Positions 1-64,000 of a stretch of 64,000 nt of DNA are shown here, piece by piece (position 1 is the stretch's first letter; each line of letters begins with the position of its first letter). This DNA comes from a virus. Its lineage: Duplodnaviria > Caudoviricetes. The translations under genes were made by a program, and so were the position numbers. Location of the stretch: the IMG/VR virus record IMGVR_UViG_3300044713_000064, positions 7,586 through 71,585 of that record. The stretch is one strand, 5' to 3'. The notes below the pieces were generated by a model, which did no database searches, was not told where the DNA came from, and saw only the letters and a list, made by a program, of their open reading frames with translations.

Positions 1-2
1 TC

Positions 3-536
3 TTCTGTCCCGCGGTCGGGTCGAGTTGCTCGCTCTTGACGATCCGGACGTTGGGTCATCAGCCTGGGTATTTCAACCAAGACGTCATGAGCTATCTGGC
101 TGGAATCCCGGTCACGCTCGGCGGTCCGACGTTGACGTCAGTCGGCTGGCAAGAGGCGGTGACGCTCTCGGCGACGCCAACGCCGCAATTCCTCGTGCCG
201 GATCTGATCTACACCGATTTGAACGGGGATTATAATCCGGCCACAGGCTGTTTCACGCCGCATGTCGCAGGCGTGTACCATGCCGACGCGACGCTGTATT
301 TCCCCTCGGCTCCGGCGAATACCGTGTTCTATGTGTCGCTGTACGTTAACGGCGGCATCATCAAGGCCGATGAAGAGAATGGCACCGGTGGCGTGCAGAC
401 CACGAAGGTCAGCGCCAGCATGTGGCTCAATCTGAACGATTGCCTCAACATCCGGTCGTACAACGGTGCTATCATGGTCGCCAACCCCACGGGGTTCGTA
501 TCGAACTTCATTATCTCGAAAGAATCCCAGAACTAA
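3..536 (+). CDS. Tail fibre/receptor-binding protein, C-terminal C1q-like domain (5' partial)
   Basis: Frame is open from the window start. The GDYNPATGCFTPHVAGVYH...MWLNLNDCL..FVSNF pattern resembles C1q/TNF-like trimeric domains, and the gene lies just before the lysis genes. Confidence 0.6.
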   Translation, partial: FCPAVGSSCSLLTIRTLGHQPGYFNQDVMSYLAGIPVTLGGPTLTSVGWQEAVTLSATPTPQFLVPDLIYTDLNGDYNPATGCFTPHVAGVYHADATLYFPSAPANTVFYVSLYVNGGIIKADEENGTGGVQTTKVSASMWLNLNDCLNIRSYNGAIMVANPTGFVSNFIISKESQN

Positions 537-547
537 GGAGTTGATCG

Positions 548-676
548 ATGCGCCATCCTTTCGAGATCCTGAAGCCGGAATATTCTCAACTGCTCTCCGC
601 GATGGTGATCCGGAAGGAATGCCGCGCCGAGGTCGACCACGTCGCGATGAAGTTGGTCGGGTTCAAGCCTCGGTAG
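548..676 (+). pseudogene. Truncated 42-codon N-terminal copy of the endolysin
   Basis: SD TAAGGAG (534-540), ATG at 548, MRHPFEILKPEYSQLLSAMVIRKECRAEVDHVAMKLVGFKPR then TAG. Aligns without gaps to the first 42 aa of the 1314 ORF (23/42 identical by hand count). Confidence 0.85.
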
Positions 677-705
677 CAACAAATCTGATTTTGGGCTAAA
701 AGGAC

Positions 706-736
706 GGGCGGACGGTTGTTTCAGCAACCGCCGCCC
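706..736 (+). promoter_or_regulatory. GC-rich hairpin upstream of the HNH-AP2 gene
   Basis: GGGCGGACGGTTG-TTTCAG-CAACCGCCGCCC inverted repeat about 30 nt before the ATG at 767. Confidence 0.5.
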
Positions 737-766
737 TAATCACATCAAGCGTCTGGAGCGCGAGAC

Positions 767-1312
767 ATGACTAAAAAGCTTAGAGCAGAGGTCCGAGAAT
801 CCCGCAAGACTTTGACGGTTGAACGTCTCAAATATCTCTTGAGTTATGATCCAGAAACCGGAATTTGGACGCGGATCGTTACCCTAAATCAGATGTCCAG
901 AAAGGGTACTGTCGCGGGAACGGAACATAAAGCTAAACGCAGTTTGGCTATCTACATCCGCATCAAAATTGACGGAAAGGGCTATATGGCCCATCGATTA
1001 GCGTTTCTGTATATGACTGGCAGTTGGCCGGTAAATCAGCCAGACCATAAAAATACGATCGGAACCGACAATCGATGGGAAAATTTGAGAGATGCTACGT
1101 CCTCTCAAAATATCGCCAACAAGAAAAAGGACTGCAGGAACAAATCTGGTTTCAAGGGCGTCTACTACAGCACGCAATACCAAGCCTTCATCGCCTCGAT
1201 AAAAATTCGAGGTAAAACCACAAAAATTGGTATATTCGATACCGCAGAACTGGCTTCTATTGCTTATGAGAGACGCGCTAAAGAGGTCTTTGGCGAATTT
1301 GCGAGGGCATGA
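767..1312 (+). mobile_element. Free-standing HNH-AP2 homing endonuclease
   Basis: LSYDPETGIWT, YMAHRLAFLYMTGSWP, DHKNTIGTDNRWENLRDAT..QN (HNH) and NKSGFKGVY...IGIFDTAELASIAYERRAKEVFGEFA (AP2). More AT-rich than its flanks. Confidence 0.9.
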
Positions 1313-1313
1313 G

Positions 1314-2168
1314 ATGAAGCATCCATTTTCGGTTTTGCAGACTGAATATTCTCATCTGATATCGGTGATGACGGTCCGCGAAGAATGCAAGAAAAGCGTG
1401 GATGAAGTCGCCATCAAACTCATCGGTTTCAGAAGCCGATATAAGCCGGTCACCGATGCCATAGGGGTTCCGATTGTTTTCATCGCATCTTCTTTTGAGC
1501 GCGAATCCGGCAGCGACTTTCGCAAAAATCCAGCCCAGGGATGGTGGCTTACAAGCATATCTCGCGACATCCCCCATAATGGACCATTCCCGGATTGGAA
1601 ATCCGCGGCAATTGCGGCGTACCGGCTCAACGGTCTTGATCAGGTCGGATCTGCGAATTGGACGTGGGAGCTTATTTGCTTCTACGGTGAGATCTTCAAT
1701 GGAACGGGCTACCGTGACGTTCACCATATGCACTCGCCATATTTGTGGGGGGGTACGAACATTCAGACGATTGGAAAATACACAGCCGATGGCGAGTTCG
1801 ACTCGACGAAATGGGACGCGCAGCTCGGCATCGTCCCGGTCGCCCGCCGGATGGTCGAGATTGACCCGTCGTTGGCGCTGCCGAGCGCAGCGATTGCGCC
1901 GCCAATCCATTCCGGCATCGCGGCGCCTGAGACCGGCGTCGATACGAAGTGGGTCCAGACCGCGCTGAACAAGTTGGGCTGGGAACCCCCGCTGCACGTC
2001 GATGGCAGCTATGGCGACAAGACGAAAAAGGCGGTGGAGCATTTCCAGCGTTCCTACAACCTCAAGGTCGACTTCGCCGGGCCCGAGACCGTGGCCGCAC
2101 TTAAGGAAGCGCTGGCTGCGCTCGACGCGCCGAAGGAAGAGCTCGCCTCGCCGAAAGCCTCGACGTGA
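1314..2168 (+). CDS. Endolysin: lysozyme-family catalytic domain plus C-terminal peptidoglycan-binding domain
   Basis: ERES, FNGTGY, SPYLWGGTN, GKYTADG, QLG motifs of the COG5526-like lysozyme family. WVQTALNKLG...VDGSYGDKTKKAVEHFQRSYNLKVD.AGPET matches PG_binding_1. Confidence 0.85.
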   Translation: MKHPFSVLQTEYSHLISVMTVREECKKSVDEVAIKLIGFRSRYKPVTDAIGVPIVFIASSFERESGSDFRKNPAQGWWLTSISRDIPHNGPFPDWKSAAIAAYRLNGLDQVGSANWTWELICFYGEIFNGTGYRDVHHMHSPYLWGGTNIQTIGKYTADGEFDSTKWDAQLGIVPVARRMVEIDPSLALPSAAIAPPIHSGIAAPETGVDTKWVQTALNKLGWEPPLHVDGSYGDKTKKAVEHFQRSYNLKVDFAGPETVAALKEALAALDAPKEELASPKAST

Positions 2169-2368
2169 GCCTGTCCAGGGCGGAGATGCTCCAGGCGGTC
2201 AAGGATGGCCTGATTGACGCGACCAAGGCGCGCGCAGCGAACTGCGCCACCAACGGCATCGGCGAGGGCGTTCCCGCTGCTGCGGCGCAGTTCGAGAACG
2301 GCATGAAAGAGCTGAAAGACGCTTACGCCGCCTTCTGCGCCGTGATAGACATAATTTTCCCCGAATAG
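2165..2368 (+). CDS. Small hypothetical protein in the lysis module
   Basis: GTGA overlap with the endolysin stop; 67 aa. Confidence 0.55.
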   Translation: MSLSRAEMLQAVKDGLIDATKARAANCATNGIGEGVPAAAAQFENGMKELKDAYAAFCAVIDIIFPE

Positions 2369-2377
2369 GAGATCCTG

Positions 2378-3049
2378 ATGCGCCGACTTCTCATCGTACC
2401 GGCCCTGCTGCTGTCCTTGGTTCTGCCGGCTGCAGCGCAGTTTCCAACCGGGCCCGGCGCTCCCGCCGGCGGACCTGTAGCGATCGGTCAGGCGCAGCTC
2501 GTCAAGGACGATGTTGGCAAGGTGGCGCTCATCTCGGCGCCAGCGCCGCCCTCTGGAGGTCTGATCCAGTTTTCCGCCTTCGGCTGGCTTGAGCCATACG
2601 TCGACTCGGTCGCCAATGCGCTGATCCTGGCGCTCGTCGGGTACATGGCAACCGTACTCAAGACGAAGTGGAATATCGACCTCGACCAGGGGCACCGCAA
2701 CGCGCTGACGACGTTTCTGCAGAACCGCGCTGCATCGCTGATCTCCGACGGCGCCGTGAAAATGCAGGGCAAGTCCGTGCAGGTTGACAACGCGATGTTG
2801 GCGCGCGCGGCGAATCAGGCCTCGTTGGCGATCCCGGGCGTGCTGAAGCGATTCGGCCTGACGCCCGACGTGGTCGCCGCCAAAATCGTCGATGCCATCC
2901 CGCAGACGACCGCGGGTGCGGCCATCATCGCCGACGCACATAAGGACAGCCCGGACGCGCCTATTACGGTAACCGATCGCCCCGCGCCGATGGCTGCCGC
3001 CGCCCCAAGCTTCCTCGTCCCGCCCACGGCGCCGCTGACGGCCGCATAA
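2378..3049 (+). CDS. Membrane protein, holin-like candidate
   Basis: SD AGGAG, N-terminal signal/TM segment, second TM (ANALILALVGYMATVL), lysis-module position. Confidence 0.5.
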   Translation: MRRLLIVPALLLSLVLPAAAQFPTGPGAPAGGPVAIGQAQLVKDDVGKVALISAPAPPSGGLIQFSAFGWLEPYVDSVANALILALVGYMATVLKTKWNIDLDQGHRNALTTFLQNRAASLISDGAVKMQGKSVQVDNAMLARAANQASLAIPGVLKRFGLTPDVVAAKIVDAIPQTTAGAAIIADAHKDSPDAPITVTDRPAPMAAAAPSFLVPPTAPLTAA

Positions 3050-3058
3050 GGAGTCGAC

Positions 3059-3226
3059 ATGAATCAGTTGCAACGGTCGGCATTGATTGTCCTGGTCGGC
3101 GCATTGGTTGCGATGGCCATCGCTTCATTCGCGCCATCACACTCCGCCTCATGCGCTCCCGGCTATGAACAGGCCTGCGACGCCCGCGACCACGGCGCGC
3201 ATCCATACTCGGGTCACGGCCACTGA
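3059..3226 (+). CDS. 55-aa secreted peptide with two Cys and a His-rich tail (not in the ORF track)
   Basis: SD TAAGGAG; MNQLQRSALIVLVGALVAMAIASFAPSHSASCAPGYEQACDARDHGAHPYSGHGH. Confidence 0.6.
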   Translation: MNQLQRSALIVLVGALVAMAIASFAPSHSASCAPGYEQACDARDHGAHPYSGHGH

Positions 3227-3341
3227 TGCAGAAATGGCACGGTCGGGGATAATCCGACGCTTGCAACCGTGTTTCCTCTTTCGGCCTTGACGCTGCTGGC
3301 GCAATTTCCGCCGCATCGTTCACCCTGAGAGGATAACCCTC

Positions 3342-4088
3342 ATGAAGCATTATCTTCACATCGTCGCTGCGGCACTCGCTGCGGCATTTCTGGCCGTTCC
3401 GGCGATCGCCGCCGATATCGCCGTCAAGGCGCCAGCAACCCCTGTCTTCACTGGATACCCGTTCGGCACTTCCGGATTTTACGCCGGCATCTTCACCGAG
3501 GCCGGCGGCGGCCCGGTAGTCGCCAGCGTCCCTGGCGTCAACTCGGCCAGCCTGACCACGACCACGGCAGGCGTCGGCCTGAATGCCGGCTATGCCTGGG
3601 GCAGCAAGTCCAGCATGTTTGCCTATGCGATCGAGGGCAAGGTCAGCGCGACCAACTTCAACGGCGCCAACGCCGGCTTCTCGGTCTCGGGCCCGATCTC
3701 GTTTGAGGGCACCGGTCTGATCTGGACGCCCGTTTCGACCATCCAGAATGCGCTCGGTTTGCTGAGCCTGCCGAATCCGTTCAGCAGCGTCGCACCCTTC
3801 CCGCTACTCCCAGCCGGCGTGACAGCCAGCAATGTCCAAGCCGGGTTCGGCGCCGGCTTCCGCGCCGACGACGTGACGGTGGCATTTCTCGGCGCCGGAT
3901 CGAACAAGGTCTGGTCGTTCTCGCCCAAGATCGAGTTCGACCTGATGGAACAGCTCAGCAACGGTTCGGCCGTTCGCGAATATGTCGAGACCGTATTTCA
4001 AAACAAAGGCGTCACGTTCGGCGGCCCGGTCGGAGTAACGTCGACCGTGGGCACGAAGTATCTTGCCGGCGTCGCCGTCGAGTTCTGA
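3342..4088 (+). CDS. Outer-membrane beta-barrel protein (Omp25/RopB-like)
   Basis: Signal peptide ending AIA-ADIAVKAP, GFYAG strand, alternating beta strands, C-terminal Phe (GVAVEF). Confidence 0.7.
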   Translation: MKHYLHIVAAALAAAFLAVPAIAADIAVKAPATPVFTGYPFGTSGFYAGIFTEAGGGPVVASVPGVNSASLTTTTAGVGLNAGYAWGSKSSMFAYAIEGKVSATNFNGANAGFSVSGPISFEGTGLIWTPVSTIQNALGLLSLPNPFSSVAPFPLLPAGVTASNVQAGFGAGFRADDVTVAFLGAGSNKVWSFSPKIEFDLMEQLSNGSAVREYVETVFQNKGVTFGGPVGVTSTVGTKYLAGVAVEF

Positions 4089-4130
4089 TCGGATCGCGCG
4101 CGTCGCGCGAATCATGACAACTGATGCAAC

Positions 4131-4174
4131 CGGCCTTGATTCCATATATGCAGGAATCAGGGCCGTTTGTTTTT
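4131..4174 (+). terminator. Rho-independent terminator
   Basis: CGGCCTTGATTCC-ATATATGCA-GGAATCAGGGCCG followed by TTTGTTTTT. Confidence 0.7.
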
Positions 4175-4213
4175 GGTCGCCCAGGACAATTTCGGAGAGT
4201 AGGATGCTACCCG

Positions 4214-4510
4214 ATGACCCTGGAGAACTTGGGCGATTTTCTCGAAAAAGTGTTCGCGTTCATCGCAGCACATGGGATCGCTGGAGCCTTCGCGATCCTG
4301 TGGGTGTCCGCGGAGTTCAGGTGGTGGATGGAACGGGACGAGCGGAAATCGGCGCAGGCCGAGTTGAAGCAAGTGTCGAGAGACACCACCGAATCAATGA
4401 ACGACACCGCGAGCGCAATCGACAAGATGGCCGAAGCGCAGCGATCGACGAATGGAATTTTCGATCGAGTTCTGAACGTGAAGCCGACGAACGGGCGAGG
4501 CCGGCGATGA
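4214..4510 (+). CDS. Small membrane/coiled-coil protein (holin-like)
   Basis: One TM (IAGAFAILWV) then coiled coil; ATGA-coupled to the next gene. Confidence 0.5.
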   Translation: MTLENLGDFLEKVFAFIAAHGIAGAFAILWVSAEFRWWMERDERKSAQAELKQVSRDTTESMNDTASAIDKMAEAQRSTNGIFDRVLNVKPTNGRGRR

Positions 4511-4692
4511 GCACGTGGGTGAGGCTCTGGGAAAAGCTGACGGGGCGCCCCCATCGGCTCAACGATTCGGAGCGCGTGCACGTCGCAGCAGAGCGGCTCA
4601 GAGAACGAACCTCCATCCTGTCGGCCAAACTCGACCCTCTCATTGCGATCGCAATTGATTTCACTACCGACGATCAGAAGGAAGATGAATGA
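4507..4692 (+). CDS. Hypothetical protein
   Basis: ATGA overlaps at both ends (MSTWVRLWEKLTG...). Confidence 0.5.
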   Translation: MSTWVRLWEKLTGRPHRLNDSERVHVAAERLRERTSILSAKLDPLIAIAIDFTTDDQKEDE

Positions 4693-5132
4693 TGCAGACC
4701 TTGATCGCTCTGAACGAATACGCGAACACCGAGTCGGCCATCGTCGCTGTGATCATGCTCCTCGTTTTGTTCGTCTACATTTACGAGCTATTTCGGCTTC
4801 TCCGCGGGCATCTCAGCCCGGTTAAGTTCGAGCGATTCGACGAGGACGACATCTATCGATGCCTGATCGGCGTCGCCGGGTTGTTGTGTTTCGAGGGCGC
4901 CGGCGCCGCCATCACGCGGGTCACCGTCTGGTATTGGCGCCGGATCGGGATTGGAGGTGGGGGCGGTCCTATGAATTCCACCCAGGTCACGCTGATGATC
5001 ATCGGGGCGTTTTTCCTGATCATTGGGCGCGTCGGGGTGACCTATTTCCTGACGCAACGAGCGCTTGGGAATTGGCCGTGGATGCTGTCGGTCGCAGCTG
5101 TCGTGGTTTCGACCGCTTGGTATTGGGGATAG
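4689..5132 (+). CDS. Four-TM membrane protein
   Basis: Four hydrophobic segments in 147 aa; coupled start. Confidence 0.65.
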   Translation: MMQTLIALNEYANTESAIVAVIMLLVLFVYIYELFRLLRGHLSPVKFERFDEDDIYRCLIGVAGLLCFEGAGAAITRVTVWYWRRIGIGGGGGPMNSTQVTLMIIGAFFLIIGRVGVTYFLTQRALGNWPWMLSVAAVVVSTAWYWG

Positions 5133-5136
5133 GGAC

Positions 5137-5754
5137 ATGACCGCCGAGGTTCATCGCTTGGTCACCAAAAAGGAATTCGAGGACCGCCTATCCAAAGCCG
5201 AGGATCTATCGATCGAGAGAATCGGTGCGGCGAAGGAATTGGCGCAAGAAAGATTCGCAGCCGCTCTTGCTGCGGTCGACGTCGCAGGAAAGGCGCTTGA
5301 GAAGCGATTCGATAGCGTCAACGAGTTTCGTCAGACTTTGATTGATCAGAATATCACGTTCGTAAAGTCGATCGAATACAACGCCCAATATAAGGCTCTC
5401 TCCGACAAGGTCGACTTGCTCGGAAAGACCAATCCCGCGATCCTGATCGGCGGCGTCAGCATCATCGTGGCGATAGTGATTGCTCTGATCTCCGGCGCGA
5501 TCCAATTGGGCAGCCTCCAAACTCACGTGCAGATCGATTCTATGGATGTCGCCAAGTTGAAGGACGACGAAACCAATCGGATCGTCGAGCATGCCGGTGA
5601 GAACGTCGAGCGCGGGAATCTCCAGACCAGGCAGTCCATAACGGAAAAGGAAATTGACCAGATCAGATCCGACGAACGCGACAAGCTTCCGTCGCTGCAG
5701 GCTTTGATCGAGAGGATCTCTAAGCTTGAAGTCGAACTGAAAAATCAAAAGTGA
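5137..5754 (+). CDS. Coiled-coil membrane protein
   Basis: ALEKRFDSVNEFRQTL segment, central TM (ILIGGVSIIVAIVIALI), C-terminal coiled coil. Confidence 0.6.
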   Translation: MTAEVHRLVTKKEFEDRLSKAEDLSIERIGAAKELAQERFAAALAAVDVAGKALEKRFDSVNEFRQTLIDQNITFVKSIEYNAQYKALSDKVDLLGKTNPAILIGGVSIIVAIVIALISGAIQLGSLQTHVQIDSMDVAKLKDDETNRIVEHAGENVERGNLQTRQSITEKEIDQIRSDERDKLPSLQALIERISKLEVELKNQK

Positions 5755-6112
5755 AGCCATGGCGTCGGTGCAGTGGAAATGCCTAGCGGCCGTCTCAAAG
5801 AACGGCGAGGACATGTTCCTATTCAAACCGGACCCGCCGGATGGCGGATCGCATCTGATGGGCCAGATCTCAAAGGCGATCGTTCAATTCGCGATCGGCG
5901 AGACCTGGGAGGTCACATTTCGCAAGGTCGAGCCGGAGGCGCCTTGAGCCAATCGACCCTTCGAATCCACGATCCGCACCGATAGCCCCCGCTCCGGACT
6001 TCATTGTCGACGCAGCACAACGCTTTCATCACGTCATCCTCCGGAACCGAGATTGATTTGTTCCAGTTGCCGCAGTTCGAGCAGGTTCGGTGCCCGATCG
6101 GCTCAAGGGCGC

Positions 6113-6775
6113 TCATATCGGAAGCCTTTTACTCTCTCTGAATTTCGGCAGACCAATCAGCGGCAAATGGCGGCTGTAAAGTCGAGCCAATTCGCGGGGG
6201 AATGCCCATGCGCCTTGCACCTTAGCGATGCGCCGGTATTTGATGAAGAGTTGAGCATGAAGTCGCTGAAGATGCGGATGGCCCGCACCTTCATCCGACC
6301 AAATATCATGCCATGCGAAATCGAATCTGGCACCGCACGGCCGCCAATTGAGCGCGTCGTCATGATGGATCGTTACGCGTTGGTTGTTGGCAAATTCCGG
6401 TCCGATGACGCGGATTATGCTCTTGTCTATTTCGATCACATCGATTGCGGATACCTGAGGATTCGCAAGCAAGCCACGCACCACGCATCCGAGGCCCAAT
6501 CCCGTGACCAGCACGCGGCCACGCGCGGTCATCCAGATCGGGAGGTGCTTCCGGAGTTCTCGCGCGGAATCTTCCATTACGATCTCACCCCCGCCTTCCA
6601 GATGGATCGTTGATGCCGTGTAGCGCCGCAACAGCGTGTAATCATCGAACCCACCAAGCATGTATTGCGATAGAGAGTTGTCCGCCTTCACGCGCTGGAT
6701 TGACCACAAGCCGAACTCTTGTGGCCGGATCATGTGCGGCACGCGCGAAGCGATGATATATTCGTCTGGGCTCAT
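6113..6775 (-). CDS. Class I SAM-dependent methyltransferase (spermidine-synthase-like fold)
   Basis: GRVLVTGLGLG (motif I), IDVIEID, IHHDDAL, FDFAWHDIW. Confidence 0.75.
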   Translation of the reverse strand: MSPDEYIIASRVPHMIRPQEFGLWSIQRVKADNSLSQYMLGGFDDYTLLRRYTASTIHLEGGGEIVMEDSARELRKHLPIWMTARGRVLVTGLGLGCVVRGLLANPQVSAIDVIEIDKSIIRVIGPEFANNQRVTIHHDDALNWRPCGARFDFAWHDIWSDEGAGHPHLQRLHAQLFIKYRRIAKVQGAWAFPRELARLYSRHLPLIGLPKFRESKRLPI

Positions 6776-6969
6776 GGTGCTCACGGATAATTCCCGTACC
6801 GGCACCGGCGATCCGGCAGCGGCTCGTCCGGGTCGTAATCGGGCGTCTCGCCGGCCGCGATCTTGGCGCGCTGGATCGCGTTCTGATCACGCAAGGTCTC
6901 GGCGATCTTCCGGAGCGCATGACCGGCATTGCCGGCCGGTCCTCCTGTACGCGGGTTATATGACATGTT

Positions 6970-7512
6970 TCACCTCTTCAGGCTGATCGGGGGTAGTCGC
7001 TGCAGGATGCTGGAGATATCGTCGAGATCCATCGGGTGGATGGCGCGACCCTCAGGCGCAGGGCGCGCTGCAGGCTGCTCCTCGATCGGGGGCGGCTTGG
7101 GAAGAACGCCGCCGGCGGCGGCATCGGCTTGGACCACATAAAGCAGCGCCTGTACGATGACCGAGAAACTGGCCCGAAGCCCCTGCGCCTGGCCATGGAA
7201 GTCGAGGGCTCGCCGCTTCTCGTCGTCGGCCTCCTCAACCAGGAATGCCACCTTCTCCCGGAGCTCGCGCTCGAGCGCGTCGACCCGCTCGCTCAGCCGC
7301 AGGTTCTCCTGCCGGTCCCGCTCGGCGGCGAGGCGGGCCTCGTCGCGTTCCATGCGCATCTCCTCCCAGCTGGCGGCGAGGTCCTCGGCGGCGCGCAGGA
7401 TCGGGTTGTCGCGGGTGCGGGGAACCGTTCGAACCGATTCTGGCTCTGGCATGGAAAGGACGGCCTCGGCCATCTGGCGGTCGCGAAGTCGCTCGACAAA
7501 GGGTGGTGCCAT
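6970..7512 (-). CDS. Coiled-coil hypothetical protein
   Basis: Long heptad-rich E/R/A helix with GC3-rich codons. Confidence 0.6.
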   Translation of the reverse strand: MAPPFVERLRDRQMAEAVLSMPEPESVRTVPRTRDNPILRAAEDLAASWEEMRMERDEARLAAERDRQENLRLSERVDALERELREKVAFLVEEADDEKRRALDFHGQAQGLRASFSVIVQALLYVVQADAAAGGVLPKPPPIEEQPAARPAPEGRAIHPMDLDDISSILQRLPPISLKR

Positions 7513-7641
7513 GGGGGAACTCTCCTATTTCGGGGGTGATGCCCCAGCGGAGGCCGCTGGGTGCGGTTGGTCTTTGGGTAGGCCACCGTAGCGGCCGGTC
7601 CGGAATGACGCGCGTGGGCCAGAATGCGGCCCGGCGCGGGT

Positions 7642-8496
7642 CTATTTGGCCGAAACGTCGTCGTCGAGGATGGGACCGAGCGCGGAAAGGACCGTCACCG
7701 GTATATCGTTCCGGTCCATGCGGAGTTCGCTGGCCTTGATCCGGGCGAGATCCTGGGTTCCTGGCGCCGGGGAACCGTTGAGGTCGGCGTACTGGCGCTG
7801 GAACTCGTCATATTCCGGGGTACCGGGCTTGATCTCGGTCACTGGCTTGTCCGGGGTCCGCTCATTCGCCTTGGCGAGGAGTTCCTTTATGATCGCCTGC
7901 CGAGAGGTCTCGACCGATCTTGCGACGCCATCGAGGATCGCAATGTCGCTCGCGATTCGGAGCCGCAAAGATGCCGATCCGAAGTCCCACGGGATCATGA
8001 CCATGTTGTCGGTGAGGCCCTGTTTCACGACGATAATGTGGCCGTCCATGTTTTTGAGTGCCATCGCCACCGCGGCGGCCTGGGCGATCGTGATCTTTCC
8101 GGCACTTTCGGCTTTCGCCGGGATCGGGATGAAAATGAGGACCGCGATAAAGATCAGCAGCAGGATTGCCGCGGTAGTCGCCGCCGCATAGCCGACGATT
8201 ACCGACGCGCGGTGAACGAATGCCGCATCGCTCAGCAATTCCTCATCGACAAACGAGGGCCGCGCGGTTTTAAATGGCCCTCGGCGGATCGGATATCGGT
8301 TCATATCGACGACGTGGGAGTTAGGTCCCATTCCGACCAGAGAGATAGGGTGACAGAAATTGCCATTGCCGTCTCCGACGAGATAGGTGTTGCTATCAAG
8401 CCTCTCGCCCGTGAACGGATCGATTCCGCCCTTTCCGTCATTTTTTGTCAATGGATGCGTGTGAGCGACGGATTCTGACGATGTTGCATTGATCAT
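7642..8496 (-). CDS. Membrane-anchored or exported hypothetical protein
   Basis: SD AGGAG; internal TM/signal AILLLIFIAVLIFIPIPAKA followed by a soluble helical domain. Confidence 0.55.
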   Translation of the reverse strand: MINATSSESVAHTHPLTKNDGKGGIDPFTGERLDSNTYLVGDGNGNFCHPISLVGMGPNSHVVDMNRYPIRRGPFKTARPSFVDEELLSDAAFVHRASVIVGYAAATTAAILLLIFIAVLIFIPIPAKAESAGKITIAQAAAVAMALKNMDGHIIVVKQGLTDNMVMIPWDFGSASLRLRIASDIAILDGVARSVETSRQAIIKELLAKANERTPDKPVTEIKPGTPEYDEFQRQYADLNGSPAPGTQDLARIKASELRMDRNDIPVTVLSALGPILDDDVSAK

Positions 8497-8533
8497 TTCG
8501 TTCTCCTAGTGATGCTGCTGAACCCGCAGCGGG

Positions 8534-9259
8534 CTATCTCAATGTCGGAAACTCCCGGACGAGCAAGTCGTCCGGGATTGGCTTCTTGCCGGCGGTTTGC
8601 TTAAAAAAGAATGGTATGCCAAGCCGCGCGCACTGGTCGCGCAGATCGCGAGCCCATTGCAGGTCCATGTTGCGGTAGCCGTGGCCGCTCTCACCGCCGC
8701 AGATTATCCACGATGGGCAAGGCCCGGTGACTTTGAGCGGACCGAGCGCGGGCTCATAGCTGATGAAGTGGACGATTGCCGGAACGCGCTGCAAGTGCCT
8801 CATCCGACGGTCGTAGTTCGGTTGATCCTCCGCTGTCGTCCCGACCCAGATATTGCGCGGCAATCCGGAATCCCATTTCGGCAGGATCATGTCGAGGATG
8901 TTCTCTGGCCGCTTGGTCAGCAACAGCCAGTCGAGTTCTGGCGTGTCTTCGATTACACCCCACAGGTCGGATCGCGCGCCTTCTGGCCATTTGTTGTCAA
9001 AGACGTCGGAAAGCGATGCGCAAAAAACTTTCGGCCGTCTCCCGGTGCCGCGAGCGGCCCTTGCCCAGCGGAACGGCTGTTTCCAGTTTGCTTCGGATGT
9101 TCGGACGCGTTCGCCATGAGGTCCCCACTTCACGCGGCCATAGCGGACGTCCATCATTTGCTCTGCATAGCATCTGTCGCAACCCGGCGAGACTTTCTGG
9201 CAGCCAATAACGGGGTTGAACGTAGAATCACACCAAGCAATTTCGGTTGTCTCGCCCAT
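8534..9259 (-). CDS. DUF5131 (phage Gp37/Gp68) family protein, radical-SAM-like
   Basis: IAWCDSTFNPVIGCQKVSPGCDRCYAE, VFCASLSDVFD, WLLLTKRPEN, FISYEPALG, WIICGGESG, FFFKQ. Confidence 0.9.
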   Translation of the reverse strand: MGETTEIAWCDSTFNPVIGCQKVSPGCDRCYAEQMMDVRYGRVKWGPHGERVRTSEANWKQPFRWARAARGTGRRPKVFCASLSDVFDNKWPEGARSDLWGVIEDTPELDWLLLTKRPENILDMILPKWDSGLPRNIWVGTTAEDQPNYDRRMRHLQRVPAIVHFISYEPALGPLKVTGPCPSWIICGGESGHGYRNMDLQWARDLRDQCARLGIPFFFKQTAGKKPIPDDLLVREFPTLR

Positions 9260-9468
9260 CAATATTTCCTCTTCATGATCGCGTTGCGGCTCGTCACCAT
9301 TCGATAGCCGTCTTCGAATTCGACCAAGCAACTATTTAGGGTTCCGCGCGCGAGCACCCAGCACGGCTGGCCCTTGCGACCTTGGCGGTCCCATCGATAA
9401 ATGTAGGGTGGTCTTGGATGCCGGCGGGGCTCGACAGAGCCGGCGAATAGCCCGAGTTGCTCGGTCAT
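9259..9468 (-). CDS. Small phage protein (SH3/KOW-like)
   Basis: RKGQPCWVLARGTLNSCLVEFEDGYRMVTSRNA; stop overlaps the DUF5131 start. Confidence 0.55.
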   Translation of the reverse strand: MTEQLGLFAGSVEPRRHPRPPYIYRWDRQGRKGQPCWVLARGTLNSCLVEFEDGYRMVTSRNAIMKRKY

Positions 9469-9670
9469 ATCGCCTCCAGCCGCTCGCGGATGAAAATTTC
9501 CGTCTGGTCAAACACCACCGCGAACGCGCGATGCGAATGGTGTAGCCGAACGGTCTTCTCCGTTCTGACAAACGTGCATCCATTGTGCTGGATCACGAAG
9601 CAGATCTCGGGAACCTGGACCTTGCCGACCCGGCGGTCGCGCTCGTCGATCAGGACTGCGGTTCGTGTCG

Positions 9671-9997
9671 TCATGGTCTCCACTTTCCTTCGATGTTGAT
9701 CTCTCCGCCGCGTGCGGCCGACCACGCAAGGAAATCGACCTGCTGTCCGGTGAACGGGACTGGCATCGTCCAATCTGTGCAATCGGATACCTGTAAGACC
9801 TGTCGATAATAGAGATCACGCATCAGTCGGCAGGCCCTGGAGCCGTCTGGATGTGTGATCCATTCTCCGGCGCGGGCGATCGGAATATGCTGATCGGACA
9901 CATCGACCGGAATCGGTCTTGGAGAAAAATAAGCGTATCCCGATATGATCACGATGGCTGACAACAAAAGAACTGAAAATTCGACGGGGGTCTTCAT
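9671..9997 (-). CDS. Membrane-anchored hypothetical protein
   Basis: N-terminal TM; ATGA coupling. Confidence 0.5.
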   Translation of the reverse strand: MKTPVEFSVLLLSAIVIISGYAYFSPRPIPVDVSDQHIPIARAGEWITHPDGSRACRLMRDLYYRQVLQVSDCTDWTMPVPFTGQQVDFLAWSAARGGEINIEGKWRP

Positions 9998-10422
9998 GAC
10001 CTTTTCCTTTTCGGGAATGGACGGCTCGGTATCTTCGCCTTGTGCTTCGGGGAGCGCTCTAGCCGGACGGCTTTCCTGAACTCTTTGCGTTCGGCCCTCA
10101 TGTCGGCTTGCGCGGCGTATTCCTCGAAATACTTCATTGCAAGCTTGAACGGGTCAATTCCGTGACGTGACCACCACACAAGCTCGTCGCCGAAATCGTG
10201 TTGTGCCATGTGATGCGCATGCTTGAGCGGAAGCGCCCAACAATCCGAAGGTTTTTCGGACATGCCTGTGGGGCGCTTGCCATGCAGCACAGAGCCCGCG
10301 CGCAGATGCGCCGCGTCGGACGGCGCCGGCGATCCGCATCCACAAGCGCACGGCTGTTTGCGAAGCCACGCCAGATAGCCGGGACAGATGATGCGTGGCT
10401 GCTTTTGGCGCAACTCAGTCAT
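9994..10422 (-). CDS. DUF968-like Zn-binding putative nuclease
   Basis: YLAWLRKQPCACGCG...DAAHLR...GMSEKPSDCWALPL.H.HH.AQH. Confidence 0.7.
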   Translation of the reverse strand: MTELRQKQPRIICPGYLAWLRKQPCACGCGSPAPSDAAHLRAGSVLHGKRPTGMSEKPSDCWALPLKHAHHMAQHDFGDELVWWSRHGIDPFKLAMKYFEEYAAQADMRAERKEFRKAVRLERSPKHKAKIPSRPFPKRKRS

Positions 10423-10721
10423 TGCTTCGCCCTCTTCCATTTCCAGTTTGAAATCTAGTCTTCATACCAATCGAATGGCGGTTCCTGCCCGCAATTGTCG
10501 CAATACGTTCCATCGCGATGACGGTTAAAATCGTGATCGGGGCAGTGATCCGGGCAATAGGTGCGCCGAAACAGGTAGGCCCAGAGGCCGCGCGGATCGT
10601 AACTGATGACGCCTGCGCTTGATCCGCATACTCGGCATCGCGACATCAACCGATTCGTGATTTGAAGGCGCGGCATCATTTCTTCCTTCCGCTGGACCTG
10701 ATTTTCTTCGCCCCTTGCGTC

Positions 10722-11300
10722 TTAGCAATCTGGGCTCTGAGGTCCGAGGTCGAGGGCTTCTTGCCTTTCGATGCGTGCTTCTGTTCCTTCAGCGCTTTGA
10801 GGGCGAGTTCCTTCGGGCCGGGTTGATATGTCATCGTACAGTCTCCTGGAAAAGCAGTTTTGGCGCGGGCCATACATCACGCCGTTAGTGCTATGAACCT
10901 TTCCATCGCACCACCTTAAAATGGTATCTGCGGAAACGCCAAGGGCTGAGGCCGCTGCATGCGCACTAGGATATTCGACGCTCTCTATCGTCCAAATCTT
11001 GGACTGTCTTGTATTACGACTTTGCTCTAATCGCGAAGCCCATAGACAATTGCTTGGCTCATAGTTACCGGTCGTTTCTAGGCGCTCCACGGTCGCACCG
11101 GGATAGGGCTGAGGTCCCATATCGTTATAAAAGTTTTCGAACCAGGCCCAATGATCACACACAGATATCCCGCGCCCACCCCACAAATGGAAATTTGTAT
11201 AATTTGGATTGTAGCAACGCGACCACATGTTGCCCCAAGCCCTATAGACAGCGGTCTTGGAAAAACCGTGAGTTGTTTTAAATCTACCGTCTCCCTTCAT
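10722..11300 (-). mobile_element. HNH-type homing endonuclease-like protein with C-terminal HTH
   Basis: THGFSKTAVYRAWGNMWSRCYNPN...WGGRGISVCDHW..FENFYNDMG...TVERLETTGNYEPSNCLWASRLEQSRN; AT-rich. Confidence 0.75.
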
Positions 11301-11462
11301 GATGGAGTCTCCCTCGCGTACCGGCCGATCAAGCCAGGAACGCGGTTCTAGGGTCGCTGTTAAGCGACACCGGACGCGAGGAAGTTCGTGAAGGGTGCCG
11401 CGTTCAAAGTTCGAGTTGATCGCCTCGAATGGGAGATTCATACTGATTCTCTTGTTTTAAGT

Positions 11463-11792
11463 CTACTCCGAACTTTTCTCCCCGAACGATTCCAACGCCT
11501 GCCTGATCGTATGCCAATTGGCGACCATGACATTCGCGACCGCGATCATCTTTCCTTCGTCGTACCAGCCATGCGAGGTCTTGCCTGCCTTCATCCGAAA
11601 CAGGACCTTCTCAAGTTCGGCGAGTGCGGCGCTATTCGGGAGCTTCGACCGCGCGCGCAGATCAGCCGCGATCGCCGTTAGCGCGTGAAACATCGTAGCA
11701 TTGTAAGACGGCGCACCATCCTTGCGTTGCTCTTCGATGATCATCTCAATCGCTGCGATCTGCTGCGCCAATGTCGATACGTTCAGGCTCAT
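11463..11792 (-). CDS. Hypothetical protein
   Basis: 109-aa ORF with coupled start (TLAQQIAAIE...). Confidence 0.55.
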   Translation of the reverse strand: MSLNVSTLAQQIAAIEMIIEEQRKDGAPSYNATMFHALTAIAADLRARSKLPNSAALAELEKVLFRMKAGKTSHGWYDEGKMIAVANVMVANWHTIRQALESFGEKSSE

Positions 11793-12042
11793 TTCCTAGC
11801 CTCATAGATCGGAATCGTGAAATTCTTTGACGAAGAATATGGGCAATTGGCATGATCATGGGCGGATGCCCCACATTTCGGAAACAAAGCTCCGAATCGG
11901 CATGCCGCAGATGCGAATTCGCTGCAGCAATTCCCGGACTCACTGCGTTCAATCTTTTTGGCTATAATTGCTATGTTTGGGCTCATCACAAATACTCCAA
12001 TTTCTTTTTCATATCGTAGATTCGGCGTCAAAATAGAAACCG

Positions 12043-12591
12043 TCAGGCCGATTGTCCCGCGTTCTTCTTCAACTCTGCCGGCGTCGTCCGCGCCATCGAG
12101 GCGGCTCGAGCAAGGACCGCCGCTTTACTTTCCTCAAAGCGGGCCTTGAGCATTCTGTTCGGCCCATACATTGCCTGAGACTCCGGCGTGTAGACGATCA
12201 CCACCGGCCCATTTATCTTCACGATCGTGGCCTTGTCTTGCGTTTTGAGCACCTCGCGCAATACGCGCGCGTCGGCGGCGGTGTTGAGCTCGTATCGTGT
12301 CTGAGTGCAAAACCCTTCCATGCAAAGGCACCATGCGCGCAGATGCTCTTCCGAATCGAACTCCTGCGCGTATTCCTCGGTGAGGTTGAGGTAGCATTCA
12401 TGGAGTTGGGCGAAGTACGCATTGTGAGAGGCCAGTGACCGATTCTCGACCACCATCAGTGGGACTTCTTCATTTATCTCAAACTGCGCAGCGCAAAGCC
12501 GATCGAACCGCGGGAGCGGGATCATGTGCTGACCATCCCAAACGCAGATGATTGGTTGGAGCTTCGCGCTGCGTGGCTTGCCGGTCGGCAT
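12043..12591 (-). CDS. NinB/DUF1367-like recombination-region protein
   Basis: ENRSLASHNAYFAQLHECYLNL.EEYA.EFDSEEHLR; next to YqaJ/ERF. Confidence 0.5.
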   Translation of the reverse strand: MPTGKPRSAKLQPIICVWDGQHMIPLPRFDRLCAAQFEINEEVPLMVVENRSLASHNAYFAQLHECYLNLTEEYAQEFDSEEHLRAWCLCMEGFCTQTRYELNTAADARVLREVLKTQDKATIVKINGPVVIVYTPESQAMYGPNRMLKARFEESKAAVLARAASMARTTPAELKKNAGQSA

Positions 12592-12806
12592 CAGGTCCGT
12601 TCCCGCTCTTTCAGCATGGCCTCTGCGACGTCATAGGCCCACTTCGCGGCGCCGGCGGGCTTGTCGAACTGGCGAGATGATCCGGCCATAGCCATTCCGG
12701 CGAACCAATCTCGCAGGTCCATTCCTGGCTCGACATCATCCGTATGGCGCGTCGGGAATGCAGTATCCCGATGGACGTACTCGCCACCGACTTGTCTGGT
12801 CGTCAT
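12591..12806 (-). CDS. Small conserved phage protein
   Basis: AFP...GMDLRDWFAGMAM...AYDVAEAMLKER, a motif common in phage early regions. Confidence 0.7.
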   Translation of the reverse strand: MTTRQVGGEYVHRDTAFPTRHTDDVEPGMDLRDWFAGMAMAGSSRQFDKPAGAAKWAYDVAEAMLKERERT

Positions 12807-13315
12807 TTTCTCGGCCCTCTCTTTTTTCCGGCATCCTTCCTCTTTTTATAAGGACGTCGATTCTTTAATTGCTCAATTCGAGTAGCCCACACGCAGTTTT
12901 CTTTATAATACCCCAGATAATTTTTGACTCGTTCTATGGTCAAATCTGGCGATGGCTTGCGTCCCATGTCGGCTAGAAAGTTCTCGAATATGTGCCATCT
13001 ATCGCAAACGGAGATTCCCCGTCCTCCATAATTCTCAAATGCTGGATTAGATGGATTCTCACAACGACGGAGCATCGAATCCCAACATTTATATTCTGCC
13101 GATCGCTTCCCTTTGATCGCATGTCCATGCCTTATCTTCGCACATCCGCATGAGGTAGAATCTCCATTTGTCAAACCACCCCGTCTAACGACAGATTGAT
13201 TCCCGCAGTCGCAGACGCAATTCCACCGGGCGATTCCGCCTTCTCGGTTTTGGTTTCGAGACATCACTGTCAATCGACCAAATTTCTGCCCTGTTAGATT
13301 CCTGACCGCAGTCAT
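12803..13315 (-). mobile_element. HNH-type homing endonuclease-like protein
   Basis: LTGQKFGRLTV, WNCVCDCG, TSCGC, YGGRGISVCDRW..FENFLADMG, NCVWATRIEQ..N; AT-rich; ATGA-coupled to YqaJ. Confidence 0.8.
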
Positions 13316-14001
13316 CCGGCTTGTCCCATTTTTTTTATAGATTCGGTTAGACGCAATAATTCATAATTGAACCGCTCCACCTCGTTAGAGAGGTTCTTGA
13401 TAAATGCGTCATCTCGATAGACGCGGACGTCCACCGCTGGCATTGCATGATGGTGATAGATTGTCAGATCCCACCAACTGCGATCGCAAACCCAGATATT
13501 CCCCTGAATCTGACAGCGATGTTCTGCCGGCATCGACGCCGGGCGCTGCAACATCGGGATCAGAATATGAGCCTCGGTCGCGATCTTGATCTCCAGGCCG
13601 CCATCGAATCCAATTAACCCGTCTGGCGACGCTCCACATTGCTTCAATCCGGAGAAGTTCTTGACGAATCCGACTTGGCGAACCAGGGCTTTCTTGCGCC
13701 GGGCGTAGGAATCGCGCGCTTCGGCCTCAAGCGCATTGCCTTTGTCCATCGCGCCGTTGCGGAATCCTTCCGATCCGGGTTCGCCGGTTATCAATTCTGC
13801 GGCGAGACGATGAAGCAATTTCGTTCTCGTCACCGATGGTCCGCCGTCGCGACCATTCGCCATGATCGTTGAAAAATTAGATGCCGTGGGGATGCCGAGA
13901 CGGAGCATTCTCCACTCATCGGTTCCCTGCTGGCAATCATAGATCACCAACTGGCTCTTCGGGACGGCGTGAACATCGGCCGCTGATTTTTTATTCGCCA
14001 T
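13312..14001 (-). CDS. YqaJ / lambda-exonuclease family protein
   Basis: QQGTDEWRMLRLGIPTASNF, GNALEAEAR, GASPDGLI, LEIK, QIQGNIWV. Confidence 0.9.
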   Translation of the reverse strand: MANKKSAADVHAVPKSQLVIYDCQQGTDEWRMLRLGIPTASNFSTIMANGRDGGPSVTRTKLLHRLAAELITGEPGSEGFRNGAMDKGNALEAEARDSYARRKKALVRQVGFVKNFSGLKQCGASPDGLIGFDGGLEIKIATEAHILIPMLQRPASMPAEHRCQIQGNIWVCDRSWWDLTIYHHHAMPAVDVRVYRDDAFIKNLSNEVERFNYELLRLTESIKKMGQAG

Positions 14002-14153
14002 GGGATGGCTCCCAAAAACCATGCTGGAGCAGATCGAGTTCTTCGTCCGTCGCGTTCAATGCAAAAAATGCAAGAGCCTGGCGATACTCATTCGTCGAAA
14101 GCTCAACAAATGAATGCATCAGTTCTTCAACTGTTTTTGGAACCAACGACAGA

Positions 14154-15080
14154 TCAGCCATGACGTTCCTTAGCCTGCTTGTTCGAGTAGAAGTCCTCGC
14201 AGGCCTTCACCGCGGCATCGAACAGATTCGCCGGGAGGTCTGCGGTTTTCTCGATGCCGTAGTGTTCGTGGAATTTGGCGAGGGTGACGCCGCACCAATG
14301 GATCTTTTCCAGCAGCGTTTCCTTTTGCGCGGCTGTGATCGTTGGGACCTCGTCGGGGACCTCGGCCAGGCCGCCGCCCTTGGCGTTCTTAAAGTTGCCG
14401 ACGCGGCCATCCGTGTCGCGATCCTCCGGCGCCTCGCTGATGATATTCAGCAATGCGATTGTACAATATCTTTTCCCGTAAGAGAGCGACGATCCCCAAC
14501 CCTGGACATTGTTCTTCGATCCGGACGTCTCCGCAGGCAACGGAAATGCGGTCGTTCGTTCATGGCCATGGCCTTCGAGCAGACCTTTGACCAAGATGCG
14601 CTCGGTGGCGGGTTCAGTTGAGAACGACAGTGCAAAGCCATGCTTGATCAGAAGTGGCTTGATCGCCTTCATGATATTGTTAAAGGTCGCGTAGGGCGTC
14701 GCCTGCTGAACCGCACCGGTTCGCTCGCCCTTAGCGTCCTTCGCCCGAATTTCAATCTTGCCATCTCGGCGGATCGGCGGCAGATCGGCCTGCAGCGCGA
14801 TGAATGCGGCGTTAAAGTCGCGCCGTGACTGCTCTGCCATGATCTCCTTCTGCATATCGAGGAGCTCGCGCATGATTGATGGATTGATGGCCGGGTTCGC
14901 CGCAGCATCGGCGATGATCGCGAGGACGCTCTTCGGCTCCGTCGGGCGCGTCCCTCCGGTCGGCCGCACCGCAGGCATCGGGACGACCGATTGTTCCTTT
15001 GGGAGAACCGGACCACCCTCACGTCCGGCCGTGACGCGGACCCTGGTCTTCGGCGTCACGTCTTTCATCTCGGCGGCCAT
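14154..15080 (-). CDS. ERF-family single-strand annealing protein
   Basis: FNAAFIALQADLP, YATFNNIMKAIKPLLIKHGFALSF, VQGWGSSLSYGKRY, EDRDTDG. Confidence 0.85.
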   Translation of the reverse strand: MAAEMKDVTPKTRVRVTAGREGGPVLPKEQSVVPMPAVRPTGGTRPTEPKSVLAIIADAAANPAINPSIMRELLDMQKEIMAEQSRRDFNAAFIALQADLPPIRRDGKIEIRAKDAKGERTGAVQQATPYATFNNIMKAIKPLLIKHGFALSFSTEPATERILVKGLLEGHGHERTTAFPLPAETSGSKNNVQGWGSSLSYGKRYCTIALLNIISEAPEDRDTDGRVGNFKNAKGGGLAEVPDEVPTITAAQKETLLEKIHWCGVTLAKFHEHYGIEKTADLPANLFDAAVKACEDFYSNKQAKERHG

Positions 15081-15205
15081 TTCTTTTCCCTTCATAGGCA
15101 CCGATGGACCGCAGTTCATCGTGCAATACCAGCCATCGCGGAATTCAGAACAATCACCGCATCTCGGGCGCTCCATCGCCGGCCCGAATGCCATCGGGGA
15201 GACCA

Positions 15206-15541
15206 TCAGAAGGGGATATCGTCGCAGTAGCCAGCGGTGGATTCGAGTGCATCCCGCAGACGTTGCGTTCGCTTGTTAACGGTATAGGGATTGCCGTCGG
15301 CCGTTATCAGCGCCATATCGCTCGCCGCCTGCCAGAGTTCGGCGAGCTTCGGCATCGCGTCCTTGGCCTCCTGTTCCAGCCGATGCACCTTCCCCTGCAG
15401 GCTCACGGTTTCCCGCTCAGCCTGTTGCGCCCGCATTTCGGCATCGGATTGCCGCTCGGTCGCCTGGCGCGCGTTGTGATGCGCGTCCATGGCTGCCTCC
15501 AGCACCTTGTCGAAGGCGTCGTGTCCGGTTAGATCATCCAT
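15206..15541 (-). CDS. Coiled-coil protein with an SSB-like acidic C-terminal tip
   Basis: Ends in DDIPF; SD GGAG. Confidence 0.55.
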   Translation of the reverse strand: MDDLTGHDAFDKVLEAAMDAHHNARQATERQSDAEMRAQQAERETVSLQGKVHRLEQEAKDAMPKLAELWQAASDMALITADGNPYTVNKRTQRLRDALESTAGYCDDIPF

Positions 15542-15593
15542 CTTGATTCTCCGTTTTCAAGTTTGAGGTGATAATTTACACCGTTGCGGCGGC

Positions 15594-15935
15594 TCAGTCC
15601 ACAGAAACCATCGGATATCCGCTATTCGGCGACCGGGCGAAAACAGCGGAAATGGTTTGAGGGTGTGAGACGATCGATCCGGTGACCCCATCGGCCGCGA
15701 TCTTGACCGGTTCCTGCCAGGGTTTCCCGGTCTGATCAATGAACGGCGCCAGCGCCTGGGCATCCTTCGACGGGATGTAGCCGACGTGCTGTCCGTCGAT
15801 CCAGACCATCACGGCGTTGGGGTCGTATTGGTTCATCGGCTCCCGAACCAGGGTGACCGGGACGCCCGGCAACGTGCCGGCTAGATACGGGTCAAGCCCG
15901 CGGTGCTTCTGGCCTACGATCGAATATTGCTTCAT
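15594..15935 (-). CDS. HIRAN-domain protein
   Basis: IVGQKHR...VTLVREPMNQYDPNAVMVWIDGQHVGYIP. Confidence 0.85.
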   Translation of the reverse strand: MKQYSIVGQKHRGLDPYLAGTLPGVPVTLVREPMNQYDPNAVMVWIDGQHVGYIPSKDAQALAPFIDQTGKPWQEPVKIAADGVTGSIVSHPQTISAVFARSPNSGYPMVSVD

Positions 15936-16284
15936 GACTCCTCTTACCCCTTCGTTCGTGCTTCGATTCGGTTCAAAGCATAGCCGTAAAGCCAACTTGA
16001 ACCATCGACGTAGAGACGCCGAGATTTGAATGGCCGCCCCTCGCACACTTGGTCGGGATCGTCGCATGGGATATCAACTTGGAACCGATCACCATTTGGC
16101 TTCACGAACGAGAACCCAAACCATCCTCCGGCCACATCGTCTGCGGCCGATTGGCGAAACACAGTTGCGCGATCAATTTCGAGGTCATCGCAAATCCGAT
16201 CGCAGATGATCATGGCGTTCGCTTCGGTGGCGCCAGATTTTGCTTCAGTACCTGGGTTGATGATGATTATCATGTCTTTTCTCC

Positions 16285-16626
16285 TCAAAGGTCGACATCG
16301 TCGAAGATTGACCGCGCGCCGCGGTCGTCCAGCATTGTCCCATCGGCGGCGTATTTCGGTGCGCCGTTGGGGTGTTTCTCGGCGGCCTCATCCGCGTACA
16401 TGGCGCGGACTTCTTCGCCATAGTCGGGCGGATCGTCCACGGCGCCATGGGTGTTCCGAGCGAATGCGCCGCAGGTCTGGCGCTCGGTCGTATAGCGGCC
16501 CTTCATGACGCCGGTTCCGAGGCACATTGCGACGACTTCATCGGCCTGAACCATCGCGACCATCTCGGACCAATAGCGGCAGCCGCTGCAGTTCCTATCG
16601 CCGATCCATCCGGTGCGCGCCATCAT
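16285..16626 (-). CDS. Cys-rich hypothetical protein
   Basis: CSGCRYW...C...C zinc-binding pattern. Confidence 0.55.
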   Translation of the reverse strand: MMARTGWIGDRNCSGCRYWSEMVAMVQADEVVAMCLGTGVMKGRYTTERQTCGAFARNTHGAVDDPPDYGEEVRAMYADEAAEKHPNGAPKYAADGTMLDDRGARSIFDDVDL

Positions 16627-16774
16627 TTCACCTTTCCGCCAGCGCCGATGATCGCATCGACGGCTATTTTTCTGATCTTGAAATACTCATCGCTGCCGAG
16701 TGGTGCCCCTTGCGCGAAGATGATCAGATTGATCTCGTTAAGAGCATCGATCAGTTTTTTCTCGGCGGGCGTCA

Positions 16775-17704
16775 TCAATACACCTTGGAGCGAGGCTTCT
16801 TGCCGAATCGCGCGCCGGCGATCTGAACCGAAGCATCGTTGCTGTACCCAACGCTTTCAGCATATTTGTTGAGGGCGGTTTCCAGCGCAGCCATCGGGAG
16901 GTAGGGGCGGAGCTTCTCAAGGTCGAGCACCTTGCGATCGGTGATCTCCCGGAATTTCTCCGACGCCATTCCCGAAAGGATTCCGTCATCACTACGGTTC
17001 CGCATGATATCCGTCGCCGTCGCCAAGGTATCAACATACGTGTCCTCAGCCCTCCCGGCCGATACCGTCGCCTCGACGCGGGCCTCTGACAGTGCTTCTG
17101 AGGCGGCCTGAGCGGCCTGGGCGGCTTCCTCTGCCTCCTGCGCCCGAGCGGCTCGGGTCGCGTCCGTCCTGGCGCGCTCGGCCTTCAGACGGGCTTCCTC
17201 GGCCGCTGCGGCGGCAGCGGCGGCCTCCCGCCGGGCCTTGTCCTCGGCCTCCTGCTTCGCCCGAGCGATCTTGGCGGCCTCCTCGGCCTCGCGGCGGCGT
17301 CGCTCTTTCTCGGCCTCGAGCACGGCGGTATCGTATTCGGTCAGAATCCGGTTAAGGCGATCGCCCTCGCCTTCCTTGGCCTTCTTGTCCTTGCGGCCCA
17401 GTTTGTCGAGGAGCATCCCGAACCAACCGTTCGCGCCGCGCTGACGCTCCAGATGTGGGGCAACTTCGGACTCCCGCACGCCATTGATGCGCTTGTAGGC
17501 GTCGCGCATGTCCTTGATCAGACCGGTGACGACATCACGATTGTCCTTGGTGACGACTTCAATCGGCTCCGATTTCGCGGTGAGCTCCTCGACAGTCTCT
17601 TCGAGGTAGGCATAATCGATCTTGAGGCGATCAACCTCGTTCTTGGCGAAGTCAACAACTTGGACGTTGTCGCCGATCCCGGCGCGTGGATTTAGATCAG
17701 ACAT
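16775..17704 (-). CDS. Long coiled-coil early protein
   Basis: IGDN N-terminus, Ala/Glu-rich helix, C-terminal EITDRKVLDLEKLRPYL...IAGARF. Confidence 0.65.
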   Translation of the reverse strand: MSDLNPRAGIGDNVQVVDFAKNEVDRLKIDYAYLEETVEELTAKSEPIEVVTKDNRDVVTGLIKDMRDAYKRINGVRESEVAPHLERQRGANGWFGMLLDKLGRKDKKAKEGEGDRLNRILTEYDTAVLEAEKERRRREAEEAAKIARAKQEAEDKARREAAAAAAAAEEARLKAERARTDATRAARAQEAEEAAQAAQAASEALSEARVEATVSAGRAEDTYVDTLATATDIMRNRSDDGILSGMASEKFREITDRKVLDLEKLRPYLPMAALETALNKYAESVGYSNDASVQIAGARFGKKPRSKVY

Positions 17705-18840
17705 TGGAGTTCCTTTCGACAGCGATGACTTCGTAGGTTCCGGAGCCACATGGTGTTCCGGTCAATTGGGCGACGACGATGCATTCAAGGCGGCCCGGTT
17801 TCGATTTTCCGCCGAGCCATTTGGGGGCGAATTTCTGCCACCGCGATCGGCGGTCGGGCAATCCTGGCCCAGAGATCGAATCTCCGACATTGATGGTGCC
17901 GTGAAACCCCGAGACAGTAAGAATTGGCATCGAAACTACCCTCAGATCGGCATGTCGTCGTCGCCGATCGAAGCGGCATCGACTGAGGGCGGAGCGGCGG
18001 TCGGCATCGCGTACTTCTCCGGAACCGCAGCCTCGATTCCCATCGGGCCATCGGTGCCGAGATCGGCGGCGGGCGGCGGCGCGGGCTCGACGTACGGTTC
18101 AAGCTCGTTCGCCTCGATGGTCCACCGCTGATTCTCGGTGTCGCGGACCCAAACTTCGTGGCCGTCGACCGCGAGTACTTCGGCGGGGCCTTCGAACAGG
18201 GAGGGATAGGAAATGGTATCGCCGATCCGCCAATTACGAAGATGCAGCGCGTGGATGCTACTCAGACCGAGGACTGCGGTCTTGTGCTCGGCGCCGACAA
18301 GTCGGATGTGCACATCGCTTTCGCCATCAATCGTATGAGACTTTGACTCGGATCAGCAGTTCGTCGTCCTGATGTGGAAGGTAGCCTTCAGGAAGCGGCA
18401 TCGGAGTTGTCCTTTGGTTGGTGGTGCGTGGAGTTATTTCCAAACGTATTCTTGAATCCCATTGTAGAAGATCTGACCGGGGACCTTCTGCAACTGAACT
18501 TTGGCTTTGAAGCCACAGTATGGGCAGAAGTTAACCTGAGAGGCGTACTCATCATTGCTGACCCAGAGAGAGCCATCTTCGTTCTCGCCGCAGGAAGAGA
18601 CGGCTTGTCCGTATCCATCCTTGGGAAGTTCGCCTTCGCAATCGTGAAGTTCGGTCACAATCTGGCTCCTCAGATCAGGCCGACGTACATCGCGCCGCAA
18701 ACGGCGAGGGCCGTGACGGTGGCGCCGAGCGCCAAAAAGTAAAGGGCCGCGCGGAAGCAAAACTTCTGCACGGCCTCTAAATTATTCAAAATATTGCTGT
18801 CCATCTCAATCGCCCCTTTCCCGGGTTACGTTGCCCGATC

Positions 18841-18869
18841 AATCTAGGGATAATTCTCCCTTGTGTCCA
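18841..18869 (-). promoter_or_regulatory. Leftward sigma70-like promoter with a palindromic operator in the spacer
   Basis: Minus strand TGGACA-N17-TAGATT. Operator AGGG-ATAATTCT-CCCT at 18846-18861. Confidence 0.55.
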
Positions 18870-18891
18870 CAACAATTTTGAAATTTCCGGG

Positions 18892-18920
18892 TTGTCGATT
18901 TGTTCCACGGGTGCTAGACG
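18892..18920 (+). promoter_or_regulatory. Rightward promoter, probably giving a leaderless cro mRNA
   Basis: TTGTCG-N17-TAGACG ending 7 nt before ATG 18928; no SD. Confidence 0.45.
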
Positions 18921-18927
18921 GTCGGCT

Positions 18928-19209
18928 ATGTCAGAACAAACAATGTGCCAAAATCTATTCGTGATCGCCCAGGCCTACGCCGAGGCGACCGGTCTTTCGA
19001 TGGTGACCGTGGGAAAGAAAATCCATGGAAATGGGGACTTTTTCGGCGAGTTTCTCAACGGCGATATCTCGTGCGGCGTCAATACGTACTACCAGTTGGT
19101 GAATCGGTTCCGGGCCAGATGGCCGAAAGGCGCGCCTTGGCCCCAGACGTCCCCCATCGGAAGGTTGGGGAAAAAAATCGACGCAGGCTTCGTGGACGAC
19201 AAGCGCTGA
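18928..19209 (+). CDS. Cro-like HTH regulator
   Basis: AQAYAEATGLSMVTVGKKIHGNGDFF...WPKGAPWP; first gene at the divergent switch. Confidence 0.65.
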   Translation: MSEQTMCQNLFVIAQAYAEATGLSMVTVGKKIHGNGDFFGEFLNGDISCGVNTYYQLVNRFRARWPKGAPWPQTSPIGRLGKKIDAGFVDDKR

Positions 19210-19226
19210 TAGAATGTGATTCGTAA

Positions 19227-19255
19227 GTCGTCCCATTAGGGATGTGGATCGAAAT
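19227..19255 (+). CRISPR. Solitary type I-C-like CRISPR repeat unit (no array)
   Basis: GT-CGTCCC-ATTA-GGGATG-TGGATCGAAAT: 5' GTCG, hairpin and the TGGATCGAAA 3' handle typical of I-C repeats; intergenic. Confidence 0.6.
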
Positions 19256-19280
19256 GCGAATCCGATAAGAATTGCGAATC

Positions 19281-19490
19281 ATGGAAAACTTCGTCGACGA
19301 CCAGCATGAAACCGTCTGGATCAGTATCCCGTTGGACCCACTGACGGCCGCGCGCCTGCGAAACCTGTCAGACGTTTGCCATGTGGACCCGATCGGCGTA
19401 GCAGCCTCATTGCTTCATGATGTGCTCGCCGAAGACGACGAGGCGCACCGCCCCTCTGGCGCTGAGGCCGGTGCCATCACGATCAACTGA
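19281..19490 (+). CDS. Ribbon-helix-helix-like small regulator
   Basis: Beta strand TVWISIPL then two helices (DPLTAARLRNLS, PIGVAASLLHDVL). Confidence 0.45.
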   Translation: MENFVDDQHETVWISIPLDPLTAARLRNLSDVCHVDPIGVAASLLHDVLAEDDEAHRPSGAEAGAITIN

Positions 19491-19512
19491 ACCTGAACCC
19501 TGAGGAGACGAT

Positions 19513-20004
19513 ATGGCGAGATCACCGGCAACTGGAGAAGGAAGCGCAACCGAGGCCACGACGCTGATATTCCCGAAGAAATCGGCGTGGGAAGAGGCGG
19601 CCGAGGCGAAGCGAACGGCAAAGAAGCGGGCGTCGTCGGCGAATGGAACCTTTTCCAAGGTGCTGGCACGTTTGGTCGAGGAAGAACACGTCGACCGCCG
19701 CGCGATGCGGATCGTCCTGGCTCTTGATGCGATCGAGGACGACCTCGATCTCCACACGACGGTTTACCACCTCATCGATGGCCTCAAGAAGCTCGGCGTC
19801 CTCAAGCGCGCCCAGGCGCAGGAGGAGATGTTCGACAACGACAAGATCGACACGGCGACGGCCGATTCGGTCAAGCCGCCGCGCAAGGGCCGCAAGGGAA
19901 AGGGCGCGACCGGTGATGATATCAGCGCAACCGAGGGCGGCAACGTAACCCAGATCGGCGCCGGCGCCCGCAAGGTTGCCGAGGCCGCTGGCGGACCTAT
20001 CTGA
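19513..20004 (+). CDS. Putative DNA-binding protein (distant GapR/DUF2312-like)
   Basis: SD GAGGAG; helical core ...EEEHVDRRAMRIVLALD...LKKLGV and a basic tail. Confidence 0.4.
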   Translation: MARSPATGEGSATEATTLIFPKKSAWEEAAEAKRTAKKRASSANGTFSKVLARLVEEEHVDRRAMRIVLALDAIEDDLDLHTTVYHLIDGLKKLGVLKRAQAQEEMFDNDKIDTATADSVKPPRKGRKGKGATGDDISATEGGNVTQIGAGARKVAEAAGGPI

Positions 20005-20007
20005 GCC

Positions 20008-20520
20008 GTGGACGCGCAGCCGACCCTCCCGACGCTCGAATGGCCGGCCCTCGTGGCCGGCTGTGTCTTTGTGTGCTTCGAGCTGCAGGGGGAACCTCGC
20101 CCCAAGGGCCGGCACCGGTCCCGGATCGGCTACAAGAACGGCAAGCCCTTTATGATGCAATACCCCGACCCGGACACGGCCAAATATGAGGCTGTCCTGG
20201 CCGAGGCGGCATCACTGTTCATGCGCGGCCGCGCGCCCACCGAGAATCCTGTGGCGCTGCTCGTGCACGCCTACAAACCGATCCCAGCCAGCTGGACGAA
20301 GACAGATCGGGCGCGGGCGCTGGCTGGCGCGATCATGGTGACATCCCGGCCCGATGGTGACAATTTTCTCAAGGGCGCCATGGATGCCTTGAATGGCGTC
20401 GTATGGCGCGATGATGCGCAAATCGTCGATGCCAGGGTGATCAAGCGTTACAGCGATTCGCCGGCGCTCCGCATCGAAGTCCGGGAGTTCCTGCCGCCAA
20501 ACGGTGATAAATCTCCCTAG
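20008..20520 (+). CDS. rusA: RusA-family Holliday junction resolvase
   Basis: GEPRPKGRHR, SRPDGDNFLKGAMDALNGVVWRDDAQIV, KRYS. Confidence 0.9.
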   Translation: MDAQPTLPTLEWPALVAGCVFVCFELQGEPRPKGRHRSRIGYKNGKPFMMQYPDPDTAKYEAVLAEAASLFMRGRAPTENPVALLVHAYKPIPASWTKTDRARALAGAIMVTSRPDGDNFLKGAMDALNGVVWRDDAQIVDARVIKRYSDSPALRIEVREFLPPNGDKSP

Positions 20521-20571
20521 ACAACTGCCGGTCTGCTGCGCTATTGGTCGGACAGGCAGGAACAAAATCTC

Positions 20572-21174
20572 ATGGCGACCAAGGGCAAGACACTGGTCAA
20601 AGCGCATAGATGGGCGCGCGAGTCGAATGAGCATTACGTCGAGCCTTTTTGGTGCAGTGAGAGGTTGTTTCAGGAAGAGAATTTTTCGCCGAGGGTCTGG
20701 GATCCATGCTGCGGCTTCGGGCGCATCCCGATCGCGGCGGCCCGCGCCGGTCTCGATGTGATCGGGACGGACATCGCTGATCGAGGATTCCACATGCTGG
20801 CTTCCAAACAGGATTTCCTGACAACTCAGCGTGTGCTCGCGGGCCACATCGTTTGCAACCCTCCGTTCACTATCGCGAGCCGATTCGCCCTTCATGCGCT
20901 GTCCTTGGACAGCGTCGATAAAGTTGCAATGATCTTCCCGACCGCGCGCCTCAATGCCGCTCACTGGCTATGCGGAACTCCGCTGATTCGGGTCTGGCTG
21001 ATGACGCCGCGGCCGAGCATGCCGCCCGGCCACACCATTGCCTCTGGCTTGAAACCTGGAGGCGGCAAGGTCGATTTTTGCTGGCTGGTCTGGGAGCGCG
21101 GATACGACGGTGCCGCACCTGAACTTTGTTGGCTGCGTCGCGATAGCAAAGGAGGAAACGATGGATCCGATTGA
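20572..21174 (+). CDS. DNA N6-adenine methyltransferase-like protein
   Basis: VWDPCCGFG (SAM-binding), IVCNPPF (catalytic), FCWLVW. Confidence 0.8.
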   Translation: MATKGKTLVKAHRWARESNEHYVEPFWCSERLFQEENFSPRVWDPCCGFGRIPIAAARAGLDVIGTDIADRGFHMLASKQDFLTTQRVLAGHIVCNPPFTIASRFALHALSLDSVDKVAMIFPTARLNAAHWLCGTPLIRVWLMTPRPSMPPGHTIASGLKPGGGKVDFCWLVWERGYDGAAPELCWLRRDSKGGNDGSD

Positions 21175-21363
21175 AGTGGTTACCCTGGCGCGGTTCAATC
21201 TGCGCGTCTGCCAGCAATCCCTCTTGCTGATTCGCGGCGCGCCCGCTGCGCCTGGAAGCATGCGGTGCACCTTCACGGATGAGGTGATTCGGGGCATGGA
21301 AGGCCGCCTTTGCCGCGCCCTCGACCTGCTATGGGCCGCCCAGGAAGCGGCCGGGCTCAACTG

Positions 21364-22215
21364 ATGCCGTGCGATCCATCGCCACCGGATCCGTTTCTCA
21401 TTGCCGAGCCAGCGCTGATTTCCTTCAGCGGTGGTCGGACATCGGCCTACATGCTTTTCCGCATCCTGCGAGCTTTCAACGGCGAACTTCCACCCGACAT
21501 TTACGTGGTTTTTGCCAACACGGGCAAAGAACGTGAGGAAACCCTGCGTTTCGTTCATGACGTGGAAGTTTATTTCAACGTCAGGGTTTGGTGGATAGAG
21601 CGGACAAGAGATGGCGGATTCGAGATCGTCGGCTACAACAGCGCCAGCCGAAACGGCGAGCCATTCGCGGCTCTGATCGCCAAGAAGCAATACACCCCGA
21701 ATGCCGTAACGCGATTCTATACTGTCGAATTGAAAATTAGAGTCATGCGGGATTTTGCCCGGTCGGTTGGATTCGAGGAATGGAACAATGTCATAGGGCT
21801 ACGATACGACGAAGGCATTCGCGTTATGAAGGCCCTTGCGCGCAACGATGAAGGCAAGGAGCGCTTTAAAGCGATTATGCCATTATCCAAGGCCAAGGTG
21901 ACGAAGGCCAATGTGATGGACTTTTGGAAAGACCAGCCGTTTGACCTTGGCCTTAAATCCTATGAGGGAAACTGCGATCTGTGTTTCTTGAAATCCAAAG
22001 CTAAGTTGTGCGCCATCATCCGCGAACAGCCGGGCAGTGCCGATTGGTGGATTGAACAAGAGAAAGTCGGAAAGGGCCGTTTCGTCACCGAACGCTCTTA
22101 TGCCGATCTTGCCAAATCCGTTCACGATCAGGGACATCTGTTCGATGGCTGGATTGATGACGATGATCATGATGCAGAATGCGGTCTATTATGCGGGGTC
22201 CCCGATGCCGCGTGA
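21364..22215 (+). CDS. PAPS-reductase (PP-loop) family protein
   Basis: ISFSGGRTSAYM, FANTGKEREETLRF, IGLRYDE, GNCDLCFLK. Confidence 0.85.
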   Translation: MPCDPSPPDPFLIAEPALISFSGGRTSAYMLFRILRAFNGELPPDIYVVFANTGKEREETLRFVHDVEVYFNVRVWWIERTRDGGFEIVGYNSASRNGEPFAALIAKKQYTPNAVTRFYTVELKIRVMRDFARSVGFEEWNNVIGLRYDEGIRVMKALARNDEGKERFKAIMPLSKAKVTKANVMDFWKDQPFDLGLKSYEGNCDLCFLKSKAKLCAIIREQPGSADWWIEQEKVGKGRFVTERSYADLAKSVHDQGHLFDGWIDDDDHDAECGLLCGVPDAA

Positions 22216-22822
22216 TCTCCGCAAGAAAGAGGTCGACCGCCACGCCAAGGCCCGCCGGCAGTACGCGCTCGATCGCAACGAGTTCCGCGAGGCAACGGCC
22301 CCGCGCCGGGCCGCAGCGGGCGCCACGTCGTTTGCGGTGAAGGTGGCCGACCCGGAAGACCGGGCCGCAATTGACGCGTTCCTGGAGGCTCGGAGGAGAC
22401 CATGAGCATCAAAGCACCTTGGACGTCGAAGCAGGTCGATAGCCTGAATCAATTCCAGCATTCCGGCATGATGCACCCGTTTACATGCCCTGGCCACGAA
22501 GGCGGTGGCGACCGCAATTTGGTGGCCACAAGATCTGGGTGGATTTGCTGCCATTGCGACTACCGGCAGGATTGGACGCACGATTGGATGTGCGCATTCC
22601 AACCCTGACAGCCGTTGACTTCGGAACCGAGTCGGACGTAAAAACGAAACGACCCGCCGGGGGCTTTGGCGGGCCGTTGTAGCAATAGCCGATGGCTTTC
22701 GACGGGCATCGGATAGGCACAAGATGTAGGGCGAACGCGGCCCGCCGTCAACCTCCTGTCCCACATTTCCGCAAAATTCATCGGTCCTTCACAAAGGGAT
22801 TCCGATGTCTGCGCACGCAAAA

Positions 22823-23185
22823 TTGTCCACCCATCCGAGGGGACAATGAGCGAATCGACAACTCCAATCTGCGATCTGATCGAGCGGCTGTTGTCCCCCC
22901 TGATGTCCCCTCATTGTCCACCGGGGACACTGGGGACAGTCATTGAAAATGTTCGCCCGATCGAATCCGCAATGATGATGGGATCCACTAGATTTGGTGG
23001 TTCGTCGGTGGATAGACGCGAGAGAGAGCGCCTCAAAAAGCAGAGATATCGGGCTCGAAAAAATGCTCTGTCCACCGGGGACAGTCCACCGGGGACAAAT
23101 CCCGACCCTATTCTTATTAAGACTCAGGAAGTAATTGATAAAGTAAGAAAGAAAGAATCTGGTGTCCACCATGTCCACGGGGACA
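22823..23185. repeat. Iteron cluster, probable replication origin
   Basis: Many TGTCCAC/TGTCCCC and GGGGAC(A) units in both orientations (e.g. TGTCCACCGGGGACAGTCCACCGGGGACA at 23069) around an A-rich stretch inside the replication gene. Confidence 0.7.
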
Positions 23186-23583
23186 AACCTGAGATACCGA
23201 AAGACGATTGGCCATCCGATTTTCTTGATCAGTTCTGGGGGGCATTCCCCCCTTTCCGCCGCCAAGCAAAAGCGAAGGTTGGCCAGAAGCTCGCCAAAAT
23301 CCGCGCCGCCGGTGCCGTGACCTGGCAGGTTCTATTTGATGGGGTTCTGAAATTCGCGGCGACGAATCCCGGCGAGTACGCGCCGGCGCCGATGGTGTGG
23401 TTGAACGACGGTCGATGGGACCGGGAATATGGAACGCAAAAGGGATTCTCCAATGGAAAAGCTCAGGGCTCCTCTACCGACAAAATCGGGTTCTCCGGCC
23501 TCGCCGCCAGGATCCGCTATGGTGATCTCGACGGGGAGTCCCGCCCGGCTCCCGAAGATCTCGAACCTATTAACCGACGTTGA
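22846..23583 (+). CDS. Replication initiator / replisome-organiser-like protein (start uncertain)
   Basis: RERERLKKQRYRARK, FLDQFWGAFPP, PAPMVWLNDGRWD; contains iterons like lambda O. Confidence 0.7.
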   Translation: MSESTTPICDLIERLLSPLMSPHCPPGTLGTVIENVRPIESAMMMGSTRFGGSSVDRRERERLKKQRYRARKNALSTGDSPPGTNPDPILIKTQEVIDKVRKKESGVHHVHGDKPEIPKDDWPSDFLDQFWGAFPPFRRQAKAKVGQKLAKIRAAGAVTWQVLFDGVLKFAATNPGEYAPAPMVWLNDGRWDREYGTQKGFSNGKAQGSSTDKIGFSGLAARIRYGDLDGESRPAPEDLEPINRR

Positions 23584-24040
23584 AATTCCGCGGTCGGCCT
23601 GGGCGGCTTGGATCCCGTCAGAGGGATCGCGCCAACTGCGGCGGGCTCTGACCGAAACCGAACGGAGTGCGCTGATCGCGCGCCGAGATGAGTTGGCGCC
23701 GGCGGTTCTCGGATTCGCGGATTTCGAGCGAAACAAGGTCGCGCTCGCGCTCGCGGATATGTTCGGCTCGTTCCCTTCGATGCGGCAGAGCGGGAGCGAA
23801 GTGATGGCGCGGCTCGACGCAGCTCAACGGGTGCTTGAGCCTTACCCGCTGTGGGCGATCCGGCGCGCTTGCCTGTCGATCCAGTCGAACGGCGTTTGGC
23901 GGGAGGAAAAATTCGATCGCCAATGGCCGCCGAGCGACGCCGAGATCGTGGCCAGTGTCCGCGCCGAGATGCGCCTATTCGTCAACCAGTATCATTCCGC
24001 GGTCGCGCTGCTGGCCGCTACGGTCGAGGAGCAGAGATGA
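23453..24040 (+). CDS. Putative helicase loader-like protein
   Basis: LEPYPLWAIRRAC...WPPSDAEI; follows the initiator gene. Confidence 0.5.
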   Translation: MEKLRAPLPTKSGSPASPPGSAMVISTGSPARLPKISNLLTDVEIPRSAWAAWIPSEGSRQLRRALTETERSALIARRDELAPAVLGFADFERNKVALALADMFGSFPSMRQSGSEVMARLDAAQRVLEPYPLWAIRRACLSIQSNGVWREEKFDRQWPPSDAEIVASVRAEMRLFVNQYHSAVALLAATVEEQR

Positions 24041-24981
24041 CCGTCAAGATCATCGTAGGCGACGCGCTCGAGCAGTTGAAACTCCTGCCGGCCCAGAGCG
24101 TGAATTGCGTCGTAACGTCGCCGCCCTATTGGGGGCTCCGAGATTACGAGGTCGAAGGTCAGATCGGGCAGGAAGAAAACTTCGAGGATTGGCTGCTAGT
24201 CATGGTCGAAGTGTTCAACGAGGTGAAGCGGGTGCTGCGAAACGATGGCGTAGCTTGGGTTAACCTCGGTGATTGCTATGCCAACGATGGCAAGTGGGGC
24301 GGCGCCACCGGGGGCAAACACACGAGATATCTGCATGGCGGCGAGACGCGCATCGGCCGAGAGAAGCGGAAGACTGGCCTGAAACCAAAGGACTTGGTTG
24401 GCATGCCCTGGCGATTCGCCTTCGCTGCGCGTGATGCCGGTTGGTGGTTGCGGCGGGATGTCGTTTGGTACAAGCTCAACCCGCTACCGGAGAACGTCAA
24501 GGACAGACCAACCTGTACGCACGAATTTCTCTTCATGCTTACCAAGTCCGAGCAATATTTTTACGATGCAGCGGCGATCGCCGAGGACTGCAGTCCCAAT
24601 ACCCATTCACGCGGAACGGGAAATTCGCCGAAAGCGACGCGACCAGGAAGCGGTAACCGACACAACCGTAGCTTCCAGGCCAGCACCCTTGGGCCTGTCA
24701 CAAAGCGCAACAAGCGCACGGTATGGACCACAGTCACAGATCCCTATCCCGAGGCACACTTTGCGACATTCCCGCCGGCACTGATTACGCCATGCATCCT
24801 TGCAGGATGCCCGGTCGGTGGCATCGTCCTCGACCCGTTCGGAGGTAGCGGCACAGTGGGCATGGTCGCCGCGCGCGAGGGCCGCAACGCGATCCTCATC
24901 GAACTCAATCCCTCCTACGCCGCCATGGCCCGCCGCCGCGTCGACGACGACAGCCCTCTATTCGCGAGGGCCGCAGAATGA
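24037..24981 (+). CDS. DNA methyltransferase, N4-cytosine/N6-adenine (beta class)
   Basis: VVTSPPYWGLRDY, WVNLGDCY, AHFATFPPAL, VLDPFGGSGT, ILIELN. Confidence 0.92.
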   Translation: MTVKIIVGDALEQLKLLPAQSVNCVVTSPPYWGLRDYEVEGQIGQEENFEDWLLVMVEVFNEVKRVLRNDGVAWVNLGDCYANDGKWGGATGGKHTRYLHGGETRIGREKRKTGLKPKDLVGMPWRFAFAARDAGWWLRRDVVWYKLNPLPENVKDRPTCTHEFLFMLTKSEQYFYDAAAIAEDCSPNTHSRGTGNSPKATRPGSGNRHNRSFQASTLGPVTKRNKRTVWTTVTDPYPEAHFATFPPALITPCILAGCPVGGIVLDPFGGSGTVGMVAAREGRNAILIELNPSYAAMARRRVDDDSPLFARAAE

Positions 24982-25275
24982 GATCCTTCAACGAGCCCTG
25001 GGAACCGGAGGACATCTTCGACCGCCAGGAGGCCGCAGAGCGCCGCGCGTATCTGGACCGGATCAAGGAGCGGAATGCCGCGGCCGCCGCACAGGAAGCC
25101 GCCGCTGAGGCGGCACGGCATGAATCCGCGCGGCAGTTCACCCTTGAGACCACAAGGCGGGCGATCCGGCGCGATTACGAGCAGGCTGGGGTCGAACCGC
25201 TGCAGGTCGGTGGGGATGGAACGCCGACGGTATCGCTCACGCTGCTGCTGTCGATGGGGTGGAAGGTGGCCGATT

Positions 25276-25659
25276 TCAACGGCGAGCGGCAGCTCGTGCG
25301 GCCGAATCATGAAAGACCATCGCCAGATCCGATTCGCGGGTAGCCTTGAGATGCTTCAAAACTTCAAGCGGATGCTGCTGCTCGAGGATGCCGGCGCGGA
25401 TCAGCGCGTCGGCGTAATCGCCAAGGACCATGCCGAGCATAGCCCGGCCGCGCTCAGTGAGCACCGTCGTCATGGGCCTCACGGCGCCCGTAGGCGAGCC
25501 GCGGAGGTAGCCTTGACCAATGAGCGCGTTCCGAGATTGGACCTTGTGCGGGTCGCAGACGGCAACGTCGACCTCTCCGTCGATGTGTCCGATCAGCATG
25601 TTCCGTTGGCAAACGGTGAGTTTCCGGAGTTCGGTTTCGCTGATCGGGGCCATCGTCAT
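25276..25659 (-). CDS. Counter-oriented hypothetical protein (winged-helix-like)
   Basis: MTMAPISETELRKLTVCQRNML...ALIGQGYL...VLTERGRAML; SD GGAG; divergent from the 25768 ORF. Confidence 0.5.
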   Translation of the reverse strand: MTMAPISETELRKLTVCQRNMLIGHIDGEVDVAVCDPHKVQSRNALIGQGYLRGSPTGAVRPMTTVLTERGRAMLGMVLGDYADALIRAGILEQQHPLEVLKHLKATRESDLAMVFHDSAARAAARR

Positions 25660-27193
25660 GGGCGGATCTCCTGGGTTCCCTCCAGATTTATCTACCGATT
25701 TGCGCATTTGTCCATAGCCAGCGGTGATAATTGTCGCTAAAACAGATTCCGCAATGAGGAGGCAGCCGTGATCCGAATCGTTATCCAGACCCAGAATTGC
25801 AATGCAGCGGCTCATGTCGCAGGCGCTGCGGCCGTTCAGGAGTTCGCGACATTCGACGTCTGCGCTCCCGAGGTAGAGCAGTTCATGGCGAAATCGTCGA
25901 ACACCTACGAGACGAAGCAGTTCGTCGGCGTCGAGCTGCTGCCCAATGGCGGCCCTCATACCGAACCGCAGGCGCTGGCCGATCGGCTGGAGCGCTGCGT
26001 ACGCCTCGGGTTCGTGTCGCGGCGCGTCGGCGACAAGGATGCGTTCGACGTGGACGACCTTCTGGAGGTTTCCGAGGTCGCCCATATTGTGTCCGCGCTG
26101 CGTTTCAGTACGACTTTCGCTAGGCGAGAGGAAGCGAGGCCGCGGCCGGATCGCGCGAAGATGGCGATCGCCATCGCAAGGATCGGAAGTGGGCGATCCC
26201 CAAATGTTGATCCAGATCAGGTATGGTCTGAATTGTCGGATGGGGACAAGGCAATGGCCTTCGCCATCTACGACCTGATGGTCGACCCGTCCCGGTGGCC
26301 GGCATGATCTTGATCTTGGTCCTCATCGCGGTCTTTCTAGGCGCTAAAATCTACCATCTGAAGCGCGAGAACCGCCGCCTCCGGCAGGAGATCGCCGCGC
26401 TTGAGGCGTTCGATTATTCTCAGACTGACAGAGCTCACGCCCTGAGATCGGTGCTTGGTGACGATGATCCTGACGTGAGGAGGATATATTGATGGCACAG
26501 CGAACGCCGGGACCGTGGAATTACGTGCGAGCTCCGCAGCCAACAGATGGTGAGTTTGATTGCGCCATCAGCGCCTTTATCGATGGCAAACGGCAGGTGA
26601 TCGCCGAATGCTTCGGCCGCGTCGCTCATAACGTAAGGCCAGATTCGCAGGCGAACGCCGCCGCAATCGTCAAATGGGAGAACTCGTTCGACGAACTCGT
26701 GAAGGCCCTGGAGCGAGTCAAGATTGATCTGCAGTCTGCCAGAACGATTATCGAGCATCATGATGGAGAACAGGCCCATGGAATTCGGCAAACGCTGGAG
26801 ATCGTCGATGCCGCCCTCGCCAAAGCCAAGCCATGACTGATCCCTCCATGCACGACGCTTTGACACCGCCGCGCCAGCGCCCCGGCTATCGCTGGGAGCG
26901 CCGTGAAGGCTGCTCCTGCCGGTCGTGCCCATGGAAGGGAAACTGCAGGGGCGAGGACACTGAGCATTGGGTTGAAGTGCTCGAATCTGTGGAGCCAGGC
27001 CAATGAGCGTAAGGCTGCAAGGAATTCGGAAGAGATACCATCCGAAAGACACCGATGAAGTGCGATGCGACATCCATGGCATCGTGACGACATGGGGCGC
27101 ATTGAATGCAATCCAGCGTCTCGCGGTGGAGGAGTGCTTGGACACGCGCGAGGACATGCGATGTTTGCTTGCTCCTCCTGAGGAGAATGGCCA

Positions 27194-27619
27194 ATGACCG
27201 ATTTCGTCTACCGATTCGAATACGCCGATCGCAGCGCGTTCGAGATTCAACTTGACGGCCGCGCCTTCATTACGTTTCCGGATGGCCGCCGCGAAGAGAA
27301 GTTCGGCAAGATCACCAACAATATCCCTCAGATCAACACACCGCATACGACTGATTGGATACAGGGTGTCAAGCTTGAAGCCTTTCATCAAGTCGAGCGC
27401 TATGGCGTCATGCATAATGCTGGAAAAAGTCCGTTCGATTGGTTCTGGCTGATCGGCTATCTGGCACAAAAGGCAGCCGCGTCTGAGGTTGCAGGCGATA
27501 TAAATAAGGCCAAGCATCATACGATCTCAACGGGAGCAGCGCTGTTGAATTGGCATCGCCATCTCACCGGAGAATCCACATCGATGCGCCCTGGAATTGC
27601 TGATCCGGAATTGTCCTAG
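27194..27619 (+). CDS. Hypothetical protein with a MazG-like all-alpha C-terminal domain
   Basis: EAFHQVERYG..HNAGKSPFDWFWLIGYLAQKA...KAKHHTISTGAALLNW. Confidence 0.45.
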   Translation: MTDFVYRFEYADRSAFEIQLDGRAFITFPDGRREEKFGKITNNIPQINTPHTTDWIQGVKLEAFHQVERYGVMHNAGKSPFDWFWLIGYLAQKAAASEVAGDINKAKHHTISTGAALLNWHRHLTGESTSMRPGIADPELS

Positions 27620-28866
27620 CTTGCCTCCGGGGATAATCCACCCCTAAAGTAGGATCTGAAACGAAAGGAATCGAAATGCGCGTATCCGAAATGCAAGCGA
27701 AGATCGCCGTTGCAAAAGCCAAGATCGCTGCTGAGCTTCCCATGTCCGGCGTGGAAGAAAAGAAGGTCGCGGAATTTATCACGATCGGGCTCGACCTTCT
27801 CGGAGAGGTCTTCGTCGACCTGAAGCGAATCGCCGATGCGGCGGAAGCGCTGGAAGTCTCGGTGCGAGAGATCAACGTCGGCGGCTAAAGCAGGATCTGC
27901 ACCACAGCGACGCCGAGCGCCCAAGAGCAAGCGACAGTAGTGGCGATAACGAGGATAAGGCATTGCGCGAACATTGGTTTTCTCCTTCTGTCGTGGTGAC
28001 AGTAGGCGGCAAAGATTGAGGAGGGGTTAAAATGGCTGAGCTATCGGACAAATTTCTAGGTGAATTCTTGGCCGCGCTTCCTGAGAGTTGGGACAAGAAT
28101 TCGCTATCCACCAACTGGATGATCGGCCGCGCGATCGGCGACGCGCTTGAAGCCATCCTCAAGGCCGACGGGCCCGGCCGCCATCTCCACTTCCACCCAC
28201 CGGAAGGATCAATCCTGGCTGCTGAGGGGGAATCGGTTTTGATCGAGCCAATTGAATCTGCCTCCGCGCGGCTCGCGGTCGGCGTTTCAGTCCAGACTGT
28301 CGCAGCGGGCACGGTGAACACCGAGGGCGAGGCAGTCCTATCGATGCTGATGCTGACAGGCGAACTCGGCGGCAAACGCGAGGACGAAACTTGCAGCGCA
28401 TATCTGCGGCGCCTGCTGGATTTCGTGGCCTCCCATGATCCGGGACACTATGACGATGAGGCAACCGTCAAAGCCAGCGACTTCGTCGACGTCCGCACCA
28501 CCTTTGAAGGCAGGGTGATCCTGCCGGAATATGTCCTGATCGCCAGCGCTCCCGAGAACCAGACCATCGGCGCCGATGGCAAGATCACGCCGCAGAAACC
28601 CGAGAAGCCGCTCGACCTCGCAGACCTGGGCTAAAAGCCATGTCGGGACCTCGGATTGGGCCATGCCTTGAATGTGGCAAGCCAGCGCCTCCCGATCGCT
28701 TCCTATGCGCTGAATGCAGTTCCCCTCAGCGGATGAAGGAAATCCTTCATCAGATCGACATCGGCATTGTGAGGCGTCTGTCCGCGCGCCTGGAAAAATT
28801 TACACCCGAGAAAAAGACAAATATCACCGTAAACGACTGACAACATTTATCAATTGGCTTCATGCA

Positions 28867-29202
28867 ATGTCCCGCACCAAAGGCTCAAAGAACCGACCCA
28901 AACGCCACGTCAACCCCTTGACAAAACGAGAGGCTGTCGTCGCTCAATCCGGTGTTACCCCACTGGAATACATGCTCCGAATCATGCGGGACCCCCGGGC
29001 CTCCAAGGAGCGCCGCGACGACATGGCCAAGGCCGCAGCCAGGTTCGTGCACCCGATTCTAGGCGCAATAGCCAGCATCCAGGCCCCGCAGGTCATGCCG
29101 GATCAGCAGAAGACGCTCCAGCACGAGGGCAACGTGGTGCAGATCGACGACCCGGTGGCGGCGGCCCGGCTGTACCAGCGAATGATCAAGCAGGTCAGGT
29201 AG
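28867..29202 (+). CDS. terS: Terminase small subunit-like protein
   Basis: KGSKNR, GVTPLEYMLRIMRD...RRDDMAKAAARFVHPIL. Confidence 0.65.
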   Translation: MSRTKGSKNRPKRHVNPLTKREAVVAQSGVTPLEYMLRIMRDPRASKERRDDMAKAAARFVHPILGAIASIQAPQVMPDQQKTLQHEGNVVQIDDPVAAARLYQRMIKQVR

Positions 29203-29204
29203 TC

Positions 29205-29243
29205 GTTACCTCTTGACGTAACGCCGCGTTACTTTAAGGTAAC
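29205..29243 (+). promoter_or_regulatory. Promoter overlaid by four alternating GTTAC/GTAAC half-sites
   Basis: GTTAC 29205, GTAAC 29218, GTTAC 29228, GTAAC 29239; TTGACG-N16-TAAGGT; ATG at 29249. Confidence 0.55.
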
Positions 29244-30061
29244 TGCCCATGAGCGAGGTCACAGAAGCGATTGGTCGGATCCGGCGCGCCATGCCACGGA
29301 ATGCCGATGCCATGCTGATCTGCGATGAGCTTGATCGGAGACTTCGATCAAATCCGACCGAGACTCCGAAATTAACCCGAGCTGAGATCCAACGGAACTA
29401 CCGGATCCGTCAGAAGGCCAAGAAGGAACAATCCTGATGCCGTTCGAAGAGCTTGAGACGATCACCCGGGCGAATGCGCCGCCGATGGCGACGATCTCCT
29501 ATTCGCTGGCTCAGAAGCCGAAGGGCGGTCCGGTCAAAGGCGACAAGAAGCCTCGCCTCGTCATCACGCTGCCGACGACGCTCTGCGGAACGTCTAAGTC
29601 AGAGACATTCCGACTCCTGATCGGTACTGGGGCGGACGCCGGCAAGCTTATGATCAAGGGAGACGGGGTTTCGCGCGGCGGCGTCGCACCATCTCAGCAT
29701 GCGCATTTCTTTCGCTGGAACTTCGGCTTCGTTCCGCGCCTAGGCGATGACAAGTTCGAAGGCCAGAAGTTGCCGGTCCGCAAAATCTCCGAAGAGGAAT
29801 TCGAGATCTCGGTTCCGGTGAGTTGGTTCGAGGGGGCAATCGAGGAGATCCCATCGATTCTGAAGAAGACGAGAGTGGCGTGATGCTCTACGTCACCCGA
29901 GAGCACATCCCCGCGGGATCGTCGGTCTACGTCAGCGAGATCGACGGGCTTGCTCAGAAGGATTCGCCCGTGTGGGGATTTTATCTTGGCGATGCGGTCG
30001 AGGCATTGCGCGAAGGTTTCCGGGTCGTCGAGCGCGACGGCGAAGTTCGAGAGGATGATGC

Positions 30062-30949
30062 GTGATGGACCTTAACCCCTACGACGAGCTCGGCGTGGCG
30101 CGCGATGCGACCGAGGCGGATGTCCGCAAGGCCTATCGCAAGAAGGCCAAGTCGACGCATCCAGACAGCGGGGGAGATCCCGCGGAATGGTCCCGCGTCT
30201 GCACATCGCTCGCGGTCCTGACCGATCCCAAGAAGCGCAAGACCTTCGACGACACCGGCCGCATTGAAGAGGATCGGCCGGACAACGATCGTGCGGCCGC
30301 GCTGCAGATCATAGAAATGCACATGGGCACGATCTGCAACGATTTCATCCAGAGCGGATTCCTGCCCGAGCGCGACCCGCGCCGCATGGACGTCATCAAG
30401 GTGATTCGCCACGAGGTGACATCTGAGATCGCCGAAGCCAAGGTCGGCATCAAGGGCGGCGAAAAGGTCGTCGCGTTCATGCGCGACATGGCGAAGCGAT
30501 TCACCCAGGCCAAGATGGCCGCGGCCGGCGAGCCGGATCCGATCGGCCGCGGCCTCGAGCTGCAGATCCGCAACGCCGAAGAGCAGATCGCCGGCATCCG
30601 CGCCAATGTGCGCCAGCGCGAGTTGGTGCTGACGATCCTGGATGGCTACCGGTTTGAGATGGATCGGCCGCGCGACGAGGCCCGAGCGCGCTCAATTCGC
30701 CTTCAACGAGTTTCCGATTGGCGCCATGAGGTGGTGATGATCGCAATCGGCTCAGCATTATCCGGCGCAGACAAGAGCGCGCTCTACCGGCTTAAGAAGT
30801 ACGGCGAGCTCAAGATTGACGACGAAGGCGTTTTCAGCGTTCCAGGGAAATACTGGTCAATCACCCTCAAGCAGATGGATCGGCTTGAGCATATGGGCCT
30901 TTGCAAGATCCAATGCGTCGGCCAGAGCGTCTTTGCGGTGCCGACATGA
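30062..30949 (+). CDS. J-domain (DnaJ) protein, possibly fused to a downstream gene
   Basis: NPYDELGVARDATEADVRKAYRKKAKSTHPDSGG with the HPD motif. Confidence 0.85.
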   Translation: MMDLNPYDELGVARDATEADVRKAYRKKAKSTHPDSGGDPAEWSRVCTSLAVLTDPKKRKTFDDTGRIEEDRPDNDRAAALQIIEMHMGTICNDFIQSGFLPERDPRRMDVIKVIRHEVTSEIAEAKVGIKGGEKVVAFMRDMAKRFTQAKMAAAGEPDPIGRGLELQIRNAEEQIAGIRANVRQRELVLTILDGYRFEMDRPRDEARARSIRLQRVSDWRHEVVMIAIGSALSGADKSALYRLKKYGELKIDDEGVFSVPGKYWSITLKQMDRLEHMGLCKIQCVGQSVFAVPT

Positions 30950-31441
30950 AGCGTCCGCGCGCCGACATGCTGACCAAGCCAGAGGCGCCAGCGGAGCCCG
31001 TGTATCGACGCCCGCCGCCTATCCACGCTGGCGATATCCCGAAGCTCTGCTCGAACTGCCAGCACTTCCGGCCGAGCAAATCCAGCCGATACCGCGGTGA
31101 TTGCCGCAATGGCATCTCGGGGCGGCTGACCACCGACGCCGGCGAGAAGTGCGAATACGGATTTTACCCGTCGGTTGAGCGGTTCCCGCTGCGCGCCGGG
31201 CCCGGGTGCGTCAGGTGAGGAATGGCCTCGTCACGTTGACGGCGATGCACTGGGATGGCGAATTGCCACTGCCTGGTCATTGCGTCAAAGCGGACAAGGG
31301 TCGCACGGCCTACATCGTCATTGAGGTTCGTCGGCCACGCAAGCCTGATACGAAGTACGTCGCCAAGTTCATTTGCGAGCGATATGCGGCGAGCCGGCTT
31401 CCTGATGGCGCGGTCATTCATCCTTGGTGCTGGGCCCAACG

Positions 31442-31771
31442 GTGACGAGATCATTCGTCAGGTCTCGGCGGCAGAACGGCAATCCATGCACCTATTGCGC
31501 GCGGCCGATGAGCACGGATGTCCCGCTGCTCTACCCGACACGGGATCACGTCGAACCGAGATCCAAGGGCGGCCGCCTTCTGGTTTGGGCATGCTCCACG
31601 TGCAACCACGTCAAGCGGGACATGACCGAAGAGCAGTGGGCGGTGTACCGATTTGAGCATGATTATTGGTGGAGACCGGGCCGGCGCCGAGTGCCTACGA
31701 ATTGGAGGCCGCACCATCATCGCGAAAATGCCGGCTGCCCAAAGTCTTTCGCCGCCGAGGAATCCAAGTGA
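31442..31771 (+). CDS. HNH endonuclease adjacent to the terminase
   Basis: CTYC...TRDHVEPRSKGG...ACSTCNHVK; GTGA-coupled to terL. Confidence 0.8.
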   Translation: MTRSFVRSRRQNGNPCTYCARPMSTDVPLLYPTRDHVEPRSKGGRLLVWACSTCNHVKRDMTEEQWAVYRFEHDYWWRPGRRRVPTNWRPHHHRENAGCPKSFAAEESK

Positions 31772-33459
31772 ACCTCCCCAAGATCGAGTACCAGACCGAG
31801 AGCCTCCCGGTTCTGGCGATGAACTGGAAGCAGCCCGAGTATGCGGCAATCTTCCGGGCGCGGCTCGAGAACCTTGATCGGATCCGAGAGCATCCGGAGA
31901 TCGTTCCGGAGCTCAAGGCCTATTACGCCGCCCATCCCGCAGATTTCATTAACGACTTCGGCGTCACGTTCGACCCTCGCCAGGCAGACATCGGACAGCC
32001 CACGCTGTTGCCCTTCATTCTGTTCCCGCGCCAGCGTGAATGGATCGACTGGGTGATGGACCGGTGGAAGAATCGTCGACCTGGCCTGTGCGAAAAGTCC
32101 CGCGACATGGGCGTATCGTGGTTGGCGCTTTCGCTCTCATGCACCCTGTGCCTATTTCATGATGGAATCGCGATCGGCTTCGGATCCCGGAAGACGGAAT
32201 ACGTTGACCGGATAGGCACCTTCAAGCCGCTCCTGCCGAAGGGGCGGATGTTCATGGAACACCTGCCCGAGGAGTTCCGTGGCGGGTTCGTCCCCTGGCG
32301 CGATGCGCCATACATGCGAATCACGTTCCCCGAGACCGGCTCCATCATCGCTGGCGAAGGCGGTGATGACATCGGCCGCGGAGACCGTACGACTCTGTAT
32401 TTCTTCGACGAGGAAGCCCACCACCCGCGCCAGGAGCTCGTAGCAGCTGCTCTATCGCAGACGACCAATTGCCAGATCGGCATGAGCTCGGTCCGCGGCA
32501 TGAACAACCTGTTCGCGCAGAAGCGATGGGGCGGCAAGATTGACGTCTTCATCTTCGATTGGCGCGAGGATCCGCGCAAGGACGAGGCCTGGTACGAGCG
32601 CCAATGCGAGGATCTGGATCCGGTCATCGTCGCCCAGGAGATCGACCGGGATTATTCGGCCTCGATCCATGGTGTGGTCATCCCAGGCCTATGGGTGCGC
32701 GCGGCGATCGACGCCAAGAAAAAGCTCGGCATCGCGCCGTCCGGGAAGAAGGGCGTTGCGTTCGATGTCGCCGACGAAGGAGACGACAAGAACGCGATCG
32801 CGCGCTGCGAGGGAACCGAGGTAGTCGAGACTGACGAGTGGAGCGGCAAGGGCGGCGATATCTTCTCGTCGACGGAATACGTCTTCGACGTCTGCGACGA
32901 AAACGGGTACACCGAGTTCCGGTACGATGCCGACGGCATGGGCGCCGACGTCCGCGGCGACGCCAGGGTGATCAACGAGCGGCGGGTCAAGAACAAGGCA
33001 CGGGTGATTCGGGCGATCGGCTATCGCGGCTCGGAAGGGGTCTATGATCCGGAAGGGATCGTAGAGGGCACCATCGGGTCGGAGGGCGACGCCGGCCGCA
33101 CGAATCAGGACTATTTCGGGAACCACAAGGCGCAATCATGGTGGTCGTTGCGGAAGCGGTTCCAGCGGACCTATCGCTGGGTCGAGACTGGGGTTGCCTG
33201 CGCGCCGGACGACATCATCTCGCTGAATTCCGAGAATCCGAACCTGATGAAGTTGGTCGCGGAGCTGAGCCAGGCCACCTACAAGCAAAACGAGGTCGGC
33301 AAGATCATCATTGAAAAGAAGCCGGCCGGCCGGAAGAGCCCGAACCAAGCCGACGCGGTCGTGATCCATTACGCACCGATGGAGCAACCGCCGGTCGAGA
33401 TCACGATGGACATGCTGAGGCAGATCGCGCAGGCAGGCGCGCCGCAACGGAGACGGTAA
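31768..33459 (+). CDS. terL: Terminase large subunit
   Basis: PFILFPRQ, EKSRDMGVSW (Walker A variant), YFFDEEAH (Walker B), FDVADEGDD and KSPNQADAV (nuclease). Confidence 0.95.
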   Translation: MNLPKIEYQTESLPVLAMNWKQPEYAAIFRARLENLDRIREHPEIVPELKAYYAAHPADFINDFGVTFDPRQADIGQPTLLPFILFPRQREWIDWVMDRWKNRRPGLCEKSRDMGVSWLALSLSCTLCLFHDGIAIGFGSRKTEYVDRIGTFKPLLPKGRMFMEHLPEEFRGGFVPWRDAPYMRITFPETGSIIAGEGGDDIGRGDRTTLYFFDEEAHHPRQELVAAALSQTTNCQIGMSSVRGMNNLFAQKRWGGKIDVFIFDWREDPRKDEAWYERQCEDLDPVIVAQEIDRDYSASIHGVVIPGLWVRAAIDAKKKLGIAPSGKKGVAFDVADEGDDKNAIARCEGTEVVETDEWSGKGGDIFSSTEYVFDVCDENGYTEFRYDADGMGADVRGDARVINERRVKNKARVIRAIGYRGSEGVYDPEGIVEGTIGSEGDAGRTNQDYFGNHKAQSWWSLRKRFQRTYRWVETGVACAPDDIISLNSENPNLMKLVAELSQATYKQNEVGKIIIEKKPAGRKSPNQADAVVIHYAPMEQPPVEITMDMLRQIAQAGAPQRRR

Positions 33460-33677
33460 TGGGGCGGAAATCTCGCAGGCATTTGAGCGAATCGAATCTG
33501 GCTGGGATGATCGAGAGCTATCGCGCCGGCGAGAAGGTGTCGGTGATCTGCGTTTTGTTCGATGTGGACCAGAAGACGCTGTGGCGGCGGATGCGGCGGG
33601 CAGGCGAGCCGGCGCGGAAATGTGGGAATAGGCCGCGGATTCCTGTGGACACGGGGGACAAATCTCCCTATGTGTAA
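33459..33677 (+). CDS. Small HTH protein
   Basis: YRAGEKVSVICVLFDVDQKTLWRRMRRAG. Confidence 0.6.
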   Translation: MGRKSRRHLSESNLAGMIESYRAGEKVSVICVLFDVDQKTLWRRMRRAGEPARKCGNRPRIPVDTGDKSPYV

Positions 33678-33744
33678 TTCACGCGGGGAGCCAATGTCCG
33701 CGGACCTCCATGCTGGCGGTGGGCCCTCCAAGTCGCCGCTGGCA

Positions 33745-33791
33745 ACGAAGGCGGCCGAGAAAGCGCCCCCAGCTCGGCCGCCTTTTCGTTT
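33745..33791 (+). terminator. Terminator-like hairpin
   Basis: AACGAAGGCGGCCGAG...CTCGGCCGCCTTTTCGTTT. Confidence 0.55.
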
Positions 33792-34145
33792 CACGATAAA
33801 CATTTCCTCCGTCTAGGAGCTTACGCGCGGAAGGCAAAAGACGGTGCGACACCTGCATAGTGGTGTGGCTTAGGGAAGGACTGGCGGCCTTCGGGTGCGG
33901 CCCAGCGGTGGAGAGAACCGGTCCCTGCTATTCATTTCGGAGCCAGTATAACGGGGCAAATAAGGGCAATCACAAATGAACGTCGGAGAGTTGAGAGAGG
34001 CGCTAAAGGGCGTAACCGATGACACGCCGATCGCTTTTGGGACCGACTGGATTGGAGAGTGGAAGAACGCTACTGAGGCTAAGGTCCGATGGGTCGTTCC
34101 TGGGCGGGATGGCTGCGCTTGGGCCAAAACTCGGAAGGGAACCAG

Positions 34146-34433
34146 ATGAGTTATTCGATTTCAGCGACGGCTGACACCAAGGAAGACGCCGCCCGGCAGA
34201 TCAAGGAGCGGTTCGACGCCATCGTGGTATCGCAGCCGAGCCATGCCGCGGACAAGGAAGCGGCGCTCGCTGCGGCCGGCGCCTTCATCGACCTCCTTGC
34301 GGATCCGCCTCAGGGCCATGAGGTCTACGTGAGCATGTACGGCTCGCTGAGTTGGCATCACGAGACCCCAGAAGAGTTCATCGCCGCCGGCTGCTCTGTC
34401 AGCGTCTCGCTGCGCAAAGTCGGCGGAATCTGA
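34146..34433 (+). CDS. Hypothetical protein
   Basis: MSYSISATADTKEDAARQI...VYVSMYGSLSW; ATGA-coupled to a 57-aa ORF at 33976-34149. Confidence 0.6.
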   Translation: MSYSISATADTKEDAARQIKERFDAIVVSQPSHAADKEAALAAAGAFIDLLADPPQGHEVYVSMYGSLSWHHETPEEFIAAGCSVSVSLRKVGGI

Positions 34434-34538
34434 ATAGGTTGGCGGCCGGGGACGCCCGGCTAGACGGTACTGAGGGTCCGGGTCCACGCTGGTGTAGTGA
34501 AGCGGGTAGCCTTCGGTGTTCGTGACGCCAACGTAAGG

Positions 34539-34675
34539 TTCTGACGGCGGCGTGAGAGAATCGCCCGCCAGCATCCCGGACTATAACGGGGTTCAGTCGC
34601 CCGCTCTGGTCACAGCGCACGGACTGTCGGGAAAATCATGTCCGTTAAGCCGGTTTGAGACCGGCCCGTCAGGAA
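34539..34675 (+). ncRNA. Putative tRNA-like structured RNA
   Basis: TTCTGACGG (34539) pairs with CCGTCAGGA (34666), directly preceded by a T-arm-like GCCGG-TTTGAGA-CCGGC. Internal hairpins are present and a GC hairpin plus T-run follows at 34676-34714. Confidence 0.4.
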
Positions 34676-35162
34676 GCGGCCCCGGTACGCCAGCCCGCCG
34701 GGGCCGTTGCTTTTGGCGGCGTGCCATGGTTGATTGCGTTTTCAAACTTGAAATCAAATCAAGTGAGGATCGGGGTCATGGCCTTTATCAACATCGACGC
34801 GCCTGGCAACGGCTTCAACCGGCACGCCGTCCGGACCATCCAGAAGCGCGCCGGCGCGGAGGACCGCAAGGCCGCTGCGGAGGCCCGCCGCGCCCGCCGG
34901 AACGCCACGCGCGCACCTGAGCCCGTCTCTCGCCCCATCTGGTCGACCGCCTGTGACAGCATGGCGGATCTGGACCTGCCGCCGACCGCGGTCACCGCCC
35001 GCTAACGCGGCTTGAATCCATCCGACTTTGCAGATAGAAAATGAAAGCCCGGCTCGAGTTTGCGACTCGGCCGGGCAAATCCGCAGGCATCCTTGGCAGG
35101 GTTTGCGGAAGTTGGTCAGATCTTTGAATAGACGCAAGCATGCTCTTTTTCAAGATCAAAAT

Positions 35163-35690
35163 GTTCAAAGATGTTCAAAAAGTTCAAAGATGCCTGCCAG
35201 CCCGGCTGCCGCCGATTGAGCCTCGGATCATCCTTCATCGCAAAGCGAGCCTCGCCGTAGAACGGAGCGAGGGAGTAACGACGAGCGGGAACTTCACCTT
35301 CCGACCGTGATCGATTGCCGCCAAGGGGATCGATTGGAAACTGAGGCAAGTACGGCATTTTTGTTTCCTGTTTGCGGGAGAGTGATTCGCAAGCCCGGGC
35401 GGCTGGCCCCCGATATCATGGGCACCTCAGCTATACTCGCTGCCACCCTCGGGGTGGAATGCTTGGTACCTCAACCGCATGGCATAGATGCCGGGTCTTG
35501 CGGAAGGACGGCTATGCCTTTAACAGTTCAAAGAATGTTCAAAGCCGGGGCGATTCGATGGCGCGTGGCGGATTTAGGAAAAACAGCGGGCCGAAGCTTG
35601 ATGCAGATGGAAAGGCATTGAAGCCGTACAAGCGTCGCGATGGTGAAAGTTCAGAGAGTTCAAACGGGGAAAGTTCAAACGTTGTTCAAA
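35163..35690 (+). repeat. Clustered GTTCAAA direct repeats
   Basis: Perfect copies at 35163, 35173, 35182, 35526, 35537, 35658, 35673, 35684; variants at 35154 and 35649. Confidence 0.75.
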
Positions 35691-38506
35691 TGCGCGCGGC
35701 CAAGGCTGTGCCGGCCGAGTCAAAGGCCGAAGATGGCCCCGCGATCGATCCTCGCGCATGGGCGATGATGCTCCCCGAGATCGAGGAGATCAGCCGGCGG
35801 TACTCGTCCAAGAAAGAGCGGACATCGGCCGACAACCCGTTCCAGCTGCCGGCGTTCCCCAAGGCCGCGGTTCCAACCGATCCCAAGCTTCAGATGGCGC
35901 AGGACAGCGCCTTGACGGCCAATCTGGGGTTTGCCTCGAATCAGTGGCTCGCCGGCGGGGATGGCGGATTCGCCGGCGAAGGCTTCATGTTCTTGGGCTA
36001 CACCTATCTCTCGGAACTCGCGCTGCGCCCCGAGTACCGCGTCATGGCCGAGACGATCGCCGATGATGCCACCCGGAAGTGGATTGATTTCGACGTCGTG
36101 GGCGATGAGAAGAAGCAGCAAGAGGACCGCGAGAAGGACCCGGCCGGATACGATGAGCGCATGGCCGATCCGGCCGAGCGCAAGAAGCGCGTGGATGGCG
36201 CCGGCAAGACCGACAAGGTCAAGGCGCTGCAGGACGACCAGCTGCGCCTGGCGGTCAGGGACCGCTATTACGAGCAGGCGCGCAACGGCGGATTCTTCGG
36301 CCGCTCGCATCTCTTCCACGACATCCGAACCAATTCCAAAGACAGCGGAGACGACCCGAATCTTGAGGAACTCAAATCATCGATCGGCGACGGCCGTGAT
36401 GCGGCGAGCAAAAGCAAAGTTCCGATCGGCTCATTCAAGGCGCTGAAGACTATCGAGCCCATGTGGGCCTATCCGCTGATGTACAACGCTGCGTTCCCAT
36501 GGCGCCAGGACTGGTACAATCCGCAAGTCTGGTACGTGAACGGTCAGGAGTTTCACGGCTCGCGGCTGCTCACGTTCATCCCACATCCGGTGCCGGACAT
36601 GCTCAAGCCGGCTTATGCGTTCGGCGGGCTGAGCCTGACGCAGATGGCCAAGCCATACGTCGATCGCTGGATCACGACCGTCTCGAGCGTCAACGCGCTG
36701 ATCCACTCGTTCTCGGTCATGGTGTTAGCCACCGATCTGTCGACGCTGATGCAGCCGGGCAACATGGCCCCGCTGATGGCGCGCGTGGCGATGTTCAATA
36801 TGTTCCGCGACAACCAGGGCACGTTCGTCATCAACAACAAGACGGAAGATTTCAAGAATGTCAGCGCTTCGCTGGCCGGCCTGCACGAGCTCCAAGCTCA
36901 AGCTCAGGAGCACATGGCTTCGATCAACCGCATTCCGCTTGTCAAATTCACTGGGATTCAACCATCAGGCTTGAACGCATCGAGTGAAGGTGAGATCGAA
37001 GTTTATGACGACACGATCGGAGCGTATCAGGCGCGCGTGCTCGATGGCAACCTTCGCACGACGATAAATTTCGAACAACTGTCGTTATGGGGCGAGATCG
37101 ATCCTGAGATCACGCATCGATGGCAGGAACTCCGCCCGATGACCCAGGCCGAGCGCGGCCAGAAGCAGAAGGATGATGCAGACACCCGTCAGAAGTACGT
37201 CGACATGGGGTCTTTCTCGCCGCAGGAAATCCGCAAGATCGCGATAGAGGATCCGGAATTGCCGTTTGGTGGGCTGGATCCAGACGACGCTCCGGAGCCG
37301 CCGGCCGAAGAGGGCCTGCTCGGGCCAGGCGCCGGCTCTGCGGCGACCGAGTTCGAGAAGGAAGCCAGCGGCCAAGGCGGCGAATCAGATCAGGGAGGCG
37401 GGGCTAGCGATGCCGTCCTCCCTTTCCTCGCGGGCGACGCTGAGTTCGTGGAATCGGAGCACCCGCGCGCACCGGACGGCAAGTTCGGAAGTGGCGGCGG
37501 AACCTCAGCGCCGGCCGGGCATCCCCATGGGAGCACGCCGAAATTCCACGCAATGGTCACGAAGCACAAGATCCCAGAGGCGGCCAGTGACGTCGCTAAG
37601 TCGGCGCGCGCTCTGAAACAAAAGCAGGGCACCGTTGCCAAATACGCCAAGTACATCGCGGTGATCAATGAGAAGGTGAACGAGATCACCAATTCGCAGT
37701 CTGATTCGGACCAACTCATTTCGCTGCAAGGGATCGCCGAAGCTCCGACACCCGACGAAATTAACGATTACGCGCGCGGGTTGGTCCGGGAGGGCAAGGT
37801 CAAGGACGTCCTGGGATTCGAAGACGACAAGGAGGGATTCAAGGACTTGATGCAGGAGCTCAGCCCGCAAGAGAAGCAAGACCTGATGATGCTCAAGGGG
37901 CGGCTGGAAGCGCTTTACCCGAAGGCGTTTGAAGCCGCGAAAGAAACCCGGAAGCTCGCGCTCGAGACTGAGAAGGCGATGAAGGTCATGCGGAAGCGGA
38001 TTGAGAAATCACCGATGTACGATGATTTCGAAGATCAGGACGACGTCGAGCATCTCTATGCGGATCGGATGGCGATGATCTCTGAGGATAACCCGGAAGA
38101 CCTCGACGATCTGATCGGGATCACGAGCTATCTCGCTGATGAGCCAATATCGGCCGAATATGCCGAGATTCTCCAGGGTCAGAAGGATGACATCGATGAA
38201 TCGGCCGCCGAGCGGAGACGGTTCGACGCTCTCTCAGAAGAGGAGCAGGCGAAGGAATTGGCGGAAAAGGCCGAGAAAGAGCGGCTTGATAAGGCGATGG
38301 AGGACAAGCATCGCGAATTGACGATTGAGATCGCCATGCGGGACGGCTGGAAACCGGAATTCAATGACATCGGCAGCGTGACGAATCGGCCTGAGAGCGT
38401 GAAACAGGTCGCGTCATCGCCGACCAGCATCGGGAAAATGTACCGGTTCCTTCAGAAATCAGGCGTTGAGATCCCCGAGGCCGGGAAGCGGTTCCTGGAT
38501 TGGTGA
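35558..38506 (+). CDS. Portal protein (DUF1073 family) with a long C-terminal extension
   Basis: FLGYTYLSELALRPEYR, FHGSRLLTF, LKPAYAFGGLSLTQ, IPLVKFTGIQPSGLNASSEGEIEVYDD, then LAGD-AEFVESEHPRAPDGKFGSGGG and a ~350-aa acidic domain. Confidence 0.9.
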   Translation: MARGGFRKNSGPKLDADGKALKPYKRRDGESSESSNGESSNVVQMRAAKAVPAESKAEDGPAIDPRAWAMMLPEIEEISRRYSSKKERTSADNPFQLPAFPKAAVPTDPKLQMAQDSALTANLGFASNQWLAGGDGGFAGEGFMFLGYTYLSELALRPEYRVMAETIADDATRKWIDFDVVGDEKKQQEDREKDPAGYDERMADPAERKKRVDGAGKTDKVKALQDDQLRLAVRDRYYEQARNGGFFGRSHLFHDIRTNSKDSGDDPNLEELKSSIGDGRDAASKSKVPIGSFKALKTIEPMWAYPLMYNAAFPWRQDWYNPQVWYVNGQEFHGSRLLTFIPHPVPDMLKPAYAFGGLSLTQMAKPYVDRWITTVSSVNALIHSFSVMVLATDLSTLMQPGNMAPLMARVAMFNMFRDNQGTFVINNKTEDFKNVSASLAGLHELQAQAQEHMASINRIPLVKFTGIQPSGLNASSEGEIEVYDDTIGAYQARVLDGNLRTTINFEQLSLWGEIDPEITHRWQELRPMTQAERGQKQKDDADTRQKYVDMGSFSPQEIRKIAIEDPELPFGGLDPDDAPEPPAEEGLLGPGAGSAATEFEKEASGQGGESDQGGGASDAVLPFLAGDAEFVESEHPRAPDGKFGSGGGTSAPAGHPHGSTPKFHAMVTKHKIPEAASDVAKSARALKQKQGTVAKYAKYIAVINEKVNEITNSQSDSDQLISLQGIAEAPTPDEINDYARGLVREGKVKDVLGFEDDKEGFKDLMQELSPQEKQDLMMLKGRLEALYPKAFEAAKETRKLALETEKAMKVMRKRIEKSPMYDDFEDQDDVEHLYADRMAMISEDNPEDLDDLIGITSYLADEPISAEYAEILQGQKDDIDESAAERRRFDALSEEEQAKELAEKAEKERLDKAMEDKHRELTIEIAMRDGWKPEFNDIGSVTNRPESVKQVASSPTSIGKMYRFLQKSGVEIPEAGKRFLDW

Positions 38507-38719
38507 GGATCAGCGAGGCTTGATTGAGCTCATTGCAGCGCGGCCGATATACTCGGCATAAGCCGGTGGGATCGCCTGGGTCATTCTCCGTTGTGTTCGA
38601 TCACCAAACCATACGCCCTTCCGAAAATATGTCAATAGATCGCATCAATAAATCGTAGATATTTATCCCCGATTGTGCAATATGGGCGGAACGGCGATAA
38701 TGACCGAATGGAGGTTCCA

Positions 38720-39619
38720 ATGACTGACCCGGCAATCCACGATGCGGCCTCGCGCCAGGCGAGCGGGCCATCCGACGCCATCCGAGACGCGCACGACAAT
38801 CTCAAGGCGGGGATTGAGATCATGGGATGCGTTCATGACATCCCGCCCCAGATCCACAAAGCCATGCACGCGCTGAGCTATGCGGTGAAGGTGGCCGACC
38901 CGCCTCCATCCAACTGGCGCGATGTCGTTCGCGGCTGTCAGCATGACATGGGATTCGATCGCGAACTTGGTCCCGTTGGATGCGATCTTGATGCGGAAGG
39001 GCGCGGTGGATGCGTCTGCGCTGGGATCCACGCGGCATTGAAAACGCTTGAGGCCGCTGCGTCCAACGTCACCCAGCGCGGAAAGCCAGTTGCGTGGCGA
39101 TGGCGACCTCGTGGCGCGGTTAATTGGATCTATGATCCGACCGCCGAATGGCGTAGCCAGCAGAAAGGCGCCGATATCGACATTGAACCGCTCTATTCGG
39201 ATCCTTGCGCCGTGATATCGCAGCACGCACTTGTTGCCCCACGGGCTGCCAACGCCAAGGCAGAGTCGTTGCGGGAGGTTCGAAACGATCTTCGAAAGTT
39301 AGCAATAGTACAGCACGAACGACAAGCATCAGGCGGACTTTTTATAAAAAATGGCAGATCGTGCAGAATTTGCAAAGGGGCATGGACGAATAATGGTCCC
39401 GAATTTCATGCGCTGACTTGCACTGCTGTCCCTCTTGAGGAGGCCATTGCCGCCCCTCCCGCCGTGGACAGAGCGATGATCGAGGCGGGAAAGCAAGCTC
39501 GGTTCAAACATGGAAAAGGCGGATGGTTCGGGGTTACACCAGATCACAATAATCCCGATTCCTTCGAATATCGGACCATCTACGCCCTCGCCGATGCCAA
39601 GGGGGATGGGAAGCCATGA
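38720..39619 (+). CDS. Mosaic hypothetical protein (moron)
   Basis: SD GGAGG, own AT-rich upstream region, KPVAWRWR module. Confidence 0.55.
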   Translation: MTDPAIHDAASRQASGPSDAIRDAHDNLKAGIEIMGCVHDIPPQIHKAMHALSYAVKVADPPPSNWRDVVRGCQHDMGFDRELGPVGCDLDAEGRGGCVCAGIHAALKTLEAAASNVTQRGKPVAWRWRPRGAVNWIYDPTAEWRSQQKGADIDIEPLYSDPCAVISQHALVAPRAANAKAESLREVRNDLRKLAIVQHERQASGGLFIKNGRSCRICKGAWTNNGPEFHALTCTAVPLEEAIAAPPAVDRAMIEAGKQARFKHGKGGWFGVTPDHNNPDSFEYRTIYALADAKGDGKP

Positions 39620-40075
39620 GACACTGGCCGCCAGAGCGATTCGAGCCCGCGCCAGCCCGCTCAGCGCATCGCCTGTCGGCCTTCGTCGGCTGGCTGATCA
39701 TTTGTCTTGTTGGCGGCGCGATGATATCGGCGGCGCTGGCTATCTGTTACGGGAGGGCGTGGTGAAGGAAGTTCCGGCGCATCTGCAGACATTGATCGAT
39801 CGCGGGGCCATCACGATCGACGCTCACGGCGTTGTGCGGGTCACCCATCGCACATGGCGCCTGATGACGGCGCAAGGAGCCCTGCACTTTGTCGGCTTCA
39901 AGGATGACCGTTATTGGTCGGCGGTGAAGGTCTGGGGTAAGCCGAACTTCGTGCACCGTCATTGGGATTACCGCGCCAAATGCGAGGTAGTGCCCGGCGA
40001 CGTGGCGATATTTGCCAAGGGCGACGAGACGGACGAGCCGACGCTGTTCGCCTATGATGATAGCGCGTATTTCTG

Positions 40076-41125
40076 ATGAAAATCGCACGCGGAAAAGTGC
40101 TCCGGCCGGTCCACCCAAACGCGGGCATTTCCGCAGAATACCGCCGCCGCCTCGACGACCTGATCGCCGACATGCAGGCTTCCTACGAATTCTGGTTGAC
40201 GGCGGCCTACCGCGCGAATCAGCCCGAGATCGCCCAGGACAAGGCGCCCGACACCGGCGCGCCGGCGCGGGTGACCGCGGTACAGGCCGAGATCGGCTCG
40301 CGGAATGTGGTGTGGCTGGCCTACGTCGACGGGCGGCCGCTAATGGACCGCCGCGGCGCGCTGCGGACGTTCCGGAGCCGGGATGCGGCTGAGACCGGGG
40401 GGTTGCGCAGCAGCGGCCTGAACATGGTGCTGACCAAGCCGGTGCCGCTCGGTGGGCGCCTCGATCCGGTGTCGCTGGCGAACCTGCCGGTCGAGTTCAC
40501 GCCCGCCCAGAACCTGCAGGAGACCATCGACAAACTCGGTGCGCGGTGGGAAGCCAGATTCGATGAGGCGGCACCGAAGCTCGCCCGGTGGTTCGCGCAA
40601 ACCGCCGGCAAGCGGTCCGAAGACGGCCTCAAGAAAGTGCTGCGGGACGGCGGCATGTCGGTGCGGTTCGACACGACCCCAATGATGCGGGATGTCATGA
40701 ACGCGACGGTCGCGGAAAATGTGTCCCTGATCAAATCAATCGGATCGCAGTATCACTCCGAAATCATCGGGATGGTAATGCGCTCAGTCTCGACCGGCCG
40801 CGACGTCGGCGGCCTGACCCGCGAGCTCGAGCAGCGGTTTGGCGTCACGCGCCGGCGGGCCGCCCTGATTGCGCACCACCAAAACAACCTAGCAACGAGC
40901 AGCTTCATTCGGGTCAGGCAAATTCAGGCAGGGCTCCAGGCTGTATGGTTGCATTCGCACGGTGGGAAGGAACCCCGGCCCACGCATCTTGCCAACTCCG
41001 GCAAGACCTATGACCCGGCCAAGGGCTGGTTCGATAGCGACCCCAAGGTTCGGAGATTCATCTGGCCTGGCCAACTCATTAACTGCCGATGTGTGAGCCG
41101 CACGGTTGTCCCTGGATTCTCATAG
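40076..41125 (+). CDS. MuF / head morphogenesis protein
   Basis: LRPVHPNAGI, ENVSLIKSIGSQY, RRRAALIAHHQ, WLHSHGGKEPRPTH, PGQLINCRC. Confidence 0.9.
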   Translation: MKIARGKVLRPVHPNAGISAEYRRRLDDLIADMQASYEFWLTAAYRANQPEIAQDKAPDTGAPARVTAVQAEIGSRNVVWLAYVDGRPLMDRRGALRTFRSRDAAETGGLRSSGLNMVLTKPVPLGGRLDPVSLANLPVEFTPAQNLQETIDKLGARWEARFDEAAPKLARWFAQTAGKRSEDGLKKVLRDGGMSVRFDTTPMMRDVMNATVAENVSLIKSIGSQYHSEIIGMVMRSVSTGRDVGGLTRELEQRFGVTRRRAALIAHHQNNLATSSFIRVRQIQAGLQAVWLHSHGGKEPRPTHLANSGKTYDPAKGWFDSDPKVRRFIWPGQLINCRCVSRTVVPGFS

Positions 41126-41136
41126 GAGGTTTTTCG

Positions 41137-41523
41137 ATGTTCAAGATGGCAGTAGCAGTTGCGGCGACCATGTGGGTGTGCCTGTCTATCTTCCTCGTAG
41201 AGGCGTATGTCCACCGCGCGCAGGCCCGCGATGACGGTCGCTACGCCGGATCGCCACTTAAGCCATGGTTCGACCACCTCTCAAGCGGCAAGGGGCTCTG
41301 CTGCAGCGATGCAGACGGTACCGCGCTTTCCGATGTCGACTGGGATTCCATGGACGGGAAATATCGCGTGCGCATTGATGGCGATTGGTACGACGTTCCG
41401 CCCGATGCGGTAATCACCGAACCCAACCGCGCCGGTCGGACCATGGTGTGGCCATTTCCGATGTGGGATGGCACCAAGCACGGGTATGGAATCAGGTGCT
41501 TCATGCCGGGGAGCATGACATGA
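41137..41523 (+). CDS. Secreted Cys-rich protein
   Basis: Signal peptide then ARDDGRYAGSPLKPWFDHLSSGKGLCCSDADG...IRCFMPG. Confidence 0.7.
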   Translation: MFKMAVAVAATMWVCLSIFLVEAYVHRAQARDDGRYAGSPLKPWFDHLSSGKGLCCSDADGTALSDVDWDSMDGKYRVRIDGDWYDVPPDAVITEPNRAGRTMVWPFPMWDGTKHGYGIRCFMPGSMT

Positions 41524-42237
41524 GCGACGACCGATACCCCAAAGCCCGGGAAGAACTGGAGGTCGAGAACCGGGAACTCCGCGCGGCCGTGGCGCGCCTT
41601 CAGGCCTCTGTCGGCTCGCTGCAGGCGACGATCATCGCCAGAGAAACCGAGATCGGTAACCTGCGGCACCCGAAGTCGGCCCCGCGGGCGCTGGACAATG
41701 CCGCCAAAGACAAATTCGAACGGCCAGGGAGGTGGCGATAATGAGCAGGCAATGAGAAAATGAGAAATCAAGCGACGCAGGCAGTTGAATTGGCTACGAA
41801 GATTGCGGCGATGGCTGAGATCGCCATTGCAGACTTCGGGCGAACTATCAAGAATTGGCCGCCGGAATATCAGGCCATCATTTGGGAAGCGGTCGCAGAC
41901 GTGGCGTTCCGGCGCGCCGAAGAAGCACGGAGGCACCCGCTATGACCGCTCCAGCCACATGCCCTATCCCAGTCGCTCAGATGGATGCCGGTTTCTTCTG
42001 GTGTCGCGTCGCTACGATACCCGGCGTGAACGAGGTCGAGGCGGCGGCCTTCCAGGCGCGGACCTTGGTCGGAGAGCGGTTGCTCGAGATCCAGCGCTTG
42101 GTGACCGAGGCGCGCGAGGCATTGTTTCAGGCGACGGTCCCATGCGCTCAGGATTGGATGCCGACGAAGCGATCGATGAACTGACGGGAACTTTTGTTCC
42201 TGCGGCGAATTGGCTCAGTTCACCGGAGGACTACGCT

Positions 42238-42489
42238 ATGTCCTGCTTCTCTCTCGATTTTATGGAGCGTATGTGCATCCTGGTCGTCATCTGCATGGGC
42301 CTGTGGGCGATCATCAAGCTGTTCCTGCCTTTCCTGATGGCTCATTTGCCGCCGCTCGTCGTTCAGATCATCAACATCGTCATTTGGGTCGTGATCGCGA
42401 TCATCTGCATCGTCATCATCTTCGCGCTGCTGTCATGCCTCGTCGGCGCCATGGGAGGGCTGGGCGGATTGAGCCATCCCTTTCGCTGA
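42238..42489 (+). CDS. Small two-TM membrane protein
   Basis: SD GGAGG; two long hydrophobic segments. Confidence 0.65.
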   Translation: MSCFSLDFMERMCILVVICMGLWAIIKLFLPFLMAHLPPLVVQIINIVIWVVIAIICIVIIFALLSCLVGAMGGLGGLSHPFR

Positions 42490-42694
42490 GAACGGCCAGG
42501 AGTGCATCGACACCCAAAGCGATGCGCCGGATTGCATTCCGCCGATCCCGAAGGGGCCGCGGTCGATTTGCCAAAATTGCTGAATTGCGCTGTTCGGCCG
42601 ATCGGCGTAGACTGCGCTCGGTGATTGGACTGCCAGAGATCCTTGGCCTCGGTTTTGAACCCGGGGCCTTTTTCTTGCGTGGAACCTCGCCGCC

Positions 42695-43966
42695 GTGATA
42701 GAGGCGATGATGCTCTCACTCGCCCCGAACGCTGCCATCCCCGCCGGCCTCCGCCGCAAGACCGCTTTTGATGCATCTGGGATCACAAAACATGCGGCCG
42801 GCGTGCTGTTTGTTGCACCGGACGGCGATATCCTGCTGTTGCGGCGCACCGGGACGCCGGGGAAAGACAATTTCGTGGGTCATTGGTCGCTGCCAGGCGG
42901 CGGCGTCGAGGAGGGCGAGACACCAGAGGCCGGCGCCGCGCGCGAGGCCAAGGAAGAGATGGGCGTCGACACGGACCCCAAGAGCTTCAAGGTCCTCGAT
43001 CAGAAGGTGACCCCGACCGGGATGGCGTTCCACACCTTCGCCCAATCAGTAGCGAAGAAATTCTGGCCGCAACTGAACGACGAGCACAACGGCGCTGGCT
43101 GGTTTCCGCTGAGCGAGCTGCCGCGGCCGATCCACCCCGCAGTCGAGTCGATGCTTAAGAACAAGCTTGGCGATGACCTGGGCGGCGCGCGCGACGGGCT
43201 GGTTGCATGGTCGAAACTTGCCGATGAAGAGGCCGAACGCGGCCGTGCGGCAGACGCTTGCCCGACCTGCGGCGGGACTGGTGAGCTCGCAGGCCCTGGC
43301 TGCAAGTGCGAGGACTGCGGCGGGGCCGGAAAGAAGCTCGGCGCGACTGATTCGGCGTTCGTCATCGCCATGGACCGGGACAGCGTCAGATCCTTCGACC
43401 GTGATGGCCGCATGCGGGTTGCCATTGCCAATCTGAGCAAAGAGCAGATCAGGCCCTATGTCGGTCGAGAAATTCCCGGCTGGGATGACGCTACCCAGAC
43501 CCACAAGCTGGGATTGGATCCGGACAAAATCTACAATCTCTATTGCCCGGGCGAAGAATTGGAAAAAGCGGCAGAAACCTTCAATGGGATTCAACTTCTC
43601 AAGAAGCACACGCCGGTGAATGCAGAGGATCATAAAAAAAACGACATCATTGGGACGACCGGGACGAATGCGAAATTCAATTCTCCGTTCTTGCAAAACA
43701 GCCTGGTTGTTTGGACGCAAGAAGGAATCGACCTCATCGAATCCGAGGAGATGAAGGAATTGAGTTGCGGGTATTTTTATGTACCGTTGATGACCCCGGG
43801 CGTTTTCAAGGGAGAGCCTTTCGACGGAATCATGACGCAACTGTCCGGCAACCATTTAACGATTGTCGGCGATGGTCGAGCTGGATCGGAATGCCAAGTT
43901 GAGGATTCTGCGGTCGAATTGCAGTGGGCCGCGATCGAGCGGGCAATGATGGACATGACTACATGA
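42695..43966 (+). CDS. Nudix hydrolase + Zn-ribbon + DUF2213 (putative prohead protease) fusion
   Basis: Nudix box WSLPGGGVEEGETPEAGAAREAKEEMGV; CPTCGGTG..CEDCGGAG; DUF2213 motifs PYVGREIP, AAETFNGIQLL..H, ELSCGY, GNHLTIVGDGRAG. Confidence 0.88.
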   Translation: MIEAMMLSLAPNAAIPAGLRRKTAFDASGITKHAAGVLFVAPDGDILLLRRTGTPGKDNFVGHWSLPGGGVEEGETPEAGAAREAKEEMGVDTDPKSFKVLDQKVTPTGMAFHTFAQSVAKKFWPQLNDEHNGAGWFPLSELPRPIHPAVESMLKNKLGDDLGGARDGLVAWSKLADEEAERGRAADACPTCGGTGELAGPGCKCEDCGGAGKKLGATDSAFVIAMDRDSVRSFDRDGRMRVAIANLSKEQIRPYVGREIPGWDDATQTHKLGLDPDKIYNLYCPGEELEKAAETFNGIQLLKKHTPVNAEDHKKNDIIGTTGTNAKFNSPFLQNSLVVWTQEGIDLIESEEMKELSCGYFYVPLMTPGVFKGEPFDGIMTQLSGNHLTIVGDGRAGSECQVEDSAVELQWAAIERAMMDMTT

Positions 43967-44157
43967 TCGACGCCCGCGCCATCCGAATTTCCCTCAATCT
44001 GACGCAAGAGCAATTCGCGAAGCGCTTCGGCCTGAATCTGGCTACGATACGCGAATGGGAGCAGCATCGTCGCGAACCCACGATGCACGCGAGAGTCCTT
44101 CTCGCCATCATCGCGTACGCTCCCGAAGTTGTCGATCAGGCACTTCGAGGCGGCTAA
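43963..44157 (+). CDS. XRE-family HTH protein (HigA/MqsA-antitoxin-like)
   Basis: ARAIRISLNLTQEQFAKRFGLNLATIREWEQHRREP..HARVLLAIIAYAPEVV. Confidence 0.8.
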   Translation: MIDARAIRISLNLTQEQFAKRFGLNLATIREWEQHRREPTMHARVLLAIIAYAPEVVDQALRGG

Positions 44158-44236
44158 TAATCTGACGCACTATCAGATTTTCCCAAAATAAGCGAAAGAT
44201 TGCGGCATCAATCCCCGAATCCTCCGAGGGAGATGA

Positions 44237-45313
44237 GTGGGTAAGCTCGGTGACGAACTCCGGAAAAAGTACAAAACGCCCCGGGAAGCCCTGCGGGCGC
44301 TCGGCCTCGACGAGCAACTGCTCGACATCTCCCGCCTCGCTTATGATGGAGCAAATCCGATGAAGGCAACCAGGTTCGGCGCGGTCGCGCTCTCGATCAC
44401 TGCGGCTCACGTCGCGCCGCTTCTGGCGATGGACCAGAAGGCGACGCTCCCGGTTGACCTGTTCAAGGGGCTGACCAGCAAGAACTTCAAGACCGGCCGC
44501 GAGAAGCTGCTGGCCGGCGTTCGTCTCGCGCTCGATGGCAAGCTGCGCAAAGGCCTTGCGCTCGATGGCAGCATGCAGAATTTCGCCAAGGCGATCGACG
44601 CCTTCAATGAGAATATGTCCGGCGCCGGCGTCGACGAGGAGGCCCCGAAGCCCGAGGAGATGGAGAACGCGGCCACGGTCGGCCCGCTCGACGTCACGGA
44701 GCCCCACAAGGAACCCGGCGAGAAGGGCTTCGATGCCGAGCCGTTCAAGAATTTTCTCCGGGAAAAGGGGATGGGCGAGGACGACATCATGAAGGCGTGC
44801 GACATGATGCCGAAATCCGACATCACCGGCGACGCCGAGGAGACCCCGGAAGAAAAGGCCGCCCGGGAGAAGAAGGAAAAGGATGACAAGACCGCCGCCG
44901 ACGCCGCGGCCGCAGAAAAGGACAAGAACATGGTTACTCCCGGTGCGATGGACGCCGCCCTCAAGGCTCAGGCCAACGAATTCCAGAAGGAATTGACCAA
45001 GGTCCGCGACAACGAGCGCGGCGTCCGCGCGGCGATCGCCGAGGTCCATCCCTGGGTCGGCGAACTGCCCGCCACCATGGCATTCGACACCGCCGCCGAC
45101 GTCCACCGCCATGCGCTCGTGATGCGCGGCGTCGAGGGCGCCAAGACGCTGCACGCCGACGCGCTGCTACCGATCCTCAAGACGCTGCCGAAGAACGGCG
45201 CCAGGGCTCCCGAGAACAACGGTGGTGGCGAGCATATTGCCATGGATTCATCCGACCGCGCTGCGGTTGTCGCTCTGGCTCCCGATTTCGCCAACATCTC
45301 GACGACGCTCTGA
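44237..45313 (+). CDS. Capsid scaffolding-like protein
   Basis: Acidic low-complexity middle, V.PWVGEL..MAFDTAADVHRHAL; sits between the protease and capsid genes. Confidence 0.7.
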   Translation: MGKLGDELRKKYKTPREALRALGLDEQLLDISRLAYDGANPMKATRFGAVALSITAAHVAPLLAMDQKATLPVDLFKGLTSKNFKTGREKLLAGVRLALDGKLRKGLALDGSMQNFAKAIDAFNENMSGAGVDEEAPKPEEMENAATVGPLDVTEPHKEPGEKGFDAEPFKNFLREKGMGEDDIMKACDMMPKSDITGDAEETPEEKAAREKKEKDDKTAADAAAAEKDKNMVTPGAMDAALKAQANEFQKELTKVRDNERGVRAAIAEVHPWVGELPATMAFDTAADVHRHALVMRGVEGAKTLHADALLPILKTLPKNGARAPENNGGGEHIAMDSSDRAAVVALAPDFANISTTL

Positions 45314-45362
45314 CTGATCGCGTTACGAAACGGACTTTTAATTAATCGAAGGAGAGATCACA

Positions 45363-46337
45363 ATGAGCGGTACCGGAGGGTGGCAAACGCAGGTGGCCGT
45401 CCAACCTGCAGCGTTTATTCCCGGCTCGCGTGTGAGCCAGAATCCGCTCTTTAGTTATGACGCTGGACCCGGCGGTCTGGTGTCGGGCGCCTCGCTCTTC
45501 GTCGGCCGCTTCGCCTGGGTGACGCCGCCGCTGGACCCGAACGGTGGCCCGACGATCGCGAATAGCTTCGGCAACGGCCCGCCGAACGGCTTCCTGATGC
45601 TGAATCAGCAGGCGCTGAATACGACATTCTTGAGCAACGCCGGTATGCAGGTCCAGCCGGGCGCGCAGACCGCGCTTCAGATCGCCGGCGACTTCGCGAT
45701 CCAGAACGACGGCACGACCGAGGCCGAGGCCGGTCAGAAGGCATTTGCCTTCGTGGCGAGCGGTAAGGCGACGTTCGCGGCTACGGGCACGATCTTCGGC
45801 GGCGCGTCCGGTTCCGCCAGCACGATAGCTGCGGCTACATTCTCGGTTACCGGATCCATCTCCGGCAACATCATGACCGTCACGGTGGTCGGCTCGGGCA
45901 CCGTCACACCCGGCGCTTCTGTTTCCGGAACATCCATCCCAACGTCGCCCGCTCCGCAAATTGTCGCGCAGTTGACTGGCACCCCGGGCGGCGTCGGGAC
46001 CTATTCTCTGAATGTCGGTGAAATCACCGCTGCCTCAGAAACGATTTCCGGTACTTACGGAATCTTGACGATCGGCGGAACCGTTGTCGGTACTTTCCAA
46101 GTTGGCGATGTCCTGACCGGTACGGCCCCACTGGTGAATGGGACCGTTATCACAGCCAACATCACCGGCAGCGGCGGTAGTGGCGGAACGATGGCGGTCA
46201 ACAACAACACGGTGGTCAGTACGCCACAGGCGATCACAGCCAGCCTTGCTGTTGAGACCACTTTCTACGCGCGGTCGACCGGCCTGCCGGGCGAGGCTGT
46301 GAAGATCAGCTCATTCAAGGACGCTGGCGGCAACTAA
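45363..46337 (+). CDS. Capsid decoration/cement protein with inserted repeat domains
   Basis: WQTQVAVQPA, AGPGGLVSG, VGRFAW, GDF, GQKAFA, ETTFYARS...VKISS. Confidence 0.75.
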   Translation: MSGTGGWQTQVAVQPAAFIPGSRVSQNPLFSYDAGPGGLVSGASLFVGRFAWVTPPLDPNGGPTIANSFGNGPPNGFLMLNQQALNTTFLSNAGMQVQPGAQTALQIAGDFAIQNDGTTEAEAGQKAFAFVASGKATFAATGTIFGGASGSASTIAAATFSVTGSISGNIMTVTVVGSGTVTPGASVSGTSIPTSPAPQIVAQLTGTPGGVGTYSLNVGEITAASETISGTYGILTIGGTVVGTFQVGDVLTGTAPLVNGTVITANITGSGGSGGTMAVNNNTVVSTPQAITASLAVETTFYARSTGLPGEAVKISSFKDAGGN

Positions 46338-46403
46338 TAGCGTTGTCACTTTTTGACGTCTCGTTTGAGGCGGATTGAAAACGGGAAAGCAGGAGCTTCA
46401 TCG

Positions 46404-47516
46404 ATGGACCGGAACCAAGCAATCGCCGAGTTTAACAAGGTGAGGCACGTCCTTAACCACGAGGGCGGGGTTATTTTCGATGGCGCCCGAATGTTCATTC
46501 CCGATGAGTGGAAGAACACGGGGGACAAGTCGCTCAGACAAATGGCGTTCGATGCCGCCGGCACCTTGGGCACCGATCCGAATGCGGCGCTCCCCGCGAT
46601 GCTCACCACCGGCATCAGCCCGGATGTGATCCGGTTCGTATTTGCCCCGCTGCAGATCGCCAAGATCCTCGGTGGTGAGCGCAAGGTCGGCGACTGGCTG
46701 ATGGAAACCTACATCTTCCCGGTCATCGAGGAGAACGGCGAAGTTTCCAGCTACGACGATTATTCGAACAACGGCCGCACCGGCATCAACTTCAATTACC
46801 CGCAACTCCAGTCCTATCTGTTCCAGACCTTCGTCAACTACGGCGAGCGGGAGACCGAGCGCGCCGGCCTGATGCGGATCAACTATGTGGGTGAACTGAC
46901 CAGCGCTGCGGCCGGATTGCTCAATCGATTCGGAAACCTCGGATATGCCTTCGGCCTGGCTGGCCTGCAGACCTACGGCTTGATCAACAACCCGTACCTC
47001 TCGGCGTTTTTGACGCCCGCCATCAAGGCGTGGGGCGGGACATCATGGTTCAACGCCGGCTCGCCGGCCGCAACTGCCAACGAGGTCTACAACGACATCC
47101 TGGCGGTGGTCGAGCAGATCATCAATCAGACCAACGGTGCGGTTGAGATGGACTCGCCGATGACGCTGGCGCTATCGCCGCAGTCGCAACTTGCCCTGGA
47201 ATTCGCGAACTCGTTCGGCGTCTTCGTCAAGGATCTCCTGAAGCGCGGCTTCCCGAACATGAAAATTGTCCCCGCGCCGCAGTACGGGCAGAAAACCACC
47301 AACAACACCCAGGGCGATTCCGCCATCGGGAACGTGTTTCAGATCATCGTCGATAACATCGATGGCGGCAAAGTCGCCTATCCAGCCTACAACGAGAAGC
47401 TCCGCGCACACAAACTGATCCCGCAGGCCTCAAGTTGGCTGCAGAAATACACGAGCGGGATCTTCGGTGTTGTCACGAGAATGCCGGTTGGCATAGCTGG
47501 GATGCTCGGCGTTTAG
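46404..47516 (+). CDS. Major capsid protein (DUF2184-like)
   Basis: LTTGISPDVIR, GERKVGDW, GEVSSYDDYSNNG, YGERETERAG, YGLINNP, EKLRAH; SD AGGAG. Confidence 0.9.
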   Translation: MDRNQAIAEFNKVRHVLNHEGGVIFDGARMFIPDEWKNTGDKSLRQMAFDAAGTLGTDPNAALPAMLTTGISPDVIRFVFAPLQIAKILGGERKVGDWLMETYIFPVIEENGEVSSYDDYSNNGRTGINFNYPQLQSYLFQTFVNYGERETERAGLMRINYVGELTSAAAGLLNRFGNLGYAFGLAGLQTYGLINNPYLSAFLTPAIKAWGGTSWFNAGSPAATANEVYNDILAVVEQIINQTNGAVEMDSPMTLALSPQSQLALEFANSFGVFVKDLLKRGFPNMKIVPAPQYGQKTTNNTQGDSAIGNVFQIIVDNIDGGKVAYPAYNEKLRAHKLIPQASSWLQKYTSGIFGVVTRMPVGIAGMLGV

Positions 47517-47542
47517 TCGCTCACGAGGGCGTGGATCGAAAC
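47516..47542 (+). CRISPR. Solitary type I-C-like CRISPR repeat unit (no array)
   Basis: GT-CGCTC-ACGA-GGGCG-TGGATCGAAAC; begins on the last base of the capsid stop codon. Confidence 0.7.
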
Positions 47543-47626
47543 CCTTCCCGGGGAAAATTGTGTATGAAGCCTTAGCCTCTCCATATATAACGTGGAGAGG
47601 CGGGCTCACAACGAAGGGAAGAGATC

Positions 47627-48316
47627 ATGTCGACACTGACGGCCAAGCAGAAGCGAGCAGAGCGTGAGGATCGTCTGCGGGCCGAGGGCGCCGCGCAGGC
47701 CCGGGCCGAAATGGCAGGCGCCGCTCCACGCGAATCCAATGGCCCGACATCCGAGCAAATCCAGGCGCTGAATCAGAAGGCGTTCGCTGATCCTGGCGCC
47801 GTTGCGGCCGCCTCTGGGGGTGTCGCGCAGCCCCAGCGCGCCGGCGCAAAGGTGATCGTCGCCTGCAAGATCGGCGTGCCGTACGTCAACCTGCAGCTTT
47901 GCGAGATGATCGAGGTCAACGAGGAGACGCAGACCGGCTCGCGGAAGCGGATGCAGGCACGGCGGACCGGGTCAGTTGTCCGGCTCCGCGGCACGGCCTA
48001 TCCTCGAGGCGCGAAGCCATCGGAATTTCCCGACCCTCCGGTCATGGTCGGCGGCGCCGCGCTGAACTACGGGATCGACAAGGACTGGTTCGATCAGTGG
48101 TTGGACCAGAACAAGCGCAGCGCGCTCGTGATGAATGGGTTGATCTTCGCCCATGAAAAAGAGGATATGGTGCGCGGGCAGGCGACCGAACAGGCGGCGA
48201 TCCTGAGTGGCCTGGAGCCGATCAATCCGAAGTCCGATCCGCGCATCAGGGCGTTCGCCAAGCCCACCCGGGAAGAGGTCAGCGATGTTGAAACCAGACC
48301 AAGAAAAGGCGTCTAG
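47627..48316 (+). CDS. Head-associated hypothetical protein
   Basis: VIVACKI, IDKDWFDQWLDQNK...NGLIFAH, SGLEPINP; follows the capsid gene. Confidence 0.7.
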   Translation: MSTLTAKQKRAEREDRLRAEGAAQARAEMAGAAPRESNGPTSEQIQALNQKAFADPGAVAAASGGVAQPQRAGAKVIVACKIGVPYVNLQLCEMIEVNEETQTGSRKRMQARRTGSVVRLRGTAYPRGAKPSEFPDPPVMVGGAALNYGIDKDWFDQWLDQNKRSALVMNGLIFAHEKEDMVRGQATEQAAILSGLEPINPKSDPRIRAFAKPTREEVSDVETRPRKGV

Positions 48317-48320
48317 CGAG

Positions 48321-48641
48321 ATGCAGCCGGAACGGAAGACGGTGCGCATCGCCTGCCGCATCCCGAACGGCGTCGCAATCCGTCTCTCGAAAGTGGGTTG
48401 GGATGACGGCACCGGCGTCAAGCCGACGGTCCATGATGGACCCGGCATCCGGCTCAACGGTCCGTCCCCTCTGCACACGGGAGCCGGCAACACTAGTCCG
48501 GACGATCTTGAGCCTGGGATCACGGACGTCGACGCGGAATGGTGGGGCAAATGGCTGGCGCAGAACAGGCTGAACCCGGCCGTCCAACTGAAGCAGATCT
48601 TTCTCCTCGAGGAGGAAGCCAAGTCAAACCCTACGCTGTGA
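48321..48641 (+). CDS. Short paralogue of the preceding head-associated protein
   Basis: TVRIACRIPNG...IRLNG...ITDVDAEWWGKWLAQN...IF mirrors the motifs of 47627. Confidence 0.6.
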   Translation: MQPERKTVRIACRIPNGVAIRLSKVGWDDGTGVKPTVHDGPGIRLNGPSPLHTGAGNTSPDDLEPGITDVDAEWWGKWLAQNRLNPAVQLKQIFLLEEEAKSNPTL

Positions 48642-48990
48642 CCTTCGCGGAGACGCTCGCGAAGAGTCAGGAACTTGACCGCGTTCTGGCGGCGCCTTTG
48701 AAGGACGTGATGATGCCTCAGGAGATCGGTGGGAAGCGGTTGGCGGGAAGGCTCGGTGCCATGTTCGACCAGGTCAAGCAGGTCATTGATCAGGTAGAAC
48801 TCGGCGTCGTGGCTGCGGCGGCCGAGCTCATGGAAGAGGCCAAGGGCGCGAAGGCAATTGAAGTGGCAATCCGCGCCGAGACTGCGGCAGTGCGCGCATT
48901 CAAAGCGAAGATGCTCGGAGACAACGCGCTGGCAGGCGAGAACGAGGACAAGACCGAGCAGGAACCAAAAGTCACCGATCAGGCTGCGGA

Positions 48991-49494
48991 ATGACGACGC
49001 CAGCGATCACATTCGTATTCACGGACTGGATCGCGCAATTCGGCGAGTTCTCGGCTGTGAACCCGGTGGCGGCGCAGGCGTGGTTCAACCGGGCCACCAA
49101 TTTCTGCAGCAACGATACCTGCAACCCGGCCTATCAGCAGGACCCGACCGGCGGGATACTGACGGGGCTGCTCTACCTGCTGACGGCGCACATCGCGTGG
49201 CTCAACGCGCCGCGGGATGCGTTCGGAAACCCGGCCGCGACCGGCCAGCCCGCCTCGCCGATCGTGGGGCGAATCAACACGGCCTCGGAGGGCTCGGTGT
49301 CGGTGGGTGCCGACATGGGGGACGCCAACGAGGGCTCGCCGTCGCAGGCATGGTTTATGACCACGCGCTATGGTGCAGAATTTTGGTTTGCCAGCGCAAA
49401 TTATCGGCAGGGTTTCTACGTCGCGCAGCCGACGATCCTGCCAGAAAACAGCTTGCTCTTCCCGTATGGCGGCCGGTGGCGCGGCGGATATTGA
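48991..49494 (+). CDS. Head-tail adaptor (DUF4054-like)
   Basis: LLYLLTAHIAWL, VGRINTASEGSVSV, WFMTTRYGAEFW. Confidence 0.85.
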   Translation: MTTPAITFVFTDWIAQFGEFSAVNPVAAQAWFNRATNFCSNDTCNPAYQQDPTGGILTGLLYLLTAHIAWLNAPRDAFGNPAATGQPASPIVGRINTASEGSVSVGADMGDANEGSPSQAWFMTTRYGAEFWFASANYRQGFYVAQPTILPENSLLFPYGGRWRGGY

Positions 49495-49497
49495 ACC

Positions 49498-50031
49498 ATG
49501 CCTGTCCGCGGCGGGAACAAATTCCAAGCCCAATTGCAGAAGATGGCCGGTGCCGTAACGTCGGCGCAGACCGTCAAGGTCGGATTCCTTGAGAACGCGA
49601 CCTATCCCAACGGCACCAAGGTAGCCACTGTGGCCGCGATACAGGAATTCGGCGCCCCGCGCGCTGGCATTCCGCCGAGACCGTTCTTTCGCAACATGAT
49701 CGCCGCGAAGAGCCATGAATGGGGCCCGGCCGCCGGCGCGCTGCTGGTCGCCAACGGCTACGATGCGACCGCGACGCTCAACATGGTCGGCGAGGGCATT
49801 GCCGGTCAATTGCGGCAATCGATCGTGGACACGAACACGCCGCCCCTTAGCCCTGTCACGCTGGTCCTGCGCGAGTTTTTCTGGACGAATCCTTGGGACA
49901 TTCGTGCTAGAGATGTCGCAGCGGCTCGCGGCTTGGTCGCCCAGGGTCACACGGCTTCGGCCGGCACCTCGACCAAACCTTTGGTCTGGACAGGGATGCT
50001 CCTGGGGTCGATCAGCCACGAAGTGACGTAA
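49498..50031 (+). CDS. Neck / tail-completion protein
   Basis: VKVGFLENATYPNGTKVATVAAIQEFG..IPPRPFFR, KPLVWTGMLLGSI. Confidence 0.8.
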   Translation: MPVRGGNKFQAQLQKMAGAVTSAQTVKVGFLENATYPNGTKVATVAAIQEFGAPRAGIPPRPFFRNMIAAKSHEWGPAAGALLVANGYDATATLNMVGEGIAGQLRQSIVDTNTPPLSPVTLVLREFFWTNPWDIRARDVAAARGLVAQGHTASAGTSTKPLVWTGMLLGSISHEVT

Positions 50032-50604
50032 ACCCAACCTGAGGAGGGTCCTATGGATCTCGACAGCTTCTATGCCGACTACCGGGCCTTCAAGGCGCGC
50101 GTTGCTCCGATGATTGACGATTGGGAACGGGTGAATGCGGAACCGGCGATCAGCGCCGAACTCGCGGCCCAGATCAACGCGCCGCTTCCGCCGAGCAACC
50201 CGATGACGCCGCTTGGTGGCGATCACGTACTGGCGGCAACGCCCGCCGCTCCGAGCGCCGCGGCCCCACTGGCGCCCGCCGCACCCACCGTCCGCGGCGA
50301 ATCAGCGCCCGCGCTCCAGTCCGGCGGTCCGACCATCCAGCAGTGGGTTGCCGCCGGTTACAGCGCCGCAAAATATCCGCCGCCGCCGTATTCATCCCAG
50401 AGCTCGCCCGAGGACGTCGCCGCCGCTCAGGCCGCTGAGGTCGAGGCCGCCGCTGCCAAGGCTCCCACGCCGCCCGCTGCGCCGACCGATGAGGCTGCGG
50501 CCGCCGCCGCCCTCCAAGCCGAGATCCACAAGCCGCTTCCGCCGACCTCCGCCGTCGGGTAATCATTCATTCGGCGCCCAGAGCAAACCTGAAGGAGTTC
50601 TACC

Positions 50605-51246
50605 ATGGCCCTCAAAAGTTCCCTCGTGCTTTGGTCGTCGCTTGGCGATGTCAATCTGAACGCTGCCCAAGCTGCTGCGATCGGGGCATCGCTTGGTAAC
50701 GGTGCTGCGACATTCGGCGCCAATGCCAACAACCCGTTGCAGATGGGCGATGACGGCAATCTGATCGTTCAGACCATAGCGGCCGGTCGAAATCCTGCAG
50801 GGACCGGGAGCGACTATGTGGTGGCGGTGGGGAGTATTCCGGTTGGTGCCTTTGATATCGCGAATCGCGGCATCAACATCATGGCAGCCGGCTCGGCACT
50901 GAATGCGACCAGCAAGACGTTCAAAATCATCATGGGTGCGACGGCGCCGGCCGTTGGATCAATTGTCAGCGGCGGCACGACTGTCGCCGCACTTGGTCCC
51001 GTCACCACGACCTCGGCAGGCGGCTGGCAACTCACGGCCAATGTGTTCAAGTATGGCGCCGCAGGTTCGAATACGCAAATCGCGATCCACGAAGCCGGTC
51101 AATGTGGCGCGGATCTAGCCACGCTCACCGCATTTTCATTGCTCACGCTGAACGAGTCCGCCGCGATCTCGGTTGCGGTGACGATCAATGCGGCGACGGC
51201 CACCGATGCGATATTCGCATTTTTGCAGGTATTTGGAATGAATTGA
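50605..51246 (+). CDS. Putative virion beta-rich protein
   Basis: SD AAGGAG; Gly/Ala/Thr-rich beta-strand pattern within the neck module. Confidence 0.55.
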   Translation: MALKSSLVLWSSLGDVNLNAAQAAAIGASLGNGAATFGANANNPLQMGDDGNLIVQTIAAGRNPAGTGSDYVVAVGSIPVGAFDIANRGINIMAAGSALNATSKTFKIIMGATAPAVGSIVSGGTTVAALGPVTTTSAGGWQLTANVFKYGAAGSNTQIAIHEAGQCGADLATLTAFSLLTLNESAAISVAVTINAATATDAIFAFLQVFGMN

Positions 51247-51256
51247 GGAGGCTGCG

Positions 51257-51859
51257 ATCAACCTTCACGGCCTCGTTTCTCCCTACGTCGGTGCGGTCAA
51301 CCCTCTGATCCCGGTCACGGTCCAGATCAGCACCGGGCCCGGCGCGCAGAACCCAGACGGCAGCCAGGCGCCCTCGTTCGCCACGCCGGGCGCAATCACA
51401 GCCTCGGTCTCGGGCGATGTCTTGACCGTCACCAACGTCGCCAGCGGGGTCTTGCAGGCCGGCCAGACGCTATCCGACGCCGGAGCGCTGCTGCCGGCCA
51501 CCACGATCACGTCGCAGTTGACGGGCACCACCGGGAGCCTCGGGACCTATTTGCTCAGCCAGATCCAGCCGTCGCCGATCGCATCCGAGGCGATGACGAC
51601 CGCGCTCAACCTGATCGGGCAGGTTCAGGCACTATCAACGCGCGATCTCCATCAGACGGAAGGGCTCAACCTTCAGGGAGAAATGCGCGCGCTTTACGTG
51701 TCGGGAAAGCTGAACGGGGTGGTGCGCGTTTTGCTGAAGGGTGGCGATCTGATACGATTGCCTGACGGAACGGTGTGGCTTGTGACGCTGGTCCCTGAAC
51801 CTTGGGGGCTGACTGCTGGATGGACAAAATGTGTGATCACCTTGCAGAACGGAAGTTGA
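51257..51859 (+). CDS. Head-closure/collar protein, apparent ATC start
   Basis: GAGGAGG then ATC-AAC-CTT-CAC-GGC (xNLHGLVSPYVGAVNP), QVQALS..DL...EGLNLQG, GVVR..KGGDLI, WLV..V.EPW...WTK. Confidence 0.75.
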   Translation: MNLHGLVSPYVGAVNPLIPVTVQISTGPGAQNPDGSQAPSFATPGAITASVSGDVLTVTNVASGVLQAGQTLSDAGALLPATTITSQLTGTTGSLGTYLLSQIQPSPIASEAMTTALNLIGQVQALSTRDLHQTEGLNLQGEMRALYVSGKLNGVVRVLLKGGDLIRLPDGTVWLVTLVPEPWGLTAGWTKCVITLQNGS

Positions 51860-51863
51860 AAAC

Positions 51864-52460
51864 ATGAAATCAAGTTTGAAAACGTGGCTGGCCGTCGCCT
51901 ACGTCGCCCTCGGGCTGATCATGTTCGCCTCGGCCGCGTTTTCCCAGACCGCCTACAATGGGCTCGGGAGTACGACGCACTTCGCCGGGACGACTCCCTA
52001 TACGGGGAATCAACTATTCGCGCTGAACAACAGTGGTAGCGCCGTGGCGTCGCCGATCGTTCTCAATAGCGTTCCTCAAGGGCAGGCGCTCACGATCAAG
52101 GCGTTGATCTATTCGAACGGCACCAACAAGCCGGGGACGTCGACGCTGTGGCTCTATTCGGCCAAGCCGACCACGACCGGTCTCGTAGATGGCAGCGCCT
52201 ACGTTGGACCTTATGCGGCGGATCTCGCCGCCAATATCTACCTGGGGAATCTTACCTGCTCGGCATGGCAACCGACCAACGACGCCACAGCGCAATATTT
52301 CTCCGAATGTTCCGGCTCGAGCCTGATGTTGACAACCATGCAGCCGATTCCATCGCAAGAACCGCAAGCAACTATCTATGCCTTGGAAGAGGTCGGCGCC
52401 TATACGCCGATCGCCAGCGAGAAGCATTCGTATTTCCTGCGAACCTATAAAGAGAACTGA
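51864..52460 (+). CDS. Secreted beta-rich protein (cassette gene 1)
   Basis: Signal peptide MKSSLKTWLAVAYVALGLIMFASAAFS-Q. Confidence 0.7.
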   Translation: MKSSLKTWLAVAYVALGLIMFASAAFSQTAYNGLGSTTHFAGTTPYTGNQLFALNNSGSAVASPIVLNSVPQGQALTIKALIYSNGTNKPGTSTLWLYSAKPTTTGLVDGSAYVGPYAADLAANIYLGNLTCSAWQPTNDATAQYFSECSGSSLMLTTMQPIPSQEPQATIYALEEVGAYTPIASEKHSYFLRTYKEN

Positions 52461-53527
52461 TGATGCGCCGACGATCTTTCATCACCGGGATTTCGATACT
52501 GGCCGTATCCGCGCTGCTGGCGCTTGGGTGGCTGGGATCGGCGGATGCGGTCTCTGGAAGCCGGTTGCTTCTACTTGGGGGACCCCCTGGATGGGTCCAA
52601 AAAGGTGCGATCATTGATGAGGTTTTTACAACTTCTCAGTATTACCCGCGCCCGATCGCGCAGGAACTAGTCGATACCAGAGCTTCATCCAAATTTCTTA
52701 CGCCAACGAACGGAGTGCTTGTTTCCATCGGGAATAACGTGCTGCCACTTAGCAGCGCTGGTTTGTTGGTTGAACCGTCCGCGACAAATGGCGCGCTTCA
52801 GTCTCAAAATTTCTCTGCGACGTGGGCAGGAGCTCACAGCGGGATCGCCACGGCAAATGCCACAACGGCACCGGATGGAACTACGACAGCAAGCAAGATT
52901 GCTTATGGGTCGGCGACGAACCAGAACTATCTGTTCGCGCAGGCTCAGACCTACGTCACGTCATCTGGGTATATCGTTTATACCTACGCCAAAGCAGCGG
53001 ACTACAATTTTCTGGCGCTTGTGACGTTCGACGGAACCGACAATTTCGGTGTCATCTATAATTTGAGCACTGGAGCAGTAGTCGGAAATATCACCAACGC
53101 GCCGGTAGGAATGATAACGGCAAGCGGCTCGTCCGCATTAGCAAATGGTTGGTATCTTTGCTGGTTCGCATTCACCGCGACAAATACTGGTTCGGCGTCG
53201 TTTGGCATTCAGGCCGGTCCCCAGCAAAGCAATAGCCAGAATATTAATACTCCAGGAGCTGGGGCGACCGGGAGTGGAATCTATGTTTGGGGTTATCAGA
53301 GCATGCTTGGATCGCTGCCGTCATCGTACATTCCGATCACAACATCGACCGCTCCGCGCGCTGCCGACTCGATCGTCATTCAAAGAACTGGTATCGGGAG
53401 AATCGTTTTCACGTTCGACAATGGGAGCACGCAGACGATCTCTGGCATCAACCCTGCGGCTCAATACACTATCCCGACAAACCTGAACCGCGCGCTGATC
53501 ACCCGAATAACGGGATATGCATCGTGA
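52460..53527 (+). CDS. Tat-signal protein with a phage head-spike/fibre-like carbohydrate-binding domain (cassette gene 2)
   Basis: MMRRRSFI...ADA signal; TRASSK, GLLVEPSATN, TTAPDGTTTA, LANGWY.C, GIYVWGYQ, PSSYIPIT...RAAD. Confidence 0.7.
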   Translation: MMRRRSFITGISILAVSALLALGWLGSADAVSGSRLLLLGGPPGWVQKGAIIDEVFTTSQYYPRPIAQELVDTRASSKFLTPTNGVLVSIGNNVLPLSSAGLLVEPSATNGALQSQNFSATWAGAHSGIATANATTAPDGTTTASKIAYGSATNQNYLFAQAQTYVTSSGYIVYTYAKAADYNFLALVTFDGTDNFGVIYNLSTGAVVGNITNAPVGMITASGSSALANGWYLCWFAFTATNTGSASFGIQAGPQQSNSQNINTPGAGATGSGIYVWGYQSMLGSLPSSYIPITTSTAPRAADSIVIQRTGIGRIVFTFDNGSTQTISGINPAAQYTIPTNLNRALITRITGYAS

Positions 53528-54972
53528 AGTGGGGCCTAGCTTTATTTATGCTCGCCTTCGCCCAGGACGCGAGCGCTCAATCGATGTCGCTGACGTTTCC
53601 GACATCGCTCACGATGGCATCAGGCCTACCGCTGCCATTCACGGGCGTCACCGTATCCGATCCGAATCCAAATGCGACAACGGACACGGTCACGATTTTA
53701 ATCAGCGGATCGGCTGGAGGAACACTGAGCGGTCCTGGCTTGACGGGGTCTAACCCCTATACGCTGATCGACGCGCCGGCCAATATCACGGCAGATCTGC
53801 AGGCCCTGACATACACCCCTGCGGTCGTTGGAAACACAAATGCGATTTTCGATATCTCGGTGTTTAGCACAGCAATCGCCACCTTGCAGCCTTCGGCGGC
53901 AGAGGTACAGATTCAAAACATCAATCTGACCGATGAGGTACCGTACCCAGCGCCGTCTTGCACGTTTGTCCCGAGGAACTTCAAGGGCGTAAATATTTCC
54001 GGGGCGGAAAACACTTACCCAGCAACGTCGCAATTCAACTATATCTACCCTGCGAATGTGGAGTTGGATTACTTCGCATCGAAGGGATTCGGGCTGATCC
54101 GCATGCCGATCCAGATCCGCCGCGTGCAAGAGTTTTCCTATGGCGACCTTGATCCGATCGGGCGAACCGACGAACCGGCTGTATCTGGGTCGACGCCGGG
54201 AACGCAAACCAACCTATTGGCGATAAAGGCAGTTCTTGATCACGCGTGTTCCGATAATCTCTATGTCGTGATTGATCCGCACGATTACGGTTACATTCAG
54301 GATACGAACACCAACACGTCTAGGCCGATCGGATCCGACCCCGAGGCAACAGCGCAGTTCAAGGATTGGTGGATTCGGGTATCGACCAAATTTAGCAATT
54401 ACCCAAACTTGATCTTTGGGCTTATGAATGAACCATATGCGCAGACGCCCGGACAGTGGCAAGTGGGCGCGGTCGCAGCCATCAACGGCATTGCGCAGGT
54501 AACGACTTCGCGGATGGTGTTCATCCCAGGCACATCGTACACAGGTGGGCATTCCTGGGTTTCAAGCGGAAACGCTACGGCGTGGGCTGGCTACGTTCCT
54601 CCAGCAGGCATGCAAATCGCCTTCGAGATGCACGAATACCTCGATAGCGATTATTCAGGATCACACGCGGTTTGCGCCGGCAACGGTTCGGCGCCGATGA
54701 CAGCAGCAACCGCATGGGCGCAAGCAAACGGGTTCAAGATCTGGATCGGCGAAATCGGATGGTCGCAGGACCCAAGTTGTCCGCCCGACGCCACCAATCT
54801 GATGAGTTATTTCACGGCGAATGAGCCCACGTACCTTGGTTGGGCCTATTGGGTTGGCGGCAGTCAGGCGTTCTATGGCTCGTATATGTACACCGTGCAG
54901 CCTACCGGCTACCTCACTGGCCCATTTGCGGATAAGCCTCAGATGTCGATCCTCGCTGGAAATCTGAATTGA
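53524..54972 (+). CDS. Secreted GH5 endoglucanase with an N-terminal Ig-like domain (cassette gene 3)
   Basis: GTG start coupled to the previous stop, signal ending ASA-Q; GVNISGAE, LIRMPI, VIDPHDYG, FGLMNEP (acid/base), TGGHSW, FEMHEYLDSDYSG, WIGEIG (nucleophile), GWAYWVGG. Confidence 0.92.
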   Translation: MKWGLALFMLAFAQDASAQSMSLTFPTSLTMASGLPLPFTGVTVSDPNPNATTDTVTILISGSAGGTLSGPGLTGSNPYTLIDAPANITADLQALTYTPAVVGNTNAIFDISVFSTAIATLQPSAAEVQIQNINLTDEVPYPAPSCTFVPRNFKGVNISGAENTYPATSQFNYIYPANVELDYFASKGFGLIRMPIQIRRVQEFSYGDLDPIGRTDEPAVSGSTPGTQTNLLAIKAVLDHACSDNLYVVIDPHDYGYIQDTNTNTSRPIGSDPEATAQFKDWWIRVSTKFSNYPNLIFGLMNEPYAQTPGQWQVGAVAAINGIAQVTTSRMVFIPGTSYTGGHSWVSSGNATAWAGYVPPAGMQIAFEMHEYLDSDYSGSHAVCAGNGSAPMTAATAWAQANGFKIWIGEIGWSQDPSCPPDATNLMSYFTANEPTYLGWAYWVGGSQAFYGSYMYTVQPTGYLTGPFADKPQMSILAGNLN

Positions 54973-54986
54973 TCGGAAATTCAAAC

Positions 54987-55361
54987 ATGACGAAATTAAG
55001 TTTGAAAACGTGGCTCGGTATTGCCTATGTCGTGATCGGGCTGATCATGTTTGCCTCAGCAGCTTTTTCTCAGGGCATCACCGATCAGCCCATGGTTCCG
55101 CTCGGATATTGCCAACTTACCGCGCCTTCCGCCGCAACCAAACTATCGACTTGCGCTGGCGGTATTCCAACCAACGCAAGGACGGCTTACATCTATGTTG
55201 AGACTGGCGCGGTTCGATATCGCGATGATGGCGTTGCGCCGACAGCCGCGATTGGCATGCCCATAGCTGTTGGTGGGACGCTATTTTACACGGGGACATT
55301 GAGCAGCTTTCAGGTTATCCAGCAGGCGGCATCAGTGGTAAATATTCTGTTTTATCGATGA
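54987..55361 (+). CDS. Secreted small beta protein (cassette gene 4)
   Basis: Signal MTKLSLKTWLGIAYVVIGLIMFASAAFS-Q; PLGYCQL, VRYRDDGVAPTAAIGMP, VNILFY. Confidence 0.75.
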   Translation: MTKLSLKTWLGIAYVVIGLIMFASAAFSQGITDQPMVPLGYCQLTAPSAATKLSTCAGGIPTNARTAYIYVETGAVRYRDDGVAPTAAIGMPIAVGGTLFYTGTLSSFQVIQQAASVVNILFYR

Positions 55362-56107
55362 CGCCATCTCCGACCCAGTCGAACGTCTTCGCGCAACTCC
55401 GGAGCTTCTTACTGGCGGTCCTGCCCTCTGGCGTTGTGGTCGTTCCAGCGCAGCAGAACCGGGTGCCTGAGCCGGCTGGGGTCGATTTCGTCGTGATGAC
55501 GCAGATTCGCCAGGAGCGGCTTGAGACAAACGTCGATGGCTACGCCGACGGCGTGTTCACGGGCTTGATCGCTGGCCCTACGATGACGATCACCGCAATG
55601 AATCCCAAGTTTCCCAATGCACAGATCGGGGTCGGCAGCACCATCTTCGGCGTCGGAATCGCGGCGGAGACCTCGGTGAGCGCGATCCTGACCGGAACTG
55701 GCCAGATCGGGACCTATACGGTGGCGCCGTCCCAGACCGTCGGCCCACTGACCATCTCGACCGGCACAAAGCAAATCATGATGCCGACCAAGCACACGAT
55801 CCAACTCGACTTCCACAGCGCTGATTTGAGTTCGGCCGGCGATATGGCCGCGACCGTGAGCGCGCTGTTCCGGGATGAGTTCGCTGTGCTCCAGTTTCAA
55901 GGACAATCGCCCTATTACGGTGTCGCACCGCTTTACGCCGATGATCCGCGCCAAGCCCCATGGGTCAACGACCAGCAGCAGGTAGAATGGCGCTGGACTT
56001 TGGATGCTTTGCTCCAATCAAACATCGTGATACAGGTTCCTCAGCAGTTCACAGATTCCGTGGTTCTCACGCCGGTAAGCGTCGATGCAAAATATCCCCT
56101 GTCTTAG
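55358..56107 (+). CDS. Tail terminator / neck protein with an inserted domain
   Basis: QQNRVPEP..DFVVMT, RLETN, IQLDFH, ALFRD, PLYADDPRQ, QQVEWRWTLDALLQ.N, PQQF. Confidence 0.8.
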   Translation: MTPSPTQSNVFAQLRSFLLAVLPSGVVVVPAQQNRVPEPAGVDFVVMTQIRQERLETNVDGYADGVFTGLIAGPTMTITAMNPKFPNAQIGVGSTIFGVGIAAETSVSAILTGTGQIGTYTVAPSQTVGPLTISTGTKQIMMPTKHTIQLDFHSADLSSAGDMAATVSALFRDEFAVLQFQGQSPYYGVAPLYADDPRQAPWVNDQQQVEWRWTLDALLQSNIVIQVPQQFTDSVVLTPVSVDAKYPLS

Positions 56108-56119
56108 GAGGACACCGCT

Positions 56120-58117
56120 TTGACGACGATCCCAGCCTCGTTGTTTGTAAACGTCGTCCCGTCCGTCCTCTCGACCGTCGGCCAGGCCGTCAGTCTCAAC
56201 GGCCTGATCCTGACGAGCAGCAACCGAGTCCCGCTTGGGGCGGTCTACAGCTTCTCAAGCGCGCCCGCAGTTGCCGCCTTCTTTGGGTCATCGTCCCAGG
56301 AAGCCCTGATGGCGGGCGGCGGCAGCGGCAAGGGCGCCGGGTATTTCGGCGGGTTCACCAACTCCAATTCGCTGCCGGGCGCGCTGCTGTTCGCGCAGTA
56401 CAACGCCGCCGCCGTCTCGGCGTATCTGTGGGGCGGCAACGCCGGCGCAGCCCTGACGCTGACGCAGCTGCAGGCCCTGAACGGGTCCCTCAATATCGTC
56501 ATGGACGGCTACGCGCACGCGATCGCGTCAATCAGCCTTTCCTCGGCAAACAGCTTCTCCGCCGCAGCGGCCGCGATCCAGGCGGCATTCACCGACCCCA
56601 CCGAAGCTTCGTTCACGGCGGCCATCGGCGCCACCTTCACGGCGACGCAGGCCGGCACGAACATGACGACATCAGCCGTCACCGGGCTGATTTCAATCGG
56701 TGACATCGTTACCGGAACCGGCGTCGCGGCGAATACCACGATTGTTTCCCAGACCTCCGGGACCACGGGCGGCGCCGGCGTCTACGTCACCAGCCTGAGC
56801 GGCACCGCTTCCGGTGCGGCGTGCGTCGGCTCGAGCACGGTCCTCAATGTCACGGTGGAATCGGTTGTCTCCCTGGCGGTCGGTCAGACCGTGGTCGGCG
56901 CCGGCGTCACGGGCGCGCCGACGATCACCGCGCAGCTCACCGGGGCCGCCGGCGGAGTGGGTACTTATCGCCTCAGCGGCGCGCAGCAGCAGGTCGCCAG
57001 TGAGGCCATGACGGCGATCGCCACGGCTCCCCTGGTCACTTTCGACTCGCAGTCCGGGGCATTCATCATCACCTCGGGGATCACTGGAGTCGCTTCGACC
57101 TCGGCTTTCGCCACCGGGACGCTGGCGGCGTCGCTACTGCTGACTTCGGCGACCGGGGCGTTTCTGTCGCAGGGCGCTGCGGCGGCGACGCCAGCGAGCG
57201 CCATGAACGCCGTGGTCGCGATCACCACGAACTGGGCGACCTATACGACCACGGTTGATCCGGATGGCGGCGTCGGGAACACGCTCAAGCAAGCCTTTGC
57301 CGCTTGGAAAAACACCTTCCCGAATCGCTACATGTACGTGCCGGGCGATACCGACGTGCTGGCGCGATCGAACCCGCCGCAGTCGGAAACCCTCGGGCAG
57401 ATCCTTGCCGGTAACGGAGACTCCGGGACGTTTCTGATCTCCGAATTGACCGATCTCAACCAAGCCGCTTTCGTGATGGGAATCGCGGCGTCGATCAATT
57501 TCAATCAGGCAAACGGCAGGACCGATTTCGCATTCCGGAGCCAGACCGGACTGGTTTCCGACGTCGTGTCAGGACAGACCGCGATCAACATCGGAGGCAA
57601 TCCGCAAGTTCTCGGCGATCGCGGCAACGGGTACAATTATTACGGAGCCGTCGGGTCTGGAAATGCCAATTTCACGTGGCTCCAGCGCGGGATCATCACC
57701 GGATCGTTCCTGTGGGCCGACAGTTACGTCAATCAGATCTGGCTGAACAGCAACCTGCAACTCGCGCTGCTCAACCTGATGAATAACTCTCTGTCGACCC
57801 CGTTCAACACGGTCGGCGCAGCGCTCATTGAAGCGGCGCTGGCCTCACCGATCCAGGCCGGTCTCAATTTCAACGCCTTCGCGCCCGGCACCATTTCACC
57901 GGCGCAGATCGCCGCGGTGAATTCGCAGGCCGGCGCGAACGCCGGCAATCCCAGCCTCAACATCACGGACACGCTGCAAGCCCAGGGCTACTACCTCCAG
58001 GTGCTCCAGCAGGCGACGAACATCCGGCTGAACCGCGGACCATGGGCGATCACATTCTGGTACCTTGATAGGGGATCAGCCCAAAGCATAAGCCTGTCCA
58101 GCGTTGCCATCCAATGA
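56120..58117 (+). CDS. Tail sheath protein (DUF3383)
   Basis: TTG start after AGGAGG; TIPASLFVNVVPSVL, NWATY, GYNYYG, WADSYVNQIWLN, FWYLDRGSAQSI. Confidence 0.9.
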   Translation: MTTIPASLFVNVVPSVLSTVGQAVSLNGLILTSSNRVPLGAVYSFSSAPAVAAFFGSSSQEALMAGGGSGKGAGYFGGFTNSNSLPGALLFAQYNAAAVSAYLWGGNAGAALTLTQLQALNGSLNIVMDGYAHAIASISLSSANSFSAAAAAIQAAFTDPTEASFTAAIGATFTATQAGTNMTTSAVTGLISIGDIVTGTGVAANTTIVSQTSGTTGGAGVYVTSLSGTASGAACVGSSTVLNVTVESVVSLAVGQTVVGAGVTGAPTITAQLTGAAGGVGTYRLSGAQQQVASEAMTAIATAPLVTFDSQSGAFIITSGITGVASTSAFATGTLAASLLLTSATGAFLSQGAAAATPASAMNAVVAITTNWATYTTTVDPDGGVGNTLKQAFAAWKNTFPNRYMYVPGDTDVLARSNPPQSETLGQILAGNGDSGTFLISELTDLNQAAFVMGIAASINFNQANGRTDFAFRSQTGLVSDVVSGQTAINIGGNPQVLGDRGNGYNYYGAVGSGNANFTWLQRGIITGSFLWADSYVNQIWLNSNLQLALLNLMNNSLSTPFNTVGAALIEAALASPIQAGLNFNAFAPGTISPAQIAAVNSQAGANAGNPSLNITDTLQAQGYYLQVLQQATNIRLNRGPWAITFWYLDRGSAQSISLSSVAIQ

Positions 58118-58129
58118 GGAGCATCTGAA

Positions 58130-58558
58130 ATGGGCGTTATCACCGCATCCGATGTCGTGCTGACGCTGACGCAGGCGCTGCTCTATCCGACGCCGCAGCA
58201 ACTCCAAGGCTTTGCGGCGGATGACGTCTTCGACATCCCCGCGATCAAGTCGATCGAATCGACGATGGGCGTCGACGGCGTTTTGTCCGCCGGCTTTGTT
58301 TTCGTCGAAATCCCGTGGGACATCGTTCTGCAGGCGGATTCGGCCTCGAACGCGATATTCGATCGGATCTGGGGCCAGCAACAGGCCACGAAATCGACCT
58401 ATCAATTGTTCGGCTCGGTCAAAATTCCGGGCACGTCGACGAAGATCGCACTCAACGCCGGGTTCTTGAGTTCCTATAAGGCGCCATCGGCGAAGAAGGT
58501 CATGCAGCCCCGACGTTACCAGATGATCTTCCAGTCGATGGCGGTCGCGCCGGCATGA
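58130..58558 (+). CDS. Tail tube protein
   Basis: ITASD, LQGFAADD, MGVDGVLSAGFV, LQADSAS; follows the sheath gene. Confidence 0.85.
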   Translation: MGVITASDVVLTLTQALLYPTPQQLQGFAADDVFDIPAIKSIESTMGVDGVLSAGFVFVEIPWDIVLQADSASNAIFDRIWGQQQATKSTYQLFGSVKIPGTSTKIALNAGFLSSYKAPSAKKVMQPRRYQMIFQSMAVAPA

Positions 58559-58754
58559 CCGAGGCTTGCCCGCGCTGCGGCGATGCGTGGCATCATCCGC
58601 TGATCCAATGTCCGTACGTCAAGGCGGTCACATTCGCCGATGATGGGGTTCGGATCGTGCGGGTCGAGTTCCTGACGCCGTCGGATATGCCGCAGGTCCG
58701 CGGCGCACCCGGCGCCGATCAACCTGACGATTACCCCAAGCTCGGAAGGTCCTG

Positions 58755-59231
58755 ATGGCGAGACAGAGCCAATTGGTAACGGTCCCAAGTTTCCCCGGCA
58801 CCCGCAACCGGGACCTCGGCAAGTTGTTCCTGATCACCGAGTGGCCGGCCGCCCTCGCCGAGGAATGGGGTCTCCGGATGACCTTGGCGCTCAACAAGTC
58901 GTCGGGCTCTCTTCCGATGGATCTGGCCGGAATCGGAATGGAAGGGATCGCCATCCTCGGGATCAACACCTTCCTGCGCGGGAGCATGGAAGCGGCCGAA
59001 CTGATCCCGCTGCTGAACGAACTGCTCGAATGCGTCCGGATCATCCTGGACAAGAAAAACATGGAGGTTTCCCAGCCGATCACGTCGCCCGACGATATAG
59101 AGGAGGTCGCAACCCGCCTCTGGCTGAGAAGCGAGGTGATAAAACTCCACACAAATTTTTCACCGGCCGACGCCCTGTCGGCCTTGATCTCCTCGATTAT
59201 GACGAAGTCCCCGGCCTCCGCGAGTACGTGA
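58755..59231 (+). CDS. Tail assembly chaperone
   Basis: RDLGKLFLITEWPA..AEEW, PLLNELLECV, DDIEEVATRLWLRSEVIKLHTNF. Confidence 0.8.
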   Translation: MARQSQLVTVPSFPGTRNRDLGKLFLITEWPAALAEEWGLRMTLALNKSSGSLPMDLAGIGMEGIAILGINTFLRGSMEAAELIPLLNELLECVRIILDKKNMEVSQPITSPDDIEEVATRLWLRSEVIKLHTNFSPADALSALISSIMTKSPASAST

Positions 59232-59398
59232 ACGTTCCGCCGCGGATCGGCATGCTGCTTTCTCACGACAAATCGCTGATCGGTCCGCTAACTGAGACGC
59301 TCAGCCTCCGAGATATGTACGATCTCATTGAGGTGATCAGGATCGATGGCTACAATGATCGCATGATCGAGGCGCACCGTAAAAGGAGCCAGCGATAA
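59153..59398 (+). CDS. -1 frameshift extension of the tail chaperone
   Basis: Slippery A-AAT-TTT at 59153-59159; the -1 frame is open to 59398 (YVNVPPRIG...DMYDLIEVI), ending next to the tape-measure start. Confidence 0.7.
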   Translation, partial: KFFTGRRPVGLDLLDYDEVPGLREYVNVPPRIGMLLSHDKSLIGPLTETLSLRDMYDLIEVIRIDGYNDRMIEAHRKRSQR

Positions 59399-60985
59399 AT
59401 GGCTACTGTAATCGACCAGCTCGTTGTTGAATTTTCCTTAGATCCAAGGAAGTTCACAGAGGCTCAGCGCCAACTTTTGGACGCGTTCAAAAAGTCCCAA
59501 GATCGAGCGGATGAGTTCAGCAAGCGGATCGATGCGCAGGGAATGAAGATGACCGAAATCTTCAGCACCCTAAAAAAAGGAATCATGGGAACGATCGGAG
59601 CGTTCGGCGGCTATGAAGCGATGGCCATCATCAACCACCTCAACAACATGGATGCTGCGACGGGAAGGTGGGCGAAGACGATAGGAACAAATGTTCAGAA
59701 TTTGTCGACTTGGCAGGGCATGATCCGACAGGTCGGAGGATCGGCCGAAGAGGCGATGGCAACGATGTCGGCGCTGCAAGGGGCAATTAATAATGTCGTG
59801 GTCGGGAATGGCATGGTTGATAATAAGTTTGGTTTTCTGCTGAATCAAATAGGAGGATTGCAAGGGAAAAACGCAGATCAGATTCTTCGTCAACTTCAGG
59901 CTTATTTCACCGAACAGATCAGCGCTGGTCGAATGTCGCCGAGTATGGCGGCGACAGAAATGTCTTGGATCCCAGGCATGAATCAGAACATGATCAATGT
60001 CATGTTGTCCGACCTGAAAAAGTTGGAGGAGGCGGCTAGAGCGGCTGGACTTGCGACCAAACAGAGTGCTGATGAGGCGATTCGATATCAGGAAAGCTTG
60101 AACAAGCTCAGCCTTTCGGCGGAGGGTCTTGAGCGGGTATTAACCATTAAGCTGACTCCGTCGCTGACGACGTTTCTTGATCGAACGAAACAGATCATCC
60201 AAGAACTTAGTCAGGGGAAATTTATTTCTCCGGACAGTTGGCTTGGAAACTTTCTTCGAACGCACAGACCGCATTATGTCGGTCGTGGCGCGCACAGAGA
60301 TCCGGCGTCAGATATTCCGACATCCCCAACAACTCGACATTATGGTCGTGGAGCTCAGGGCACCCCTCCTTCTGAACTTCCAGCCACGACCGCGCCTGCT
60401 GCTACCGCGCCAGCGCCTTCTCCTGACGAATCAAATGCGCCAGGAGTGCGTTCGACCGCAGCAGATCGCGAGGCATGGATACGCAATTTTGCCGGCATGT
60501 TGGGCATTGATCCAGACACCGCTCTGCGGGTTTCTAGATCGGAGGGGTTCGGAAACTTTAAAAGCTCAATCCCAGGTGAGCAATCGTTCGGTGATTTTCA
60601 ATTGCATATTACCCCGAATGGCAAAGGAAATGCGGTAGGGGACGAATTTCTGAAGCAAACTGGACTTGATCCGACAGATCCGGCGAACGAAAAAGCCATG
60701 GACATGTTTGCTCTGAAATGGGCCGCAGCGCATGGTTGGGGAGACTTTCACGGAGCAGCTAACACTGGAATTGGTACTTGGCAGGGTATTGGCGCCCGCG
60801 GCGCGGCCGCAACGCGCGGTGGTGGCGGACGCCAATCCAGCAATACGACATCGACAGAGGTGAATATCGGTAGCATTGTCGTCAATGCCCCGAACGCAAC
60901 TGATGCTGACGGCATCGCGCGCGAGATCGGCCCGGCGATGAAGCGGTCGGCGATCACGTCCCCAGCAAATTCAGGGCTGGTGTGA
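59399..60985 (+). CDS. Tape measure protein with a C-terminal lysozyme-like domain
   Basis: MATVIDQLVVEFSLD start, helical body, GIDPDTALRVSRSEG...SFGDFQLH...GWGDFHGA, ATDADGIA C-terminus. Confidence 0.85.
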   Translation: MATVIDQLVVEFSLDPRKFTEAQRQLLDAFKKSQDRADEFSKRIDAQGMKMTEIFSTLKKGIMGTIGAFGGYEAMAIINHLNNMDAATGRWAKTIGTNVQNLSTWQGMIRQVGGSAEEAMATMSALQGAINNVVVGNGMVDNKFGFLLNQIGGLQGKNADQILRQLQAYFTEQISAGRMSPSMAATEMSWIPGMNQNMINVMLSDLKKLEEAARAAGLATKQSADEAIRYQESLNKLSLSAEGLERVLTIKLTPSLTTFLDRTKQIIQELSQGKFISPDSWLGNFLRTHRPHYVGRGAHRDPASDIPTSPTTRHYGRGAQGTPPSELPATTAPAATAPAPSPDESNAPGVRSTAADREAWIRNFAGMLGIDPDTALRVSRSEGFGNFKSSIPGEQSFGDFQLHITPNGKGNAVGDEFLKQTGLDPTDPANEKAMDMFALKWAAAHGWGDFHGAANTGIGTWQGIGARGAAATRGGGGRQSSNTTSTEVNIGSIVVNAPNATDADGIAREIGPAMKRSAITSPANSGLV

Positions 60986-60986
60986 C

Positions 60987-61607
60987 ATGGCAGATGTGCC
61001 GCAACTTCCCGGCGTGCCGGACCTCTCGAGCTACAGCGTTAGCGATATCGTGCTGCTGGCGGCCGACGTAGCGACGGCGATATTTGGCGGCTCGTTCGGG
61101 TCACCGTGGGGCATCTTCCTCGATGGCGAACAGGCATTCGAGTACAATTCCGTGGTCGATTTCGACTACAAGCAGGATTTCCCGGTATCGGACTATCAGC
61201 TCGAGGACGGCGGGTTTCAAAGCTACGACAAGGTTCAACTGCCGTTTGACGTTAAGGTCCGCGTGGCCTCCGGAGGTGCGGAATCCGATCGCGAGGCGCT
61301 TCTAACCTCGGTGCGCGCGGCCGCGAATACTCTCGATTTGTACGAGGTGGTTACCCCAGAGCAAACCTACGAAAGCTGCAACATCACGCATGTGGATTTC
61401 AAGCGCACGGCAACGAACGGCGTCGGCCTGATCGTGATCGACATCTGGTTCGTTGAGATCCGGGTCACATCGACGTCGACCTATTCGAACACGCAACAGC
61501 CGGCGGTGGCGGGTCAACAGAACACGGGCAGCGTGGCGCCGACAACTCCGTCGAGCTCAGTCACCCAGGGCCTGACGGACAGCAGCGGCAACTCATTGGT
61601 GCAATGA
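60987..61607 (+). CDS. Baseplate/Dit-like protein
   Basis: WGIF, VSDYQLEDGGFQSYDKVQLP, LYEVVTPE, FVEIR. Confidence 0.8.
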   Translation: MADVPQLPGVPDLSSYSVSDIVLLAADVATAIFGGSFGSPWGIFLDGEQAFEYNSVVDFDYKQDFPVSDYQLEDGGFQSYDKVQLPFDVKVRVASGGAESDREALLTSVRAAANTLDLYEVVTPEQTYESCNITHVDFKRTATNGVGLIVIDIWFVEIRVTSTSTYSNTQQPAVAGQQNTGSVAPTTPSSSVTQGLTDSSGNSLVQ

Positions 61608-61927
61608 TGTCCCAGGTCATCCCCGTCCAGCCGATCCCGAACCAAACCTTTCAGGTCCAGGTCGCGAATCAGCCGTGCGTAATCGAACTCCAGCAACTCG
61701 CCTACGGGATGTTTATGACCCTGTTCGTCGGCAATTCGTTGGTGGTCGGCGGCGTGATTTGCGAAAATCTCAATCGGATCGTGCGTGACGTCTATTTCGG
61801 ATTCGTCGGTGATTTTTGCTTTCTGGACACCCAGGGCGGCAGCAATCCATCCGATCCGGTGTTCACCGGCCTCGGAACCCGCTATCAATTGATCTATCTG
61901 GAGACGACCGACCTGCCTGGAGGCTGA
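61604..61927 (+). CDS. Baseplate plug-like protein
   Basis: IPVQPIPNQ, YFGFVGDFCFLDTQG..DPVFTGLGTRYQLIY. Confidence 0.8.
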   Translation: MMSQVIPVQPIPNQTFQVQVANQPCVIELQQLAYGMFMTLFVGNSLVVGGVICENLNRIVRDVYFGFVGDFCFLDTQGGSNPSDPVFTGLGTRYQLIYLETTDLPGG

Positions 61928-61930
61928 CAT

Positions 61931-62935
61931 ATGGTCATCATCACCGGCGGAACGACCGACACCTCAACGATCGCGCCTCAACCTCCATTCCAGGGCCAGC
62001 AGAGCTTCGTCCAGCGCCTGATCGAATTGACGATCTCGCTCCAGGCAAATCAGCAGACCAACCAACCGAATAAATTCGCCGGGACTGATTCCGATACGAT
62101 CACGCTATCGGGTTTCCGAACGTCGGTTCGAATCGAGAACAGCGGCGGCGTCGATTGTAGCGCCACCGTCTCGATTTATGGACTGACGCCGAACTTGGTC
62201 AACCAGCTTTCGACGCTCGGCATGATCTTCGATATGATCCAGAAAAATAGCATCACGATTTCCGCGGGCGACGCGCAGGCTGGGCTGACGCCGGTGTTCA
62301 CGGGTACGATTGCCTTCGCATTTCCGGACTTCAGCGGGATGCCGCAAGTAGCCATGCATTTCGAGTGCCGGACCGGGCTGATCGCCGGAACGGTGCCGAT
62401 CCCCGCCTCGAGCTTTCCGGGCTCGACCGACGTGGCAACAATCATGGCCGGATTTGCCCGGCAGATCCCGGCCCGATTCGAAAATAACGGCGTCACGATC
62501 CAACTTCCGTCGAGCTATTTCCCCGGGACGCTGCGGGATCAGATCCGGGAATGCGCCGAGCACGCGCATATCAACGCCGAAATCCTGCCTGGCAGCGGGG
62601 GACAGCAGGTCCTGGCGATCTGGCCGATCGGCAGCCAGCGCAACACCAACGGACCAGTCCCGCTGGTGTCGAAGGATACCGGCATGATCGGCGCGCCGAG
62701 CTTCGCGCCCAACGGCTATGCGGTCGTGAAATCGCTATTCAACCCACAGATCGCATTCGGCGGTGTCATCCACATCACCTCCGTCTCGGTCCCTCAGGCC
62801 AATCGAGACTGGGTGGTGCAGCGGCTATCGCTGGCGCTTGATTCATTGGTGCCGAAGGGACGCTGGGATGCGTCGATGATCTGCTATCCCAAGGGCTTCG
62901 CAGCGCCAGTCCCGCCGCAGGGAGGCGGGATGTGA
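61931..62935 (+). CDS. Baseplate hub protein
   Basis: IYGLT, ITISAGD, VFTGTI, FENNGV, VSKDTGMIGAP, LFNPQIAFGG. Confidence 0.8.
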   Translation: MVIITGGTTDTSTIAPQPPFQGQQSFVQRLIELTISLQANQQTNQPNKFAGTDSDTITLSGFRTSVRIENSGGVDCSATVSIYGLTPNLVNQLSTLGMIFDMIQKNSITISAGDAQAGLTPVFTGTIAFAFPDFSGMPQVAMHFECRTGLIAGTVPIPASSFPGSTDVATIMAGFARQIPARFENNGVTIQLPSSYFPGTLRDQIRECAEHAHINAEILPGSGGQQVLAIWPIGSQRNTNGPVPLVSKDTGMIGAPSFAPNGYAVVKSLFNPQIAFGGVIHITSVSVPQANRDWVVQRLSLALDSLVPKGRWDASMICYPKGFAAPVPPQGGGM

Positions 62936-63687
62936 GCGACACCACATTCGGCTATGGCCACGAAACCCCCAACGATTCGGGCTCCGACTATCGATCGGTG
63001 CTGTTCCTCGCGCGGCAGGTCGTCGCCAAGATCTCGACCATGACACCGGTGAAGGTGCTGGCGGTCACCGCAGGCGCGGGAACGCCGCCAGCGGCTGGCA
63101 CGGTGGACGTCCAGCCGCTCATTAGCCAGATTGACGGCAATGGCTATGGGACGCCCCACGGGACAGTGCATGGCATCCCATGGTCGCGGATCCAGGGCGG
63201 AAAAAACGCCATCATCTGCGACCCGGTGGTGGGGGATATCGGGTTTATCGTCGCGGCAAGCCGGGATATGTCCAAGGTCAAGAATACCAAGGCGGCGGCA
63301 TTGCCGGGCTCGCGGCGCCGGTACAACCTCGCGGATAGCGTCTATGTGGGCGCCATCCTGAACCCGGCCCCGACCTGCTACATCCAGTTCACAGCCGACG
63401 GTCATTTCAAGTTCGTCGACGTCGACGGAAATATGGTAGTCAGTTCCTCGACGGGATGGTCGATCACGCCGAAGTCCGGCCAGCCGGTGACCATCAACGG
63501 AGCGCTCGTGGTGACGAACAACCTTCAGCTCGGCGGGACGATCACAAGCGAGGCGGGCGGAACGTATTTCGGCAACATCGTTCTCACCGGTACGGTCACA
63601 GCGGCCGACGTCATTGCTGGGGGCAAGAGTGGCGCAACCCACGAGCACTCCGATCCGCAGGGCGGCACCACGGGACCGCCGATATGA
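62932..63687 (+). CDS. Baseplate central spike (Gp138 family)
   Basis: GTVDVQPL, RIQGGKNAIICDPVVGDIG, PGSRR, C-terminal THEH metal-binding tip. Confidence 0.88.
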   Translation: MSDTTFGYGHETPNDSGSDYRSVLFLARQVVAKISTMTPVKVLAVTAGAGTPPAAGTVDVQPLISQIDGNGYGTPHGTVHGIPWSRIQGGKNAIICDPVVGDIGFIVAASRDMSKVKNTKAAALPGSRRRYNLADSVYVGAILNPAPTCYIQFTADGHFKFVDVDGNMVVSSSTGWSITPKSGQPVTINGALVVTNNLQLGGTITSEAGGTYFGNIVLTGTVTAADVIAGGKSGATHEHSDPQGGTTGPPI

Positions 63688-64000
63688 GCGCTTCGACCAC
63701 CCTTTTGCTGGACAGAACAACCTGGGATCTCACGCTGGATGCTTCAGGGAACATCGCGGTCGCCAGCGAGCCATACTCCCTTGCGCAAGATGCCGCCTCG
63801 GCGATCAAGACATTCATCGGCGAATGCTATTTCGACACCACGATCGGCATCGATTACCTCGGCATCGTCTTCGGCGGCAATCCCTCCCTGGCGCAGATCA
63901 AGGGGCTGTTCGTTGGCGCCGCTCTGACGGTACCGGATGTCGGCTCCGCCATATGCTTCATCTCGTCGGTGAGCGGCCGATCGATTTCCGGCCAAATCCA
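63684..64000 (+). CDS. Baseplate wedge protein (3' partial)
   Basis: LLLDRTTWDLTLDASGNIAVASEPYSLAQDAASAIKTFIGECYFDTTIGIDY; ATGA-coupled; runs off the window. Confidence 0.8.
   Translation, partial: MSASTTLLLDRTTWDLTLDASGNIAVASEPYSLAQDAASAIKTFIGECYFDTTIGIDYLGIVFGGNPSLAQIKGLFVGAALTVPDVGSAICFISSVSGRSISGQI

Follow-up and report, generated by a model that had tools for sequence, protein, structure and literature searches.

A putative free-standing HNH endonuclease gene and a replaced 5' part in the endolysin locus of a soil phage

Organization of the endolysin locus

The window analysed here is a stretch of 64,000 nucleotides (positions 7,586 to 71,585 of IMG/VR record IMGVR_UViG_3300044713_000064) from a soil phage. 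The genome is the 71,585-base record (71.6 kb), which is closed by direct terminal repeats and has an estimated completeness of 100%. Near the left end of the window, a truncated endolysin start, an endonuclease gene and a complete endolysin gene follow one another on the forward strand. The features are listed below, with "native" and "foreign" denoting the putative origin of each part.

3 to 536, forward strand: tail-fibre-like ORF, the upstream context (weak C1q match, E 4.7e-4; match to a PHROG tail protein)
536 to 547, forward strand: native ribosome-binding site of the original endolysin (AAGGAG, from the sequence), within a 94% match to positions 3990-4131 of the related contig L002
548 to 676, forward strand: relic start of the native endolysin gene (codons 1-42), closed by a TAG that the junction apparently made (comparison with L002)
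675 to 676, no strand: left, non-homologous junction between native and foreign sequence (pairwise alignment with L002)
676 to 766, forward strand: foreign spacer with a hairpin (no matches; fold)
767 to 1312, forward strand: gene of a putative free-standing HNH_3/AP2-like homing endonuclease, 181 aa (Pfam, PHROG)
1303 to 1307, forward strand: GAGGG Shine-Dalgarno sequence for the endolysin, in the last nuclease codons (from the sequence)
1314 to 1810, forward strand: 5' portion of the expressed endolysin gene, of foreign origin, with about codons 1-166 and a lysozyme-like catalytic domain (identity to L002, GC3, fold)
1811 to 1833, forward strand: interval containing the right, homologous crossover, codons 167-174 (identity jump against L002)
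1834 to 2168, forward strand: native 3' part of the endolysin, comprising the end of the catalytic domain, the linker and PG_binding_1 (identity to L002, PF01471, GC3)
2165 to 2368, forward strand: 67-aa ORF overlapping the endolysin stop, native backbone context (identity to L002; the same ORF is found in L002 and L003)

The stub ORF at 548-676 consists of 42 codons and a TAG, with an AAGGAG 8 nt upstream and a GC3 of 0.81. It terminates in CGG TAG, and the downstream copy reads CGA TAT at the same place. The spacer that follows contains a hairpin of 13 pairs at 706-736 (fold -37.7 kcal/mol, z -3.4), after which there is no U-tract and no call by the terminator scan. Over 300-2500, the promoter and terminator scan returned 0 promoters and 3 weak terminator-like sites against 2.2 expected. 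Comparison of the spacer with 37 loci and the rest of the genome gave chance 11-mers only, and the hairpin pattern had 0 matches in IMG/VR.

The nuclease gene has its own start and stop and a GGAG 8 nt upstream. Its product matched HNH_3 (PF13392, E 3.5e-12, 46.2 bits against a cut-off of 24.8, profile positions 1-44 of 46) and PHROG 99, HNH endonuclease (E 2.2e-57). The C-terminal AP2 match was weak (PF00847, E 3.7e-4, 21.2 bits, under the cut-off of 33.3); PF00847 is precomputed for many nuclease homologues at 44-55% identity. No other HNH_3 gene was found in the genome. Relatives of the nuclease in 2462 phage records were all at most 48% identical, those in IMG/VR (7 loci) at most 40%, and those on metagenome contigs (25 loci) at most 42% over the full length. 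The closest nuclease among 5.8 billion proteins was 73% identical and lies on a 1,448-base contig. A search of Rfam with 1-3000 on both strands (E <= 1) gave no intron family and only 5 sub-threshold chance matches. The gene thus appears to encode a putative free-standing HNH_3/AP2-type homing endonuclease outside any intron or intein.

The nuclease stop (TGA, 1310-1312) is separated by a single G at 1313 from the endolysin ATG at 1314. The GAGGG sequence sits 6 nt ahead of this ATG and would permit independent initiation there as well as a possible coupling of endolysin translation to the nuclease gene. The second N-terminus (1314-1442) shares 23 of 42 amino acids and 78 of 129 nucleotides with the stub, including 18 of 42 third codon positions. 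A tblastn search with endolysin residues 1-42 found the stub at E 2e-12, and the likeness is therefore not due to chance.

In the complete endolysin, PG_binding_1 was identified at residues 208-263 (PF01471, E 5.6e-13; structure matches with Z of 8-9.5). Residues 1-190 had no Pfam, PHROG or PDB sequence match, and Foldseek with the catalytic domain returned nothing from PDB at E <= 0.001. VIA-align aligned this domain with lytic transglycosylases and a g-type lysozyme at low Z of 5-6.9 (SltB3 6.9, MltE 5.7, MltF 5.5, g-lysozyme 5.3). Residue E64, within an ERES motif, is invariant among 29 family members and presumably is the catalytic Glu. The hybrid retains all 62 columns that are invariant across these 29 members, and its predicted fold has a mean pLDDT of 84. 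Judged by these columns and this prediction, the hybrid looks functional. E64 is absent from the 42-codon stub, which is most likely inert.

These results agree with an earlier note made from the letters of this DNA, which had described an original endolysin start with a strong Shine-Dalgarno sequence and GC-rich codons, a TAG opposite a Tyr of the intact copy, and a second N-terminus with 23 of 42 identical residues beginning 1 nt after the nuclease stop. The HNH-AP2 gene named there stands for its HNH part, and its AP2 part is weakly matched. Its reading of an intron-free invasion fits the Rfam result and the second copy's own Shine-Dalgarno sequence and ATG. It further supposed that endolysin translation may be tied to the nuclease, which would make the element hard to lose.

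Comparison with related phages

The close relative L002 carries one uninterrupted endolysin of 284 aa, with no nuclease at the site. Its DNA is 94% identical to window positions 536-678. Specifically, the stub matches it at 42 of 42 amino acids and 122 of 126 nucleotides (96.8%), with 4 synonymous and 0 nonsynonymous differences. Identity extends through ...CCTCGGTA and is then lost, which places the left junction at 675/676. The TAG of the stub would accordingly be created by the junction, from the native TA of Tyr43 and a foreign G.

Beyond the nuclease gene, the 5' part of the complete endolysin is 60% (77/129) and then 63% (231/368) identical to L002, and the 3' part is 90% identical (299/332). 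The jump from about 63% to 90% occurs within 1811-1833. Over 1834-2393 as a whole, identity is 90-96%, and over 2166-2393 it is 220 of 228. The base composition changes at the same place: GC3 is 0.48 in the nuclease gene, 0.53-0.63 from 1314 to about 1800 and 0.77-0.87 from about 1790 onward, so that the step from about 0.55 to about 0.8 coincides with the step up in identity to L002. The block 676-1810 has a GC content of 0.482; of the 2727 non-overlapping windows of this size across the 71,585-base genome, none was as low. Taken together, identity and composition indicate that the sequence from 676 to about 1810 is of foreign origin, presumably from a donor of lower GC.

At the level of sequence, the comparison with L002 shows that the ancestor had a single intact endolysin gene of the L002 type, that the cassette sits after codon 42, and that the native gene has lost codons 43 to about 166. 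By the same comparison, the expressed gene is shown as a putatively foreign catalytic domain joined to the native linker and peptidoglycan-binding domain.

The earlier note had proposed a truncated native gene with a foreign 5' part supplied, and an insert and first part of the endolysin richer in AT; both are borne out by the intact gene of L002, the stub and the 3' third, and by GC3. Two of its details were not. The replacement is not limited to the 42-codon N-terminus; it extends over about 166 codons and takes in almost all of the catalytic domain. Nor is the 5' end "recoded": the new allele falls within the natural diversity of the family (best relative 74%) and has the appearance of a common, naturally diverged allele that came from a donor of lower GC. 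Its region around codon 43 resembles the alleles of L043 and L050, and codons 34-62 across 9 alleles revealed no special change in the new allele suggesting the cleavage resistance that the note had supposed. The alignment with a nuclease-free relative that the note had called for is the one that gave both junctions, and none of 12 related contigs contained a nuclease in the flanks or a second N-terminus, including both N-termini without the nuclease.

The sequence upstream of the endolysin start was unrelated to the window in all 12 relatives. In L002, blastn homology starts only at 536, and the upstream ORF (3 to 536) is absent. The genome of L002 (G001) contains an HNH-AP2 gene (39% identical) in a clean insertion between two genes that adjoin each other in the studied genome; the insertion is intergenic and without relic, and the flanking genes encode proteins of only 52% and 66% identity. 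A portal intein in G001 is likewise absent from the studied genome. These differences suggest that nuclease-gene polymorphism is active in this phage group.

No donor was found; the nearest N-terminal domain was 74% identical and the nearest nuclease 73%. Phage records searched by DNA gave no match to the locus. By tblastn, the endolysin had one match in phages (36% identity, Bradyrhizobium phage ppBjS10J-1), and in species genomes it had 2 matches only, both on the peptidoglycan-binding domain. The endolysin family was present at none of the 32 HNH loci L006-L037. A scan for flanking duplications covered 38 HNH loci, of which 7 had too short a flank, one was the studied locus as positive control and 30 were tested. 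Only L028 and L006/L018 gave matches below E 1e-3. At L028 the duplication is real, with the promoter and first ~14 codons doubled around an unrelated HNH-AP2 gene. At L006/L018 (one contig; tblastx E 1e-4), a gene-end duplication was unconfirmed, and the nuclease there has a tandemly duplicated N-terminal half. No second instance of gene-end replacement was found among the 12 relatives, making this a single case, and the genome contains no clusters of relics or nucleases.

Comparison with known homing systems

Fungal mitochondrial mORFs create gene hybrids in atp6 of Allomyces macrogynus and in atp6, atp9, cox2 and nad3 of Glomus, as presented in PMC3630166, which cites Paquin et al. 1994. 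In the cases given there, as apparently at the phage locus, an endonuclease ORF enters a protein gene with a foreign gene end that is then expressed; the native end is kept adjacent and is near-identical to that of a close relative, and the inserted end is far more diverged. The mORFs differ in replacing the 3' end, in an ORF that is frequently in frame with the host gene, and in their organelle setting (PMC3630166). The phage locus, in contrast, has a replaced 5' end and a nuclease encoded as a separate cistron, in the genome of a phage. To our knowledge, the nucleases of fungal mORFs are not of the HNH-AP2 type.

WHO elements are found at FBA1 in Torulaspora and Lachancea yeasts (PMC7282813; 10.64898/2026.08.13.744650). 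According to the account in PMC7282813, they share with the phage locus, as it is read here, homing without intron or intein, the swap of the end of an essential gene for a diverged allele, a chimeric host gene, and relic fragments adjoining the nuclease gene. They differ by replacing the 3' end, by LAGLIDADG nucleases with zinc fingers and by clusters of up to 9 (PMC7282813), whereas the phage locus has one element, an HNH nuclease and a replaced 5' end. Allele-specific cleavage is demonstrated for WHO (PMC7282813) and putative for the phage nuclease. Moreover, the switch between native and foreign sequence lies at the cut site in WHO (PMC7282813), whereas the phage locus has lost about 125 native codons past the relic. 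With its 5' end replacement and HNH_3 nuclease, the phage locus is an analogue of the WHO and mORF elements and not a member of either.

Among phages, SegF, SegG and MobE of T4-like phages ("intronless homing", marker exclusion) are likewise encoded by free-standing HNH or GIY-YIG genes that are polymorphic among relatives, with co-conversion of donor flanking DNA (PMC2988022; PMC2790892). The classical cases summarized in PMC2988022 differ in that repair uses homology on both sides and no gene fragment is duplicated. One-sided homing with illegitimate junctions at microhomology is also described for T4 (PMC2988022, citing Parker et al. 1999). It resembles the event proposed for the phage locus in that homology is used on one side and the other junction is non-homologous or at microhomology after resection, but it was obtained with a laboratory construct containing an intron (PMC2988022), whereas the event here would be natural and involve a free-standing nuclease gene. 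In mobE of Aeh1 nrdA and mobA of T4 gene 39/60, a nuclease gene also lies inside a formerly continuous essential gene, but in the account of PMC2988022 the two pieces are both required and no part occurs twice. The phage locus instead has a full-length gene downstream and a redundant piece upstream.

Lysin genes of staphylococcal phage K (lysK) and Streptococcus thermophilus phages contain group I introns that carry HNH nucleases, so that the endolysin is an HNH landing place there too. Those introns are spliced at the RNA level, whereas the present locus, where no ribozyme was detected, regains a complete gene through a substitute 5' end.

Possible origins of the locus and their meaning

On balance, we consider that the locus probably arose by nuclease-associated gene conversion, in which the native endolysin gene received a copy of a foreign cassette by "one-sided" homing. 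The cassette would comprise the 91-nt spacer and the nuclease gene, followed by codons 1 to about 166 of an endolysin allele that is diverged and lower in GC. In a mixed infection, the nuclease would have introduced a cut or nick into the sensitive native allele, somewhere from codon 43 to about codon 170. Resection of the right end may then have reached a stretch with enough likeness to the donor (1811-1833) for repair by homologous recombination. Since these phages have different genes upstream of the endolysin, the left end would have had no homologous partner and would therefore have been joined illegitimately at 675/676. Such one-sided repair would leave the first 42 codons as a dead stub with a junction-made TAG, and the hybrid endolysin would be translated from the Shine-Dalgarno sequence inside the 3' end of the nuclease gene, by fresh initiation or re-initiation.

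A different reading, which we regard as possible but improbable, is that of a self-contained "gene-end replacement" cassette, in which the stub pre-existed in the donor as a working part of the element. The stub would be the left arm (matching recipient codons 1-42) and the shared 3' third the right arm, and every homing event would copy the nuclease with a resistant 5' allele and renew the stub. Its geometry would mirror the WHO model point for point, with a nuclease gene, next to it a resistant end that takes over expression, and the displaced native piece as neighbour, as that model is presented in PMC7282813 and the preprint 10.64898/2026.08.13.744650, and the same geometry is described in Glomus and Allomyces mitochondria (PMC3630166). 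The mitochondrial native fragments in that source are 91-98% identical and the inserted ones 64-81%, against 96.8% and 60% here. The stub is also undecayed, with only its 4 synonymous differences from L002, but a recent one-off event predicts an undecayed stub equally. Against the self-contained cassette stand the absence of a second instance in the 12 relatives and of a donor in the searches, the lack of an older relic or nuclease cluster in a genome with a sole HNH_3 gene, and the group's other HNH-AP2 insertion, which is clean, intergenic and without relic. By analogy, phages might even own a "third category" of homing element, made of a nuclease and a resistant gene end with the stub as re-homing arm, a view to which we give little weight.

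Ordinary mosaicism, with an illegitimate or short-homology exchange between co-infecting phages and the nuclease as a mere passenger, also seems unlikely. In its favour, modules here commonly end at gene edges, the match to L002 sets in right at the endolysin RBS, and none of the 12 relatives shares the upstream genes. However, the nuclease lies exactly at the break of the target gene, and its block is the strongest compositional outlier of the genome. Boundaries of exchange between phages are reportedly occupied by nuclease genes (PMC10448857), and T4 free-standing nucleases drive co-conversion of flanking DNA, according to PMC2988022. The second HNH-AP2 gene in the phage group also lies between unusually diverged genes.

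That the assembly fused two related phages of one metagenome into a chimera is very improbable. The record is a metagenome assembly, but a contig from a second assembler (71,488 bases, depth 30) has no difference from it over 300-2300, and the junctions are therefore not an artefact of one assembler. The run behind that contig is possibly the source sample, so that both assemblies may share one sample and the second is not an independent one. The longest identical run between the two N-terminal copies is 11 bases, too few for a k-mer join, and the direct terminal repeats close the record at its full estimated completeness.

Finally, removal at the RNA or translation level (a group I/II intron, or a ribosomal bypass like that of T4 gene 60) joining the stub to the body would be in frame, with TA (674-675) joined to T (1442), but it is scarcely credible: no intron family was found at E <= 1 in 1-3000, the supposed intron would hold a complete homologous N-terminus with its own Shine-Dalgarno sequence and an ATG at the homologous position, and we know of no precedent for a 766-nt bypass.

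Invading a gene without an intron in this way is known from fungi, both in mitochondria and in yeast nuclei, and rarely documented in phages; a search by words in open-access full text found no phage case described as gene-end replacement. Under nuclease-associated conversion, the locus would mean that a free-standing homing nuclease can enter an essential phage coding region without an intron, an intein or a split of the gene, by bringing a substitute for the displaced gene part. HNH-AP2 nucleases are a very common class, of which few mapped targets are known to us. With its empty site, L002 provides a precise allele pair, sensitive-type and element-linked, for the target specificity of HNH-AP2 nucleases. 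The natural domain swap, which pairs a foreign muralytic domain with the native wall-binding one, bears on the origin of endolysin modularity. If phages did own the "third category" of element, the duplication at L028 would be a second trace of the same entry at the 5' end of a gene, and homing nucleases would be engines that swap whole endolysin catalytic domains between phages.

Layout of the endolysin locus

The window covers bases 7586-71585 of an IMG/VR virus record (71,585 bases, direct terminal repeats, estimated completeness 100%) with a GC content of 0.59, and its endolysin locus contains the following features:

548-676, + strand: stub ORF of 42 codons, ending in TAG, with an AAGGAG site in front
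676-766, + strand: spacer of 91 nt between stub and nuclease gene
767-1312, + strand: gene for an HNH_3 protein of 181 aa, its C-terminus weakly AP2-like (PF13392, PF00847, PHROG 99)
1314-2168, + strand: endolysin gene, 284 aa, with its ATG one base past the nuclease stop

The nuclease matched PF13392 above the cut-off (E 3.5e-12) and PHROG 99, HNH endonuclease (E 2.2e-57), its C-terminus gave a weak match to AP2 (PF00847, E 3.7e-4, under the cut-off), and the protein was assigned to the free-standing HNH family. After the nuclease TGA (1310-1312) come a single G and the endolysin ATG, and GAGGG lies 6 nt ahead of this ATG, within the nuclease gene. Endolysin translation could begin at its own Shine-Dalgarno sequence or through re-initiation once the nuclease stop is reached, and coupling to the nuclease is plausible. 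The stub and the second N-terminus have 23/42 residues and 78/129 bases in common but only 18/42 third codon positions (tblastn of one on the other: E 2e-12). The earlier note had described the ORFs, the TAG, the HNH-AP2 gene, the 1-nt gap and the residue identity correctly in every part. A strong hairpin was computed in the spacer (706-736; 13 pairs, -37.7 kcal/mol, z -3.4), with no U-run 3' of it, and the terminator scan called no terminator there.

Foreign block in the endolysin gene

L002, a related contig of 73 kb, has no nuclease gene at this site and carries one uninterrupted 284-aa endolysin.

Identity of the locus to L002
536-678, ribosome-binding site and stub: 94%
548-673, stub coding sequence: 42/42 aa, 122/126 nt, all 4 differences synonymous
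1314-1442, endolysin start: 77/129 (60%)
1443-1810, endolysin middle: 231/368 (63%)
1834-2165, endolysin 3' part: 299/332 (90%)
2166-2393, beyond the endolysin: 220/228 (96%)

At the left junction, identity to L002 ends after ...CCTCGGTA, and the native Tyr43 codon TAT becomes TA plus a foreign G, the TAG of the stub. On the right, low identity gives way to high identity within 1811-1833 (codons 167-174), close to where the catalytic domain ends. GC3 steps from 0.53-0.63 to 0.77-0.87 at the same place, in line with the earlier note, to which the insert and roughly the first half of the intact endolysin looked more AT-rich than its 3' half; it is 0.48 in the nuclease gene and 0.81 in the stub. 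The block 676-1810 has a GC content of 0.482, the lowest in the genome for its size (0/2727 non-overlapping windows as low). Taken together, the identity pattern and the GC and GC3 steps show that the ancestor carried an L002-type endolysin gene, in which native codons 43 to ~166 have given way to foreign DNA of lower GC content (~1.14 kb, bounded by two junctions), leaving an intact hybrid of a foreign catalytic domain with the native linker and binding domain.

Among 12 distinct related IMG/VR contigs (L002, L003=L040, L004=L042, L005=L045, L041, L043, L044 and L046-L050; upstream flanks of 964 to 4000 bases), all had a single N-terminus and none had an HNH match in the flank at E < 0.1. Both N-termini without an HNH gene, a pattern contrary to the proposed nuclease invasion, occurred in 0/12. 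The genes that precede the endolysin were unrelated in 12/12, homology to L002 starting just 12 nt ahead of the ATG; thus, a break in the endolysin would lack a homologous left partner if the donor came from another lineage.

The upstream gene (window 1-547; L002 3056-3991; 11 other relatives) differs in each relative, being C1q-like and of tail-fibre type in the window and a different 311-aa ORF in L002. Homology resumes exactly at the endolysin ribosome-binding site, a sharp mosaic boundary.

Hybrid protein and donor search

The 284-aa product is a putative endolysin; its relatives are named 'lysozyme family protein' by JGI. Residues 208-263 form a PG_binding_1 domain (E 5.6e-13), and residues 1-190 had no match in Pfam, PHROGs or PDB sequences. 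With 29 relatives as input, the model reached a mean pLDDT of 84; Foldseek returned nothing at E <= 0.001, and VIA-align gave a consistent lysozyme-superfamily series for residues ~10-190 (SltB3 Z 6.9, MltE 5.7, MltF 5.5, g-type lysozyme 5.3, FlgJ 5.0). Because these scores are modest, a lysozyme-superfamily fold is only probable. Having matched no sequence in these collections, and resembling lytic transglycosylases only modestly in structure, residues 1-190 would represent an undescribed muralytic domain family. E64, within an ERES motif, is invariant across the family and would be the catalytic Glu; lying past codon 42, it is missing from the stub. The hybrid keeps 62/62 invariant columns of the family alignment.

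The catalytic domain (1314-1880, residues 1-190) belongs to a large soil-metagenome family (199/223 scored candidates at E <= 0.001).

No donor phage was found in phage records, IMG/VR, metagenome contigs or 5.8 billion proteins. The HNH family is very large, with relatives in 2462 phage records, all <= 48% identical; the closest among the 5.8 billion proteins, encoded on a contig of 1,448 bases, reached 73% identity, and the IMG/VR and metagenome scans gave nothing > 42% over the full length. The endolysin family was found in 0/32 HNH-bearing loci (L006-L037), the best relative of the foreign catalytic domain was 74% identical, and the spacer had no match in the 37 loci compared, the rest of the genome or, for its hairpin pattern, IMG/VR. 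Around codon 43, the new allele resembles natural ones (in L043 and L050, AGC CGA TAT, then GCT or AAG, then CCG GT), so no deliberate recoding is seen and the foreign allele appears to be an ordinary diverged one. The earlier note's interpretation is supported in part: comparison with L002 agrees with truncation of the native gene and its replacement by a foreign 5' part, which spans about 166 codons and, given its likeness to natural alleles around codon 43, does not look recoded.

Proposed mechanism and relation to homing elements

We suggest that a donor co-infected and that the nuclease made from it cut or nicked the sensitive native allele somewhere in codons 43 to about 170. Resection would then have carried the right end to the point where similarity to the donor first sufficed for repair by homology, and the left end would have been joined illegitimately. 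One-sided homing of this sort, its junctions falling at microhomology, has been demonstrated in T4, according to a review (PMC2988022). A cassette of the type described for yeast WHO elements (PMC7282813), in which the fragment left in the donor serves as homology arm, would in mirror image suit the locus just as well, and the lack of decay in the stub does not tell it from one-sided homing; we regard it as a serious but less likely alternative. With about the same likelihood, the nuclease may be a passenger with no part in the exchange. Splicing or bypass joining the stub to the downstream body is unlikely, no Rfam intron being found in window 1-3000 at E <= 1. The longest identical run between the N-terminal copies is 11 bases; this, with the same sequence over 300-2300 from a second assembler, makes an assembly error unlikely. 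Because of the same short identity, simple homologous deletion of the element would be unlikely, which lends some support to the idea that it is hard to lose.

The window's HNH_3 gene is the only one in this genome, and G001, the genome of L002, has two elsewhere. One, an HNH-AP2 gene (L052 1294-1833; 39% identical to the window's nuclease), is a clean insertion between two genes adjacent in this phage (G000:C1:27098-28105). Its stop overlaps the next gene's start, no relic is present, and the proteins encoded on either side share only 52% and 66% identity, against ~85-92% for backbone DNA. The other lies within a 930-base Hint-domain intein of the portal gene (L054 1160-2090), absent from this genome (clean empty site, G000:C1:44499-44501). 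The portal frame is open through the intein and the 225-aa HNH_3 ORF (1354-2031) is in a different frame, which suggests overprinting of a homing nuclease on the intein, not an in-frame fusion. Homing elements thus move within this phage group.

In L028, an AT-rich metagenome contig, two stretches (1655-1800 and 2316-2461, 88% column identity) are copies of one another. Each comprises ~130 bases of upstream sequence and the first ~14 codons, in one case of an unrelated HNH-AP2 gene and in the other of the gene that follows. Here, too, a 5' end is duplicated at an HNH-AP2 insertion, the nuclease gene having apparently copied the promoter and start of its neighbour. In L006/L018 (885-1718), a 277-aa HNH protein has its N-terminal half tandemly repeated (degenerate HNH, then complete HNH-AP2), and the adjoining ORF is putatively capsid-like.

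The closest analogues of the locus are fungal mitochondrial mobile endonuclease ORFs and yeast WHO elements. PMC3630166 reports that in Allomyces atp6 and Glomus atp6, atp9, cox2 and nad3 mobile ORFs introduce a foreign C-terminus, the native one remaining downstream, with native fragments 91-98% identical to the relative and inserted ends 64-81%; WHO elements replace the FBA1 3' end (PMC7282813). Because the opposite gene end is replaced, the nuclease fold differs and the arrangement does not recur in the 12 relatives, it is an analogue, not a member, of that kind. The WHO paper (PMC7282813) and preprint each contain 'phage' 0 times and do not mention phages replacing gene ends; the preprint has only 'bacteriophages', in an introductory sentence on the general distribution of homing elements. 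For phages, PMC10448857 places nuclease genes at boundaries of exchange, and PMC2988022 covers free-standing nucleases with co-conversion and nuclease insertions splitting genes; a limited full-text literature search found no phage case described as end replacement with a relic. The arrangement is represented by this one locus, for which L002 provides a clear empty-site control.

Follow-up and report, generated by a model that had tools for sequence, protein, structure and literature searches.

Two shortened, solitary type I-C repeat mimics behind genes of a tailed phage: candidate RNA anti-CRISPRs

Shortly behind the first gene of the rightward block of a tailed soil phage genome lies a sequence that resembles a single repeat of a type I-C CRISPR array, and the question raised by this locus is whether the resemblance is real and, if so, what a lone repeat might do in a phage. 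The DNA analyzed here (henceforth the window, 64,000 nt) corresponds to bases 7586–71585 of a 71,585-bp IMG/VR record that carries direct terminal repeats, is rated complete, and has a G+C content of 59%. An earlier, sequence-only reading had described the element as a 29-mer located 17 nt past a stop codon, with a 6-bp stem and an 11-nt handle, and both the sequence and the predicted fold confirm this description. The unit, called R1 here, is GTCGTCCCATTAGGGATGTGGATCGAAAT on the plus strand (19227–19255), and is separated by 17 nt from the TGA codon (19207–19209) that closes an ORF spanning 18892/18928–19209. When folded alone, R1 is predicted to adopt the structure ..((((((....))))))........... 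with a free energy of -8.4 kcal/mol, in which a GT overhang (19227–19228) precedes a 6-bp stem with one G-U pair (19229–19234 / 19239–19244), the loop ATTA (19235–19238), and an 11-nt 3' tail, TGGATCGAAAT (19245–19255); the same hairpin is obtained in the fold of a 131-nt context. A very degenerate second unit had also been proposed at 19293, but we could not substantiate it, as no covariance-model match at E≤10 is found there. The sequence in question (19293–19322) sits in the variable NH2-terminus of a small acidic ORF of 69 aa that has no family and starts from ATG 19281 (19281–19490, plus strand), and its TGGATC codes for V-W-I and is present in the closest relative of this phage (G001) as well.

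The term solitary, which had been applied to R1, is accurate for the locus, where no other match lies within 1 kb, but not for the genome, which holds a further unit 28 kb away. Scanning for TGGATYGAAAY returned one further exact copy of the tail (47532–47542), and these two are the only exact occurrences on either strand of the whole 71,585-bp genome. The second unit, R2, is GTCGCTCACGAGGGCGTGGATCGAAAC (27 nt; 47516–47542, plus strand), with GT (47516–47517) and an abutting hairpin ahead of the tail TGGATCGAAAC. Its stem of 5 bp, one of them a G-U pair (47518–47522 / 47527–47531), closes a 4-nt loop (47523–47526) at a predicted -6.0 kcal/mol, and 66 of 200 shuffled sequences folded as well or better. 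R2 overlaps the 387-aa DUF2184-type major capsid gene (46353–47516, plus strand) by one base, as its first G closes the TAG stop codon, and R2 therefore lies in the 3' untranslated end of this gene.

A chance origin of R1 and R2 is excluded. In 1000 genomes simulated with a first-order Markov model, the mean number of tails was 0.27, at least two tails were present in 39 genomes, and the complete architecture was present in none; GT with an abutting hairpin was found at 348 of 143,050 random positions, and the estimated probability of the pair arising by chance is about 2e-7. A covariance model built solely from eight natural I-C array repeats (six from genomes of the likely host order and two from metagenome arrays) and run on the window with filters off gave 13 matches at E≤10, the best being R2 (31.4 bits, E 6e-7) and R1 (28.2 bits, E 6e-6; model positions 1–32), both full length and on the coding strand. 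The third-best match scored 11.0 bits, which leaves R1 and R2 clear of background by at least 17 bits, and with the same model these were again the two sites found in the whole 71.6-kb genome. No Rfam family reached its gathering score in the window, and around R1 and R2 only noise was seen at E≤10. The idea of a type I-C repeat mimic is thus upheld by the match to the model, by the fold, and by the 12-nt GTGGATCGAAAY end of natural arrays, and judging from their sequences, R1 and R2 are genuine, and form a pair of shortened, solitary mimics of the type I-C repeat. That they could instead be ordinary intercistronic hairpins, such as a terminator or an RNase site, with an accidental likeness to CRISPR repeats is hardly credible: although both units follow stop codons, a frequent place for hairpins, the R2 hairpin is weak, and Rfam offers no match, such a reading has to contend with the chance estimate, with the separation from background, and with a 12-nt end identical to that of natural arrays.

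The natural arrays examined here have repeats of 31–33 nt that start with GTCG or GTCA and end with GTGGATCGAAAC or GTGGATCGAAAT, and spacers of 33–36 nt. According to the available portions of PMC8524198, I-C repeats have a 7-nt stem, a 5-nt loop, and overhangs of 2 nt and 11 nt, for 32 nt overall. Neither unit has these dimensions, as stem, loop and total length are 6 bp, 4 nt and 29 nt in R1 and 5 bp, 4 nt and 27 nt in R2. Both, however, fold as GU, a stem-loop, and UGGAUCGAAA(U/C), with a 2-nt 5' overhang and an 11-nt 3' overhang that begins with UGG. Cas5c recognizes U22-G23-G24, the stem base and the 3' overhang, with the loop and the 5' overhang being irrelevant, and remains on the 5' handle within Cascade, as stated in the accessible text of two studies (PMC8524198; PMC5965381). 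All the parts reported to be recognized by Cas5c are retained in R1 and R2, which differ in the parts that are tolerated. The two hairpins are less stable than those of natural repeats (-8.4 and -6.0 versus -12.5 to -14.6 kcal/mol); their stems are unlike each other, and unlike the natural ones, yet still pair. The 27 nt of R2 align in order to the repeat type of genome G177 with five gaps, while the class nearest to R1 is represented by two metagenome arrays, GTCATCCCC...GGGGATGTGGATYGAAAT. No array of the R1-like class was found in 401 genomes of the likely host order (there was one single match), and none of their arrays contains the 3' arm of R1, GGGATG.

The host is probably a member of the Rhizobiales, as the best matches of the capsid protein among bacterial records are from Rhizobium sp. 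ASV20 (71%) and an uncultured Rhizobiales metagenome-assembled genome (68%), with the next-best being mostly alphaproteobacterial. Type I-C systems with the same tail do occur in this order: at least six GTGGATCGAAAY ends on one strand, which was our threshold for an array and was counted by eye, were present in 25 of 401 sampled genomes. One metagenome-assembled genome that bears a related phage contig (G007) has cas5d and a 13-repeat array ending with GTGGATCGAAAC, and on the array-bearing contig the Cas_Cas5d gene (149 bits) is found about 5 kb away. The Rhizobium isolate with the closest capsid (G006) has neither Cas5d nor an array. None of the 13 spacers of the G007 array matched the phage, and a comparison of 207 spacers from 11 arrays to the phage and its relatives also gave no match, with nothing longer than 21 nt with one mismatch. 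A single full-length I-C repeat, GTCGCCCCTCGCGCAGGGGCGTGGATCGAAAC, was also seen in a bacterial chromosome with two tail-motif matches (L123, G043:C4:1278279-1278310), which may be a prophage solitary unit or an orphan repeat.

With regard to the genes around the two units, a crude gene map shows leftward genes up to about 18313 and rightward genes from 18892, and R1 thus follows the first gene of the rightward block, which encodes 93 aa from ATG 18928 (18928–19209, plus strand). The label cro that had been given to this gene is a guess, given that the protein has no Pfam match, belongs to PHROG 7669 (unknown function), and resembles HTH folds weakly, with E values above 1. Its AlphaFold model (pLDDT 75) shows a weak likeness to lambda-repressor-like HTH domains (best E 1.2, TM 0.48), and it is possibly an HTH regulator. 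The divergent intergenic region at 18805–18927, between the leftward block (whose end is at about 18313/18804) and the rightward block, is the likely source of a transcript carrying R1. A simple promoter scan identified no plus-strand promoter near R1 or R2, and minus-strand predictions only at 18805–18927; no RNA run is listed for 18700–19700, and the runs compared are DNA contigs. Both R1 and R2 are located between ORFs, on the strand of the flanking genes, and transcription would therefore give the orientation that Cas5c needs. Downstream of R1 are RusA, a DNA methyltransferase and a PAPS-reductase-like gene. The latter two, a methyltransferase of PHROG 799 (20572–21174) and a PAPS-reductase-like protein of PHROG 424 (21310–22215) in the rightward block, may provide DNA modification or anti-restriction functions. 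Behind the capsid gene, the motif (C)CCGGGGAAAATTGTGTAYRRAG is followed by a hairpin whose sequence is different in each genome, and this arrangement is found in the window (47543–47601), just past the capsid stop in four loci of relatives (L003, L004, L005, L009) and in the homologous locus of G001 (L002, 5106–5160), in relatives with capsids of 66–99% identity. This may be a late regulatory or RNA-processing site, and TTGTGT recurs in the divergent control region as TTGTGTCCACAA (18861–18872). The hairpin at 47574–47601 was considered as a psi-repeat and rejected, as the hairpin that follows this motif in relatives has another sequence.

Comparison with sibling phages provides information on the age of the two units. 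In the closest relative (G001, 73,218 bp), the capsid protein is 99% identical and the DNA is 87% identical over 18802–19524, and exactly 33 nt are missing, namely GTAA plus R1 (19223–19255, plus strand; the placement is ambiguous by 1 nt). In G001, the palindrome GATTCG CGAATC is unbroken at the point where this block is inserted. Contigs from two further soil-metagenome runs of other studies, X2 (72,507 bp) and X3 (4,317 bp), also lack R1; they skip 19208–19255 and have 15 other letters instead. In all three of these siblings, the perfect 12-bp palindrome divided by R1, GATTCGCGAATC (core TCGCGA; window 19217–19222 plus 19256–19261; L019, about 1915–1927), is uninterrupted, and the ancestral site could form a long hairpin, because a second GCGAATC lies 15 nt downstream. 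R1 is absent also in the more distant G003 and G004, hence in five of five relatives, and R2 is absent behind the capsid stop in 11 of 11. In place of R2, between the capsid stop and the conserved motif, G001 has an ORF of 318 aa resembling HNH/endonuclease VII proteins (L002, 4175–5131), and homology to the window restarts at CCCTTCC, the end of R2; the position behind the capsid gene is an insertion hot spot. In G001–G005, exact tails with a hairpin are absent, and model matches reach at most 18.5 bits. Conservation in relatives is not seen for either unit, and there is hence no sign of long-term selection; R1 and R2 are best described as recent gains, that is, insertions of 25–33 nt just behind genes. 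One relative (G002:C1:28551-28566; L215 1501–1516, minus strand) does contain GTCGG plus TGGATCGAAAT, the ends of an I-C repeat without the stem-loop, at the start of a possible 178-aa ORF; this site scores 18.5 bits (E 0.005 for that genome), and may be due to chance or be a remnant.

Compared to G001, the window also shows 11 substitutions and no indel at 19289–19313, 10 of which (19289–19310) occur also in X2 and X3. Starting 34 nt downstream of R1, this patch alters six codons in a row in the 69-aa ORF. We rejected it as a copied second repeat, because it has no indels, is in frame, and falls in an NH2-terminus that varies among relatives; it may reflect ordinary mosaicism, as this terminus is variable in G003 and G004, too. 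Searches for a source of the units gave little. Exact R1 was not found in viral contigs, nor were R1 and R2 with free loops, and R1 with a free loop was not found in metagenome contigs; DNA from 18600 to 20100 had no match among isolated phages, in which a natural repeat had two weak matches. The 17-mer GGGATGTGGATCGAAAT was present in 69 metagenome contigs, two of which are arrays (L160, L209); five matches that looked solitary (L146, L149, L168, L199, L200) fall within a conserved coding region and were set aside as chance matches. Off-target integration by Cas1-Cas2 was not adopted as the route by which R1 arose, because target-site duplication is missing at both R1 and R2.

The sequence that follows each unit has a further property. 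The 36 nt after the R1 tail (19256–19291, plus strand) are the phage's own sequence, and in G001 their homologue, with mismatches at positions 13, 15, 34 and 35, directly adjoins TTC. The same holds for the sequence after the R2 tail (47543–47578, plus strand), which is the start of the conserved motif and whose G001 homologue, mismatched at positions 7, 10, 32 and 34–36, also adjoins TTC. The two G001 junctions read ...CCCGATTC|GCGAATCC... and ...GATTATTC|CCTTCC..., and the first of them, at the R1 site, is common to X2 and X3, in which the letters between the joints end with ...GATTC. TTC is the I-C PAM, according to the available text of PMC8406640. Since TTC occurs at about 0.02 per position (range 0.0185–0.025), the probability of finding it at both junctions by chance is about 4e-4 in one register. 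The carrier's own copies have AAT or AAC where the siblings have the PAM, and because TTC stands directly ahead of the homologous sequences, each locus is arranged like a repeat plus a sibling's protospacer. However, the adjacency at the R2 site may be luck, as the TT belongs to G001's own HNH-gene insert, and TTC is missing from the R1 site of G003 and G004. Nor was TTC enriched just upstream of 12 other solitary units described below, where it was found by eye within 14 nt in 4 of 12, and sibling searches for two of these units returned the source contig only, plus, for one of them, six distant matches (34–39% identity). Overall, the TTC junction suggests an array-templated origin of the units or the targeting of siblings. 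A broader scheme, in which one repeat placed between the TTC PAM and the sequence that follows would account at once for an array-templated birth, for erasure of the PAM (and hence escape), and for a one-repeat crRNA against siblings without the repeat, appears unlikely to us.

The notion of a crRNA-like guide deserves separate consideration, as the sequence-only reading had raised it and had suggested a search for partial matches of 19256–19292 next to a TTC PAM. Such matches are present in G001, X2 and X3, but not in the cas loci of G007 and G177, where no TTC plus seed match to either of the post-repeat sequences was found, and 8–10-nt seeds without TTC only. The version of the guide that relies on a second repeat is unsupported, since the second repeat is missing, whereas a guide with a single repeat is possible because the sequence after the repeat matches siblings beside a TTC PAM. 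Once Cas5c has cut, the latter would consist of the 11-nt tail and the downstream phage RNA, acting as a crRNA that turns the host Cascade-Cas3 on siblings without the repeat, while the carrier's copy would be safe because the repeat replaced the PAM. Both G001 homologues directly behind TTC, the R1-site junction in X2 and X3, and the finding of repeat-less siblings in other soil samples are in line with such a guide, and a precedent is provided by viral mini-arrays with spacers matching related viruses, as described in the accessible portions of PMC8616872 and PMC11656645. On the other hand, there is no second repeat to set the 3' end, and I-C Cascade would have to assemble usefully on such an RNA. 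Position 7, which is mismatched at the R2 site, usually lies in the seed, and the limits of the TTC evidence mentioned above (the HNH-gene origin of the R2-site TT, and G003 and G004 without TTC at the R1 site) count against the guide as well, so that it must be regarded as a rather doubtful alternative.

A guide of the Cracr/crlRNA type, in which a repeat plus a partially matching spacer would steer Cascade to repress a host cas or toxin promoter, is far less probable and, in our view, very unlikely. Type I-C viral crlRNAs do exist, as seen in the available part of a preprint (bioRxiv 10.1101/2024.10.29.618823), but a model search detected no psi-repeat after R2 or at 19293, each unit is followed by ancestral phage sequence common to relatives, and the cas loci of G007 and G177 lack a TTC plus seed match, although this is a limited test, as the true host may differ.

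If instead the units were born when repair or recombination templated on a host I-C array that had taken up these protospacers copied a repeat up to the border between PAM and protospacer, removing the PAM, they could be functionless scars in decay. Array-templated recombination or repair would fit the junctions, because homology would stop exactly at the PAM border. The start of each insert is the exact expected end of spacer homology, the orientation is that of a repeat followed by a spacer, the lengths of 27 and 29 nt, versus 31–33 nt in all eight natural repeats, are as expected from decay, the units are found in no relative, and the phage encodes recombination functions, namely RusA and a PHROG resembling exonucleases. 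A point mutation in the PAM is, however, a far easier way to escape. Furthermore, both units have an intact 12-nt end, GTGGATCGAAA(Y), and pairing is preserved in their shortened stems, as if under selection; two different donor arrays would also be needed, because R1 and R2 differ at many positions. The searches for free-loop versions described above provide no donor array (none for R1 or R2 in viral contigs, none for R1 in metagenome contigs). Our literature search retrieved no description of array-templated copying of a repeat into a phage, and the word "recombination" occurs zero times in PMC10651486. We therefore view a scar as an improbable explanation.

Units of this kind are not limited to this phage. 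The 16-mer GGGCGTGGATCGAAAC was found in 43 viral stretches, in 12 of which it is part of a GT, a hairpin and a tail that occur singly in the locus. These 12 units measure 27 (two), 29, 30, 31 (three), 32 (four) and 33 nt, and 5 of 12 lie -1 to 16 nt behind the stop codon of an ORF on the same strand. Two different shortened units (L233 and L237; 27 and 29 nt) are found together on a phage-like viral contig of 35,920 bp, mirroring the pair in the window, and one of them is located just upstream of an SSB-like gene. Direct repeats with a score of at least 6 flank 5 of 14 units, as opposed to 7.8% of mismatched flank pairs, and abut the unit in 4 of 14 (L257, L268, L271, L274), which do not include R1 or R2. 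At L271, these are a perfect 7 nt, GTTGCAG, preceded by TTC, at L268 they are 8 nt, and at L274 and L257 imperfect 11 nt. Abutting direct repeats resemble a target-site duplication, which hints at a separate, integration-like route for some of the other units.

Taken together, we favor the reading, to which we assign a probability of about one half, that R1 and R2 are Racr-type repeat mimics that would be transcribed in sense within phage mRNAs and would titrate the host I-C effector. R1 is a Racr candidate because it is solitary, intergenic and in sense orientation in a phage without Cas5d or Cas1. R1 would have been gained behind a gene in a rightward, early-type block and R2 behind the major capsid gene, and both would be carried, in sense, by phage mRNAs. 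If the host has a I-C system, Cas5c would then recognize the stem base together with the UGG and the 11-nt tail, cut at the predicted sites, which fall between 19244 and 19245 in R1 and between 47531 and 47532 in R2, and stay on the tail, with Cas7 and Cas8c loading on the phage RNA in place of the host crRNA. The effector would be titrated in this way, as in the Racr-type RNA anti-CRISPR mechanism, and the two sites might allow for both early and late expression. That R1 and R2 are transcribed, bound and cut by Cas5c, and capable of affecting immunity is what we infer from these observations; a plain decoy does, however, leave unexplained why TTC should stand beside both target-like sequences in the sibling.

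With respect to solitary repeat units (SRUs) as defined in the literature, no other full or partial repeat was found within 100 bp of R1 or R2 (none within 1 kb with the model at E≤10), and both are intergenic and away from cas genes. The earlier statement that cas genes are lacking holds for the two families searched, Cas5d and Cas1, which are absent from the 71.6-kb genome. SRUFinder demands at least 90% identity and coverage to a known repeat from a database of 17,823 repeats, as described in the available text of PMC10651486, and neither unit reaches this value against the eight natural repeats. Short forms may hence be missing from published lists, because R1 (about 79%) and R2 (27 of 32 positions, with five gaps) would fail the rule. 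Units of 27–29 nt recur elsewhere, and the two in this phage keep what Cas5c reportedly reads, and screens based on 90% coverage may undercount them.

The basic reading proposed here is not new, since solitary-repeat RNA anti-CRISPRs, including one of type I-C, are already known. RacrIC1, from a Bifidobacterium pseudocatenulatum prophage, is an I-C SRU located 11 nt behind an acrIC5 homologue, with which it is co-transcribed, and it rescued a targeted phage, according to the portions of PMC10651486 at hand. Like R1 and R2, RacrIC1 is a solitary I-C repeat a few nucleotides behind a co-oriented gene in an element without cas genes, the distances being 11 nt for RacrIC1, 17 nt for R1 and -1 nt for R2. 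Unlike RacrIC1, whose upstream gene encodes an AcrIC5 homologue and whose activity was demonstrated, R1 and R2 follow an HTH-like ORF and a capsid gene and are candidates; they also have shortened stems (6 and 5 bp, in 29 and 27 nt), are two different units in one genome, and are fresh insertions relative to siblings. This last feature offers a clean before-and-after view, in which a solitary repeat is caught as a fresh insertion of 25–33 nt against close relatives, whereas the origin of solitary units is not addressed in the accessible text of PMC10651486. If the PAM junction proved to be general, it would link anti-CRISPR repeats to spacer-protospacer recombination or to the use of host CRISPR by one phage against another. 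RacrIF1 and SRUs at large (PMC10651486) have repeat mimicry in common with R1 and R2, and the action proposed is that processing and backbone Cas proteins are sequestered in aberrant complexes; RacrIF1 differs in that it is of type I-F, where Cas6f sits on the hairpin, while in type I-C Cas5c sits on the tail.

The other known systems share parts of this picture. Cracrs (bioRxiv 10.1101/2024.10.29.618823), which in the accessible text include listed I-C examples, have in common with R1 and R2 the idea of a phage-borne, repeat-derived RNA that uses host Cas proteins, but they bear psi-repeats, and their spacers are a partial match to host cas or toxin promoters; neither feature was found here. 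In viral mini-arrays (Faure 2019, Medvedeva 2019; via the available portions of PMC8616872 and PMC11656645), the sequence after the repeat matches relatives of the carrier beside a cognate PAM, as it does for R1 and R2; their spacer, however, lies between two repeats, one of which may be truncated, whereas here there is one repeat followed by a contiguous "spacer" that is the phage's own and has become PAM-less through the insertion. Last, the I-C array repeats of the likely host order (G007, G177, G175) have the GT overhang, a C-G closing pair, the hairpin, and the GTGGATCGAAAY end in common with the two phage units, and differ from them in being 31–33 nt long with 7–8 predicted pairs and in standing in arrays, compared to the 29 and 27 nt and the 6 and 5 pairs of the solitary R1 and R2.

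Follow-up and report, generated by a model that had tools for sequence, protein, structure and literature searches.

A compact solitary type I-C-like CRISPR repeat on the capsid stop codon of a soil phage is a candidate RNA anti-CRISPR

Introduction

Why would the stop codon of a phage's major capsid gene also be the start of a shortened type I-C CRISPR repeat? This locus lies in a 64-kb stretch of phage DNA (here, the window), part of a complete 71,585-bp IMG/VR virus record that has direct terminal repeats and a G+C content of 59%. An earlier reading made from the letters alone (the sequence-only reading) had proposed that the repeat, the 32 nt behind it, and a 9-bp hairpin form a complete crRNA mimic appended to the capsid message. 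It further suggested that a second unit behind cro makes this an early and late RNA-based anti-CRISPR.

Two lines of published work bear on this idea; both are cited here for the passages of the papers available to us. The first shows that solitary repeat units of phages can act as RNA anti-CRISPRs (Racrs); in that study, IMG/VR3 was surveyed and 2,103 viral units were found (PMC10651486, Camara-Wilpert et al. 2023). One Racr, RacrIC1, was validated against a I-C system; it shares a bicistronic RNA with acrIC5, which ends 11 nt ahead of it. A Racr is expected to match the CRISPR subtype of the host, to be transcribed (from a promoter within ~250 bp or by cotranscription), and to be bound or processed by the Cas nuclease with a drop in interference, whereas adjacency to acr or aca genes is an enrichment and not a requirement (PMC10651486). 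The second concerns how I-C repeats are read. The reported layout is a 2-nt overhang, a 7-bp stem, a 5-nt loop, and an 11-nt tail; Cas5c recognizes the nucleotides just after the cut together with the 3′ tail and tolerates changes to the loop and the 5′ overhang (PMC8524198). The resulting 5′ handle is reportedly clamped by Cas5c and Cas7, which nucleates Cascade (PMC7684278).

Results

The major head (capsid) protein gene occupies positions 46353 to 47516 on the plus strand (phrog_264, E 6.1e-50; from the open reading frame [ORF] list) and ends with the stop codon TAG at 47514 to 47516. Head protease and minor head genes lie upstream of it and head/neck genes downstream. Sequence, covariance model, and fold together define a compact type I-C-like solitary repeat unit of 27 nt, GTCGCTCACGAGGGCGTGGATCGAAAC, at 47516 to 47542 on the plus strand, which begins on the G of the capsid stop. 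It is composed of a GU overhang (47516 to 47517), a 5-bp stem with one G-U pair (47518 to 47522 with 47527 to 47531), a 4-nt loop (47523 to 47526), and an 11-nt handle, TGGATCGAAAC (47532 to 47542). The computed fold, ..(((((....)))))..........., has the same four parts, and its stem is weak (−6 kcal/mol). The Cas5c (Cas5d) cut is predicted between 47531 and 47532, where the sequence-only reading had placed it; the shortened repeat, the 32 nt, and the 9-bp hairpin that it described (47516 to 47601) are likewise all present.

A search of the window with Rfam gave no family at its gathering score and nothing CRISPR-like at E values up to 10 around either unit, so we collected real repeats from which to build a model. 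The pattern GTCGC-N12-18-GTGGATCGAAAC, searched with one genome per species, returned at least 120 loci, and 45 of those listed hold arrays of at least three repeats. Among the loci listed, the arrays come mostly from Hyphomicrobiales, Rhodobacterales, Sphingomonadales, Acetobacterales, and Caulobacterales, and arrays with this exact handle are mostly alphaproteobacterial; the repeats are 31 to 33 nt long, and the spacers are mostly 33 to 36 nt. Because Cas8c/Csd1 turned up in four of the five array genomes that we tested, and in two of these at a distance of ~3.2 kb on the upstream side of the array, we assign this repeat class to type I-C.

We built a covariance model from 33 distinct repeats of these real arrays and ran it unfiltered over both strands of the 64-kb window. 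The capsid-site unit (47516 to 47542) was the top match at 31.4 bits (E 2.4e-7), and the second best was the unit at 19227 to 19255 (unit 1) at 14.5 bits (E 0.063), a value that is borderline by itself. All later matches had E values above 1, and no second match was found near 47516 to 47601. Chance resemblance to a I-C repeat, which we had considered, is ruled out by these E values. The 12-nt tail taken alone is within chance (7 matches at up to two mismatches versus 7.4 expected).

Comparison with the I-C repeats of Alphaproteobacteria (GTCGC...GCGTGGATCGAAAC) showed that the capsid-site unit agrees with them exactly in its first four bases, in the C-G pair that closes its stem, and in its final 16 bases, and that it has their succession of overhang, hairpin, and 11-nt tail. 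The unit is, however, 27 nt long instead of 31 to 33, has a 5-bp stem and 4-nt loop instead of ~7 bp and 4 to 5 nt, and is solitary, outside any array and with no adjacent cas genes. Its model score, fold, and layout thus place it in the type I-C sequence and structure class as laid out in the available text of PMC8524198, at less than the full size of that class (31 to 33 nt, stem of ~7 bp). Neither unit is a CRISPR array or viral mini-array, which would have at least two repeats with spacers and usually cas genes. The element at 47516 to 47542 is a genuine type I-C repeat in shortened form.

A 72.5-kb contig from a separate study (X2) spans 46400 to 48400 with nine differences in 2001 nt, none of them listed in 47516 to 47601. 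Because this contig keeps both the repeat and the leader behind it, the capsid-site unit is not an assembly artifact. The phage is a soil phage, and the contigs that match it come from soil metagenomes. None of the holders of the phage sequence that were listed is an RNA run. A DNA search of cultured phages gave no match to the window, and the capsid protein matches those of cultured phages at less than 60% identity throughout (most of those listed at 38 to 42%, an Acetobacter phage included). The complete record was also searched for a tyrosine integrase and for Cas5d and Csd1, and none of these was found.

Unit 1 (19227 to 19255, plus strand) lies 28 kb from the capsid-site unit. It is a second I-C-like solitary repeat unit of 29 nt, with a 6-bp stem, an ATTA loop, and the handle TGGATCGAAAT. 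It sits in a precise 33-nt insertion (19223 to 19255) relative to two related genomes, G001 and G005, and this insertion splits a 12-nt palindrome, GATTCGCGAATC, which in both of them precedes the 69-amino-acid (aa) ORF that follows unit 1 here (19281 to 19490, plus strand; no family found). The sequence-only reading was correct that a second unit exists, and it belongs to another operon; the gene in front of it (18892 to 19209, plus strand), which had been called cro, matches only phrog_7669, of unknown function. The labels "cro" and "early versus late" had been drawn from position only.

G005, whose capsid protein is 90% identical, carries a unit of its own at 22.7 bits (E 2e-4), with a weaker match (E 0.028) 158 nt away. 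The same scan of G001 to G004 returned nothing below E 0.3. The three units of this phage group have GUC...G|UGGAUCGAAAY in common, and their stem sequences are unrelated, yet all pair. They fold alike: each opens with a 2-nt overhang, pairs 5, 6, or 8 bp around a 4-nt loop, and ends in an 11-nt tail. The parts that they share match those that Cas5c is reported to read. A model-fitted alignment (A2) was set aside for pair counts, as stem lengths differ.

The compact format recurs beyond this group. In two IMG/VR scans, restricted by design to a total length of 24 to 30 nt, a stem of at least 5 bp closing at the cut site was present in 13 of the 110 matches listed in the first scan (2.6 expected) and in 52 of the 117 listed in the second, which used the canonical ...GGATTGAAAY handle (4.1 expected). 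Among the matches listed, compact units are therefore 5- to 13-fold above chance in unrelated viral contigs, unique units are 26 to 30 nt long, with 27 nt the commonest length in the larger set, and one more contig holds two units (L171 and L176).

To see how the capsid-site unit sits among related genomes, we aligned the junction behind the capsid gene. G001 aligns over about 52 kb of the record at 73 to 98% identity, with a gap in the homology that opens at the capsid stop and closes immediately ahead of the next gene. In this gap, G001 lacks the repeat and has ~1 kb of its own that codes for an endonuclease VII/HNH-like protein of 318 aa (phrog_1035, E 1.9e-16). A soil metagenome run (X3) similarly has 1017 letters between 47467 and 47542; because these extra letters end at 47542, its likeness to the phage starts again directly behind the repeat. 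Homology to the G001-type allele thus ends with the capsid gene and is regained from 47543 on, and soil metagenome contigs hold both alleles, X2 with repeat and leader and X3 of the G001 type. By these alignments, both units of the phage are discrete cassettes, and the capsid junction is an insertion hot spot, with the endonuclease gene occupying it in G001. Since the capsid-site unit is absent from G001 and from G002 to G004, it is dispensable. We put G001, the sister phage without the unit, at 90% identity.

We then compared the sequence downstream of the repeat. The 32 nt described as a pseudo-spacer, CCTTCCCGGGGAAAATTGTGTATGAAGCCTTA (47543 to 47574, plus strand), is the 5′ part of an ancestral leader. 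It holds a pyrimidine tract, CTTCCC (47544 to 47549; a predicted anti-Shine-Dalgarno sequence), and a conserved box, GGGGAAAATTGTGTA (47550 to 47564). The box was considered as a repeated promoter motif and rejected: it occurs once per genome, with one 2-mismatch copy at 2348 on the minus strand, in the other orientation. The hairpin that follows, GCCTCTCCA/TGGAGAGGC (47575 to 47601, plus strand), has 9 bp (10 with a G-U pair) and a 9-nt loop. It is not called as an intrinsic terminator by prediction, and no T-run follows it. Minimum free energy folds pair CTTCCC with the Shine-Dalgarno sequence GGGAAG (47616 to 47621, plus strand) of the next gene (phrog_2085, function unknown; 47627 to 48316, plus strand), whose ATG is at 47627.

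Eleven relatives have a readable capsid 3′ end (three others, L006, L008, and L013, are cut there and were left out). The repeat was found behind the capsid gene in none of the 11. Five relatives have the leader without the repeat: G001, G002 (L003), G003 (L005), G004 (L009), and L004. It precedes the same next gene in L003, L004, L005, and L009, and in G001 it does so after the insert. It combines the pyrimidine tract, a version of the box GGGGAAAATTGTGTA that carries three changes at most, a hairpin that is conserved in position and variable in sequence, and a GAGGGAA-like ribosome site. The pyrimidine tract is predicted to pair with the ribosome site in four of six leaders; these are single-sequence folds, the only ones quoted because the RNAalifold consensus of the six gave nothing useful (−1.2 kcal/mol). 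Since five relatives keep this leader and have no repeat, what had been read as "pseudo-spacer" and "3′ hairpin" is an older regulatory leader of the next gene, and the repeat was inserted ahead of it. Flanks kept and handle absent is also the pattern that the sequence-only reading had named as speaking against its own proposal.

These findings bear on the proposal that handle, 32 nt, and 3′ hairpin were selected as a unit, exploiting a preexisting hairpin, such that a full-size Cascade would be loaded with a harmless guide. The geometry is real. In I-C systems the handle-bearing downstream fragment is the one that Cas5c is reported to keep (PMC8524198, PMC7684278), so the downstream RNA matters. 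In addition, a hairpin of at least 9 bp stands 27 to 33 nt after the handle in four of nine hand-picked noncoding units, where the chance at random positions is 0.9%. These nine were the three of the phage group plus L171, L176, L215, L216, L223, and L226; L264/L209, L254, L196/L194, L252, L179, and L255/L199, which looked coding or weak, were omitted.

Several observations stand against it, beginning with the five relatives that conserve the 32 nt and the hairpin without any repeat. Of real spacers, 99% are longer than this stretch: in arrays with this repeat among the loci listed, only 12 of 1065 spacers are 32 nt or less. The hairpin is unlike the repeat, and the model finds no second match nearby. 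Behind unit 1 and the G005 unit, the next gene follows directly with no strong hairpin, and the I-C crRNA within its complex is described as lacking a 3′ stem-loop (PMC7684278, in the text available). Finally, a prospective test on the T-variant handle found such a hairpin behind 1 of 34 units among the matches listed (unique units with a stem of at least 5 bp and the canonical ...GGATTGAAAY handle; contig ends truncated two of them, and about nine formed one related family), and the other T-variant units listed either lack a hairpin or have it at an offset of 35 to 68 nt. With 4 of 9 in the picked units and then 1 of 34 in an independent set, handle plus ~30 nt plus hairpin is not a general design. 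We therefore regard a complete crRNA mimic as unlikely here; the geometry holds, an evolved design is not supported, and the arrangement is for the most part an accident of the cassette's insertion site.

To place the units in their gene context, we looked for promoters and for known anti-CRISPR neighbors. No sigma-70-like promoter was predicted near either unit, and neither a terminator nor a sigma-70-like promoter was predicted between the capsid gene and the capsid-site unit, from which we infer that gene and unit are cotranscribed. No acr or aca gene was recognized beside either unit when the neighbors (phrog_7669, phrog_2085, and ORFs without a family) were compared with general protein collections; the neighboring ORFs gave no Pfam match even at E 5, and a protein atlas returned unnamed clusters only. 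As for the host, the 1065 spacers (from 45 arrays among the loci listed) gave no full-length match to six phage genomes, the best being 19 of 34 nt, and the 3 of 401 alphaproteobacterial genomes with a relative of the capsid protein have it at 46% identity or less, so that none is close.

Discussion

The capsid-site element is real and probably functional. On balance, we favor the view that it is a solitary Racr-type decoy, transcribed as the tail of the capsid message and diverting Cas5c and Cas7 by competition, and that unit 1 works likewise. An RNA anti-CRISPR role, which the sequence-only reading had also proposed, is thus the best reading of the locus. In this mechanism, the unit RNA would present the features that Cas5c recognizes, namely the GU overhang, a hairpin with C-G as its closing pair, and the tail UGGAUCGAAAC of 11 nt. 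Judging by published I-C biochemistry, Cas5c would bind this RNA, cut it after 47531, and remain on the handle of the downstream phage RNA, where Cas7 could assemble. Cas5c and Cas7 would in this way be drawn off phage-targeting crRNAs, which would amount to an RNA anti-CRISPR acting by competition. The unit at 19227 to 19255 would do the same from another operon, and any effect of the two on immunity is one that we infer from this analogy.

Of known systems, Racrs such as RacrIC1 come closest. RacrIC1 and the unit here are both lone type I-C repeat look-alikes in a phage, with no array and no cas genes, and the feature by which the accessible text of PMC10651486 recognizes a Racr (a lone intergenic repeat look-alike, unlinked to other repeats or cas genes) is what we found here. 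As with RacrIC1, 11 nt behind acrIC5, the unit lies directly behind a protein gene and probably on one transcript with it. Unlike RacrIC1, it lies behind a capsid gene and not an acr gene, with no acr recognized nearby; this phage carries two units, their stems are shortened to 5 to 6 bp, and they are known from sequence alone (PMC10651486). Some observations count against a Racr: the 5-bp stem, compared with 7 bp in real repeats, the absence of the unit from G001 to G004, and the lack of a predicted sigma-70-like promoter or a recognized acr or aca gene beside either unit. A position behind the capsid gene, presumably a late gene, is also an odd time for anti-CRISPR expression.

Solitary repeats acting as anti-CRISPR RNAs are already known, including a I-C one behind a gene (PMC10651486, as far as the passages available describe it), so the phage reveals no new principle. 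What is notable in it is the minimal size of the units, their two copies, their cassette-like insertion, and the allelism with an endonuclease gene. If the units are active, type I-C RNA anti-CRISPRs exist in soil phages of (probably) Alphaproteobacteria, a minimal Racr format of 27 to 29 nt retains only what Cas5c reads, and such units move as tiny cassettes into gene junctions, even onto a stop codon. Because the compact format occurs in dozens of unrelated viral contigs among the matches listed, it may define the smallest RNA that Cas5c accepts, which would be of use in building inhibitors or processing guide RNAs.

Slightly less probable than the selected mimic treated above, and doubtful in our view, is that the unit is a functionless relic, a scrap of a host CRISPR array gained by recombination and not yet lost. 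Its patchy distribution fits this, including its absence in the 90%-identical sister phage, as does the insertion hot spot at the capsid junction, which in G001 holds an endonuclease gene. A scrap, however, should resemble host repeats of 31 to 33 nt with 7-bp stems. The three units of the phage group have three different shortened stems and all keep the Cas5c determinants, and the excess of the compact format over chance in unrelated viral contigs, among the matches listed, is not what debris would leave.

We consider it improbable that the unit serves the phage message in cis, with a borrowed Cas5c cutting the late transcript behind the capsid gene to give a hairpin-capped capsid mRNA and a freed leader of the next gene. 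The unit does stand exactly between the capsid stop and a structured leader, the folds predict that CTTCCC, located 2 nt behind the handle, hides the Shine-Dalgarno sequence of the next gene, and Cas5c is reported to leave a cyclic-phosphate end at the stem base (PMC8524198). Relatives nevertheless manage without the unit, the surroundings of unit 1 and of the G005 unit are different, and a 5-bp stem of −6 kcal/mol is weak for this purpose.

Very improbable, finally, is a regulatory guide of the Cracr/crlRNA kind, in which the repeat and a short pseudo-spacer together would direct Cascade to the promoter of a cas or toxin gene of the host. Viral RNAs of this build, a repeat with a pseudo-spacer behind it, have been described as repressors of cas promoters, and I-C ones are among them (10.1101/2024.10.29.618823, as far as the text available goes). 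The mark of such a guide would be a pseudo-spacer that can form at least nine PAM-proximal base pairs with a promoter of this kind. Like these RNAs and viral mini-arrays, the phage has a repeat-like element followed by a spacer-length stretch; unlike them, it has no second repeat, its own conserved leader lies downstream, and no target was found. What follows each of the two units is ancestral phage sequence. A search for pseudo-spacer targets with a TTC PAM, of the kind that the sequence-only reading had suggested, found TTC plus the first 9 nt in none of five I-C-bearing genomes that stood in for that of the host, and the best match in 860 kb around the arrays listed in such stand-ins was 12 nt.

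A further idea, which we hold just as far-fetched, is that the unit is a one-repeat guide gene, by which the phage's own leader (47543 to 47574) would be loaded and host Cascade-Cas3 turned on a sibling competitor phage. Because a single I-C repeat gives downstream RNA a Cas5c-bound handle, the leader would be loaded as a guide, and because the handle's AAC occupies the place of the PAM, the phage's own DNA would be safe. In the sister allele (G001 and run X3), the 32 nt is preceded by TTC, which is given as the I-C PAM in the available text of PMC8406640, and 29 of the 32 positions are identical; the differences, at positions 7, 10, and 32, could be escape changes. The sister allele with the endonuclease gene co-occurs with the repeat allele.

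Alternative occupants of the capsid site

In the sister phage G001, the solitary type I-C-like repeat that follows the capsid gene of the window phage is replaced, at exactly the same site, by a gene encoding an endonuclease VII/HNH-like protein of 318 amino acids (phrog_1035, E = 1.9e-16). This gene, at L023:6767-7723, is allelic to window positions 47517-47542, and its stop codon lies within a box of the conserved leader described below. Both capsid-site alleles were also found in soil metagenomes, where contig X2 carries the repeat and contig X3 carries the other allele.

The conserved leader (window 47543-47626) is situated between the capsid and phrog_2085 genes, with equivalent sites in L023 and in the relatives L003, L004, L005, and L009. 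Its pyrimidine tract is predicted to cover the ribosome site; the leader also contains the box GGGGAAAATTGTGTA and a hairpin whose sequence varies, and it matched no Rfam family. The only other near-copy of the box, GGGGAAAATTATGTC (two mismatches), is located at 2348-2362 on the minus strand of the window, flanked by two plus-strand genes and in the opposite orientation.

Other type I-C-like units

The second unit of the window phage, unit 1, interrupts a perfect 12-nt palindrome, GATTCGCGAATC, the two parts of which lie at 19218-19222 and 19256-19262. The palindrome is intact at the homologous sites of G001 and of the relative G005, where it precedes a conserved ORF of 69 amino acids; an additional ATTGCGAATC is found immediately upstream of the ATG of this ORF. 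The arrangement at the unit 1 site looks like an operator shifted by 33 nt.

G005 has a unit of its own and a weaker second match to the covariance model of I-C repeats (L027:2247-2270, minus strand; 16 bits, E = 0.028), with the handle ATGGATCGAAAC. This match shares its strand with the G005 unit, lies upstream of it by 158 nt, and is possibly within an ORF.

Among the IMG/VR matches listed, a 27-nt compact unit with a UUCG loop, GTCGCACTTCGGTGCGTGGATTGAAAC, occurs in many contigs (L271, L304, L345, L353, L363, L380, L384, and others) and is followed by similar downstream sequence. Two further matches, L309 and L268, resemble repeat-spacer-repeat mini-arrays. One 35.9-kb IMG/VR contig contains two differing compact units, L171 and L176, which scored 34.8 and 36.8 bits; a strong hairpin lies downstream of each.

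Direct repeat in the tail-gene region

The tail-gene region of the window contains an 82-nt direct repeat (family D2; 51866-51947 and 54992-55073), with 82% identity between copies 3.1 kb apart, which appear to encode similar N-terminal membrane segments.
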